From the NCBI GenBank assembly GCA_951406725.2, contig OX597814.1, positions 67,146,001 to 67,210,000 of the forward strand: a DNA stretch of 64,000 bases, read 5' to 3'. Source of the stretch: Octopus vulgaris (taxonomy: Eukaryota). Position 1 is the first letter of the stretch, and each line of letters opens with the position of its first letter. The position numbers and the translations under genes were made by a program. Positions 1-64,000 of the stretch are shown piece by piece. The notes under the pieces were generated by a model. The model was given only the letters and a program-made list of their open reading frames with translations, searched no databases and was not told the origin of the DNA.

Positions 1-845
1 ATACTTTTTTTAAATAAAAAAGTGCACAATAAACACAATGTTCGAATATAATATGTAGATAACTTTTGCAGTAAAGGGCAACTAACAGCAGTAAGATAAT
101 TTGGTTGTGTAAAGTTGTTTGAGAATATTTCAACAGTATCTTATAAAGAAAAGTCAAGTACTTAGCTACCAGTTGGAACTAAATTTGTTTCCATTAGCCT
201 TTGTATAACTTTTTAATATCTAGGCAACAAAAATATCTAAGTATGAACTTTTGTAATAGATAAAATAAGTAGTAAGTATAAGAGGTAAAGAAAATCTATA
301 GGCATACTTCAAGCATTATGAATTCTGACAAAACACTTAAAAGCTATGTAAAACTATGAATGTTTATTGATGTGTAAATGTTATTCTATGCAAATAAAGT
401 TATATGTTACAGCTAATTTCATTCAATTTAGTTTATGTGATCATAAACAATTTCTTTGATGTGAGGAGTCTCCTAATTTGATGATCTGAACAAACCAATG
501 TTTCAAATACAATAACACTGTTAAAGATTAGACACTCATACACACCTCTAAAATTTAATATAAACATTCAGAGTAGCTACACACTAATTGAGCTTATTTC
601 ATACAGTTAATCTTCCACATTAACAACCTCTGTATCCTAGATTTTTTCCAACAGTTAACCAAGAATTAAAATTAAAAAATATTATTTATTCTCAGAAAAA
701 TACACACCCAGGATTTAACTGGTACAGAAAGATCACTTTTTAATTTTACTAACCAAGCTGACCTATTTAACAGTGAAGGAGGACGGTCCAAAAGCATTGT
801 AGCATGAGTGAAAACAAGGTAATGACAGTTCAGACAGTTCATATC

Positions 846-1275
846 TCTGCTGGCAACAAAGGGTTTCTTTCTCAGAGTAAAGGGTAAACTGCATAATGTT
901 TCTGTATGATGTGCAATGATTACAAGGTAGCAACATGTGCACTTTTACGGAGGAGAATTTGTAAATGCTAGTGAAAAGTGGAATATGCTAAACTGGAAAT
1001 ATAATGCTAGTGCATATGAACAACGAAATGCAAATTAACTAAAAGAAAACCTGGATGTTAGAGAAATCGAACACAATGGGCAAGACAGAGGAATTCTGCT
1101 GATGCACATGGAGGATGTCAGTTGTATCAAGTGTTGAGTGCTCCAAGAGGTTGAACCCATGAATGAAACAGACCTAGAAGACATGTGATGAAGCAATACA
1201 CACTAATCTCAAGAAACTGAACTTCACAAAGGACTACAAAGAGTGGCTACATTTGATGCTGGAGAAGACCTGCTT
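846..1275 (+). mobile_element. Old degenerate RTE LINE fragment (ORF 3' end)
   Basis: Aligns by eye to 3955-4410 (LLATKGFFLRVKGKL... vs LLVTKGLSHRVKGRL...), with many stops. Confidence 0.7.
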
Positions 1276-2350
1276 ATGCACACAAGAACAGCAAAACACA
1301 GTAAAATGATGGTAATGAAGGTCAGAATATACATCTACATTTGAGTTACGTACCCATTACATTCCAGTTAAGTCTTCATTTACAGTGCTGACATCTTCAT
1401 TATCATTTCTCCTATCATTACTATGCCACATGTATGGATGAAGAGCGACATTGGATTTGTTCATATTCAACCCACACTACCATCATCTATGATTTTTCTA
1501 CTTTTCTCCTGTGAAGCCATCTATGTAACAATGGCACTGACTGTCTGTGTTCAATCTCCACCTTCCATTACTATCCTTTATTGTGAACCATCTCTCTCTC
1601 ATTCTCTCCATTACTTGTTCACTACTTTATCATTCACTATTGACAGCCATCACTCTCTCTTACTATTACCCATATTTACTGGAGCTCATTACTCTCTCTT
1701 CTATCATTCATTGTTGACATCCATCATTCTCTTTACGCCATCAATCACACTTGCATTACACCCTCTTTCATCAGCCTGCTTCCCTCCTATCACACATAAT
1801 CTTCCCCTATCATGCTGCTCATAATGTTTTTCAATTCAACCCCTTCACCAGCAACCAACATGTAGCTGCCCATTACTCTCCCTTCCATTACTACCAACTC
1901 TTCATCCTCTCATCTACCTCATTCCCACATATCATTTGTGTAACAAAAGATGGCATCAGATCTGTTTCTATTCAATCTCCATCTATCATCATTCGTCTTC
2001 ATTATTATTACTAACCATCAGTCTCTTTTGCATGCTCTCATTATCCACTTCCTTGTCATCAACATAATTTCTCTTCTATTCATCCTTTTGGTCATGTTGC
2101 TTTGAATGAAGAGACTATGTGAAACTCTTTGCACACACCATAGAAAAGGCAATCTTACTACTAGAGCTGGTGCCACAACAAAATGTACCAATACACTCTG
2201 TAAAGTGGTTGGTGTTAGGAAAAGCATGCAGCCATAGAAACCATACCAAAAATTAAACATAAGCAAGATGTTCCTGACTCGTTTAAAAAAAGAGAATCTT
2301 CAAATGAGAACAGGCTCAGACCATGACAATTAATTCAACCAATTGCCAAT

Positions 2351-4405
2351 ATGGAAAGTATAACGTGGTGGTGGAACAATATTGTAGACAGGGCTATTAG
2401 AGAAAAGAGACAGGCTTGGAAGGTCTGGAAAAATGGGGGTAGCAGGGAATTGTATCAGACTGCCAAAAGAGAAGCTAGGAGACAGGTTTATTTAGCCAGA
2501 GGGGAAGCAGATAAGAAAAAATTTGCCAATGTTCTGCGCCGTGAGGACCAAAGACTGGAGGTGTTTCGTGTTGCAAGACAGTGTGTGAGAGAGAATCGTG
2601 ATGTGGTAGGAGAGAAGTGTGTTCGCATGGAAGATGGTTCACTTACGCTAAATGAGGATGCAAAGAGAGAGGTTTGGAGATGCCACTATGAAAGGTTGCT
2701 GAATGAAGAAAATGAATGGGATAAAGAGAGTCTGCCGAATGTTGACCCAACAGAGGGACCAGCTATCCGAGTTGATAGTTCCGTGGTAGCTAAGGCAATT
2801 AGAAGCATGAAGACAGGGAAAGCCCCAGGCCCATCAGGAATCACTGCAGAGATGCTCAAAATGTCTGGTAGTGTCGGCTATAGCCTAGTCACCCGTATAG
2901 TTAATCAGGTGATACACAAAGGGGTCATACCCAATGACTGGTGTAGCAGTATAATAGTCAACTGCTACAAAGGTAAAGGTGATGCCCTAGATACAAATAA
3001 CTACAGAGGTATCAAGCTGTTGGACCAGGTGATGAAGGTTACAGAGAGGGTCATAGCCCAACTAATTAGAGAGAGAGTTAGTTTAGATGAGATGCAGTTT
3101 GGGTTTGTGCCAGGGAAAAGTACTACTGATGCTATATTCCTGGTAAGGCAGCTGCAGGAGAAATACCTAGCCAAAGATAAGCCCCTGTACCTGGCTTTTG
3201 TTGACATGGAGAAAGCCTTCGACAGGGTCCCCCGATCCCTTATCTGGTGGGCAATGAGGAAACTAGGGATAGATGAATGGTTAGTGAGAGCTGTGCGGGC
3301 CATGTATAGGGACGCCGCTAGTAGGGTGAGGGTTGGAAATGAGTACAGTGAAGAATTCCGGGTAGAGGTAGGGGTCCACCAAGGCTCAGTACTCAGCCCC
3401 CTCCTATTTATCATAGTCCTCCAGGCAATAACGGAGGAATTCAAGACAGGATGCCCTTGGGAGCTCCTCTATGCTGATGACCTTGCTCTAATTGCTGAGT
3501 CGCTATCAGAACTGGAGGAGAAGTTTCAGGTGTGGAAACAAGGATTAGAATCGAAGGGCCTCAGAGTCAATCTAGCTAAAACCAAAGTCGTAATCAGTAG
3601 GAAGGTAGACAAATCACAAACACCTTCAGGTAGATGGCCCTGCTCGATCTGTAGAAAAGGTGTAGGTAGAAACTCTATAAGATGCACCAAGTGTAAGCTA
3701 TGGACACATAAGAGATGCAGCAATGTCAAAGGAAGGCTAACTAGGAAGATGGTTTTTGTATGTGGCAGATGCTCAGGAACAATAAACACTGAAAATGCTC
3801 TGAGACCAACTTCCGTCACTTTCCAGGGAGAAAAACTAGAAATAGTTGATAGTTTCCGTTACCTAGGTGACCAAGTCAGCAGCGGGGGCGGGTGTGCTGA
3901 AAGTGTAACTGCTAGAGTAAGAATAGCTTGGGCAAAGTTCAGAGAGCTCTTACCTCTGCTGGTGACAAAAGGCCTCTCGCACAGAGTGAAAGGCAGACTG
4001 TATGATGCGTGTGTACGAACAGCCATGCTACATGGCAGTGAAACATGGGCCGTGACTGCTGAGGATATGCGTAAGCTCGCTAGAAATGAAGCCAGTATGC
4101 TCCGATGGATGTGTAATGCCGGTACTCACACTCGGCAGAGTGTAAGTACCTTGAGAGAAAAGCTGGACCTAAGAAGCATCAGTTGTGGTGTGCAAGAGAG
4201 ACGTTTGCGCTGGTATGGTCATGTGGCGAGAATGGATGAAGATAGTTGTGTGAAAAAGTGCCACACCCTAGCGGTTGAGGGAACCTGTGGAAGAGGCAGA
4301 CCCAGGAAAACCTGGGACGAGGTGGTGAAGCACGACCTTCGAACTTTAGGTCTCACTGAGGAAATGACTAGAGACCGAGACCTCTGGAAGTGTGCTGTGC
4401 GCTAG
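2351..4405 (+). CDS. RTE LINE reverse transcriptase ORF (684 aa, no endonuclease, internal PHD-type finger)
   Basis: Motifs NYRGIKLL, QFGFVPGKSTTDAI, FVDMEKAFDRV, GVHQGSVLSP, YADD, YLG, and the RTE-type C-terminus GSETW...LRWYGHVAR...RGRPRKTW. Confidence 0.93.
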   Translation: MESITWWWNNIVDRAIREKRQAWKVWKNGGSRELYQTAKREARRQVYLARGEADKKKFANVLRREDQRLEVFRVARQCVRENRDVVGEKCVRMEDGSLTLNEDAKREVWRCHYERLLNEENEWDKESLPNVDPTEGPAIRVDSSVVAKAIRSMKTGKAPGPSGITAEMLKMSGSVGYSLVTRIVNQVIHKGVIPNDWCSSIIVNCYKGKGDALDTNNYRGIKLLDQVMKVTERVIAQLIRERVSLDEMQFGFVPGKSTTDAIFLVRQLQEKYLAKDKPLYLAFVDMEKAFDRVPRSLIWWAMRKLGIDEWLVRAVRAMYRDAASRVRVGNEYSEEFRVEVGVHQGSVLSPLLFIIVLQAITEEFKTGCPWELLYADDLALIAESLSELEEKFQVWKQGLESKGLRVNLAKTKVVISRKVDKSQTPSGRWPCSICRKGVGRNSIRCTKCKLWTHKRCSNVKGRLTRKMVFVCGRCSGTINTENALRPTSVTFQGEKLEIVDSFRYLGDQVSSGGGCAESVTARVRIAWAKFRELLPLLVTKGLSHRVKGRLYDACVRTAMLHGSETWAVTAEDMRKLARNEASMLRWMCNAGTHTRQSVSTLREKLDLRSISCGVQERRLRWYGHVARMDEDSCVKKCHTLAVEGTCGRGRPRKTWDEVVKHDLRTLGLTEEMTRDRDLWKCAVR

Positions 4406-5026
4406 AAGACCCGGCAGGACAAGTGAGTCCATAACCCGTGGCCTTCTACATGGGATGGAGCCAGCCTACGTATGCATACCTTCCCTTCTTGGGACACAAA
4501 ACTCTACTTGTGAAGACGTGTTGAGGCAAGTGAGGATCAGAATCGAAATCAATCAATGGAAATTGCGGATGTGCTACCAGTGCCGGTGGCATGTCGAAAC
4601 TCTGCTTGTGAAGACCTCGTTGAGGCAAGTGAGGATCAGAATCGAAATCGATCAATGGAAATTGCAGATGTGTTACCAGTGCCGGTGGCATGTAAGAGAA
4701 CTTTCCGTTTTGCGGCCGTTGCCAGCACCGCCCCGTTTCGTGTCCGTTGCCAGCCTTGCCTGGCCCTCGTGCCGGTGGCACATAAAAAGCACCATCCGTT
4801 CGTGGCCGTTTGCCAGCTCTGTCTGGCACCAGTGCGGGTGGCATGTAAAAAGCACCCACTACACTCACGGAGTGGTTGGCGTTAGGAAGGGCATCCAGCC
4901 GTAGAAACACTGCCAGATTTGACTGGGCCTGATGAAGCCTTCTGGCTTCACAGACCCCAGTAGAACCATCCAACCCATGCTAGCATGGAAAACGGACGCT
5001 AAACGATGATGATGATGATGATGATG
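2361..5026 (+). mobile_element. Young 5'-truncated RTE-clade LINE with (GAT)n tail and 20-bp TSD
   Basis: TSD aattgccaatatggaaagta at 2341-2360 and 5027-5046; (GAT)n tail at 5005-5026; uninterrupted RT frame. Confidence 0.95.
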
Positions 5027-5943
5027 AATTGCCAATATGGAAAGTAAATAGATGATGGTGATAAATTAAAATAGGAAAACAATGATATGTTAGTTGTTTT
5101 CAAACAAAACTATCAGGCATAACATATATATAAACTTTTAATCAAATTATAACTTCTTTTTATGACAAGCATATGAAATGTCACAATTTTTGCAAGTTCA
5201 GATTCTGCTAGAGGTATTAAATTTGAGCATTTCTATGTTTTTATACTTGAGATTTATACAACCAGGCAGAGATACCCTCAAATGTTACTTCCAAAATCCA
5301 AATTATAATGTTCAAAGTAGCCAGAGACTAACTAAGTTTAATTAATAGTCACCTACATCATCATCATCATCTCAGAAACTGACAGAAAACTACAGAAAAA
5401 TTTTCTTTGAATTTCACTCTCACTTGAATGGTAAGTGTACAAAATAAACTTTTAAAACAAAACCTTACATTTTCTCTTGTCACTCTACAATCTTTGTTCC
5501 ATATAAGAATGGGAGCTGGCAGGGAGAGACTGCTGGCTCAAATTTGAACACTTGCATGTTTCTTGAATAATTATATAATTGGATACTCTTTCTACACCAA
5601 ACAAATCAACTATGAATCAAGAAGGAAGCCTCTTTGCACATAACTTGCAAGAAATAGCAGCCAAATCAACCTCAAATCACTTCCTATCATTTTATATAAA
5701 ACAGTATGCATTTGGTAATGAAGTCCTTGATAAGCAAAAATGTAGGATGGTTACTATTTGAAAGCAAGAAATTAAATAATAACTGCAAAACAGGTAAACT
5801 GAAAGTGATCATCTGTTAATACCTTATTCTAATAATGGTTCTAATTAATATTGTAATTTTTTAAGTGAGCAATATTAAATTGTATAAACTCTTCTAACAT
5901 TTTATTAAAATCACGCACTATATTAAAATAAAATCATATTTAC

Positions 5944-6024
5944 CTGGCATAATGCTCTGTTCCGAATTTGAACATAGAGTGCTTTTACGTGAGGGGCTAA
6001 ATACATATCCAGTAACAATGTGTT
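5944..6024 (-). CDS. GPS1: CSN1/GPS1 exon 10 ([27 protein letters not shown]); gene continues beyond the left edge
   Basis: TTTTAG acceptor, GTAAAT donor, 81 nt. [11 protein letters not shown]...QIRNRAL signature. The expected next exon (YFSPY...) was not found in 1-5943. Confidence 0.96.
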
Positions 6025-6462
6025 CTAAAAATCAAAAATATCAATAGCAAAATCATTAAGTAGCAAATCTCACAAACACATATATAATAGAAACTAATGA
6101 ATTATAACCACTAACTGATGGGTTCATTTTGTATCACTAAAATATTATATATTTCATATTTCTACAACAAATTGTTAATGTTTTCAAAGTAATATGCTCT
6201 TTCAAAAGATGATTACTCAGTCATTAACTTTTAGTTTGTTGGCCCACAAAAAAATTTAACACAATGTTTCCATACTTCCCATGTGTAAAAAAAACAAGGC
6301 CCATGTCAAAGTCCAAGCATTGACTTCCTGCATCAGTAATCAAATACTTTAAACTGTGTACATTAAGAATTTTCAGATTAAGCTATTTCAAATATTTACA
6401 TAGACAAGCATCTATCAAAATTGATAAAAATAAAGCTCAGAAAATAGCAACGATGCACTTAC

Positions 6463-6568
6463 TTTAATCTCATCTAGCAGTTTAAGGCAGGAATCATATT
6501 TTGATTGGTAAAACATATGTAAAATATCACGTAGCTGAGAATCAGATTCCAAGAATAACTTAAAAGAG
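6463..6568 (-). CDS. GPS1: CSN1/GPS1 exon 9 ([35 protein letters not shown])
   Basis: TTGCAG acceptor, GTAAGT donor, 106 nt. PCI-domain region. Confidence 0.95.
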
Positions 6569-7664
6569 CTGCAATGTAAACAAGATGTTTAATGGAAAAT
6601 TGATAAAAAAGCATAAACTTTATAATTAAAATTCTGGAATAGAGACAATAACATTATTTAATACAGACTAAGGTAATACAGTTTTTTTTAATAAGTTAAA
6701 TATATTTATGACAAAAGAGATTTTTACATGATGAAAATAGAACAATTCTGCAAACCTAGGATCCTCAAACCAAATACTTCCATATTTGAGCATTCTTTTA
6801 ATTATCATCAATATCATCAAACACACAATTTTCAAATAAGTTTGCCAAAACAATAGTTAAGAGAACATATACATGGAACACTACCATCCTTTCAGGAGAA
6901 TTTTTAAGTGTGCAGAGCACAGTGTATTGAAAGAAAAGTTGGACATAAGAGTGTGCACGAGAAGAGACTGCACTGGTCATGTGATGTTGCATAAAGAAGT
7001 GCTGATCACTTAAAGTGGAGGAAAATTGTGAAAGATGGAATACCAGGAAAACATGGAACAAAGTATTAAAGGTGCATCTCAAAACACTAAGCTTACAAGG
7101 GAGATGACAGAGGACCAAAAAACATAGAACATTGCTGTACTCATGATGACTTGCTCACCACAACAGAGGTGATATCCTAAAACCAAGATGCCACATAAAA
7201 AGTACTGGTGATGGTGTTGTGTAAAAAGCACTCAATACACTCTGTAAAGTAATTGGCATTAGAGCATCCAGCAGTAGAAACCAAGCAAAAACAGACTAAG
7301 GAACTTCAAGAGTTTCTTCCTTTGTCCACATTTTATCATTAACATCAAGGTATTCCAACAGGCTGCATTCAGATAACATCAATTTTCATTCAAATGAGAG
7401 TATTAAGATGATATTTATCTGAAAACAATTTTGCACTAAAACAATACAGTTGCCCAATTTAAAAAAAATTTCTAGATCTATCATGAACAGCAACATACAT
7501 CTGCTGATCCAACCTCTTGACAGCAGGGGTTAGATAGATGTATGTTAAGACGTTAAACCTAAACACAGTTTGCCATGAGTTTAGCGCCTGTGTAACAACA
7601 CTTGTCATCTGCACTTAAAAAAATTATTAGAAATATATAGAATATTTTCTAGATATATACTTAC

Positions 7665-7759
7665 CTACTAGAGATGACATTTTTTTGAAGTTCTTGTCGA
7701 TCAAACGACGCCAAAGCACACAAGGCTCCATAAGTGGCAACATTGCTTGAAGATAACAG
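7665..7759 (-). CDS. GPS1: CSN1/GPS1 exon 8 ([31 protein letters not shown])
   Basis: AAG acceptor, GTAAGT donor, 95 nt. Matches YGGLCALATFDRQELQ. Confidence 0.95.
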
Positions 7760-8095
7760 CTTGAAAAGTATCAAAAAATAAACCAAATTTAACGAGCATT
7801 CAGAAAAAAAAAAGAATTCATCTAAGAGGCATAACTCATGTTAAAGAGAAATAACTCTTGGGGAAATAAAATTAAAGATGGTATAAAATTTTAAACTGAA
7901 AACTGATTTGAAAGTGACGCAAAACTTTAAAAAATTCCAGTCTGTTGTATTCCACAAACTTCATTAAAAATGCACGTATTTTATATTATTAATAAATGGT
8001 AGTAAAAATAAAGAAAAAATATAAAGCAGGATTACACGACAGCAATCTATTTGTGAGTATATAAATACATGTTCATTTATAGATAAAACAATTAC

Positions 8096-8227
8096 CTCAG
8101 GATATTTAAAATTATCAAAAGAAGCTTGCAAGAAATTTTTAGCAGCTGATTTGTATTTGCCCGTAGCTAAGTCAGCAAGTCCAGCCGCACATTTCAACTT
8201 TGTCTGTACAACTGGATCTACCTCCTT
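8096..8227 (-). CDS. GPS1: CSN1/GPS1 exon 7 ([44 protein letters not shown])
   Basis: T-rich CAG acceptor, GTAAT donor, 132 nt. Contains the [10 protein letters not shown] motif. Confidence 0.96.
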
Positions 8228-8539
8228 CTGAAAAAAATGCCAGGAAACAATAGCATTTCTCCTTTAAATAAACAATAAAACGACTGAAACAGAAGACAAG
8301 GATTAGTAATTAACATAGAATTAAAAATTTCTTACAAGGTTCATTTTGAATTGGCCATCCATTTTACTTTTTGAGAATGTAACTCAACATGGAATAAATT
8401 CCCTCCTCCCCCAAACAAAAATGCTTTTTATAGATAGTAGTGAGATCCTGTTGGTAGTTTCCATAAAGTGTGATAGTGGTTGCCATGTACTCTCTCTCAG
8501 GAAGGCAATTAAAAATACAATAAATGAAGTGTATAAATA

Positions 8540-9810
8540 CAGGGTCATCCCATAAATAATGCAGTCTTTTTATACTCCTTTATTTCTCAAAATTAAGATA
8601 AATAAAGTTCTTTGCTTAATCTAAAATATACTCTCTTTCATTTTCTACAATGCTTTTCCATCTATCTGACACACTTGTAAGGCCCTTCTTCCAAAATTCA
8701 TGTGTCTGTGAAGAAAAATGTTCCTCCAGTGCTGTTCTGACCTCGTCTACAGAGTTCATATATTTTCTGTCCAAATGATTTTGAAGACTGCATTATAAAT
8801 GATAATCAGATGGGGCCATGTCCAGTGAATATGGTGGGTGGAGCATCGTTTTTCATTTAAACTGCTCCAGCCTTGGAATGTCATTCTCCCTGTATGTGGC
8901 CAAGCATTATCTTGAGGGAAGAACTCCTTTCGTTTTGAAACCAAAGATGATCATTTTCCTTCTAGCGCTGACTTAAGCCAATCAAGCTGCCTGCAGTTGG
9001 TCTCCTCTGTTATCATTTGGTTTAGGTTTAAAAGTTCATATTGGACTAAACCTTTCACATCCCACCAAACTGGTAACAACATCTTACGTGGTGAAGACCT
9101 TCTTTAGCCTGGGGTGCCAGTGTCTCTCCTTTCCCTACCCAGTCTTCAGAGCTTGACATTTTTATAGAGAACCTATTTCTCGTCACCAGTCACTATTCGG
9201 TCCAAAAAAGATTCATTCGTGAGACATGACAGCAAAAAAGAGCACACATTCATTCTCTGCACGTGATTAGACTCGAAAAGTTTGTGAGGAACCCGCTGAC
9301 CCAATTTGCTGACTTTCCCGAAGGCACACAGGTGTCGATGAATGGTTAAATGAAAAATCCAAGCTTCTCTGCTAGTTCCTCAACAGTTGCGATGGGATTT
9401 TGTTCCAGCAGGGTTTTGCAGGAAATCCTCATCAAACTCTACAGATCTTTTAGGAGAAGGCTTATCTTCTAGGCTGTAATTTAAGCTTGGAATTTCTGGA
9501 AACACTGCTGACACTGGCTTACACTTATTGTCCGACCCCCATACACTACATTAATATTCCTCACACTTTCTGTTGCATTGTTGCCTTTATTGAACTCATA
9601 AAGCAAAATATGCTGTTTTGTCACTACTATTATAGCTTTGAAAAAATAATTAAAATGGAATTGCACACTTCAAAACTTGCACTAAGAATAAGTACAAGGT
9701 AAAATTACTACCTGCTTTTATAGCAAGTTGCTGCAGGTATTTCATCCTGTCCCCCTCTGACATTTAGTTCATGCAATTGAAAAAACTGCGTTGTTTATGG
9801 GATGACCCCA
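8540..9810 (-). mobile_element. Full-length degenerate mariner (Tc1/mariner) transposon
   Basis: About 30-bp TIRs (cagggtcatcccataaataatgcag / ctgcgttgtttatgggatgacccca), TA flanks, and transposase remnants LLYEFNKGNNATE, TGDEK, QDNAWPH, APSDYH with stops and frameshifts. Confidence 0.9.
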
Positions 9811-9834
9811 TATATGTATATATATATATATAAA

Positions 9835-10220
9835 TATATAAGGCAAATAAGAAAATGGAGAGGATATACAATCAACAAACAGCCAGTAAGAATTCAATTA
9901 TATCTATTTATTAAATGATTACAAACATGTGATTGAGTGATACAAATTAACGAATGGAATAAGTCAATAACTGCATAAACAGATATATATACATATACAT
10001 ACACACATATATATATATGTATACACATATACATATATAGAAAAAAATGAATAATAATAGATGAGTGTACAGGTACTAATCCCTTATGGCTGTTTCTACC
10101 ATAAAACAACAAAAACTTCCAAGTTATCTTCATCATGTCAGTAATATTCAGGGATGAACAGACACTGGACTGAGTGTTGATAATGGATGTGCCCCTAGCC
10201 TTCTTCAGAGGATCGAAATA
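9835..10220 (-). mobile_element. Penelope-like terminal repeat with a degenerate hammerhead motif
   Basis: Begins next to a (TA)n run. The minus strand reads gatcct-CTGAAGA...GAAAC-agccata-agggat. Adjacent to a PLE RT relic. Confidence 0.45.
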
Positions 10221-10868
10221 TTAGGGAACTAACATGTGTGGAAAGTCAGTTGAAAAATAGAGTAGAGTAGGGTAAAATAAAATCAAATAATGTGATAGAC
10301 ATAGTAAGAAAAGTTAAGGTAAGGACTTCAATTAAGGTGTTAATATAATCCATGGTATTCCATCCTGTGGTAAGTAGATGCATAAAGTCACACTCAGGAG
10401 GAATTTCCACAGGCTATGGTTTACATTGTGTTTCCATGAAATAGCAAAGGTAGTAATGTTGTGGGCTTAATGGTTTGGTCCATGTTACAAGGATTAGAGG
10501 TTAAATGCTAACTGCTATTTAGTAAATATAGTATTATAAAAAGAGTTGGCAGAAATAACTTAGATTAAACCCATTAGAGGAAGTTTAATACATGAGTATA
10601 TTAATGAAAGAAAATTGGGTGAAGCCTAAATGCGATGCTAATATTAGTTACTTCTTGACTGAAACCTAATCCCAAAACCCCTATATGTAGTTGGGTGGGG
10701 TCAGGATTAATCCTACAACCTAATTGATCATCTAATATTTAAAAACAATGGTATTGTTCAAGTCCATTAGGGCTATCAATGAATTCCAAGACTGGTAAAA
10801 CAAAAGTATAAAAATCAAGCAAAATAAAATAAAAGATATAGATAAATACAAATATCAATATAAGAATT

Positions 10869-11340
10869 TTCACAGTGGGCTTGCCAGATTCAGCAGAAGC
10901 GACTGACTTAATAGAAATCTACTTTTAAGACAACATAAACAAGGAATTCCCAGAATTAAGAGGTCTGCATAGGGACAATGCACCCTTTATAGTTAAAAAT
11001 CACTTGAATAGACGCCTAGAATTATTAAAGAAACGACTACACAAGTTCTTCAGTAGATTTGGTCTCTCTATAACTATAGAAAACAAAAATTACTCAATTA
11101 ACTACTTAGACGTAAACTTTAACTTGAACACTAGACTGCATATGAACCGTATATGAAACAGAACTCCAACTTAAGGTATATAAATAACTTCAGTAACCAT
11201 CCCCAACAAACAAAAAGAGCCCTTTTGAGAAATATAAGCAAAAGAATCTCAAATCACTCCTCAAAAATGAAGAGATTTTTGATAAGCACAAGGATAAGTA
11301 TAATACAGCACTAAAAAATGCAGGGTATAAGGATAAAATT
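10869..11340 (+). mobile_element. Penelope-like element RT relic
   Basis: Hand translation gives GLPDSAEATDLI...GLHRDN (from GLYRDD)...GLSITIE...INYLDVNFNL...YEPYMKQNSNLRYINNFSNHP, the PLE RT/thumb pattern, with a stop and a frameshift. Confidence 0.8.
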
Positions 11341-11739
11341 AAATAATTTCCCTGTAGCAGTAGTAGTAGTAATAATGATGATGATAATGAGAATAATATG
11401 AATACATGATACAAATAATAATAGAAATAATGGAATTAAAATTAAATTTATAAATTCTAGTAAGAAACGCAGATGTAAGAAAGAAGGAATGAATAACATA
11501 AGAAATCCTAAACAGGCACACATCATCAGCCCCATAAATTGTGATAATAGTGACACTAATGATAGGTATAACAATAATATTATTATTAATAATAAAAGTA
11601 ATTGCCTTAATAGCAATAGACCAATGAGCAATAGCCTTAATCTTGCAAATAAAGGAACAATACAGTCTGGCTAATACAACCATATGCTAAGAAAATTAAA
11701 AATAACTTAGTAAAAACAATATTTAAACTAATTAACAAA

Positions 11740-12042
11740 TCTATTATATAAAAATCCATTCTGTCTGTCTGTGTGTGTGTCTTCTAGGATCTTGGGCATC
11801 CTCCATCCGATTGCGCTCAAATTTGATATGTAGATACTGATAGTATCAGGGCGTGTAAAAGTCTAGAAAAAATTACAAAAATCCATTCCAGGTGAGAATG
11901 CAATCGATAAAGCCATGGAAACGTGCATTTGTATGTGCAAGTACATCAGCTGTTGCGATCGATACTACGCGTACGCAAGAAAGATGCACGTGCAGTTTGC
12001 ACAAAAAAGTCAAGGAGCAGGGGATGCTGTTTTTATTTTCCA
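11740..12042 (+). mobile_element. Non-autonomous Helitron-like 5' end
   Basis: A^TCTATTATATAAAA start, then (TCTG)n/(TG)n and ccgattgcgctcaaatttg, the typical layout of a non-autonomous Helitron head. No 3' CTAG hairpin nearby. Confidence 0.55.
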
Positions 12043-13500
12043 CTGCAGACTACCTTGTTGACAAACGAGAGAGACCTTCTCTTTGTGGCTGGTGACTTCA
12101 ACGGTCACGTTGGACAATATGCTGGGGGCTTCCATGGTGTACATGGAGGCTATGGCTATGGTTCCCGCAATGAGGAGGGAACCAGGCTGCTGGAGTTCTG
12201 CGATGCAAATGATCTTATGATTTGCAACACTAACTTCAGGAAACCTACCAGCCACCTAGTTACCTACCAATCGGGCCAAAATACCAGCCAAATTGACTAC
12301 ATCCTTGCCAGGAAAAGGGAAAGATGGCTGCTTATAAATGCCAAAACCTTCCCAGGTGAAGAATGTACCCCGCAACATAGACTGGTAGTTAGTGACTTTA
12401 GGATCAGGACTAAGAGGACGACCAACATGGAGAAGAAGGATCTGGAAGCTTAAAGATCCTGCGAATGGACAGAGATTTAGGGACATATTACTTGAAGCCT
12501 TTGACGAAGTAGAAGGGGATAGAGCATCACATGGGGTAGAAGACAACTGGACGTTTCTAAGGGACAACCTGCTGAAAGCCACTGACCAGATCTGTGGCTG
12601 GTGCAAAGTCCCCTTTCGACCCAAAATAACGTGGTGGTGGAAATATGTTGTAGACAGGGCTATTAGAGAAAAGAGACAGGCTTGGAAGGACTGGAAGAAT
12701 GGTGGTAGCAGGGAATTGTATCAGACTGTCAAAAGGGAAGCTAGGAGACAGGTCTATTTAGCCAGAGGGGAAGCAGATAAGAAAAAATTTGCCAATGTTC
12801 TGCGCCGTGAGGACCAAAGACTTGAGGTGTTTCGTGTTGCAAGACAGTGTGTGAGAGAGAATCGTGATGTGGTAGGATAGAAATGTCTTCGCATGGATGA
12901 TGAATCACTTGCGCTAAATGAGGATGCAAAGAGAGAAGTTTGGAGATGCCACTATGAAAGGTTGCTGAATAAAGAAAATGAATGGGATAAAGAGAGTCTG
13001 CCGAACAGAGGGACCAGCTATCCAAGTTGACAGTTCCTTGGTAGTTAAGGCAATTAGAAGCATGAAGACAGGGAAAGCCCCAGGCCCATCAGGAATCACT
13101 GTAGAGATGCTCAAAATATCTGGTAGTGTCGGCTATAGCTTAGTCACCTGTATAGTTAATCAGGTGATACATGAAGGCGTCATACCCAATGACTGGTGTA
13201 GCAGCATAATAGTCAACTGCTACAAAGGTAAAGGCGACGCCCTAGATACAAATAACTACAGAGGTATCAAGCTGTTGGATCAGGTAATGAAGGTTATGGA
13301 GAGGGTCATAGCCCAACTAATTAGAGAGAGAATTAGTTTAGATGAAATGCAGTTTGGGTTCGTGCCAGGGAAAAGTACCACTGATGCTATATTCCTGGTA
13401 AGGCAGCTGCAGGAGAAATACCTAGCCAAAGATAAGCCCCTGTACCTGGCTTTTGTTGACATGGAGAAAGCCTTCGACAGGGTCCCCCGATCCCTTATCT
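12043..13500 (+). mobile_element. Internal fragment of the same RTE family (APE endonuclease C-terminus plus RT N-terminus)
   Basis: GDFNGHVG, SQIDYIL and QHRLV endonuclease motifs. 12626-13500 is closely similar to 2360-3246. Has stops and frameshifts; both ends are missing. Confidence 0.93.
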
Positions 13501-13790
13501 CCAACCATTATGTACCAGAAACAAAGGGTAGTAACAACAGTAGCAATGAGGATTTTCTTTCTATTGTTGTATGTCTTAAAATAAGTGTTTGGATTTTTTT
13601 TTTTTTTATCACTGGCTAATTTTCACTTGGAAATAAATTTAGCTTGTGCTTTTAAGCAAAGAGAATTGGAACAATTATAAAATGCAGCTTATAAGGAATC
13701 AACATAGTGATATTTTGACAAATCTACTAGATTTTAAAATACATTTCTCTAAAAGCATCAGTCATAAAGCAAAAAAGCCAACAGCTTTAC

Positions 13791-13868
13791 CTCAGTACGT
13801 CCAGTAGTGCTCTCTGCCTTCTGTACATAACTGATAACATGTGACCAATTTTCTAAATAGACGCTAAC
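13791..13868 (-). CDS. GPS1: CSN1/GPS1 exon 6 (VSVYLENWSHVISYVQKAESTTGRTE)
   Basis: TTTCACAG acceptor, GTAAAG donor, 78 nt. Matches VSVYLQNWSHVLSYVSKAE. Confidence 0.96.
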
Positions 13869-14507
13869 CTGTGAAACAAAGTTAATAGAAACAAACACAA
13901 AAGTCATTTATATGGAAAAACAAGCATTTCATTATACAATAAATAAGTGAAGTAAAACATGTCTTATTCTCTCTAGCAAACCTAAAAGATACTCTTAGAT
14001 GATGAAATGACAGTCAGTCAAGGAATGCAGCAGTGATTCTTATTTTAATAAATAATAATATAAATGATTGTTTCGGGTAGGCTCAATAATCCTGCCTGTA
14101 CAATATTTTAAGATTCATTTATTCCAATGTTAATCCTACAACTGACAAAATTGAACAACCTGGGATGGACTCAACATGTATGAACATATTTCAAACTGAA
14201 ATCAGTTACAATCTATTAAATGATAGATTATACGGACCAGCAGACAAAACAGCCACAGAAGAGACTGCTCAAAAAGTTTGCTGGAAGCAGTAGGAAAGTT
14301 ATGTTATTTAGTACTGGGAATGGAACTAGTGATAATATAGTGATTACTGGCAAATATCAAAATTAACTTTTATTAACAATTAATAACAATAATAATAATG
14401 AATTATATAACTAAATTAAATTTCAATAATAATATAGTGCATATAGTATAAACCTAAAGTGTTTATCTTATAGAACACAAACCAATATTCCAAAGGGAAA
14501 AAAATAC

Positions 14508-14643
14508 CTTGATAACATTGAGACACATGTTCACAACATGTTTTGGACTGGTACAATAATCTCGTGCTCTGGAATAACATTTTAATGCATTACACAAATC
14601 ACCCATATCAAGATAATGGTCTCCAAGATCATCATTTCCACGT
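14508..14643 (-). CDS. GPS1: CSN1/GPS1 exon 5 ([45 protein letters not shown])
   Basis: TTCTAG acceptor, GT donor, 136 nt. Nearly identical to the CSN1 RPN7-like region ([13 protein letters not shown]). Confidence 0.97.
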
Positions 14644-14799
14644 CTAGAATGTGAAGAAAAAGAAGATATGGTGTTAATAAATAGAAATAAAAACAAATAT
14701 TAACACAACAAGGAATTATATTTTGTAGAGAAACCATAAATCACTTAAAATAATTAATTATCAGCAAACGAAGCAGCATTAATACCAAAAGGCAATCTT

Positions 14800-15400
14800 T
14801 TATATCCAAGTTAACATGGATATATTGTTAGAGTGCCTTAAAAGGACCTCTCATATGGATGCATGATGCATAAAAGCACATGTATTTATATCATTGGAAG
14901 ATGAGTATTGTATGCTACAGGCACCAGAATGGTCAAATCATGTGATTTCAACCTGCCTGGTTTCATCAGTAGTAGACATCTGGGAGACACATACCAGCTG
15001 AATCTCGCTGCCAAAAATATACACAATTTCAGTGTCTTTTCCAGCACTGATGTTGCAAATAGCCAGCAAGTTTATTAAAACAATTGTCAGTGACAGAAGA
15101 AATATTAATATCCAACTTAACATGGAAGGAAGTATTGTTAGAGTGCTGAATGCTGCATTATTTAACTTGAGAGGACCTCTCATATGGACGCATGATGCAT
15201 AAAAAGCACACATATTTATACCACTGGCTCATCTGCCAATGGTATAAATATGTGTGCTTATTAAAAAAATTAAACTGCAGGTTTAACTTTTTTAATAAGC
15301 CTCTTAGATAATTGCAACATCAGTGCCTGAATGGGCACTGAACTTACATGTATTGCTGGTAGCAAGATTTGGCTGTGTGGCTACCAGACAACTGTCACGT
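14800..15400. repeat. Foldback/MITE-like relic with direct and inverted repeats
   Basis: 14802-14890 recurs at about 15109-15220; about 14970-15060 is inverted at about 15311-15390; internal hairpins at 15204-15259 and 15256-15300. Confidence 0.6.
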
Positions 15401-15644
15401 GATCTAACAGTTCCAATGCCCACAACAGATGATTCTCGCTAAATGAATAAATATATTTACGATGTTTTATGCTGATAAATATACATGAAATGCGGCATAA
15501 TTTTTCAGTACCCTAATATAACTTTTGCTTCCATAACTAATATAAGTGAAAACTACAAAAATTGTACGACAATACAGATAAAAATCAGTGAAATGTAAAA
15601 TTGTTTAAATATCATATAAGCTGAGTTCTTAACAAAATTTTGAT

Positions 15645-15851
15645 TTCAAATTTTGGCACAGAGCCAGCAGCTTAGGAGAAGGAGTAAGTCAATTACACCA
15701 ACCCCTGTGCTCCACATGGTACTTATTTTATCAACCCCAAAAGGATGAAACGCAAAGTCAACTTCAGCGGAATTTGAACTTAGAACGTAAGGGCAGACAA
15801 AATGCCACTACGCATTTTGCCTGGTATGCTAACAATTCTGTCAGCTCACCG
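15645..15851 (-). mobile_element. tRNA-derived SINE, family A
   Basis: Minus strand begins ggtgagctgacagaattgttag (A box) and has gttcaaattcc (B box). Homologous to 32056-32250 and 61912-62120. Confidence 0.8.
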
Positions 15852-16765
15852 ATTTAGTTCTTAGTAAAATATTACAATATATTATGTGACTTCCTAAATG
15901 TCCATTATTATATTTATATTATAGTTATGTCCTAATTTTGTACAGTTTGTCCACTTTTTCCTTTGTTTAAAGATGAATGATTGAGCTGAAGAGAAATATT
16001 TTCAAATTTTTGATTCTGACCTGTTTCTGAAAATTATTATTATTGCTATTGTTGTCAATACCATAATTTAAAACAATTGGATAATATATATATAATACAC
16101 CACATATAATGCATAGAGTGTAGTATTATTTGACACAGGGAAGCAACAAGTAGAAAAATTAGGACTGGATTTGCTCATGGTCACATCTGAAAACATAAAC
16201 TGATTTGGAATGCTAGGGAATATCAGCACTACAAAATGTCCTTTGCAAAATGACTGAAGCCTTAATTAACAGGTCTATCTAGCTGAAAATAAATATCATG
16301 TGCAGGTACTTAGTAGAAAAGTGAGTTCAAATCCTCCTATGGGCTTGAAGAAAGCAAAAAGAAATCACACCAGGTTGTTTTCGCCCTAATCAATACTGTT
16401 GATTTCATTTTAAACAGCATTTCAACAATCTAATAACTTATAACATATACCTTTCCTGTGTTTAACTCCTTTAGATGCTCTAATTAATGAGAGAGAGAAA
16501 GTTTGCATCTGTGTGTGTCGCTCTCTCTCCCCACTAACCTTGAAATTCTGTGTTTGCTACAAATCATAGTATTTTCATTTTCAATATTCTGCAAAACATG
16601 TTTGGCTACGAGGATAAAATTACTTTGCTTGAAAACTATTGAGCAGACAATGAGAAGAGATCTGACCAAAGAAAATCTGACCCACTAAACCCCATCCAGT
16701 CCAAGCAATCATGGAAAAGTGAACACTGATGATAAAAACTCAATGTATAAAATGCTATGTCTTAC

Positions 16766-16915
16766 CTTATGCTTTCTTTAATTGAATTACTTTTATAATT
16801 TTTCAGATCGGTATCTAATTTTTCTAGCTTGAGCTGTGCTTTCTTAATAGTCAATTCTATCCACATATTATCTAAAGGTGGTACACTTGATACAGCATCT
16901 GGTAATGTAGATGGT
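16766..16915 (-). CDS. GPS1: CSN1/GPS1 exon 4 (...[39 protein letters not shown])
   Basis: TTTCAG acceptor, GTAAG donor, 150 nt, phase 2/2. [20 protein letters not shown] is a CSN1 signature. Not in the ORF track. Confidence 0.97.
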
Positions 16916-17379
16916 CTGAAATGAGAAGATTAGCAAATCTTAGGTAGAATCTTGAAGACATTCTGTGCAATAAATTGAACACACTTCCATACATTATTGC
17001 ACTAACCTATTTTGAAAAACATTTTACTTACTTCATGGTATTCTTTTATTCATTTACTGGTATGTCTTTGGACTGCATGAATGGGGGAAGATGTCAGTAG
17101 GAAGTGGTTCAGGAGAGAAGGAGCAATGACAGGTAGCAAAGAAAAGGTGATGTAGTAACAAGTTCTGCTTTCATTAATTACAGCAACAGTAGGTAGAGAA
17201 ATGATAGAGGGAAGAGTGATGTGGAAGACAAAGAGAGGAAGAGCAGCAGGTATAAATATGACAGAATCATACTGAGTGAGGTTCCGAAATGTAAGCATAC
17301 ATATGTTTCTAGCTTCCATCATTACCACCACTGTAACATTGCATGTCATCTTCATCCTTAGATTAGTCTTCATTCCGTG

Positions 17380-18120
17380 TCATCCTGTCTCCTTCTTCCA
17401 CAAGTTCCATCACTATGTAATCAACATTTCTTGATACAACTGTCCTTATCCATATGTATCACATAACTAGACCAACATACATCTGATTTCTCTTATGCAG
17501 TTTTTCTCTCAACAGGTTTGTACTTCATATTTCAAGCACACTGGTATTGCACATCCAGTTAAGCATGCTCACTTTATTTCTTTCTAACCTCTGCAGGACC
17601 TCTGCATTCAGGGCCTACATCTCACTATTACGTAGCATTGCAGTTTGTATACAAACATGAGTCTACCTTTCACTCTGAAAGAGAAATCTTGTTAGCAACA
17701 GAAGTAACAGCTCCCTGAGATTTCTCCAGCCTATTCTTACTGTCATTCTATATTTTCAGAAAAACCTCTTCCACTGGTAATTAAGTTACCTAGCTAACCT
17801 GAGATTCTATTTCCATGTGACCTTTAGACTTTATTGCTCCTGTGCATATACCATATACCAAGACGATTTTCTATCAATCTGCCAATGATGCTATTGTATC
17901 TAAATACATCATATGGGATGCCTACCTAACTCTTTTCAACATATCAAGCAAAATCATTTTCCCAGTAGAGACCTGACTGTCTTTTTACAAACTAATACTT
18001 TAGTCTTTGCTAAGTTAACTTTGAAACCTTTTGATTCCAAGTTTTACTGCCATGTTTGGAATTTCTTTTCTAATCCCAATATAGATTCCCCCTACCTGCC
18101 CCGACTCATATGTATCATTG
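17380..18120 (-). mobile_element. Degenerate RTE fragment
   Basis: Reverse complement aligns with the RT C-terminal part of 3500-4330 (GLESKGFKVNLAKTK-like stretch). Confidence 0.7.
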
Positions 18121-18639
18121 ATAACACCTCAACTCTACCCAATTTCCACAATTGTCATTCACCTACTCTTTGCTCTCCCTTATATTCTCTACCTACCATC
18201 CCTCAACACTTTCCAGAGGTCACTCTTATCCTCTCTTCTACAATGTGAATAGCCATGTATCTCCTCTAAAGCAAGAAACCTGTTGTTTTGGTCCCCTTCT
18301 CTTATACTAACCCATTATCCCCAAACAAAAGGTTGCTTCCCTCACAACTGCAATCTCACCCAGTCATACAGGGTACAGCTGGACGCCACAAAAAGGCATC
18401 CAGCTGTAAAAAACCAAAGCATTCATTGGAGTTTGATTAGTCTTCGTACCTGTTGGATGCTGTTGAATGGTCTGACTTATGTCAGCATAGAACATGAACA
18501 TATAATGATGATGAAATACATACATATACTCTCTCTCTCTCTCTCTCTCATACACACATGTATACATACAGTAATAATAACAATAATCCTAGGATGGAAT
18601 TTATAAATATTTTAATGCATTGTTATGTGCGTTTCCACA

Positions 18640-19060
18640 TATGATGCCTGTGTATGAATGGCTATACTCCATGGTAGTGAGACATGGGCTCTGAATGCTG
18701 AAGATATGCATAGACTGGAGAGAAAGGAAGGTAGAATGTTCCGTTGGATGTGCAACATCACTGCACATATACAACAAAATGCAAATGTATTGAGAGAAAA
18801 GTTGGGCAAAAGAGAAATCAAAGGTAGCATGCAAGAGAGAAGACTACTTTGGTTTGGACATGAGATGCATATGAATAAGGACAGTTGCATAAAGAAGTAT
18901 CAATCACTGAAAGTGAATGGTACTTGTGGAAGAGGGAGACTCAGGAAGATATGAGATGAAGTGGTAAGGATTGATCTCAGGAAGCTGGACCGCATGGAGG
19001 AAATAACTATGGCCCAAGATGTCTGGTGATATGAAATTCTTGAGAAGACTTGCCCACATC
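18640..19060 (+). mobile_element. Degenerate RTE ORF 3' fragment
   Basis: AILHGSETWALNAEDMHRLER...RWMC...WFGH...TCGRGR. Confidence 0.85.
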
Positions 19061-19899
19061 AACAAAACTGAGTTCAAGAAGTGCTATGTAGAAAACTTCT
19101 CACACACTCCACCACAACAAACCAAACTACATCTCTACATCCCTTCTATTCCTCACATTCCCACTTCATGTACTATGGTTACCTCCCACTCCCCAATCTT
19201 GTCCTCTTGGCCCAGTGCTCTATGCTTGCCCCGACCTATCCGTTCTACCCACATGCCTTGTCTCACTCTATTATTACCATCCACTAGTCACCAACCTGGG
19301 TGTTCCACCCATACATAACAAAAAAAACTTTTCCCTCACCCTACCCCAACAAACTAATTTACATCTCTCTCTTGCATTTCCTCCTTCATTCACTATGCCT
19401 AGCTCTCACTCCCCAATCCTGTCCTCACACACTTGCTCCTCTGTTTCACTGCAATCCAATAGCCCCTCCAACTCTATATATATATCCAGGTCTTTCGCCA
19501 CTTACTCACACTCCCTTCGCAATATTCTACCACTTATATTATGGCATTTGAACCTCAAGGGTATGCCCTGGCACTTGCCACTATTTATATCTCTCACTTC
19601 CTTTACTCAACCATCTCATTTATATTCTGATCCCCGTTCCTTGTGAACATGCCCAGCATTTTGCCACCATCTCCATTCTGCAGTCTCCTACTCTCTCTCC
19701 TTCTGCTGCACTTCCCTCAGACTGGGCAACCATGTATTTTCTTTGCAGTAGCACACCTGTTTCTGTCTTCTGGCCAGGTAACCTTGTACTTCCTCTTCTG
19801 CAATACAGCCATATCTGTCTCACTATAACCTTTTCATCATCATCTCCTCCAATGCCTCCTCCTCTCTTAAAAGTTTTTGTCTTGGAAGTACTTGGTGAC

Positions 19900-20176
19900 C
19901 CTGTCAGTGCAGGAGCCACTTAAAAGCACCCAATCCACACTGTAAAGTGGTTAGTGTTCAGAAGAGCATCCAGCTGTAAAAAAACTTGCCAAAACTGACC
20001 TTGCCTGTGCTTGTGCTACATAGAAAGCATGAAGTCCACTCTACTGAGTGGTTGGTGTTAGGAAGAGCATCCAGCTGTAAAAATCCTGCCAAAACAGTCA
20101 CAGAAATCCAGTGCAGGCTTCGGCCTGGCTGACTCGTGTGATAGCATGGAACATGGACGTTAAATAATGATGATGG
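19900..20176 (+). mobile_element. RTE-tail-derived short element (3' UTR modules plus GAT tail)
   Basis: Two aaagcac...gtggtt...gaagagcatccagctgtaaaa modules ending in gcatggaacatggacgttaaataatgatgat. Confidence 0.7.
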
Positions 20177-20572
20177 TATATGCATAAACGCTTGCATGCA
20201 CACACACACACACACACACACAGCCAACCATGCTACCTATGTGCCCACAAAATTCCCAATACCAGAATTCTATCCCTACTTTACTGCTAGAAAGCAGCTT
20301 TAACAACCGATCTCTTCCCATAGTACATATACATCATGTATCTGATACAGTCACTCATAACAGGATCCTACAGCTGATCCACCTAATAGGAGTAATAAAA
20401 TCAAAGGATACCTTTGAAGCAACTGTAATTAGGAATACTTATTGATAACAGCTGTAAACAGCACTTATATAGCAAGTGATGGAAAATGGATGATGACAAA
20501 TAGGAGGAAAGGAGAAATATAGCCAGGTGTGAGAAGCCACAGTAGAAGCTTTTGTATTCCTTACAGGTAAGA

Positions 20573-20850
20573 AGGCACGTGGTTTTGTGGTTAGGGCATT
20601 TGGCTCATGATCATTAAATTCATGAAACTTGGCAGTACACTGCGTCCTTGAGTAAAACACTTTATTTCACACTGCTCCAGTCCACTCAGCTAGCAAAAAC
20701 GAGTATTTCAAAGAGCCAGCCTTGTCATATTTTGTATCATGCTGAATCTTCCTAGGAAACACATTAAAGATACATGTGTTTGTAGAGTACTTAGCCACTT
20801 GCACGTTAATTTCCCAAGCAGGCTGTTGAGTTCAATGGACTGCCATTATT
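20573..20850 (+). mobile_element. tRNA-derived SINE, family C (degenerate)
   Basis: tRNA-like head ggcacgtggttttgtggttagggc...; a similar copy lies at about 29110-29350. Confidence 0.5.
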
Positions 20851-21639
20851 CCTTACAAGTACTACAGCAGCCAACAACAAACAAACAGCTTTACCACTTC
20901 CCTTCCCTTCGTGTCAATTCTAAAACCTTAGGGCTGCAATCAACAAAACAGGTATGATGAAAGATAGGTGAGATTATGGGATGCTGCATCAGAGATAAGT
21001 AGATGGCTGCTATATGCAAAAAGTAAAATGGAAAGGATCCTAAGCCAAGCTCCTCACAGGGAAGAAACAGCAATATTTCTGATTAAATAAAAGTGATGGT
21101 ATGGGTTGGGTAAATATACCGTAAGCAACAAAATGGATAGATTAAGTAACTGAGATAGTCAGGGTGTGCAACAGGAAAACTAAACTGAGATTAGTTGTAG
21201 ACAACTCAACAGCAAGATACAACCTACAATCAAGATTGACTGAAAAATGCAGTTGCCCTATCCGGTTGGCTTTTATGGAACTAAACCCAAATGGGAAGAT
21301 CTGCAAACAGACCTCTGACTTGTTTTGGAGAATTTGTTGCAGTTGCTTCCTCCAGAGTCATATCCCAATGATTTGTCACTAAAAAATCATGTAAAAAAAA
21401 AAATCGCCGCTAACAACCACAGTAATGAAAACATAGGCATCCAAAATTTCAGGATTGCATGTCTGGATTTGGCCCAGAATGTTTTTAACTTATCAAGGAG
21501 TCAGCCTGATTCCAAAATGGTATATGTTGGGTTATGGCTCTAGGAGTAAAGTTGAAAAAGTGTGACACACTGACATTCACATTTATATCAGATATGTTTT
21601 ATTTTGGAGAAACTGTATTTCAATTAAAGTGTATTTTAA

Positions 21640-21683
<44 letters not shown>

Positions 21684-21687
<4 letters not shown>

Positions 21688-21966
21688 AAACAAATTAAAT
21701 AATTAAATAATTACACAAGAGTAAACAAGAGAGACAGAGACAGGCAGAAACAAGGGAAATGCCACTTGTATTTGAACACTATACAAATATTCTTTTAAAA
21801 AAACTTTTCTTTTAATTTTTCTAAATTTAATTATTTAATTATTACAGTTGAAAAAGTCTCAATGACTGAAACTGGTACTGAAATGTTTTTTATAAAATTA
21901 TTTTAGCATTTTCTATCTTGACTTTTTTTTCCATATATATTAACTCGTGTGTTCCTTTTCATCCTT

Positions 21967-21968
<2 letters not shown>
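21684..21968 (+). mobile_element. Short Penelope-type terminal element between two (TA)n tracts, with a minimal hammerhead relic
   Basis: cag-TTGAAAA-AGTC(tcaat)GACT-GAAAC-tggta-ctg at 21845-21880; (TA)n on both sides. Confidence 0.55.
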
Positions 21969-22028
<60 letters not shown>

Positions 22029-22424
22029 TAAAGAAAGCAAATAATAAAAAAATGAGTGTTCAGTAGTTGGTTCAGAATGCTGGCCACAGGAATTTCTGAC
22101 CAGGAAAGTTGTACATCATCTTCCTCTTTCTCTCACATACTCACACTATCTCACTTATTATTACTCTCAATGCCACCATCAACTCTATTACTTTAATAAA
22201 ACATCATCAACTCTCCCTAAATTTTTTTGTCTCTCTTTCACTCCCTCTCTTTTTCTTTCTTTCTCTCTCTCTCTCTTTCTGTCTGTCTTCGCCACTGCCC
22301 TCACCGTCTCTATGCCTACTATTACTCTCACCCCAGCACGAGGAAGTGTCATTGAATAGTGAGAAGGGGGTCAAAGTGTGATACTGGCACACAAATTGGT
22401 TTTTGTATTTATTATATTAGATGA

Positions 22425-23390
22425 GACTCTTTTGCAGACAGCTTCAGTGACAATTTACATCAACTTCATTATTCTGGCTGGTGACTGCAATGGACACAGT
22501 CAATATCACAATGGCTTCTCTGAAATACATAGGAAATATTGATATGGTTCCTGAAATTCTCAAGAAACCAGTCATCTAGCACATCACTTACCAATCTGAC
22601 AAACACTCAAATTAGATAGATTGCACTCTCACCAGGAAACATTGCAAATACCAGAAACTTTCCTGGTGAAGAATGCATTACCCAACAACCACTAATCTAC
22701 AGTAATCTGTTACCACAGGTTAGTGGTTAGAGACTTCAGAATCAGAGCTAGGCAGATACAAAGAACCTTCCATTGGAAATAGGTTTAGAGAAATTTTAAT
22801 AAACATGTATGATGCTAGAAAGAGAAATTTAGATAATTCTAGTATAAAAGATAAGTTAACTACAAAATAATCTGTTTAGGGCTACAGATCAGACACGTAG
22901 CTAATACAGAGCCTCAGTTAATCTAAAGGTGATGTGATAGTGAAATAATACGGGTGATAGGATTGTAAAGGCTAAGGGACAGGCTTGGAAAACCTGGAAA
23001 GAAAAAGGTAAGAGGGAGCAATATGAAATAAGTACAACAGTAGCTAGGTAAAACGTATATTTGGCTAAAGGTGAAGCAGAAAGGAAGAGATTCGCATGTC
23101 ATGTAATAAGAAGATCAGAGGCATGGGATATTAAGGACTGTGAGTTAGGGAAGACTAAGACGTCACTGCGGAGAAGTGAAACTGAAATGATGAAGGCTCA
23201 CCTGTTATAGCTGCAGAAGGCAAGAAAGTGGTATGGGAGTGCTGCTGAACATGGAGAATGTACAGGGTGAAGAAAAGCAAATTCTACAGAGAAACCAGCA
23301 AGTAAAGTTGACAGTAGTACAGTAGATAAAGTAATTAAGGTTATGAAGAGAGGGAAAACTGGTTGTCGGTCAGGGATAGTTGTAGAAACT
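22425..23390 (+). mobile_element. Old RTE endonuclease/linker relic
   Basis: ILAGDCNGH and tttcctggtgaagaatgc...caaca segments align with 12043-13100. Confidence 0.7.
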
Positions 23391-23419
23391 GTACAGAAGG
23401 CCAGTAAAACCTATTGCTG

Positions 23420-24210
23420 GGACACAAAAAAGATGAAAGTTGTCAACACAGGCTGTGATAATGCAATCTGATAAAAAATCTATTGATCCAAGAAATGGAT
23501 GGAATCTTATGCAAGCAGTTTCAATAAGAGACTTGCATATCAGACATGGTCTGAATCTTTGCTGATGACAAGGATCACAATATAGGTTTCATCAAATTTC
23601 TCAAAGGTAAGAACCCACTGGTATAATGACATAAGTTTCCAGTAAATGTGGTTTTATGGAAACCTTACTAACAGTCTTAAGGAGGAAGAGAGAAGAGATT
23701 CAAGGCATTGCAGAAAATAGTTGTTAATGCCTGTATCCATTACTTCTGAAATATTGGAATGAGTACATTAAAACAATAAATACTAGGGTTTGCCTTTTTT
23801 GAGAATGGGACAAATAATATCAGGTTTCTAAAGATCTTATCATATTGCTTTAGGGAAGGAGAAATAGTGGGTGCATGAGGAAAGGTTTGGTGCACAATGT
23901 TTAAAAGAATAGGTACAATGTCAAGGCCACTGGTCTTATGTGTTTGAAATGGTCAGAGGTACTTTTGCACTTGGCATGTAGGTATGCAAGTTGGTGAAAT
24001 TGGTGAGATGGAATGAGATAAATTTGAGGGAGATTTACCAAAAGCATGCAGTTGGATGCAAAGTAGGCAGTGAAACTGGATGCTTTCTCACAAGTTGGTG
24101 AATATTCTTTTGGCAAGGGACTAAAAGAATAAGCTGGAGTTAGGGAAGTGGGGGAGTTTAAGAACTGTGTGATGCATGAAGGGATTCTTTGCAATTCAAG
24201 AGTGCTAGAT
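23420..24210 (-). mobile_element. Highly decayed CR1/Jockey-like RT relic
   Basis: Minus-strand remnants PILKKANP...SNISEVMDTGINNYFLQCLE resemble the RT N-terminal PIxKK...SKxME block. Confidence 0.4.
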
Positions 24211-24566
24211 AAACATGGTTGCAAAGAGAACTTCTAAACTACATGGCCATTCTAAACGTTCAAATGTTCAGGGATCATACACACACAAAGACAAATTAAG
24301 TAGAGATACTATTGACATTCCAATAATTTATTTATATTACGTGATTTACTATGAATTATACATTACACCCATATTTATATGGTATTCAACTAATGTACCA
24401 GTGAATTAGATGTTTAACACATCCCTTTGAAGTATTTCTTTTCTTCAGTTTGTTACTTTATATATATATATTTATTACTGGAGCTATATATATATATTAG
24501 AGAGAGAGAGAGCACACTATATTGGAGAGACTAATCAAATAATTATCTTTAATTCAATAAAATCAT

Positions 24567-24728
24567 AGGTGCAGGTATGGCTGTGTAAGAAGCTTGCATC
24601 CCAGCCACTTGGTTCTTGGTTCAGTCCCACTTCATAGCACCTAGGGCAAGTGCTATATACTATAGCCTTAGGCTGACCAAAGGCTTGTGAGTGGATTTGG
24701 TAGATGGAAACTGATATAAGCCCATATT
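24567..24728 (+). mobile_element. tRNA-derived SINE family B, head (tail displaced to 27460-27682)
   Basis: Matches 62418-62570; the tail half (tttgtccc...ccagcatggcc...caagtaaaaga) resumes at about 27460. Confidence 0.8.
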
Positions 24729-24785
24729 ATATATATATATATATAGGTGAGAGAGTCAGTATATGAAAGCAGGTGGTTGGATGTA

Positions 24786-25127
24786 TAAAATACAAAACAG
24801 AGGGAAAAACTACAGAAGACATGATTTATATGGTTAAAGAATATATTTAAATCATTATGTTAGAAAAATGTTAGAAAATTTTGTATATAGTAACACTGCT
24901 TTGAGAAAAATAACTAGTTTCATATTTTCTTTTCTAATTTCTTTACCAATATTGCGTCATCTCTTCCCTATGAAGTGAAGTATGAGAGTTCCAGACAGGG
25001 AAAGGTAATCAGGGATTTTTTCGGTGTAAGTGAGATAATCAAAATGTTGGGTATGACTAGGTTGTATTGATTTAACATGATTATTTGGTTTAGAAAGGGT
25101 AGAATGTTAGAAGTGGCTAAGTTTTGC

Positions 25128-25173
<46 letters not shown>

Positions 25174-27412
25174 ATCCAAACATGAAAACACAAAGAGAAA
25201 ACACAACAACGCAGGGATGTGGAACAAGTATAGTGTTATTGGACGCTCAGGAAAGGAAAAAAAGAGGATTTAACGTTTCAAGCAGAGCGCTTCGTCAGAA
25301 ACATAGGAAAAGGAAAGATCTAAGGAAGGGAAGACGGAGGAAAAAAATCGCCAATGGTACACACGCGGTCACATTTTGAATGACCGGAAGGGAATGGGTG
25401 AAGAAAAAGTTCTTTCAAAGACAGGAGAGTGCAAGAGAAGAAGGTATGTGTGTGTAAGTGTGGATATATGCATGCGCGCAGGTCTGTGTTTGTGTGTGTA
25501 TGTGTGTAATGATAGCACGTGTGTGTGGTTGTGGCTGTTAATCTATGTGTATGGTTGGGCTTAGTATCATTTAAGGTCAAGGAAGAATGAAGTAGGAGCA
25601 GCTCTTGTATCTACCTACCCAGGTGCATAGAAGAATGGTCAGTGGAAGGTACTGGTAGTTTGAAGTATGTGTGTGTGCGTGTATGTATATGTATTGTGTG
25701 TGTATATGTGTTCATGTGTGTATGCGGGGAATAACTGTCCTTTACTTTGTGTATGTGTGTGTGTGTGCTTGAATGTGCGTATGTGTGTATACATGTATGT
25801 ATAATTGTGTGCGTATATGAGTATGTGAGGTATTTGTGGGTTCATTTGTGTGCATGTGCGTGTATGCGTATGTGGGTGTATATACGTGTATCCGTGGGGT
25901 TGTGAGTGTTAGGTGTATGCATTCGTGTGAAGAACTTTTTCTTCACCCATTCCGTTTGTGCGCGCGCATGTGTGTGTTTGTGTCTATATGTGTATACGTA
26001 TGTGTATGTGTGTGCGCATGTATGCATATATTGTGTATGTATATGTATAGGTGTGTATCTGAATTTGTGTATACGTGTGTGTGGGGTTTGTGGAGTTTGT
26101 CTAGGCGTAATGTGCGTGTGCTTGTGTGTGCTTATGTACATATGTGTTTGTGCCCATGTGTATAATTGTGTGCGTGTCTGTATGTGTATTATTTGTTGGA
26201 GGTCTATGTGCAAACCTTTGCTAGTGTGTGTGTGTGTGTATTATGTGCATATGTATGTGCGTGTGTATATGTGTATGTGCGTGCATGTGTATATGTGTGT
26301 GAACATGGAGATGTGTCAGGTTGTGTGCATTTTGTTGTGTGTACGTGCTTGAGTATGTGCGTGTATGTGGTTGTGTGTACGTTTATATGCGTGTGTGTGT
26401 CTGTGGGGTTATGTGGGATAGGTTTCTGTGCATTCCTGTGCATGTGCGTGTACGTTTGTGTATGTGTGTGTGTATGCGCATGTGTGTGCGTGTGGGTGGG
26501 TGTATGTGTATGTATGCGTGTGTGTTTGTGTGTGGAAGTATGTGTGTATATGTGCATGTATATATGTTGTATGTGTGGCGTGTGGGAGGTATATGTGTGC
26601 ATTCGTGGATATGTATGCGTGTGTATGTGTTCGTGTATAAAAGCAATAATTTATAAAAACAAATAAAGAAACTCATCTCATTGCAAAGATATATATATAT
26701 TTGCAATGAGATAAATTTTGGCTTTATTTTTCAATAAAGTAGATTTCCTTATTTAATCTATCTTGTGTTGGTGTTCCAGTAGCACACTGATAAAATGGAA
26801 AAATTACAAATTGTGGTAGTAGTTGCTTTGCGCATTTCTCAATGTGTTCACACCCTTTAGTGAATACATTGAGAAATGTGCAAAGCAACTGCTACCACAA
26901 TTTGTAATCTTTCCATTTTATCAATGTGCCATTGGAACACCAACACAAGTTAGATTAAATAAGGAAACCTACTTCAATGAAAAATATAGGCCAAAACTTA
27001 ACCATTTCTAGCATTTTTAAATAAGGAAACTTACCTCACTGAAAAAATATATATTTATAAAGCAAAATTTAACCACTTCTAACATTCTATTCTTTCTAAA
27101 TCAAAGAATCATGTTAAATTAATAAAACCTAGTAATTCCCAACAATTTTGATTATCTCCCTTATACCGAAAAAATCCCTGATTACTGTCCCCTGTCTGGA
27201 ATTCTCATATTTCACATCATAGCGAAGAGATAACACAATATTCGAAAAGAAATTTGAGAAATTTGAAAAGAAAATACCAAACCAGTTATTTCTCCAAAAG
27301 CAATGTTACTATACACAAAATTTTATAACATTTTTCTAACATAACGACTTAAATATATTCTTTAACCATATAACACAAGTCTTCTGTAGTTTTTCACTCT
27401 ATTTTGTCTTTT
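24786..27412. mobile_element. Large foldback element (about 550-bp arms) interrupted by a 1.5-kb insertion
   Basis: 24786-25140 is the reverse complement of 27050-27412, and 26700-26850 of 26860-27000; centre near 26855. Confidence 0.8.
25170..26690 (-). mobile_element. Penelope-type terminus with hammerhead motif, followed by a long degenerate (TG/TA)n tract
   Basis: Minus strand gttt-CTGACGA-agcgctctgctt-GAAAC-gtta at 25266-25302. About 1.2 kb of low-complexity TG tract at 25440-26640. The 27-bp segment 25391-25417 recurs inverted at about 25929-25953. Confidence 0.65.
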
Positions 27413-27953
27413 ATTTATTTATTTATAGACAGACAAACAGACAGACAGATTGATAGATATCTGTGTGTGTCTTTCTGTCTTTGTCCCTCAACACTGTTTG
27501 ACAACTGGTGTCAGGGTGTTTACAGCCCAGTAATTTAGTGGTTCAATGAAAGAGACCAACAGAATAAATAACAGGTTTGAAAAGTAAAAAATAAATACTG
27601 CAGTCAAATCATTTTACTACAAAAGCTTCAAGATGGTGCCCCAGCATGGCCACAATTTAATGATTGATACAAGTAAAAGATATAAAATAGAATTTATTAG
27701 ACACATTTTTAACAAAAAAATTATATCCAATAATTCTGTAAACAAATACATGCTATTCTGTGAATGCATTCATTTTATATACCTGAAATGAATGCAGAAG
27801 TGGTACATCCCTTTTCAGGTAACATCAAGCTTACATTCAACTTACAAATACAGAAACATTTCAATACTGCCCACAACAAATTCTACTTTTAGACTTCACA
27901 ATTCAGTAAATATAAAACTACAAATGATATTTGGTAAACTTTAATATACTCAC

Positions 27954-28129
27954 ATGTCTTGGAGACGTCGATGTATCTGTTGATAAAGACTAGTATCATG
28001 TGTTATTTGGACGTAAGATAAAGCCATGCGAAGGGCTTCCATTTTTAGCGATGGACAGTAATCAGCAATGAAAATAAGTCTGTTGAGGCGAGCAATTCCT
28101 TCATATTGCTTAGCATAAGAATCGAGATC
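27954..28129 (-). CDS. GPS1: CSN1/GPS1 exon 3 (DLDSYAKQYEGIARLNRLIFIADYCPSLKMEALRMAL...IHRRLQD)
   Basis: TTTCAG acceptor, GTGAGT donor, 176 nt. Matches CSN1 [21 protein letters not shown]. Confidence 0.96.
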
Positions 28130-28647
28130 CTGAAAACAGTTAGCAAATGTATTTCTCAATATATATGTAATACACTGAAAGCTGTTATAATCTACAAGGT
28201 ATGTGTTAATTGGTAGAAATTGATAAAATGCCTACAAGTAAATGTAAGAAAACTTTTTAAAATATTCCTTTAAATTATTTCAGTTTGTAAAAGTTAATAC
28301 AGCTTAATGAAAGCTTTCATTTAACTCTTTTGTTGCCATATTTCTGTTATATATTTGTATTAATTAATGCTGAAAATAATGAAAAATTTATTATAATAAC
28401 CTTGTCATTATTATTACTTAGCTGGTGTTTGGAACTTAACATGAAATATTGATGGTAGGCTAAATTTAATTTAGATGACTTTAAAACAGAAAGTTTGTAT
28501 CATAGAACCAGGGGTGGTCTCGGATGGGTTGGCATCAAAATGGTTCATAACATAAGTTTCCTTTACTAAACACTTTCATAATGATTTGGAAGGTTTTTAA
28601 GCTTACTGTGTTGGTGATGCACACTTTTGGTGATGCACATGCTCAGT

Positions 28648-28957
28648 ATCATCATCATCATCATCATCATCATCGTTCAACGTCCGTTCTCCATGCTAGC
28701 ATGGGTTGGACGGTGGGACCGGGGATCTGGGAAGCCAGAAGGCTGCACCAGGCTCCAGTCTTATCTGGCAATGTTTCTACAGCTGGATGCCCTTCCTAAC
28801 GCCAACCACTCCGTGAGTGTAGTGGGTGCTTTTTACGTGCCACCTGCACAGCTGCCAGGCGAGGCTGGCAACAGCCACGGTCGGATTGGTGTACTTTATG
28901 TGCCACCGGCACGGAAGCCAGTCGAGGCGACGCTGGCATCGGCCACGAGTCGGATCA
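28648..28957 (-). mobile_element. Short 5'-truncated RTE copy (3' UTR only)
   Basis: (CAT)n at 28648-28673, then the reverse complement of about 4740-5005. Confidence 0.9.
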
Positions 28958-31900
28958 TGTTGTAACAATATCATACAGTTTGATTTATCATTGATAAGAT
29001 AAACATCTGACTGAAGATATTTTCTGTATCTCTTATCTTCATTAAATGATATCCTGCATAGTCATAGGAGAAAAAATGTGGTAAAATACCCTTTCATAAT
29101 CATGCAATTGTTTTAGTGATTAGGCTGTTGCACTCATGATTGCTAGATCATGGGTTCAATTCCCTTATTGGGGGGCACATTGTGTTCTTGAGCAAAACAT
29201 TTCACTTCACATTGCTCTAGTCCTCCTTTTGATCAGTAGGGAATGTTGGCCTGCTTGCCTAACCTGCAGAGTGGCTTCATTTGAAGGCTAAAATAATGCA
29301 AAAACACATTGTGACCGGTAATGTGTAACATCTGATAGCCTGGTAGGTCACGTGATAGTCATAGACATCTGAGTTACAAGTTACTGGACATACACTGTTT
29401 GAGTAAGATGCATTCCCTATATGTATAGCAAGATAAATAATTAATTTTAATGCAATTTACATTTCAGTTTTACTTTTAATACAGCAATAGGGACAAGACT
29501 AGTTATGAGATAAATAGGTTTCATTAATGTACAATGAAAATATCAATTTCTTCATAAGATACTCTAGAACACTTTATCTCTATCATTGATGAAATGAGCT
29601 ATGAAGTGAGGGTTATTTTTTTTTTTTTTATATTTATATATGTGTGTGTTCATTTGAAGAGGTAATTAAATACATCTGGGAAAATGGCTAGTAAACCATC
29701 CTCACAGCTTGTGTCAAAGAAAACCTATCTACTATTAATCTTTCCAATACTAGTAGTCTAAAACAGAGGCCCAGCCACTATTATTATATCAGGATAAGTC
29801 CGCTGCAAGCAAAATGACCTTCCCACTTAAGACAGCTTCAATTTCTAACTAGCTATACTAACAGCCAAATTTTTTGCCATTTGTTTCAAACTATCATAGT
29901 AAAACTCTGTCCCATAATGGAGCAAACCTATGCCCATTTAACATAAGAACTCTAGCAAGGTATCCCCTGATAATTAAAGAGCCCATCAATGATTGGCACA
30001 ACAAGAGACTTTTTAATAGATGTAATACCTCCTTACATTATGGAGACATGGTTTTGAAGTTGTACAGAAGGTGACCCATTTTTGAAGATGGGGGCTTTGA
30101 ACAAGCCCAACAGTATATGCAAAAGATTCTGCCTTAATCACAGAGAAGAGATGGACTCAGCAAACTGCAGTAAACAAGGCAAGCAGTCTAAGAGCAGTAA
30201 CTCTGAATAGAAATTGATACAATGCTGAGGAGAGACTAATCTTATATAACCTTTCAAGTGTTAATGGCATGATAAAATGCATCTAGTTCATTCTATAAAG
30301 TAGTTGGTGAAGACATGAAATAGACATGAAATGTTGGTGAAGACATGAAATAGACTGCTCACAGATAAGTAACACAGATACAAATTCTTTTAAGTAGGTA
30401 AAATGCTAGAATTAATGGAATATATATAATGTTGGCAGAAAATGGATGAATAAAATAACTGAGGTAATCAAAGTATGTTAGGTGAGTCTTAGGCAACATG
30501 ATTAGCCTAACATACACCAACAGTCGAGATTGACAGGTGAGCAAATGGAATGTATCCCATGAGACTCTCTTGTAGAGTATCTCAATAACAGATGACCGCA
30601 ACTTCTTTATCATAGAGAGTGACTTCAATGGACATAACTGACAACATCAAGATGGTTGGTTACAGAAGTGTACATACAGACATATAGGTTTGACCATGAT
30701 ACAATGAACAAAGAGATCAGTACTGCTATGAAGCAAATCTGAGCTTGTACCACAATACAGATATACTTCATACTTTCAAGGAAATAGTATAAACAACTGT
30801 CCTTTCTTGATATCCAATGGACAGCTTAACATAGACTAGTGATATTAGACCTCACAATTAGAGGTAGATGAAGTCAAAGACACAAGAAAAAGTAGAAAAG
30901 GTAAGGAAGCTGGAAGATCCTTCTGCACACACAGGTTCAAAGAATTACTAATAGTAATGCCTATGATTAAAAGAAGATTTGACAGAGTATCAGACTTTAC
31001 AGGAAGCCAGTTTAAGAAAACTGGCTACTAGTGACTTGCTTGTTAAAGTTATAAAGGCGCTGTCAGCTGAGAGCTAGCAACAAGTACAGTGAAGAATTTG
31101 GCATGCAGGGTCTGAATATTATAGTTCTCCAAATCATAAGAGAGTAATTCAAAACTTGTTTAGCATAGGAACTTCTGTATGCTAATGCCTCGTTCTTATA
31201 GCAAAAATAAATTCAAGAATTACAACATATGAAAGTAAATTATTTTAGTTAGCAAGTAAAAAATACTGCCATCTGGGAAGTGGTTCAGCTTGATATGATG
31301 AAAAGAGTAGGTAGAAATTCTACAGGGTATGCTTAATGTAAACAACAGGCAAGTGAAAGATACAGGGGATCACAAAAAGGCTGACAGAAGAGAAGGAACA
31401 CAAATGTAGCAGATACACAAGAGTAGGTAACAGTTAGAACCCTCATGAAATGAATTCTTTCAACTGCTGGAAGGTACAAGTACACAGAAGAAAGAGATCG
31501 AAAAAGTTCAAGGAACTATCACTACTACTAGAAACAAAATGCTTTTCTTTCCAAGTGATGGGCAGATTGTATGATGGTTATACAAAAAGTGTGATACAGC
31601 ACAGAAACAAATGAAACATGAGGAATATAAAGGATGTGCAAAGACTAGAAAGAATGTGAACATATTCTGCTAGGCATGTAATTTAAGCAAATATGAATAG
31701 CGAAACAATAAGGAGGGAGGGAAAATGGACATCAGCACATGAACAAATATGTGAATGTAGGATAAAAGTTGGTAGAAGCACCAAGCTATCAAAGTGAAAA
31801 AAAAAACAACGTAAAGAGCCTAAGCAGTGGAGGAGAATCTCAGGATGCTGAATTCATGAAGGAGACAGGATGCTGAATTCATGACTGCAGCATGTGATGA

Positions 31901-32055
31901 GAAAGTGTGCTGCAGAAACTCTGCCAATACCAACAAAGTAAAAAGGAAATGAAGAGGTAATGAAGACTCAATTTTAGAATCTAAGAAGCACCTTTATATA
32001 TTTAACCAATATTGTAATGATCAGAACAAATTTGAGTTCAATACATAATGAAGGT

Positions 32056-32250
32056 GGTGAGCTGGCAGAATCATTAGCATGCCAGGTAAAATGCTGTCTT
32101 TTTGTTCTGAGTTCAAATTCTGCTTAGGTTGACTTTGCCTCTCATTCTTTCAAGATTGATAAAATAAGTACCATTTGAGCACTGGAGTCAAAGTAATCAA
32201 CTTATTCCCTCCCCTGAAATTGCTGGCCTTGTGCCAAAATTTGAAACCAA
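32056..32250 (+). mobile_element. tRNA-derived SINE, family A
   Basis: ggtgagctggcagaatcattagc...gagttcaaattc (A and B boxes). Confidence 0.8.
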
Positions 32251-32386
32251 TAATAGAATATTATATTTACTAAAGAAATGCAGTAGCACTACCCAAATCT
32301 TTCACTACAAAATTTATTTCTTTTTAATCATTTAGATACCCATTCATAAAGTTCAAGAAGAATGTTTAAAAACTAAGTCATATTAC

Positions 32387-32479
32387 CAAAGTTGTACTTT
32401 CTACAATAGCATGGTCATTTTTTATATTCTCATTTTCTTCAGGAGAAGCATCTACTTGCATGGGTTCATCAAGAGATGG
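32387..32479 (-). CDS. GPS1: CSN1/GPS1 exon 2 (PSLDEPMQVDASPEENENIKNDHAIVESTTL)
   Basis: Polypyrimidine+CAG acceptor, GTAATA donor, 93 nt. EPMQVD matches the CSN1 motif EPMQID. Confidence 0.92.
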
Positions 32480-33367
32480 CTGAAAAAAAAACCCAAAAAA
32501 AAACAATAATATAAAATCATGTTTGAAAATGCACATACTACATCAATGAAATCCATCTCCACAGACACCAAAATATTATAAAGATAGGGAAGCCAGCAGA
32601 ATTGATTTATTTAATAATTTTCCAGAATTCTCAATTCAAGATGCAAAATAGAATATAAGTCAAATAAAACAGTGCATAACATAATAAAATTTAATTGAAT
32701 AAATGAATGGACATACATAGTCACACACATACACACAAATGAAAATCTTATGTTAGATCAACTACTAACATCATGTACTGATGAATGAATGTTCATGACA
32801 TATTGTCAGAAGAATAGCTTTCATACTATGAAAGGTTATTATGATGATGATGATAGAATAAAAACTTAAAAAGACAGAAAGCATGAAAGATATTTCAACA
32901 AGCTATAATGTAATCACAAATGTCTTTCAACTAGTTTCACTACCGGTGAGGAATTTACCCATTTTCAGAAAGTCTATGTGTTCTTTAAGCTGAATCAAAA
33001 TCAGCCTTTTGAAACCTCTCAAATAAAATGACATACCACCAATAGGGTTGAAAAAATATCTCCCCAATTCCCCTAGCAAGATAATAGCACCTTGCCATTG
33101 GTGTTATCGTCTATCCAAAGAAAAGAGAGATTTAAGGAGAAACAAAATACCCATCTGAAAACTTTCTCAACTAATTAACACTCATTGTCTTCACGACTCA
33201 TACAAATCTAGCAAATATGACTACCAGTTTATTTCTGTGAAATGTATACACTACTCTCCTCAGCAGCAGTGGTATACATGGATTTGTTTATTGACAAGCT
33301 GCTTAAAAATCACACAACATGGTATGCTCCAACAGTTAAAATTGCATAATATAATTGGATAATTTCC

Positions 33368-34740
33368 ATTCATCATCATCCAGTGTTTTAAATCTGGGGT
33401 TTTGTCCCCGTTAACAAGGGTGGCCAGATCTACCTCAATGCCATAGCAACCGCCCTCACACCAACTTGCCCAGTTTTGGGCATCCTCCCTTCTCAAGTCA
33501 GCCCTCCCAATTTACCCACATTTACCTCAAACTCAAGCACCCTCCTCAGAACATGCTCTTCATTCCACCTCAACACATGTCCATACTACTGCACACCATT
33601 CGCCCCAGTCAGCCATTCCACCAATTCCTCCAGCCCCAGCATCCCCATCAAGTCTTCAGTCCTCCTCTTAACAAACAGTTTCACACCACACATTTTTTTC
33701 ACCATTGCTCTCTCGGTCCTTCTCAAAATTGCCATCTCTCCCCATTCATACACCATGTCACACTCCCATACAGCATTGCAGCTTTCACGCAACTCCTATG
33801 ACACTTCTTTTCATCTTCAATGAGAATCTTTTTCCATATAACAATGCTCCACATTCTCTGAACTTCACCCAGCCAAGCCTCACTCTTGCTGTCACAGCTG
33901 CTTCATCTCCACCCTATCTCCCAAACAACAAAACCCTCTCACTATTTCTGCCTCGTCACATAAACGTTTCCACTGGGTCCACCAGTCCTCCAGCTCCTTT
34001 CTCACATCTTCCCCAAATAAACTTTCTTGCCAGTCTTAGGGGTCACCTTCATTTCCGTACATCTACCATGGATCCATTTTTTACATCTCGTACACAACAC
34101 CGCATTTGCCATTACACTCCTCCCACATACACCACATGGATCCATTTTACTCACTAACACTTCTCCTTCCACACCACTCACCATCACCTTTATCTTCCCA
34201 AAGTTTACTGTCAAACCCTTGCTTTCAAATGCCTCCTTCCATTTCCAAAACTTCTCCTTCAATCTCTCCATTGTCTCACTCATCAGAACAAGGTCATCAG
34301 CATACAGTATCTTCATTATTAATCCTTCACTTCCACTCTCTGTCACCACATCAACCACTATTGCAAACAACAACAGTGACAACACAAATCTCTGATGGAC
34401 ACCAACTTTCACTGCAAACTCCTCCGACATCTCTAATCCAATTCTAACTCGTCTTTACCACCATCACTGCTCTCACTATTACCTCTAGTACACCTCTCTT
34501 CCTCAATGCACACTCAATCACTTTCCTTAAAACCCTATCAAATTCCCTTTCCAGATCAACAAAGTACATATACAACTCCTTCTCCTTATCTCAGCATTTC
34601 TCTTGCAATCTCCTTACAATGAAGACTGTATCTATTGCCCAACTTCCTGGCATAAAACTAAATTGCATCTTGTCCACATCCACCCCTTTCCAAATTCTCT
34701 TCTCCAACACCCTTTCCACTATCTTCATTGCATGCTCCAT
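33368..34740 (-). mobile_element. Second RTE subfamily, 5'-truncated and degenerate
   Basis: GVHQRFVLSLLLF, YADDLVL, PHD-like CGVC...CTRC...HGRC; (GAT)n tail at about 33368-33379. Confidence 0.88.
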
Positions 34741-35621
34741 TCTGTCATGAAATTTTTTATTCAATGATCACAGCAAATAACTAAGAAAACAAGAAAACAG
34801 ATTTTTTTGGCTTTACATTGTGCAGTTTTCTGGTTTGGAGGAAACCTAGTATTATGGGGGAAATAATGCAGTTGGCAGTCAGTTTCTTGAGTGAGAGTCA
34901 GAATAATTTGGCATAATTCATTATTTCAAACACTAAGTATACACTGTTCATAACAAATGTACATGTTACTTTTTGTTTTTTTAAATTTAAAACATCATTC
35001 ATATTTCAATAGTCCACAACAAAAGAAAATAATGTCCTACCAGCCATGATAATCCAAGCAATATACAATGTATATTAATACATACACACTCAATGTGTGT
35101 GTGTGTGTGTATCTACTTATTCACTTGCCCTTAATATAAATTTATTAATTTTACCTTAACTGGTTAATATAAATTTATTAATTTTACCTTAACTGGTTAT
35201 TACAGGCTAACTACCTGATAAAATCATATATAGATTTTATCCTAAATTTTAAAATATATATAATTTCACCTAAACCAAAATTATTCACTGCTGAATTATT
35301 TGGTTGTTCACATATGGCTGAGATAAACTACATTTTTGAATTTTAATTTGTATATAAGTACAAACAGCTGTATTTACGATGTGAATCTGTTGTGTTCCTG
35401 TGCTATGCATAATTGTTCGTATTTATGTGCATTGGGTTATATTACACTGACGATGGAAAATGGGAATTTTCCCCATAATCCTGAAATCAGTTGATAAGTA
35501 ATTGAACCTTTTGTGCTTATTCCTCTGATTTCGACACGTGTTTATTATGATAGTTAAGGTAGTTTAGAGCCATTTGGTGTCTTCCTTTAGCATGTAGTTA
35601 AGCCTGTGTACTTACTTGCCC

Positions 35622-35658
<37 letters not shown>

Positions 35659-35846
35659 CTACCCATGACCTGTTGGGTCACCAGGAAACTTTGAGTTTTC
35701 CATCAACGGAGTTTTGTTTTGTGGGTTTTTTTTCTTTTCCAAGTTATTCAGATGCTTTCAATGAATGTGACATCAGAATCACATGTAAATGGCTCCTTTA
35801 CCCAGAAAAGAAAGGATTTGGCTGCTATTTCAGGGTAGCCTGCCTT

Positions 35847-37431
35847 TTCTCTTTATTATAGGCACAATGGCCTGACTGAAGAGGGGACATAACAATACAA
35901 TACAGGACATGGGGGACAAATAATAAAAATAAAAAGATATGAAATGAAATGAATTATTAACAATGAATTAAATGAAATGGCTTACGAGCCCCCCAAAGCT
36001 TGCAGTTTCATTTATATTACAGTTATACTATCTGGGGCGTTCGTCCGTAATGTAAACGAGTAATTCATCTTGCTCTATAACTCCAGGCAAACTGTCATAT
36101 CGAACGTAATACTTTATGGTTACAACTGTATCTGAAAACAAATTTTTAAATTTATTTACCATCTCTTTTTCCACTATTGCAGCCTTTGTTTTGTCATCGT
36201 ACATCTTCGAGTTCAATTTCACTCTCATTAGATTCTTCGTTGCTGCTAATTTTTTCTCAATTTCTTTATCTTTTGTGTACAATATTACAGCTCTGAGATT
36301 CTTTCCTTTAGGTCTTCCTCCTTCCTTGCATGTTTTCAGACATTCTTCCACTTTTGTTGACCATTTTACCGCTTCCTCCCACCTTGAACCTCTACTCACT
36401 TCAGTTGCTGTATCTCTCTCTTCGTGCATTCGATCCTCTGTCTCGTCAGCATACTTCTTTTTAGTTTTTTTCTTTTTTTGGTCTTTGGGTGGTGATTCCA
36501 CCCATGTTCGCTTTCTATCCTCTTTTTCTTCTGTTCTTTCCTCTTCTCTCTCCTTCACTAACTCGTCGTCACTTTCCATATTATCTCCTAAGTCCTCTGT
36601 CAAAGCTCTTATTGCTTCCTCCAGTGTCATCTTCTTCTCTTGTATTTCTCCTTCAGGACACACATATTTCATGTGCCCTCTTTTCTTACATTTATAACAC
36701 ACTGGAGGTCTCCCCTCCACCACCACTCTCAGACGTGTCTCGTCGGGTAACACTAACTCCTCCGGGATGTTATACAAATCTGGCATGGTTATGTGGACCA
36801 CATAACCCTACCAGTTTATTTCATTCAACTTTTCCACCTTAAGTATATCCACGTTCTCCTTGCAGTTGTAGATTATTGCAGCTACTATTCTTTCGGTATC
36901 AATTTCCGGTGGGATTTTGCTTATTCATATCCTCACTGCTCTTTTTCCACAATAACTAGGGAGTAAAACCCATTTTTCCGATCTCAACACTGTCGTTGCG
37001 TTCCTTTTCGCTTCGTCTTCATTTTCGAAGCGAACGTCTACCGTACCATATTTTCTACCTCTATTGTAGAAGGTAGTTCTTCCTTGTAGACACTTTTCAA
37101 TCTCTTCCACCACTGCTACTTCTATTGAGACCACATTCCATGTTCTGTATGTTATGATCTTTTTCTCTGCTTTTTTCACTTCGTCTTCAGGTGGTGTAAC
37201 CCTCAGACTCCTTCCTTCTTGAAGCTGTCGTAGTATTTCCACAAATTTTCCATCTCAATAATTATTTCTTCCAACTGTAACTCGTTCGCAGCCAGGCTTT
37301 TGCCTGCTGCTCCCGCATAAGTTTGGGCTTGCATACCCAACAAAGAATTCAACAACTCAACAGCTTTCAACAACAACAATCAACAAAACTCAACTCACAA
37401 CCGTAAATCCGAAAAACCGACACAAACACAG
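35847..37431 (-). mobile_element. ORF1-only non-LTR retroelement (Tx1/L1-like ORF1, HAL1-type architecture)
   Basis: Short 5' UTR, one disrupted ORF with a CCHC knuckle, 180-nt 3' UTR ending in AATAAA-gagaa, bounded by an 18-bp direct repeat (17/18 identical) at 35829-35846 and 37432-37449. Confidence 0.7.
36028..37334 (-). pseudogene. Gag/ORF1-like protein (about 435 codons) with RRM-like region, CX2CX4HX4C knuckle and charged tail
   Basis: Starts MQAQTYAGAA; one frameshift near 37245; in-frame stops TGA (36925-36927) and TAG (about 36808) join the two track ORFs in one frame; knuckle CYKCKKRGHMKYVC. Confidence 0.78.
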
Positions 37432-37583
37432 TTCAGGGTCGCCTGCCTTGCTCGCTGAGATGACTGCAACCTCTCTGCAAATATATCATATCAGTAAAAT
37501 TTATTTACTGATCACCGAAATTAAAAATATTGAATTTTTAAATGTCTCAGAGAGACATAAGCGGTGGTGGAGCGATATAGTGG

Positions 37584-37815
37584 TCGTATACTGTCAACTC
37601 AATGTGACAGTCCTGTAAGGACTCAGAAACATATGTCTTCTACACTCAAAAACATATGTCCTCAGGTGCCTTGTCCCGGCTTGCGGAGGTGATTGCCTCC
37701 CCTTTGCAAATATAAGGACACAGAAAATGTGTCAAAGCTAACGAAGTTTCCTACGGCTAAATGGCGGTGGTGTAATTCCCTTACGGGACTGTCACATTGA
37801 GTTGACAGTATACGA
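37584..37815. mobile_element. MITE-like element, 232 bp with 37-bp inverted ends
   Basis: tcgtatactgtcaactcaatgtgacagtcctgtaagg (37584-37620) vs 37779-37815, one mismatch. Confidence 0.8.
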
Positions 37816-38369
37816 AAATAGAAACATTTACTGTCAAAAGAAAAAAAGCGTATTTTTCCGTTGCCAAGTCTCTGTATCTAATTGAAAGATAAGAGTTTCT
37901 TTCCTTTCAGGGTTAAGATTATTATCAGAATACTTTCCCATTATGCACCGTTTTGGGTATTCATACCCCGCAAACCTCTAATATCCGAAGACACCACTTG
38001 TCCAATTTACGCAAAATTTGTTTTATTCTGTTCATATTAACATCTCAGGGTAAACTTAATTCATAGTATTCTCCCATTATGTGCCAGTTTGGCTGGGTAA
38101 CACTGCAAGCAAGCAAAGAAGACTCAAACTGACTTTTAATGTATTATAGATATAAATCATTCATTTCGATTAACATCTGTTTCCTGTGTTAACATGGCTT
38201 AGACAGACGTAAATATTAAGGCAAGGTTTTTATGACTAGATGCATTTCTTGTCACTAAACTGTTTTCAGAAGAATTTGAGAGCATATTCAATGAACAATT
38301 TCAGTGACAAGAAATATCAATAAACATTTCATTCTTCCCTTGACTACACCTTTTTCTTGCATTTGGACA

Positions 38370-38935
38370 CAATTTTTTATCTGTCATCATTATCTTGGAG
38401 ATTTTCCAAGTGGGCTCTTCTGATCTCTTGTAAACTACCTGACAACTGCAATGGTCCACCTATTGTCTGCAAGCCTCGCAACATGTCCATTCCAGCAGAA
38501 TTTGTGCTTTTAGAATTCCTTTCTTGAATTACTTTGTTTTGGTAATACTCCTGCAAATGTATTCCTAGCATGGATCTTTCCATGACTCTCAATGCTGTAT
38601 CCGGTATTATTTTTCCTTATTCTTCACAGCCAATGTCTCATTTGCATACAGGAGCACAGATAAAATAGTACTAATGAAAGTGTCTTGCAGATTTGGACTT
38701 GAGCATGGAGATCAGTTGTGCATTTAAATCTGAGCACAGCTTTAAATAAGGCAAATGCCTTCATACCTGCTCTTACTCTGCACAAAATTCCAGTGTCCAT
38801 ACCTCAGCATATATTTACTGTCTGTCCCAAATAGATATATTTCTTCACCTCCTCAATTTCATCACTTTCTGTAACAATTCAGCCTTTTCAAACAGCATGT
38901 ATTTTGTTTCCACATGGTTTATTTTGAAACCTACG
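38370..38935 (-). mobile_element. Decayed RTE (BovB-like) ORF 3' fragment
   Basis: EEVKKYIYLGQ and LRVMERSMLGI remnants. Confidence 0.65.
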
Positions 38936-39064
38936 GCTGATCTCTGAACCCTGATATCTTAATAACAAGAAATAGGCCATGGCATATCAGGTGACTTGCC
39001 CTGAATTCTGACCAATCATATTTCAAACACATCATGTGACTGCATGATTTGAATAGAAATTTCA

Positions 39065-39172
39065 GATCTTTTCCTTTTCATGGGCAGCTCGATTAACTAA
39101 ACACTTTGAAACTTCGTATACTGGTAGAATGTGTCAAAAAGAATATCATTTTACTCTTAGCATTGTTGAGAA
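39065..39172 (+). mobile_element. One-ended fragment of the Merlin-type MITE seen at 59046-59624
   Basis: Shares aactaaacacttt.aaacttcgtatactggtagaatgtgtcaaaa. Confidence 0.8.
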
Positions 39173-40258
39173 TGAACTGAAGTTGCTAAAGAAAGCTTAA
39201 ATTATTGGCAGTTGTTCTGGTTTAAAGGATAGGACTTAACTGATATTGTTCAAGTTAGGTCCAATTTTGGGGACAAGTTATTGTCATGGTTCTGATGACA
39301 AATTTCAACAAACCTGAGGTTAGGTATTGCTGTGAATTGGAGGCATACAGCACAAGTTCTTGGAAATGTTGTATATGGAAATGAACATGAGCACATACAA
39401 AATACAAGTATCTGTCTATACATATGTGTGTGTGATAGTGATGATATATACACACACACACACACACACAAAGTACAAGTATCTGCATATACATGTGTGT
39501 ATGTGTGTGTTTGATGATACACACACACTCACACACATTATTTATGTCCATACTAGCATGGACTGGACAGTTTAACAGGATATGATGGGCCCAATGATAG
39601 CATCATGCTCCTGTACCTGCTTTGGCATGGTTACAATGACTGGATACTCTTTGTAATGCCAAACATTTTACAGCATATACTGGATGGTTTTTTTTTTTCA
39701 TGCTATCAGTACAATTGAGGTTATCATGCAACTCACAAGGCAATGAACCCTGATGAGGGAGTCAGCATTATGCAAGGGAAGGAAGGATTGAAGTATGAGA
39801 GGTGGGGAGGCAGAGTAGGTTCTTGTAGAGAAGCTACATGGCTACTTGAATTTAGGAGAAATAGTGACAATGATCAGTAGCAAAATAAAATAGTGGTGAT
39901 GGGGTATTCAGGTGGCTTCACAAGGCATTGAGATAAACTTGAGAACATCATACTGCTAACACACTAATCAGCAGAACAATAACAGCCATAATCCTAAGGC
40001 AGTCATATGGTTAAATAAATCTATATTTACCTCTCATACCCCATTTTGTTTTTATACGCTCCTCACAAAATAATTTAATCACTCAGATTTTCTGGATGTG
40101 CATGGATGCTTTACATTAGATTACTTTGTAATTGATTATGATGTGGACTGATAGCTGAGTCTGTATGAGGGGCTTACTGTTATAGTAACATGATTCTCTG
40201 AATCCATATCTTATACTACTCATTTACACACACATACATATATACATGTACATATGTG

Positions 40259-40298
<40 letters not shown>

Positions 40299-40330
40299 AA
40301 ATATATATATATATATACACACACACATGC

Positions 40331-40406
<76 letters not shown>

Positions 40407-40433
40407 GAATATATACATACATGTATACATATA

Positions 40434-41450
40434 TCAGGTCATCCCATAAGTACTGTCCGAATTTTGAATAAAGAAAACAAGTGATCAAATGTTATATTTA
40501 ATTGAAATTTAATCATCGATATACTTTCTCTGATTATCTATGACTTTCTTCCATCTATTTACAAGCTTTTTAATCTCATCAATGTAAAACACTTTTGGTT
40601 TCAAAGAACTCTGAAATGTCAGTTTCCACCTTGTCCTGGCTTACGAAAGTTATGTCCCCCAAATAATTCTGTAAACTACGAAACAAATGGTAGTCTGAAG
40701 GTGTATGGTTGGGAGAATAGGGTGGATGAGGAATTTTTTGCCAGCTGAGCTCTTCGATCTTCTGTGATGTGATCTTTGGAGTGTGGGGGTCACACATTAT
40801 CCAGATGAAACATCACTCCTTTTCGAGTCACTAAAGCAGGTCTTTTTTTCTTCAAAGCTTGGTTCAAACGCTCCAATTGCTGACAGTAGACTTGAGCACT
40901 GATTGTTGCATTAGGTGGTAACAATTCAAAGTGAATTACTCCTTTGCAATCCCTCTAGATACAGAGAAGAACCTTTTTTCCATAAAGTTCCCTTCTCGGT
41001 TGTGGTTGAGCTTTTTCCCTTTTACCTAGCCACTGTTTACGACGTTTAACATTTCGATAGAAGATCTATTTTTCCTCACCATTCACAAGTCTATCCAAAA
41101 AAGGTGAAATAAATTCACAAGAATGGAGATAAGGGCAGATGTCAACTCACGATTTGCAGTTGCTTTCGTACAATTCATGAGGCACCCATTTTCCAAGTTT
41201 AGGAACCTTTCCAAGCTGTTGAAGATGAAAACAAACAGTTGTATGGTTTGAACTAAGCTTTATTGCCAATTTTTCAACTGATAATGCAGGATTTTCTTCA
41301 AGTAATGCCTCAAGGAGCTTATCATCAAACTCAACTGGACATCCTGTTCGATCTTCATCTTCAAGGCTGAAATCTCCACTACTGAATTTTGCAAACTCTC
41401 TTCTGCAAGTTCTTTCATTCAAGCATTCTTTCCCATAAACTAAGTATACA
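40434..41450 (-). mobile_element. Mariner transposon relic with one TIR
   Basis: TIR tcaggtcatcccataag next to a (TA)n tract; motifs GKWVPHEL and HPPYSPNHTPSDYHLFRSL; 5' end replaced by an unrelated fragment. Confidence 0.88.
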
Positions 41451-41454
41451 ATGT

Positions 41455-41785
41455 AGAGAAAAAAAAAACGATTTGAACACCTGGAGGAAAGCACCATTGA
41501 AAAGTGTCTTGGTGTGACTATGAAAGATATCAAGTATCTAACCAGAGGCAGTAAATTCGCCACAATAGAAGTAAGGTTTGAGTCAACAGAGCATGCAAGG
41601 GAGTACTCGACTCGAACCTTGCAAAGTGGAAATATTTTATTTTTACCTTTATATCTGGGACATAGGACATTCTGGATAAAAATTAAAAATGTCCCTCCCA
41701 GAAGTAGAGGTAGGCTGGATTGTAGCCACTCTTCTATACAAGAGGGAGGACAAGATACAATTGATTGAAATTGCAAGAGAGGGGC
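41455..41785 (+). pseudogene. Diverged fragment of the ORF1-like family seen at 36028-37334
   Basis: IEKCL...RGSKFATIEVRFE...FLPLYLGHR...IKNVPP/EVEVGWIVATLLY aligns with IEKCL...RGRKYGTVDVRFE...LLPSYCGKR...ISKIPPEIDTERIVAAIIY. Confidence 0.8.
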
Positions 41786-41973
41786 CTACAATTCCAGTCT
41801 GTTATATATGTACTAGCACTATGACCCGGCAACGCCGGGTCATCATGCTAGTATATATATATATAATTAAAGTCAAAATGAGGGTGAAAAAATTCGATAT
41901 TAATTTAATAACATCAATTTAAACACCAGTGGCCTAGCGTATAAAACACTGAGATTCAGTAAATATTATTAAT

Positions 41974-42146
41974 ACACAACTATAAGAGAGAATCAACTAT
42001 GTGGACGCTCTTACGCTAGATATAGATCCGAAAGGGACTCAACCACTAAGAATTGTTCTCAAGGAGAACAATTCTTAGTGGTTGAGTCCCTTTGTGGATC
42101 TATATTTAGCGTAAGAGCGTCCACATAGTGGATACTCTCTCATAGT

Positions 42147-42151
<5 letters not shown>
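41974..42151. repeat. Near-perfect 178-bp palindrome
   Basis: About 87-bp arms around a 3-nt loop (aag, 42061-42063), with few mismatches. Confidence 0.95.
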
Positions 42152-42203
<52 letters not shown>

Positions 42204-42204
42204 G

Positions 42205-42950
42205 TATAAATAAATAAATGGAGTTTAACACAGGTGTAATTCAAATTCTTTTACTTCCAACACATGTTTCAAAGATATCACTGATATTATTCCAAAGGAA
42301 TAAAATGGTGGAAAACAATGTAATCTTCTCTTCAGGGAAATGAAGAAATGAAACTCATCAATAAGACATTTTAACCAAAAATTATGGATATATATAGTGA
42401 TTAACTGAACACTATTAATATTGTTTCAAAAAAACGTTATAGGATATAACATCAGAGGTAGCCTATAGAAAGAAGAGAGATAAAGTAAAGAAAAACTAAA
42501 TAAATGAGAAATATATGACTTTATGTATATTAAATAAAACCTTATAGACTAGGAAAAATATATATATAGTGAATGTGAATTATAAAAAGAAAATTAATGT
42601 TTGAATTATATATAATGATAGGGATCATTTATATGAACTGAAGGTGTGTTTTTGCCGATGTTTACATCGGTATGCACGCTCTATAACCGTGTTTACAAGG
42701 GGATTTTTAGAAAAAGGAATGAAAAATAGTTCAGAATTACAGAGAAGACAGAATTCCTCCCCTTTGTCATAAGGTATCGAGATTGAGAGAATCTGTAAAT
42801 TTCAACTATATATAGTTGAAATTTACAGAAAAACAAAAGACGAAGACTGGTGTATAAACAAGAAGCAAGTGTATTAGTTTGATACTCAGGAAGGTGAGAA
42901 AGTCTTTTACATTTTGATCCTACGCTCTTCAACAGAAAGGAACACGAGGA
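42205..42950 (-). mobile_element. Penelope-like 3' end: endonuclease C-terminus plus terminal repeat with hammerhead motif
   Basis: PYDKGEEFCLLCNSELFFI...LVNTVIERAYRCKHRQKH...TGA (42625-42627); ttcc-CTGAAGA-gaagat...atcttt-GAAAC at 42255-42339; (TA)n on both sides. Confidence 0.72.
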
Positions 42951-42961
42951 AATATATGTAA

Positions 42962-42993
<32 letters not shown>

Positions 42994-43024
42994 TTAATTC
43001 TCTTTTTGCATAGAGGATATGTTC

Positions 43025-43091
<67 letters not shown>

Positions 43092-43299
43092 CAGAATCAT
43101 TCAGTTATTCAGTGTCACTACTAGACAGTAAATGTGCACGCCTTCTGTTGTTTTTCAGTGGCACAAATTCACTCTCATCACTGGAAATATTTAATGGCGA
43201 TATATCTTCATGTGTATCTTGAATAAAATTAACATGTTGTGTTTCTTTTGTTTCACTTGTTTGAATATGAATTCAGTTATCAGATGCTGTGATTTTATT

Positions 43300-44850
43300 T
43301 TTGTTAGTTCTTTATGATTCTTCATAACGCGCCATAATCATTTTCAAATCACGTTGGAATTGCACAGCTTGCTTACCATTGTTATCATTTGCAAGAAAAT
43401 GATTTCCAAATTTGAAGGTCTTGTAGAATTGTACTAGCAGATAGTGGAACCACTTCATCATCATTACTATAATCTAACATGGTATCATATACATTCTCTG
43501 AAATACTCTGTTCTTCATTAATTGTTAATTCTGCAATATTTTCAACTGTTAATTCTTCAAAACCTTCCCTGCCAATCTGATGTGACGAAGTAATGATATC
43601 AGAATGTAATTTGTTCGTATTTATATAAGATATGAGATTTTTACAAATTCTGGCCAAAGTGATTTCCAGCATGCATTTAGGGTGGATAGCTTCAATTTGG
43701 ATAAAGCCAGGGTAGTATATTTAACACAATTAATTATAGTAAAGTTTTTCCATGCTTGAATGATTGAAAATGTACCAACTTTTTCTAGTTCATCTATAAT
43801 ATATTCAAATGTTCACTGGGTATATAATTTGAATGTTGAAATTACACCCTGATCAAGCAGTTGAATCAGCGATTTTGTACTAGGTGGCAAGAATACAACT
43901 TCTACATTCAAGTGTTCCAAATCTTGATGACCAGGTGCATTGTCTATAAGTAAAAAGACTTTAGTTTCAAGACTTTTATCTTACATATATATTCTTACTT
44001 CAGGAGCAAAGCAGTTGTTAAACCATTCAGTAAATATTTCTGCTGTCATCCATGATTTTTTTATTGGCTCTCCAATGAATTGGTAATTTACTTGAGTCTA
44101 CGCCTTTCATTGCACACAGATGAACTGATCAATTAATTAATAACGGTTTTAACAAACAATCTCCTGAAGCGTTGCTACATAACAAAAAAGTTACATGGTC
44201 TTTAGCTGCCTTAAAACCACTGGCACATTTCTCTGATTTTGCTATATACGTTCTGTTTGGCACTTTTTCCAAAAGAGACCAGTTTCATCTCCATTGAAAA
44301 CTTGGTCTGAAATGTAACCACCTTCTTCAATTATTTTGGTTAGTTTTGAAAGAAATTCTTCAGCAGCAGTCTTATCTGCCGATGAAATTTCATATCTCAT
44401 TTTTATATTATGCAAGGAATTTTGTAAGCCATCCCATACTTGCAGCAAATTCATTCTTCTTTTTATCACTAGACAGATGTAATGCACTTGATGACTCCAG
44501 ATCATTAATCATCTTGTAAAATCATAATACTATCTGTTTTATGGTTTTACCATCTACTGGTATCCTTTTTTTGTTTTCTTCTATCCATATTAAAAAAGCT
44601 TCCTCCATTTTTTTCTTGAATTATATCTCTTGTATATGATGACTTGGTAGAAAATTTTGTTCCAGAAGCTACAATTCATCTAATGGCAGTATCATTCACT
44701 TTGATCATTCATATCATAGCTTCATTCAGGCAGAAAGCTGTACCCAAGGATGCTGCACTTTCACCCTTACAAAGACAATCCAAAATATTAATCTTGGTCT
44801 CCAAAGAAATTGATGCTCTTTTATTTTTCTTAGCTGTATCAACCAACATT
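43300..44850 (-). mobile_element. pogo/Tigger-like transposase relic
   Basis: RASISLETKINIL (HTH), FNGDETGLFWKK, LLIDNAPGH, FLPPSTKSLIQLLDQGVI; many stops. Confidence 0.88.
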
Positions 44851-45485
44851 TTGGGGCAGGTTATCACAGAGCATAAAATACATGACAAATCGTTTGTATT
44901 AAACTCAATGCTAACGAATGCCGCCCTGCACCATCTGATGGAGCTGTTACATGCCAATAGAGGTATGTATAGTGTATAGCTCCTGCCCACACTGAACACT
45001 GCTCTCTACTACTCATCACTTGAGAAAGTTCAAGCTACTCCAGCTGCTTGCCCATTCTTCGTCCGTCTTCACTTCGGAGCACTGAGCAGAGATCGCATTG
45101 CATTTGTGCACTGACCGGTGCACACACTCATGCTCTATACCGCTGATGATGATGACGAGCACCATCTTAGCCATCGACCACTGCCCCAGCCTCGCAAACA
45201 TAACACACGGATACACACACTCACGACGACAGCCTTTTGACCGCACCATATTGACGGCCAGTGCCACACGAGCGGCTGGCAACGCTTTGCAGCAGCAGCC
45301 AGCTCTTTGCTCACTCTGAACACTGCTCTCTAATAATCACTTGCTTGAAGTTTAAGAGAGTCCAAGCTACTCCCGCCATTTGCCTACAATTTGTTCAACG
45401 TCTTCAGTTTGGAGCACTGGGCAGAGATTGCATCGCATCCGTGCACCACCTCCCCCGCCCATATATATATATATATATATATATA

Positions 45486-45851
45486 TCATCATCATCGTTT
45501 AGCGTCCACTTTCCATGCTAGCATGGGTTGGACGGTTCAACTGGGGTCTGGGAAGCCAGAAGGCTGCACCAGGCCCAGTTTGATCTGGCAGTGTTTCTAC
45601 GGCTGGATGCCCTTCCTAACGCCAACCACTCCATGAGTGTAGTGGGTGCTTTTTACGTGCCACTGGCACAGGTGCCAGACGAGTCTGGCAAACGGCCACG
45701 ATCAGATGGTGCTTTTTATGTGCCACCGGCACGGGGGCCAGGCGAGGCTGGCAACGGCCACGAACGGATGGTGCTTTTTACGTGCCTTTGGCACGAGGCC
45801 AGTCGGGGCGGCGCTGGCAACGGCCACGAACGGATGGTGCTTTTTACGTGC
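45486..45851 (-). mobile_element. Short 5'-truncated RTE copy (3' UTR only)
   Basis: (CAT)n plus the reverse complement of about 4715-5005, with an extra internal module. Confidence 0.9.
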
Positions 45852-45894
45852 ATATATATATGTGTGTGTGTGTGTATATATATATATATACACA

Positions 45895-47052
45895 CAGGGG
45901 GTCCTGAAATTAAGGCAACCAAAGTTTCGGGCTTCGATAACTATCAATTATAAAAGCTTAGTGTGTCTTGTTTTTGTTTCAGAACAAATAAATTCAGATT
46001 TATAAATTAGATAATGGCTATAGACCAAAATACAATCATAACCCTCAACAGCAGGAGTGAAAGTAATACAGCTATAGCAAAAAGGCTTAAAATTAAATGA
46101 ACAGTCTGGAAAATTGTCAAGAAATTTCAAGAGACTGGTTCCACAGCTGATCAACCTGGATGTGATTGAAAAAGAAATGCGTGAACCTTTCAGTTTATCA
46201 AAAGTACTAGAGAAAGAATTAGAAAAATCCTCAGTGTTCAGTCAGAAAACTGGCTGCCACAGCAAAAATAAACTGAACATCAAAGTATCGAGTACTAAAG
46301 GGGGATCCACTGTCATGAGCTATAAGGCCATGAGACTGGAGAGAATTCATCATATCCTGTGTCAGGTTGCTGAAGGCACACTGCCCAACCTGGTGTTTAC
46401 TGATGAATAGAAATTTGATATCGAACAGATAGTAAGCCACTAGAAAATCGACATCAAAATCCATAGTCAGTTATGGTATGGGCACTTGTGACAGCTACTG
46501 GATGGTCTCCCCTGTTTTTGTGCCCTTGGGTGTCAAAATTAACACACAGTGATACATTAGCAACATTCTGGAAGCTGAACTGCTTCCATGGGCAAAAGAG
46601 CACTTTCAAGGCGCATCTTGGAGCCTCCAACAGGACTTAGCAGCATTCCACAGCTCCAAACAGGCAAAACTCTGCATTCAGAAAAACATTCTATCTTTCA
46701 TATGCAAGGATGTATGGCCCTCAAGAAGCCCTGATCTCAATCTGTTAGATTTTTCTGCTTGGTCTATTTTGGAAATGAGGATCTCAAGTACTCATCATGC
46801 TTTGCTTGATACTCTGAAGGCAAAACTTCACCAGGAATGGACTTCGATTCTGCAAGAATAGTTGTGTGCCATGTGTGAAGCATTCATACCTAGACTTAAG
46901 ACTGTGATTCAAAACAAAGGTAGTCATATCGAATAAATGTGGTAGAGACATAATTGTGTTTCTTTTACCACTGCATTGCAGCCTGAAATATATCGATATT
47001 TTGCTTTGACAAAATTGAAATAAGTTGGTTGCCTTAATTTTAGGACACCCTG
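45895..47052 (+). mobile_element. DD37D (maT-type) Tc1/mariner transposon, degenerate
   Basis: 26-bp TIRs caggg(g/t)gtcct(g/a)aaattaaggcaacc; VFTDE, then QQD...WPSRSPDLNLLD with 37 residues between the last two Asp. Confidence 0.88.
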
Positions 47053-47087
47053 TATGTATGTATGTGTACTTTATATATATATATATT

Positions 47088-48252
47088 AGGTGCACGTGTG
47101 GCTGTGTGGTAAGAAGTTTCCTTCTCAACCACGTGGTTACTGGTTCAATGCTACTGCATGACACTGTGAGCAAGTGTCTTCTAATATAGCCCTGGACCAA
47201 CCAAAGCCTTGTAAGTGGAGCTGGTAGACAGAAAGTGAAAGAAGCCCATTGCGTGTATATACAGGGTGTGATGGGTAAAATGTTGCCATTCTATATTTCT
47301 AATTTCACACATGCGCATTGTTTGTGTTTGATTTGTCAACTACAGTAGAGTCAGTTGAGCCGCATCTGTGAGATAAACAGCACCATGATACAATTCACTC
47401 TGCCAGAAATTTGGAAACGACATGCTGTACTGCTTGGCATTCGTGCTGGAAGCTCCAATATGAATATTTCAGAGTGATTGGGTGTCAATCTGAAGGCATG
47501 TACCAAGAGTGATAAAAATCAAACATCCAGTCAACATCATGGTGTTTGGAGTAATCAATAGTGGTGATGTTATGCCTCCATTCATCTTCCCACATGGCTT
47601 CAAGACTCAACAAGGAGGCCTATATCAAGTGCCTAGGTCAAGAGGGTAGCTGCTGGAAGATCCAATGTTGGGCAACAGGACTGCACCATGCCACACAAGC
47701 AGAACCCAGTCATGGCTGTCAGACAATTCTGCGACCACAACACCTCTAACATCTGGCCACCTAACTCCCCAGACTGCAAGCCCCTTGATTATGTATGTAG
47801 CACAGTTGAGCGAGAGACCAAAATAACTCCTTGTAATACCAAAGATGAACTGAAGGCAAGGATTATGGCACCATTCACCAACTTAAACAAGGAGATTGTC
47901 CAGAAGAGTTGCAGGAGATTCTGAAGTCATCTGAAGGCCATGGTTGAAGCCAATGGCAAATTTATTGAATAAATTTACTCTGTAGTATTTCAAGAAATTT
48001 TTATGTAATTTTGGTAAATATATCTGTTAAGATGAGATGTCAGTGTTATTTCATTTTTGCGTAATTTAGACAATTTATTCACCGCACTCTGTATATGTTT
48101 TTGTTTGTCCCCATCACCATAACTTAGCAGTTCAGCAAAACAAACCAATAAAATAAGTACCAGGGTTTAAAAAAATAAGTACTGGTGTTCAGTTGATTGA
48201 CTAAAACCCTTCAAAGTGGTGCCCATGCATGGCCACAGTCTAATGACTGAAG
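47088..48252 (+). mobile_element. SINE family B split by a Tc1/mariner insertion
   Basis: Head at 47088-47260 and tail at 48095-48252 match 62418-62779. Confidence 0.78.
47262..48091 (+). mobile_element. Internally deleted Tc1/mariner (DD37D-like) element
   Basis: Diverged TIRs cagggtgtgatgggtaaa / tttattcaccgcactctg, TA flanks, WPPNSPDCKPLDY motif. Confidence 0.8.
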
Positions 48253-48254
48253 TA

Positions 48255-49200
48255 CAAGGGTGGGCTGAAAATTTCAGAGGCTGGCTACAAAGGTGTGATG
48301 CAAAAGCTGTGAAATTTAGCATGCATTAATTTCAACTCTCTTTATTAATAACTGCATTGTTCCTTTCCAGGTAAACTGATATCTGACTGCTCAAAGAAGA
48401 CTTCAAAACTAACTAGTAGCAATTTCTCCTGAAAATGGACAAAATTTGGCATAGTGGTGTTATCAAATACCTGCAGAAAAAGAGTTTAGCCTTCAACAGC
48501 ATGCATACTGACATGGTTGCTACATTGGGGGATGGTGTTCCAGCTTTAACAACAGTACAAAAGTGAGCAGTTGAATTTAGGAGGGGAAGGTAGAATTTTG
48601 AAGATGACCCAAGATTTGGACATCCTGCTACTGCCACCACCAAGGAAAACATGGTGATGTATGACAAGCAATTAATTACAAATCAAATAGACAATGATAT
48701 TAGCGAACTTAGCATGATTAAAGTTTCTGTTCAGTAGGTGCCACATCTGACATCTGATCGAAAGCGCACTAGGCTATCACATCACAGGAAAATCTAAGCC
48801 AGGATGAGAGCCAGAGACAAGACAATCCATATACGAGAAAACACTCCTCCTAACCTACTCCAAAGAAGGCCAATGTTTCATCAGATGGAAAAGTGATAAC
48901 TTCAGTTTTTTGGAGATGCAAATGGCATTCTATTTGTTGACTATCTTCAAAAGAGTCTCACCATCAATGGAGAGTACAATGACAACTTACTGAGGTAGTT
49001 ATGAAAGGCTATCAAGACCAAACACACAGGGAAACTGATGAAAGAGATTTTGTTTCATCAGTACAATGCTCCAGCATACAAGTCCTTGGTTTCAATGGCT
49101 GCAGTGCGTGACTGTGATTTTGAACTGGTTGATCACCCTTCCTATTCTCTTGATTTGGCCCTATCTATTATCTGTTCCCTAGCATGAAAAAACACTTTCA
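48255..49200 (+). mobile_element. Mariner relic with left TIR only
   Basis: MDKIWHSGVIKYL...FEDDPRFGHP, FHQYNAPAYKS and HPSYSLDLA remnants. Confidence 0.8.
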
Positions 49201-52200
49201 ATGGCTGGGTGAATCAGCCAGGCATTTAGGGAGTCTATTTCATGAGCACTCTTAATGCATGTTGTTTCAGTGCATCAGTCACATGCAAAGCTGTCTGCAC
49301 TGTTTGCCTAGTTGTGATTTCACTACACCTCATGTCCACAGTTGACACTGGTACAAAGTATAGAGTTCAAACTTTTCTGCATATTGAGCAAAGCCATTTC
49401 TCTGACGATACTAAAACCTTGTCTTCTTTCCTACTTAATTAGTCTTCACTACATTTACATTGAAGCCTTGCAATTCAAGGGTTCACTTCTATTCCTGGAA
49501 TTTCTTCTCCAATTCTTCTGTAAACTCAGCTATAAGAACTAGATTGTCAGAATCAAGGAGTTCCCATGGACTACTGGTCTTGTACTCCTCTCTAAAGAAT
49601 GGGAGGGAGTTAAATACAGAGCCCTCACCTATACATCTGATTTGTAGTCCTGAGTAGTTTACTCCCAGTTATTGTATATGCTACATACAACTCTTCTCAA
49701 CATTCATAGTATCAAGTAGAATTTCTTTAAACCTATTCCCAACAGCAGCAGGAAGATATAGAGATGTATGGTATAGAAGACAGCTGAAAGCTCCTAAGAA
49801 ACAACATACTAACTTAGGATGAAGTGGTGACGATTGATTAGAAGTTGCTGTGCATCTCATGAAGGAAATGACAAAGGGCTGTATGATTGAGGACACATTG
49901 CTCTGCAGAACTCAACCACCCATGACAAAGCATACTCTGACACTAGGGTAGTTTTAAGAGGCTGAAGTATTTTGTATTATGTCAAGCCTACATTTGCTGT
50001 TCCCTACCTATATTATCACCTTGCACCCTTGATCCTGCATCACATCTACCTACTGCACATAACTCCCTTTTCACTTATCTCTTTATTGCTTACATCCCTC
50101 TATCTCTTCACTACCTGTGATGACCACATTGTCCACATCACTCTGACACCACCCACCCAATGTAAGTTCTATATGAAAACTACATCAGCTCATACTTAAC
50201 CCTCTATCACACTTTCCCGTTTCTAAGTCAGAGATAAGAGACTCTCAGCACCCAATACAGTCTAAGTACACCCCTTCTGTATCACTCTGAATCTATGGCC
50301 AATGGAGGGCTTTCTCAAACTCCAAGTCATTCTTCTTCGAATTGTCTTTTCTTGTGTGTCAGATAAGCACTTATTTTTGAGCCACTAACCACTAGTATGT
50401 TGGGAGGTACATTCTTCACCTGGAAAACACTTGTAAAATTACAAGTGCTTTCTGGTGTAACTACAATTTAAAACCATGTGATTGCAAGTAAACTTTTTGA
50501 TTACAGAGCTATGTTTGTATATTTTTCCAATTAGAGCAACCATATACCTCCTCTCCACAACAGGACACCTATTTATGTCTTGCAAGTGACTTGATAACCT
50601 CACTGGTGCTGGTGCCACATAAAAAGTACTCGGTACACTCTGTAAAGTTGTTGGCATTAGGAAAGACATCCAGCCAAAGAAACCATGCCAAAACAGACAG
50701 CAGAGATTGGGGCAGACATTAAATGATATATACATTTGCTGAAACTGACATCAGTATTAAGAATTCTCAATCAGCATTTTTGGGATGATTCAGGTCCCTG
50801 TTAGTGTATAAGTTTTCATTTATGTGCATTAACTACAACATTAGAGCATTTTACCTCATATTCTAGTAATGTAGGTGTTTCTTAACAACCTAGTCACATT
50901 TAGTGACAATTATAATTCTCCTTTTTGGTGAAATATTACAACCTGCTGTTTATATTAATTATATGTATATTACACACACACCCATCACTGAACTTACTGC
51001 TGATTCTCATCTTTACTGAATGAACCACTGTACATGGCTTGCATTAGTCATAAGCCATTCATCTACACCTGGTTTCCTCCATGACCAGGTCTTTGACAGA
51101 GTAAGGAACTATGTCAAAGACCTTTTCCACATCAGAACTTCTCTCGTAGTTGTCTCAATAGGAATATGGCACCAGCAGTACTTCCTCCTAAGATGAAGCT
51201 GAACTACATTTCATTCAGGCCAACTGTGTTCCTAATCAGTTTTGCGATAATATTTCATAACCTGCTCCAGCAATTTGATGCCTCTGTAGTCACCTCTAGT
51301 GCATCTTCTTTGGCCTTGTAGCAGTTTATGCTGAAACTGCAACCCATCACTGGGTATGACACTTTTCTGTATTACCAAATTTACTATTTAAGTGACTATT
51401 CTGTACCCTACTCTGCGAAATCTTTTAAGCATTTGGGTGGGCTATCTTTGAGAGCACAACTGCTTTCCTTACCTTTGCAATCCTCACTGCTCTGTCTACT
51501 TGGAAGACTGGCCCCCTCATGTCCCTAATCATCACATCATAGAACATGTGATAGAGGACCATGTCAACTGACAATACTCAGTTTTACTGAAGCCCCTACC
51601 TCTGGCTAAAACTTAGCAAAATACTCATTAAAGAAGAGAGATAGTACACACCTCACTCTGCCTTTTAAACAATGCATGCATCGCACTTGCCTATTACATG
51701 TCATACACTCCTACATCTCACCACCATACCTATTCTGTGCCTGCACATCTCCCCAACTCACTATATGTCACTTATAATTGAAAGAAAAACAATCAGTTCA
51801 TGAGGTTTTGTAAACAAACCTAAGAAAACATGGGAAACATTACTTTCTAAATAAAAAACATGCAACCTATATGAAATGCAAACATGGATATTAACAAACC
51901 ATTTGTACACACTGTTCCAGCCACTTCTATGCATGCATAGTCTATTTGTGGTTTGTTGTACAAATTTCAGCTCATTGGTGGAACAAAATTTTCTGAAGAA
52001 AATCTAATAGCTATTCACTTTATTCATTGAATGTACCACCAGTGTATAGTCCTCAGCACTTGTACGCATGCATAATCTACTGGTGATTTCTTGTTTGAAA
52101 TTTAGTTCACGAAGCAAATGGGCTCCCAGTCAGGTATACACATGCATGATCTGCTAGTTGCTCTTTCATTAAATTCCAGCCCATTATGCAATTAATTTTC

Positions 52201-53465
52201 TTTCTTTTTTAATTAATTATTCAGTTTATTTATTTTGAAAACTATTCAGATATATAGGTTGTCCTACTGTATAAGTGTGATTATGGATGGACGGTAGATG
52301 GGAAAAGGAAATGTGAAAGAAAAAGATAAGGGTAGCAAGGGTTCAGGGGCAGCCTTTGATGAAAAGAGAGGTCTGGGAATAGTGAGGGTAGACTAGAGAG
52401 GGAAGGATGAGTTGAGCCATAAAAACTCCACACCTTACTCCTTGACACACACGCAGATAGCTACCAATACTCTTTTCTACTCAAGGTTGAAGGCCCGAAA
52501 TTGGTACTGGCAGTGATTATATTGGTTTTGGTGTTGGTGATACAGTGGTGGTGGTAGTGAAAGTTGACTTATAAATAGACATCCACATATGCAGGTTTCG
52601 TGATTATAGTTTTTGAAATTGCTAACATTATTTTGATCTCAACTAAAAACCAAGAAGTGACCTTTTGACTCAGAAGAAAGCGTGGAATTTAATTTGTTAA
52701 ATTTAGCCCAGATTCCGTAAGGACGAAATTAAAGACCGTATTCCGAAATTTGTGGTCGTACTTCACAATTTACATACATAAGCACGAAATGCCGAGGTAG
52801 TTGGAAAGCGGGGATGCCTGTCTGTATGCATAATGCAATATATACTTCTACAACTACATACAGATATATATACACACACACTTCTGTATGTGTGTGTGCA
52901 TATATTCGGTCGCCAGTCAAAATTCCCACGTATATATATATATCAAATTTAAAAACAGGGTAAAATCTATTAAAGAATTTATCAAGTAGTTAGCATGAAA
53001 AATCTCATAAGGGAAAATTCATAATTATTTCCTTTTAAATTAAATATATATATATATAATCTTCTGTGTGTGTGTGTGTTGTGTATATGTATAAACACAT
53101 ATTCTAAGTTTAACATGCGTCATTGTAATGGACATGATCATCATTCTTTTCTATATCCAATTTTCAATTTTTAGTGTAATCTGAGTGCATATGTTCGTTT
53201 TTAAGTACGCATTTAACTGTGTAATACGATTTCATTATTTTTCTGAAAACTTCTTTAGTTTGATGAAAAATAATGAAATCATACCCACACACTTTACATA
53301 AACTGCTTCTGGGTATGTAACAAAGCGACAATGTAAGAGACATTAAACAAAATACCCTAACATTTACAAAAAAAAAATAGACCTTGACGAAATAAATACT
53401 TTTCGACGAAATATCGTTGAATATATTCTATGATTGAATTAAAACCACACGAAGATGAAACCTAC

Positions 53466-53489
53466 TTGGAATATTCCTTGTTGCGGCAT
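53466..53489 (-). CDS. GPS1: CSN1/GPS1 coding exon 1 (MPQQGIFQ)
   Basis: ATG at 53489 in an AAAATG context, 8 codons, then a GTAGGT donor in phase 0. Resembles the short first exon of vertebrate GPS1 (MPLPVQVFNLQ) and joins exon 2 in frame. Confidence 0.8.
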
Positions 53490-53770
53490 TTTGGTGAGCG
53501 GAATGGCAGCGGAGGCAACACTGGAATTATGGGAATGCGCATGCTTACAATCTTGTTTATCTTCCTCTTTCATTTCTTCCGGAAGTTATTGTTATTGTCG
53601 CTTTTAATCACTGAGCGATAAGTCATGTTTTCATGACTTATCGCACAAACATTGATTAAAAGCGAAACAACCGTGACCATTTCGCCTAGTCTTCAGACAT
53701 AATGTATCGAGGATTAACTGAAATTACAAATTTTTATTCATATTTGATTTATACGCAATATGGCTGCTAC
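53490..53770. promoter_or_regulatory. CSN1 5' UTR and core promoter, possibly bidirectional
   Basis: Locally CpG-rich. NRF1-like TGCGCATGC at 53536-53544, ETS CCGGAAGT at 53579-53586, Staf/ZNF143-like TTCCCATAAT on the minus strand near 53526-53535, YY1-like AATATGGCTG at 53757-53766. Confidence 0.55.
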
Positions 53771-55137
53771 TTCTAGCAGCTCAATTGCGCAGGAAAAGGG
53801 CTCCCTTGTTGTTCCGGAAAGTTATTGTTTTGTTTATCTTGTCACTATTAATCAATTTTATCACAACTTGTTAATATTGTCCATGCTTATTTACTTCAAT
53901 AACATTGGTAAAGTACACTTTTTTTATTTACTTTCGGATAATCATAAGAGAATTAAAAGGTGGAGTTTCGGATAAGGATGCCCACATAAGTTGAATTTTC
54001 TCCATTTCAACGGGGATATTTTTCACCACGGCCTTCGAAATGATGGGGAGAGGGCAGAACCTTTTGCAACACATATTCGTAAACATGTTTTGAAAGTTTA
54101 TGAATTTTTTTCACCCACATCCGGACTGATTTCGGCTAATTTTTTTTTTCACTGGGCACTTAAAAACGACAGGAGAAGCTTTTTCATTAAAGCTGTTGTT
54201 TCTTGTACATCCTACGACTACCTGGTACTTTCCTCGTGTCTCCCTCTCCTCCCGGCTCCAACCCAGTCTGTGTACGTGTGTAAAAAAAAAAAAACATTTC
54301 TTAACTGTAAAGTATGTTATCAAAAACAAAAACAAAAAATTGAAAATATATTATTTTTTCACACACCCCACCTCCGTTTCTATTTATAATTTTAAAATGT
54401 CATTGCTGATGTTTACAGTGATTTTTAAAACGTATGTAAAAGATGATATACTTTAATAGCATACTTTTCTATTAGCTAATATGTTTTTTCTTACACAAAC
54501 ACACAGGGATTCGCTTGATATGGGGGTTAAAAATCTAAATTACCAAATACTTGCATTTTTTTTTTATCCAAAACTGCTTGGATCTTTTCTTCTGTTTGGC
54601 TGCCAGCATTTCAAAAAGTTTATCGAAAATTTCAAAATTTGGCACATTAATGTAGTTTTCCAAGCTGAATTGCTTGTGGTATTTCACTTTTTTTTTTCAG
54701 AAAAATGTTTTTAAAAAGTTATAGAGGTTTTAAAATTTGATCATTTTCGCCAGTCCGGAAACAGGATTTGAAAACTTTCATTTTGTGCATGACTGCACAT
54801 TTTGTCGTCAACATCCTGAAAGTAGCATGTGTTGTCAATATTTGTATTCTACACGCGGAAAACGAGTAAACAACACATTTTTTGCAGTTAAAATCGGCTA
54901 TAATAATGTAGCTTTCCAGTCTCGTTGCTTTGAAGGTATGATGTTGAGGAGGGAAAAAAATGGAGAAAAAGGTGACAGTGTAGCAATATCGTTCCCTCAT
55001 TGCTATCTTCACTGTTTGAGAAGAGTATTAAGAATAATCTCGTTCGAGATTACAAACATCTTCGGCTAGTTTAACATTGTTGTAAACACTAATCCGATTG
55101 GCTGACGCGTGGTCTCTACTACGTTCGCACCCCTGGG

Positions 55138-56053
55138 TGTCACGTGACGCGATTTGCCTCTGCTTATTTTCACGCCATTGTTCCAAGCAGCTAATCACAG
55201 CTTTCCATTTCTGAAGTTCGTTTTGAGCCCAATAAACCTTATAAAAGAAGGGTTCTCAGACAAATATTCGTCTTAGGTTTTTAGTTCTTTTCAGAACTAA
55301 CCTCTGACCACAGAGCTCGTCTTAGGTTACAGTCCTTTTCAGGGCGGACCTCTGACCACACAGAGCATACTCGACCATGTTCCAGTTCGAAAGGCAGGCG
55401 ACCACCATTAATACAAGATGTTAGAGGATATCTATAACTAGAGAAAAATAACCAAGCAGAATATATAATGAAGACGCAGCAAAAACCAAGCGACAGATAC
55501 AACTCATCGCCAAACATCGTCTCTATCTACGAAGGTTTAATTTGTACACAAGACAACCACAGATTCAACTCTAGCGGTTAGGTGAAAATCTCACCACGGG
55601 AAAAACGGCTACAGTTAATATATCTGGAAGTATATTCATATCGAGAGAAAGATAAACACAACAAGTGATTCAATTAATCTCGACTACGAGACGCAACATC
55701 TTGATATGGAACTCTTACCCTCCGTGTACCTCATAAACGGTAAATCAATTATCTGTCTTGAGTTCTAGTTCTTCTAAGAACTACCTCAAGCCATCTGCTA
55801 CTACCTGTTGCTAGGCCGATACCAACAACATGAACTGTGAACCAAATTCCATTGTTATTTCTCTGGTCAGTACCTCTTATGCCTCACGAACACACAGACA
55901 CAAAAACATGCTAACACTTACAAACTTCCAACCAACAGGATTGTAAAATATGTAAAATAAATAATGTATATATCTCACAAAGAAATCTCATTGTCATTCC
56001 ACTTGTGTTTTGCCGCTGTATGTATTATCTGGTCTGTAAAATAATCATTAAGA
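55138..56053 (+). mobile_element. Probable solo LTR (about 915 bp)
   Basis: Starts TGTCAC and ends ttaaGA (CA expected); 5-bp flanks ctggg/atggg; TATAAAA near 55240; short internal duplication; AATAAA near 55957. Confidence 0.45.
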
Positions 56054-56951
56054 ATGGGATCGCGTGCGATTGTATTCCCTATACAATACGACCGCATGTG
56101 ATCCTATTTTTATAACAGGTTTAAAAATTGAAAAAACTGGGTATTTTTATCCAAAGTTGAGTAACATTTTCATGCTTGGATTTGTAAACTACAATAAGAA
56201 TAACACTGGTCAACAAAGAATTTGTCCCAAAGAAAAGAATACCTGTGTCATGTTTTTGCATGCAGAATCTTTAAAAAATGTCAAATTATCTGTATCACCC
56301 ACAGTTTCTCTGTTCCATGATATCCCTCTCAGTTCCTGTTATGTGGACTAAATTTTAGTTAAGCTGTTGAAATGTGAAGCTAACGGTTTAAGAAATACTC
56401 CTAATTAAAATTTTTATGAATAGAATTAACCTAGTGAAATCATAAATCTAGCTGTTTGAGTCAATGAGTCCCAAAAATATATGAAATGAAAAATATGTAA
56501 AAATATTAACACACAGAAAAATATGTAATATACTAACACAGAAAAATTAAAACAAAACACACAGGTGAAAAGAATCTCGTGTTGTGAAAAATCAACATAG
56601 ACAACAGAGGCACAGACAAGTGAACCACAACACAGCATGCAGTTGTCATGGTAACAAGCTGCTAATGCCACGTTGTCTGTTGATTGACTAAAATTACTCA
56701 AATTTCCTAACTTTCATTTACGAGATAAAGTAATTGGTTGATTGTAATCAAAATTCAAAGTTGCATCAATACACCAAAATTGAAAGCAATCTGAGCAAAA
56801 TTAAGGGGAGTTCATTTTGCGAATGAGAAAGACTAGATCCAAAACTTAAGATTTATCCAAAAACCTTATTTAGTTGTTATTTTTAGCACACCTCACAACC
56901 ACCTCAATGACAAAAAAGAGTAAACAACATGTTTTTTATAGTTTTAAGCAT

Positions 56952-58957
56952 GTGAAGATAGCAGTGTGAGGCACAACTCTAAGGCTGTGGGTGATTTTGA
57001 TCGATCACATAGTAGACAGGATTGATGTGGTAATGGGATGGATGCAATTAACCGCCTTAGAGGTGTCAATGTTGGAGGAGACATGGTTTCATTTGGTGCC
57101 ATGAGTCAGAGATGTGAGAGGGAGCAGAGCTGTGTGAGGGGATGCACTGCCTACACCATTGAAGACAAGGATTTTCAGGTGGTGGACAATAGAGTGACGC
57201 TGGAAAGAGGAGCCCCTGATGCTGAAGAACAGGATGAGGTGCTACCAGCATACCCTGAAAGGACATGCCAGGAGCGAATTTGAAGAAGTAGTAGAGAGGT
57301 GGATTAAAGAAGGTGTCCTTACCTCATGGAAGGAAGAGGTGGTGAGCAGAGTGCCATTTCTAATGGCAATGGTGCAGTCAGCAAAGTCAGACCAGTACTG
57401 GACTTTCAGGAGATGAATGGCCATGTATTGTGCCACACAGGTGATGAAGCAAATGACATCTGTGGCGAGACGCTGCACATATGGAGACAGTCAACTAAGA
57501 CAGCAACTATTGTCGACATGAAGTCAGCATATTTGCAGCTTCATGTGGGCAACAAACTGTGGCAGTATCAGCTGGTCCAATACAGGGGCTGGACATGGCT
57601 GGGTTTTGGGCTGAATTCTGAGCTAAAGATCATGGTGACATTTCTCAAATCCATCCTGGGAAAGGTGGATAGGATAAGAAGGGCTACGAATTCCTATATA
57701 GATGACATCTTAGTGGATGAGTCTTGTGCCTGTCACAGAGGTTGTGAGACATTCGAAGAAATTTGGGCTGATTATGAAGCCACTAGAGCCAATGGCTGGA
57801 AGAGCTGCACTGGGCTTAAGCTTCAAAGAGACAGAACAGGCATGTTGGTGTTTTGAAGGGGGAATGAGATCCCGGAGCTGGATACCAATGTCAGCAGGAG
57901 AGAAGTGTTCTCGTTCGGGATATTAGTAGACATTCTTACCAGAGTGGAAAAGGCCTGGTTAAGAGAACCAGAAAAATCAAAGCAAGGGATAGCTACAGTG
58001 TGTCAGTTAAATGACTCTGAACTAAGGAGACTGCATGCCATGTATCATATGGGCATGGATAGGACCCTGTATCTCGCCAGGAGGATTGACAATGACATTA
58101 CTAGACAGAGCATCCAAAAGGTGGTCAGGAACTGCGATAGGTGTCAATCCATCGACCCTGCTCCAGGTGTGCATGAGCAGGGAAAAATTTCAGGAGAGCA
58201 CTACTGGCAGGGGACATATCTCCTGATTGGTCAACTGGGCCGGATGGCCATTTGGTGGGAATTGAGGGCTGGCACTGTAGACGAGAAGGCATGTATTCTA
58301 AATGAGGTATTCTTGGAGCAGGATCCTGTGGACGGATTGTTGATGGACAACAGCACAGTGTTTCATTTGGATTCACTGAAGGAGATGCTTGACAGGTGGA
58401 AAGTGCACTGCTTTTTCAGAGCAACATACAGGCCGAGTGGAAATGGGATCATGGAAAGACATCATCGAATGATCAATGCCATAACAAAGCGGGGACACAT
58501 TTCGCCACTGGAAGCAGTATTCTGGTACAACATGTCACCCCAATCAGGTCGGGCCGAAGAGTCCATACCACATAGAGCCATATTCAAAAATGAATGGCAG
58601 CATCCAAGTAAACCATCAGGATGCCCTGTGGAAGAGATAGGACCTGTCTTCATGGAGGAGGGAGACGAAGTCTGGATCAAGCTGCCAAAGGTACGCTGCA
58701 CAACTCAATGGAATAGTGACGGCTGTCAATTCCAAAAACAACATTTCTGTGGATGGAATGCCACAACACATCTTAAATGTTTGTAGGATTGTCGCTTTGT
58801 CAGATGATGATTGTGGAGAAGAAGAGACTGCGGTTCCCAGCTTAAGAAGATCACAACATGCAAGGCACCCACCCAGCTGGGTGGTAGATTACTAGACAGG
58901 CATCAGCGAGAGGAAGGTAGGTGAGCCCCTTTCATTTCCCACACATGACACGTCACA
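56952..58957 (+). mobile_element. Degenerate Ty3/Gypsy pol fragment (PR-RT-IN)
   Basis: VMGMDAI, KVRPVLDF, DMKSAYLQL, YIDDIL, integrase H..H..CDRC, MDNS, SGNGIMER; purine tract at about 58905-58917; RNase H mostly deleted. Confidence 0.85.
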
Positions 58958-59045
58958 TAGCTGTTATTTTTAGCACACCTCACAACTACCTCAATGACAA
59001 AAAAAGTAAACAACATGTCTTTTGTTGTTTTAAGCATTCAGTATG

Positions 59046-59624
59046 GGATCTTTTCCTTTTGAACGGCAGACAATTTCTAGTCAACTAAACACTTTAAAAC
59101 TTCGTATACTGGTAGAATGTGTCAAAATAAAACATTTTTTTTTCTTGGCTTTCTTGAGAAAATTGTAATTTGTTTGTTTAACGTAGTTTAAATTTTCGAA
59201 TTTTAACCAATCCTATGCTCTCTTTTGAGCTAAAATCATTTGCTGCGTCTAAAACTGAGACATCCTCCCCCTAACCCTAAATTTTTTTTTTATTAATTGT
59301 TAAATTAATTTAATTGTTACGCGTGTAAAAAAAACTAAAGCAATGGAAAATAATTTAAACAATTAACATACCAAATAATTCTATAGTATTATACACACGC
59401 TTTCCGTATACGTACGTTGTTTACCTAAATGGAGGTAATCGATTGGTTAAAATTGCCGAAATGCTCGGATTCTCAGACGAAATATCTTACAAACTATAGA
59501 ATTTTCTCAATAAAACCAAGAGAAAATGATGTTTTATAAACACATTCTACCAGTATACGAAGTTTAAAAGTGTTTAGTTAACTAGAAATTGTGTTGACAT
59601 CTGCCGTTCAAAAGGAAAAGATCC
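59046..59624. mobile_element. Merlin-type MITE (579 bp)
   Basis: GGATC...GATCC termini, inverted arms longer than 100 bp, exact 8-bp TSD tcagtatg at 59038-59045 and 59625-59632. Confidence 0.9.
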
Positions 59625-59899
59625 TCAGTATGTATTGAATGTGATGAACAACACATTACATGTGATAAGAAGCAACACATTACAAATTAGATATGCTTAA
59701 AAAACAAACATTTAAGCATTAGCTTGAACTTAAAAGATTTATCTAAAAACAAAATAACAAATTATAAACTAAATATTTTGAAAATTGGAAACGAAAGTTA
59801 GAATAATAAATTTCTCAAACAAATCACAATTTTCATATCTCCTGCACCACATATATTCACAGACATATGAATCTACCATTAAACAGTGAGTGCCACAGT

Positions 59900-60832
59900 G
59901 TAATTTATTATCATGCTTTACAGAGGCCCATGTACTCTCCACTTGTTGAGTGTGGGTACCATCTTTCGAATTAAAAACCCAACACTGTGTTTCACCATTC
60001 TGTTCTCAAAATTGTAACCATCAATTTCAGGAATGTGAGAGTATGTCCTCTACAAATTGTTGAAAATTGTGGTTCCTGGAAGAATCAAGTCATGTATGCA
60101 TTCTTCCAGTGTGTCATGATTCCAACATGGCACCGCATACAGAAAAAGCTGTCTGGTCTCATACACTCCACCAAAAAACCCCTGCTCAGGTAGGATCCTT
60201 CCTCAGTTGTACTTACATCTTGATCTCAACAATCTTCCCAGGATCACCAACTTGAATTGGAGGACAGAGCAAGTCCTCTGCCCATATTTCCTTAACATAG
60301 CTGTTATAATCAACAGTTGTACAATGGCTCATCCCAAGTTCGACACAAAACCAGACTGAAGTCAATTCCTTAACCCATGAGAAAAGAAAAAGCACTACAG
60401 TCCTAAGAGGAAGGGTCCCACCTTCAAACCATGTGTCTTTCCTCACTGACACGGACTCTATTCATTCTTGGTGTGAGCATCGCCAGTACACATTCCCACC
60501 ACATCATTTTGTATTCAACATGCTTCTTCCAAGTATATAATTTTCTTTTGGGTATAATAGAACACAGCGTCAACAAGTGGTTTCAGTTTCAATATATTTG
60601 TCAATACTTGCTTTCTCTCAGACAAAATAATTACTATGGAAACGTGGCTTACGATTGGCTAAAATTACCCAAAATTTTCAAACTTTAATAACTAATAACT
60701 TTATTGATTTATAGCAAAAATGATTTTCATGACATTCATTAGCCTATAAAACTGTATCATAACAATGAATACGAAGTTAATTTGAACAGAAATTGATGTT
60801 GATTGATGGTGGCAGCCAAACAGAAAAGATCC
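59900..60832 (-). mobile_element. Merlin (IS1595/ISXO2-like) transposase relic with one TIR
   Basis: SVRKDTWFE...VGDPGKIVEI...GGVYE...TLEECI...ILPGTTI; end sequence gaaaagatcc (60823-60832) is shared with the neighbouring MITE. Confidence 0.78.
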
Positions 60833-60864
60833 AATGGCTTCGCCAATGGTTTTGAAATTTATGG

Positions 60865-61240
60865 TACCAAAAAGTGGCACTATTCATGGAGGAGGGTGGT
60901 GAAAAAAGTCATAAATCATTAAAAAAAATTTTCATAAAATGCACAACATCATTTCAAAAGCCATGATGAAAAAAATTGGTAAAGTCCTTGTCAAAATAGA
61001 GAAAATTCAACTTATGTGGGCGTCCTGATCCACAACTCCCATTGTTTTGAAGGGCATATTGCCAAAAAAGTGGCACTATGCATAGGGGTGGGTGGTGAAA
61101 ATAAAAAAGCATGTTTTCACCAAAAGCCTCTCCCCCATCCGCCATCATTTCAAAGGCCATAATGAAAAAAGAATTGGTAAAATCCCTGTCAAAACAGAGA
61201 AAATTCACCGTATGTGCACTCCCTGATCTGAAACTCCATC
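60865..61240. repeat. About 195-bp tandem duplication; a related copy is inverted at about 53960-54065
   Basis: catcatttcaaa.gccat.atgaaaaaa...gtcaaaa.agagaaaattca occurs at about 60947 and 61143. Confidence 0.65.
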
Positions 61241-61306
61241 AACAGAAAATCATGTCTTCAAATGGACATATTGTATATGACAACAAGTAATTCATATATA
61301 TATATA

Positions 61307-61809
61307 CCGTAAATCCTCGAGTATAGTCTGCCCTTGAGTATAATACGCAGGGGATTTTTAGGGGGCTGTACCTCTGAAAAACATAAACCTTGTGTATAAT
61401 ATGCACCCTTTCTCTAACTTGAGTCAAGGAGGTCTATATAACATCCTTGGTTTGTAAAAATGTATACAGTATCATACTTTATTATTATTGTATATATAAC
61501 ATAATGCAAACATGTAGCTCTTTTGTGCATTTTGTTTGCAGAAAATAAAGAAATAACAGTAATAACGTTTAATTAATGTTGCTTACTGCAAGCTATGGAT
61601 GATTCTTTTATGACTTCATTACTTTCAGGCTTAGCTTAAGGTATTTTCGCGCCCAACATCACAAAATGTGTCTGAATAAACATTGCCGGACAGCAAATAG
61701 AGACTTGAACATTGCTTAGAAAATAATTTTCATTTTTAACCTCGCACTCGGGATTTTGACCTTTAAATTTGGGGAAAAAAATGCGAATTATACTCTAGGA
61801 TTTACATTG
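61307..61809. mobile_element. pogo/Tigger-type MITE
   Basis: TA-flanked ends ccgtaaatcctcgagtata / tatactctaggatttac. Confidence 0.65.
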
Positions 61810-61911
61810 TAAATAATTTGCTGTTAAATCGTATTGGTGGATAAAGGAGGAGGAAGTTGAGATGATTATTTGGGTTTACAATACTGTTGGTGATTATTAA
61901 ACATTTATGAG

Positions 61912-62120
61912 ATGGCAAGCTGGTAGAATTGTTTGCACAATGGACAAGATACTTAGGAGTATTTCATCTGTCTTTTTTGCTCAAAGTTTAAATTCTGCTG
62001 TGGTTAACTTTCACCTCTCTTTGGATCAATGAAATAAGTACCAGTCAAGCACCAGGGTCAATATATTGACCAGTTCATTCCCCCCAAAATTTCATGCCTT
62101 ATGCCTGTAGTAGAAAGGAT
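61912..62120 (+). mobile_element. tRNA-derived SINE, family A (older copy)
   Basis: Homologous to 32056-32250. Confidence 0.7.
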
Positions 62121-62417
62121 TTTATTAAACATTTATTTATATAGTGCAAATGATGCTCTTCAGTCAAAATTTTGTCATCATATGCATGAACATAGAAACA
62201 AATTTTAGTCATAGCCATCTAAAAAGCATGGCCATGCTGTAGTACTGCCTTGAAGAATCAATCTCAGTACTTATTCTTTTTTTAAGCCTGTTACATGTTC
62301 TATCAGTTTCTTTTTCTGAACCATTGAGTTTCAGGGACATAAACACACCAACAACAGTTTTCAAGTGGTTATGGGGTACAAACACAGTCACAAAGATGCA
62401 CACAGACAGGCAGGCAG

Positions 62418-62779
62418 TGGCTGTGTGGTAAGTAGCTTGCTAACCAACCACATGGTTCCGGGTTCAGTCCCACTGCGTGGCATCTTGGGCAAGTGTCTTC
62501 TGCTATAGCCCCGGGCCGACCAATGCCTTGTGAGTGGATTTGGTAGACAGAAACTGAAAGAAGCCTGTCGTATATATGTGTTTGTGCCCCTAGCATTGCT
62601 TGACAACCGATGCTGGTGTGTTTATGTCCCTGTCACTTAGCAGTTCGGCAAAAGAGACCGATAGAATAAGTACTGGGCTTACAAAGAATAAGTCCCGGGG
62701 TCGATTTGCTTGACTAAAGGCGGTGCTCCAGCATGGCTGCAGTCAAATGACTGAAACAAGTAAAAGAGTAAAGAGAGAG
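62418..62779 (+). mobile_element. Young SINE family B copy nested in an older antisense copy (62205-62922)
   Basis: A box tggctgtgtgg, B-box-like ggttcagtcc, 10-bp flanking repeat aggcaggcag at 62408-62417 and 62780-62789; antisense tail at 62205-62400 and antisense head at 62820-62922. Confidence 0.85.
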
Positions 62780-64000
62780 AGGCAGGCAGACAGACAGATA
62801 GATAGATAGATATGACAGACTTTGTCAGTCTAAAGCTATAGTAGAAGACACTTGACCATAGCTCCAATCAGTGGGACTGAACCTAGAATCATGTGACTGG
62901 GAAGCAAACTTCTTACCACACTTTCATCATATCACTATGACTAAGTCTAAACTTTTGACACCTTATGAAATTCAAAAGAGAATATAAGACATTGCATCTG
63001 TTTCAGATGGCTCTTCTACTATGTAATTGCTTCAGTTTCCACACACTGCCTCAGTTTGTTAAGCATGTACAACTTCAAAAACAAATTATATTATGTTTTC
63101 TTCTTAGTGATAATGCTCTTTTTAGTGCAAATTTCGGGAATAATGATGAGGTGCCACACATTGAAGGTGACCTACATAATTCTGATCATTCTTACACATA
63201 CTTTGTATAGGAGTCTGAATTTTGTATATAACTGGGAGAACTTTTGAATCATCTATTTGACAATAGTTTGAACAAATCATACCTGCATGTATCTATACTT
63301 GTAATATGTATAGCAACATGAATAACTTTTATATATATATATAGGGATAAATTATCCAGATGGGTACCTTAAGAGCTCTCAGGTACATTCAAGGTTCTAA
63401 GGATCACGTAGGGAGAGCAATTCCACTAATATATATATATAAGTTATTCCTGCTGCTACACTTTTTATATTGTCAAGAAATATATTCCTGGTTATGTCAG
63501 GATGTTACAGGTGGTTTATGTTTTCTTAATTTTCAGATGGGGCTTTACTTTTATCATAAAAACCAATATAGGCACATGACAGGCTCTTAGAGAATAGTAG
63601 CACTCAAAATTATTGCTGGGTTTCTACACATACATACAATAACAACAACAAAAAGCCAAAATAGTCAACAAAAGCTCAGCTTGGGTCAAACAGACGAACC
63701 CAGAAGGTTCTTTTGGTGTGGTAAGAGGAGCATTTGGCAGCACAGATGTCTGTGGCCTACATGATTATTTATATTAGACATTAAGTAAGAAATTCCAGTC
63801 AATGTGCTTTGTCCTATATAGGGAAGATGCTTTAACCATCTTTAGATGCACAAATTGGCACACCCTGGATAGGCTTAGGAAAGACCTAACTCACACTCCT
63901 AAGGATTTCAGATTACCATGGTGACCAACCTTAGCATAGTAAATTTCTTTGATTTGCACACTAGTTCAAACAGACTTAACTACAAATCTACTGAAAGGCT

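Follow-up and report, generated by a model that had tools for sequence, protein, structure and literature searches.

A unit of 1.6 kb on the minus strand of octopus DNA is bounded by an 18-bp direct repeat and carries one open reading frame (ORF) that resembles the ORF1 of a LINE. This raises the question of whether the unit is a member of a retroelement family that encodes only ORF1 or the remainder of a complete element. In this study, we analysed the unit within a window of 64,000 nucleotides from Octopus vulgaris (assembly GCA_951406725.2, contig OX597814.1, positions 67,146,001 to 67,210,000 of the forward strand). The coordinates of its features are given in Table 1.

An initial annotation made from the sequence alone had proposed a 97-nt minus-strand leader, an ORF of about 435 codons with a TYAGAA motif, a CX2CX4HX4C knuckle, and a 3' untranslated region (UTR) of about 180 nt ending in AATAAAgagaa. 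All of these were found again. The leader consists of 51% T and 32% G. The ORF runs from an ATG at 37334 to a stop at 36028-36030 (1,307 nt, or 435.7 codons) and contains both the TYAGAA motif and the knuckle; the match of the window ORF to Pfam zf-CCHC had an E-value of 0.004 and lies below the curated cut-off of that family. The 3' UTR measures 181 nt, and its longest A run after AATAAA is 4 nt. Between the two direct repeats there was no reverse transcriptase (RT) or endonuclease and no other coding content. To this extent the absence of RT and endonuclease was reproduced, but about 1.1 kb past the 3' repeat there is an RT fragment that belongs to another family. The frame is broken by one frameshift near 37205 and by in-frame stops at 36925-27 and 36808-10. 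The annotation had counted only three lesions; the three frame lesions are present, but the window copy also departs from other copies by in-frame indels, as seen in contigs from public runs. At both stops and near the frameshift, the contigs of other copies read differently from the window copy, and the frame breaks are therefore private to it.

Table 1. Positions of the element, its parts and its immediate surroundings in the window.
Feature	Position	Strand	Basis or remark
Left flank, itself a repeat; weak collinear similarity to the left part of the inverted-repeat element	35655..35828		Depth; 9/300 shuffles
Direct repeat, 3' side of the element	35829..35846		Probable target-site duplication
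3' untranslated region, 181 nt, 41% T, no poly(A)	35847..36027	-	Multicopy depth
AATAAA polyadenylation-signal-like hexamer, 5 nt short of the repeat	35852..35857	-	Putative function
Decayed type I LINE ORF1-like gene, ~435 codons	36028..37334	-	Frameshift and two stops
Conserved C-terminal domain, ~87 aa, without a family name	36049..36309	-	Profile match and P0010 model
E/K-rich linker, 38% E+K, approximate limits	36334..36648	-	Disordered in the model of relative P0010
CX2CX4HX4C zinc knuckle	36658..36699	-	Motif and Pfam zf-CCHC match
Two tandem RRM-like (ferredoxin-type) domains	36709..37164	-	Approximate limits, transferred from relative P0010
T/G-rich leader, 97 nt, probable 5' UTR	37335..37431	-	Other copies align there
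Direct repeat, 5' side of the element	37432..37449		Repeat comparison
Flank, probable target remnant; resembles the inside of the neighbouring inverted-repeat element	37450..37500		Alignment, 0/300 shuffles
MITE-like very high-copy repeat, 37-nt terminal inverted repeats; outside the element	37584..37815		Context

The repeat status of the element was examined with contigs from four public runs, which were aligned to the window at 80% likeness. Taking contig depth as a rough guide and not as a copy number, the median depth of the ORF bins relative to the single-locus flank was 63, 45, 31, and 48x in the four runs, with a minimum of 8. Since the ORF and the 3' region are covered at tens of times the single-locus depth, the element is an interspersed repeat. 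The window also contains a second, divergent fragment of the ORF1 superfamily at 41448-41815 on the plus strand (87.8 bits). This fragment comprises the first RRM and the start of the second and then jumps to the start of the knuckle; it is thus deleted and has no usable ends. Next to it, at about 40.7-41.4 kb on the minus strand, is an apparent transposase remnant, which has no Pfam hit and is presumably of the mariner type. A scan of metagenome contigs for a second locus, seeded with P0006, gave 230 pattern matches, of which 0 were confirmed. Five loci that matched the 3'-end pattern (1 in a metagenome and 4 in prokaryotes) were rejected as chance matches of 23-25 nt without ORF similarity.

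We next consider the protein. Relatives were sought among 1.84 billion representatives, and 385 were found at a cut-off of E<=0.001. They include hundreds of sequences with 25-59% identity, mostly broken pieces. All 17 relatives with a taxon name were octopod (16 of the 30 looked up, together with the closest relative, P0002), and the hosts named were O. bimaculoides, O. sinensis, O. vulgaris, and Argonauta hians. In a quick tree, the window ORF stood beside P0002 on a branch without a star. A zf-CCHC match at E<=0.1 was present in 24 of 36 relatives. The evidence on the fold comes from a natural relative, P0010, and not from the window copy; P0010 is 25% identical to the window ORF over 399 aa. 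Its model (mean pLDDT 76.9) shows a pair of beta-alpha-beta domains, followed by a disordered linker and by a C-terminal domain that is folded, with a pLDDT of 79-94. Foldseek with this model returned tandem-RRM proteins as the best matches (E 9e-5), with low TM-scores, and a second structure aligner returned RRM and other ferredoxin-type folds with middling Z values of 7-8. The RRM-like fold proposed in the initial annotation is thus supported, but as two domains and not as the single block described there. Atlas similarity to a ZCCHC3-RBD cluster (0.90) and to a DUF4283 cluster (TM 0.47) provides leads only.

The E/K-rich part had been taken as the tail of the protein. We found instead that a conserved domain, about 87 aa in length, comes after it. 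Six relatives (P0006, P0009, P0010, P0012, P0022, and P0081) stop 1-7 residues past the match to the end of the window ORF, and because they terminate where it terminates, its C-terminal end is natural and not truncated. A profile of the last 90 residues of these six matched window residues 299-385 at 1.5e-19, and a short motif near the C-terminal end is shared by 41 of 46 relatives of >=600 aa (P0003 and P0035 excluded). From the shared ends and the C-terminal profile it follows that the ORF is complete and that the E/K stretch is a linker before a conserved domain. No name for this domain was found in the libraries searched, where the best feature score was 0.76 with a TM of about 0.5; a single-sequence model of the domain had a pLDDT of 44.8 and was unusable.

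Pfam families of RT, endonuclease, integrase, protease, and capsid were matched by 0 of 165 scanned relatives (27 at E<=0.01 and 138 at E<=0.001), a set that includes P0003, an unrelated knuckle repeat. Among 120 listed matches to a distant clade, the domain annotation was zf-CCHC or nothing. A weak search for a longer fused form found none among 4,015 candidates of 1,508-4,305 aa, and no capsid was among the matches listed in three fold searches. As modelled, the protein is a type I LINE ORF1 protein with two RRM-like folds, a CCHC knuckle, an E/K linker, and a C-terminal domain. The proposal of a LINE-type ORF1 protein in a mobile element was therefore borne out for a multicopy element whose ORF is complete at its C-terminus. 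In the accessible part of PMC5203782, RRM plus CCHC defines type I LINE ORF1, which is consistent with Tx1 in animals and occurs beyond Tx1 too, and mammalian L1 ORF1 is type II, with a coiled coil, one RRM, and a CTD. Since type I ORF1 occurs in several LINE clades, we lean towards L1/Tx1 and do not assign the element to it. Within the distant clade, P0155, P0169, P0181, P0152, and their kin are apparently intact ORF1-like proteins of 640-860 aa on long contigs, and their 90%-identity clusters hold up to 159 members, which suggests a young active family. Fragments of the ORF1 family are also spliced into WD40, RGS, LDL-a, and astacin gene models (P0035, P0080, P0105, and P0125); these are probably annotation artefacts.

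The 18-bp repeat was confirmed at both ends, the two copies being identical at 17 of 18 positions. In a comparison of the two 100-nt end zones, the best pair of 18-mers had 17 identities, and 0 of 295 random zone pairs exceeded 15. With a search pattern derived from the direct repeat itself, 2 matches with <=3 mismatches occurred in the window, compared with a shuffle mean of 0.11 and with 0 of 100 shuffles giving 2. Both flanks are repetitive, at 120-226x (left) and 35-147x (right) single-locus depth. The 5' repeat and the next 50 nt align to 37662-37728, inside the inverted-repeat element (score 48), with no shuffle of 300 scoring as well. The left flank aligns weakly and collinearly to the left part of the same element, in one of seven alignments tried. 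In runs X1 and X2, a contig with 83% identity joins 37320 to 37450 and so connects the start of the ORF with the sequence found upstream of the 5' repeat here, as would be expected for a shared target but also for a longer element end. At least 2 contigs stop matching at 37429, beside the 5' repeat. In most cases the left-flank repeat runs on into a different sequence from 3 nt inside the direct repeat (at least 32 contigs in X1; two window sites), a pattern not expected from a simple duplication within a single intact host repeat. No empty-site joint was among 15 of 94 joints listed, which are too few to weigh either way.

On the sequence evidence, the direct repeat is best read as a probable target-site duplication inside a diverged relative of the neighbouring inverted-repeat element. 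Of the two readings offered initially, a target-site duplication or a copy of the target carried at the 5' end, the flank alignments make the former the most likely. Some target preference is possible, based on the window locus and one other contig. The available text of PMC4494074 sets the threshold for target preference at >20% of flanks of one type and records Tx1 families that target DNA transposons, namely Tx1 into Tx1D and Tx1-Mar into Mariner-N4. No tRNA gene was found at 34000-40000. A search of Rfam with 34500-39000 gave only two chance miRNA matches and thus no snRNA or ribozyme target. Near the 5' repeat, three consecutive short perfect hairpins lie at 37490-37560, before the MITE-like element. 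The first bin of that element reached about 1,000-2,300x single-locus depth, and its loose ends point to the presence of longer inverted arms in other copies.

The central question is whether the family as a whole lacks ORF2. The depth of the 3' region was 1.1-2.1x the ORF median across the four runs. A LINE of 5-6 kb with the usual 5' truncation is expected to give a larger excess at its 3' end, and the small excess is a hint for an ORF1-only family. Another hint comes from contigs whose sequence departs from that of the window: 1 in X2 and 2 in X7 continue to align through 36015, a position 13 nt past the stop. A third is given by the relative P0030, which is complete at both ends on a contig of 2,209 nt, of which 1,812 nt are coding. 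In gene model P0009, a piece of the C-terminal domain is joined to a second ORF1 piece, an arrangement that might be expected of neighbouring ORF1 units. We therefore consider it fairly probable that the window copy is a dead member of an octopod family of non-autonomous non-LTR elements, 1.6 kb in length and coding for ORF1 alone. An RT fragment at 33738-34740 (minus strand), the one noted above, was considered as the missing ORF2. It is 5'-truncated and on the same strand as the element; it was rejected because it is not between the repeats, includes no endonuclease part, and belongs to another family, being 49% identical over 136 aa to the RT-PHD family at 2327-4405. Three LINE copies with RT and a PHD finger occur in the window, at 2327-4405 (+), 11911-13619 (+), and 33738-34740 (-), and are presumably RTE-like. 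The copy at 2327-4405 has an open frame of 692 aa and is 94% identical to that at 11911-13619 over 300-nt stretches.

The chief alternative is an ordinary autonomous L1/Tx1 family, in which the window copy lacks ORF2 either because its transcript ended early at an AATAAA between the two ORFs or because of a one-off deletion; we regard this as a real possibility, although an unlikely one. The 861-aa distant relative P0152 sits on a contig of 6,159 nt, long enough for ORF2, and part of the superfamily may therefore be autonomous. Recently active octopus L1-Tx1 insertions average about 5.4 kb in the part of the literature available, and no poly(A) marks a regular 3' end. Moreover, because ORF2 is a protein distinct from ORF1, searches at the protein level cannot reveal whether an ORF2 comes next. 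Against a one-off deletion stand the ORF-like depth of the 3' region in four runs and the differing contigs past the stop. They do not speak against early termination, and early-terminated transcripts of a complete element would give the same picture in these data. The 181-nt T-rich region with its terminal AATAAA looks more like a 3' UTR than a spacer. Among 24 of 2,119 loose ends and 15 of 94 joints listed, none fell in 35847-36100, and these are too few to weigh either way.

Two further readings concern the nature of the element itself. If the 18-bp repeat were the element's own terminal redundancy, with the 5' end past 37488, the unit could be a Gag-only derivative of an LTR, tyrosine-recombinase, or Penelope-like element. 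The depth at 37449-37488 is about 21-95x single-locus, like that of the ORF, the upstream sequence recurs on one other copy, the left-flank repeat breaks off where the direct repeat starts, and the CCHC knuckle also occurs in Gag. However, in the model of the relative, two RRM-like folds occupy the region before the knuckle, where a Gag capsid would sit, and this is the architecture of type I LINE ORF1. There is also no long terminal repeat, as only the 18-bp repeat joins both ends within 35600-38300, and the sequences upstream of the two repeats are unrelated (3' region versus right side, 135 of 300 shuffles as good). With matching also ending beside the 5' repeat in at least 2 contigs, we judge this origin improbable. 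A retrocopy of a host RNA-binding gene of the ZCCHC3 type, perhaps itself a domesticated ORF1, would share the intronless ORF, short UTRs, AATAAA, and flanking duplication, which also describe a processed pseudogene, and the feature similarity of 0.90 to the ZCCHC3-domain cluster speaks for it as well. It is nevertheless very hard to reconcile with the tens-fold depth across the ORF, with hundreds of 25-59% identical relatives that are mostly broken and in part lie within unrelated gene models, and with clusters that hold as many as 159 near-identical members. None of the relatives stands out as a single conserved parent. We give this reading very little weight.

Taking the ORF1-only family as the preferred reading, a mechanism can be proposed from known LINE biology, which is the basis for its transcription, RNA binding, ORF2 borrowing, and target-primed insertion. 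An intact master would have been transcribed from the leader, with the transcript ending after AATAAA. The ORF1 protein would then have bound this RNA and assembled together with the particle of a complete element of the L1/Tx1 type. The ORF2 protein of this partner, with endonuclease and RT, may have nicked its target within some relative of the inverted-repeat family, and copying of the RNA by target-primed reverse transcription would have left the 17-18 bp duplication. The inserted copy would then have decayed. As far as the accessible text of PMC13282606 goes, 13 of 80 L1-Tx1 families of O. vulgaris were recently active, with 421 insertions averaging about 5.4 kb, and possible partners thus exist in the genus.

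The element was compared with known systems, using the accessible portions of the papers cited. HAL1 (half-L1) of mammals is non-autonomous and codes only for ORF1p (PMC5753468; PMC5786205). The octopus copy likewise encodes ORF1 only and would work similarly if its family is ORF2-less. HAL1, however, derives from mammalian L1 and has a type II (Transposase_22) ORF1, whereas the octopus element has an RRM-RRM-CCHC ORF1 of type I. HAL1 carries a poly(A) tail, while the octopus element has none and its host is an octopod. Since the ORF1 type differs and poly(A) is absent, the element is not HAL1; the label HAL1-like is apt for its mode of working and not for its membership. HeT-A and Ag-Sponge resemble the octopus element in being ORF1-only and differ in belonging to other clades. 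The host of Ag-Sponge is Anopheles. HeT-A (Drosophila, Jockey clade) and Ag-Sponge (CR1 clade) are LINE derivatives with ORF1 only, and their protein is proposed to form multimers with that of the autonomous partner (PMC5786205). HeT-A forms telomeric arrays, in the text available, whereas the octopus copy is interstitial, with a duplication at its flanks. In Dictyostelium, TRE5-A.2 lacks ORF2, depends for its mobility on the ORF2 protein of TRE5-A.1, which acts in trans, and is position-specific (PMC5633606); it inserts upstream of tRNA genes, none of which was found around the octopus copy. Xenopus Tx1 and crocodilian Tx1-Mar, with their insertions into Tx1D and Mariner-N4 (PMC4494074), share type I ORF1 and, probably, insertion into an inverted-repeat element, but are complete elements with their own endonuclease and RT. 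Like the non-autonomous LINEs that retain ORF1, the octopus element has a complete LINE-type ORF1 and is a multicopy interspersed repeat. ORF1-only LINE derivatives are an established class in mammals, flies, and amoebae, and the octopus element is no new kind of system.

In the open-access literature searched, which does not extend to subscription journals, Repbase, Dfam, or the repeat library of O. vulgaris, no cephalopod ORF1-only element was found; the octopus element may already be present as a repeat-library entry. Such an element is not described in the accessible parts of PMC9115989 or PMC11203168. If the family is ORF2-less, it would represent an independent molluscan origin beside HAL1, HeT-A, Ag-Sponge, and TRE5-A.2, and would support the keeping of ORF1 in cis as a recurring strategy. 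RT-based repeat surveys would miss such a family, fragments of which are already inside octopus gene models. A broader proposal, which we hold to be doubtful, is that octopods carry a long-lived ORF1-only radiation of the Tx1 type. It would comprise many subfamilies at 25-60% protein identity, with a complete ORF1 and its unnamed C-terminal domain under selection, a borrowed ORF2, and preferred insertion into inverted-repeat elements. If true, a molluscan LINE with target specificity would be host to a protein-coding parasite, and the pair would provide a natural experiment on the reason that ORF1 is needed in cis and ORF2 can be borrowed.

Other features were observed elsewhere in the window. 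At 57308-58786 (+), decayed pol-like frames of an LTR retrotransposon show RT-like and integrase-like motifs by eye, and one scanned frame of this region gave no Pfam hit at E<=0.001. At 24785-27414 there is a large inverted duplication, centred near 26855 around a (TG)-rich tract, with several arm pairs of 100-160 nt that are 83-89% complementary.
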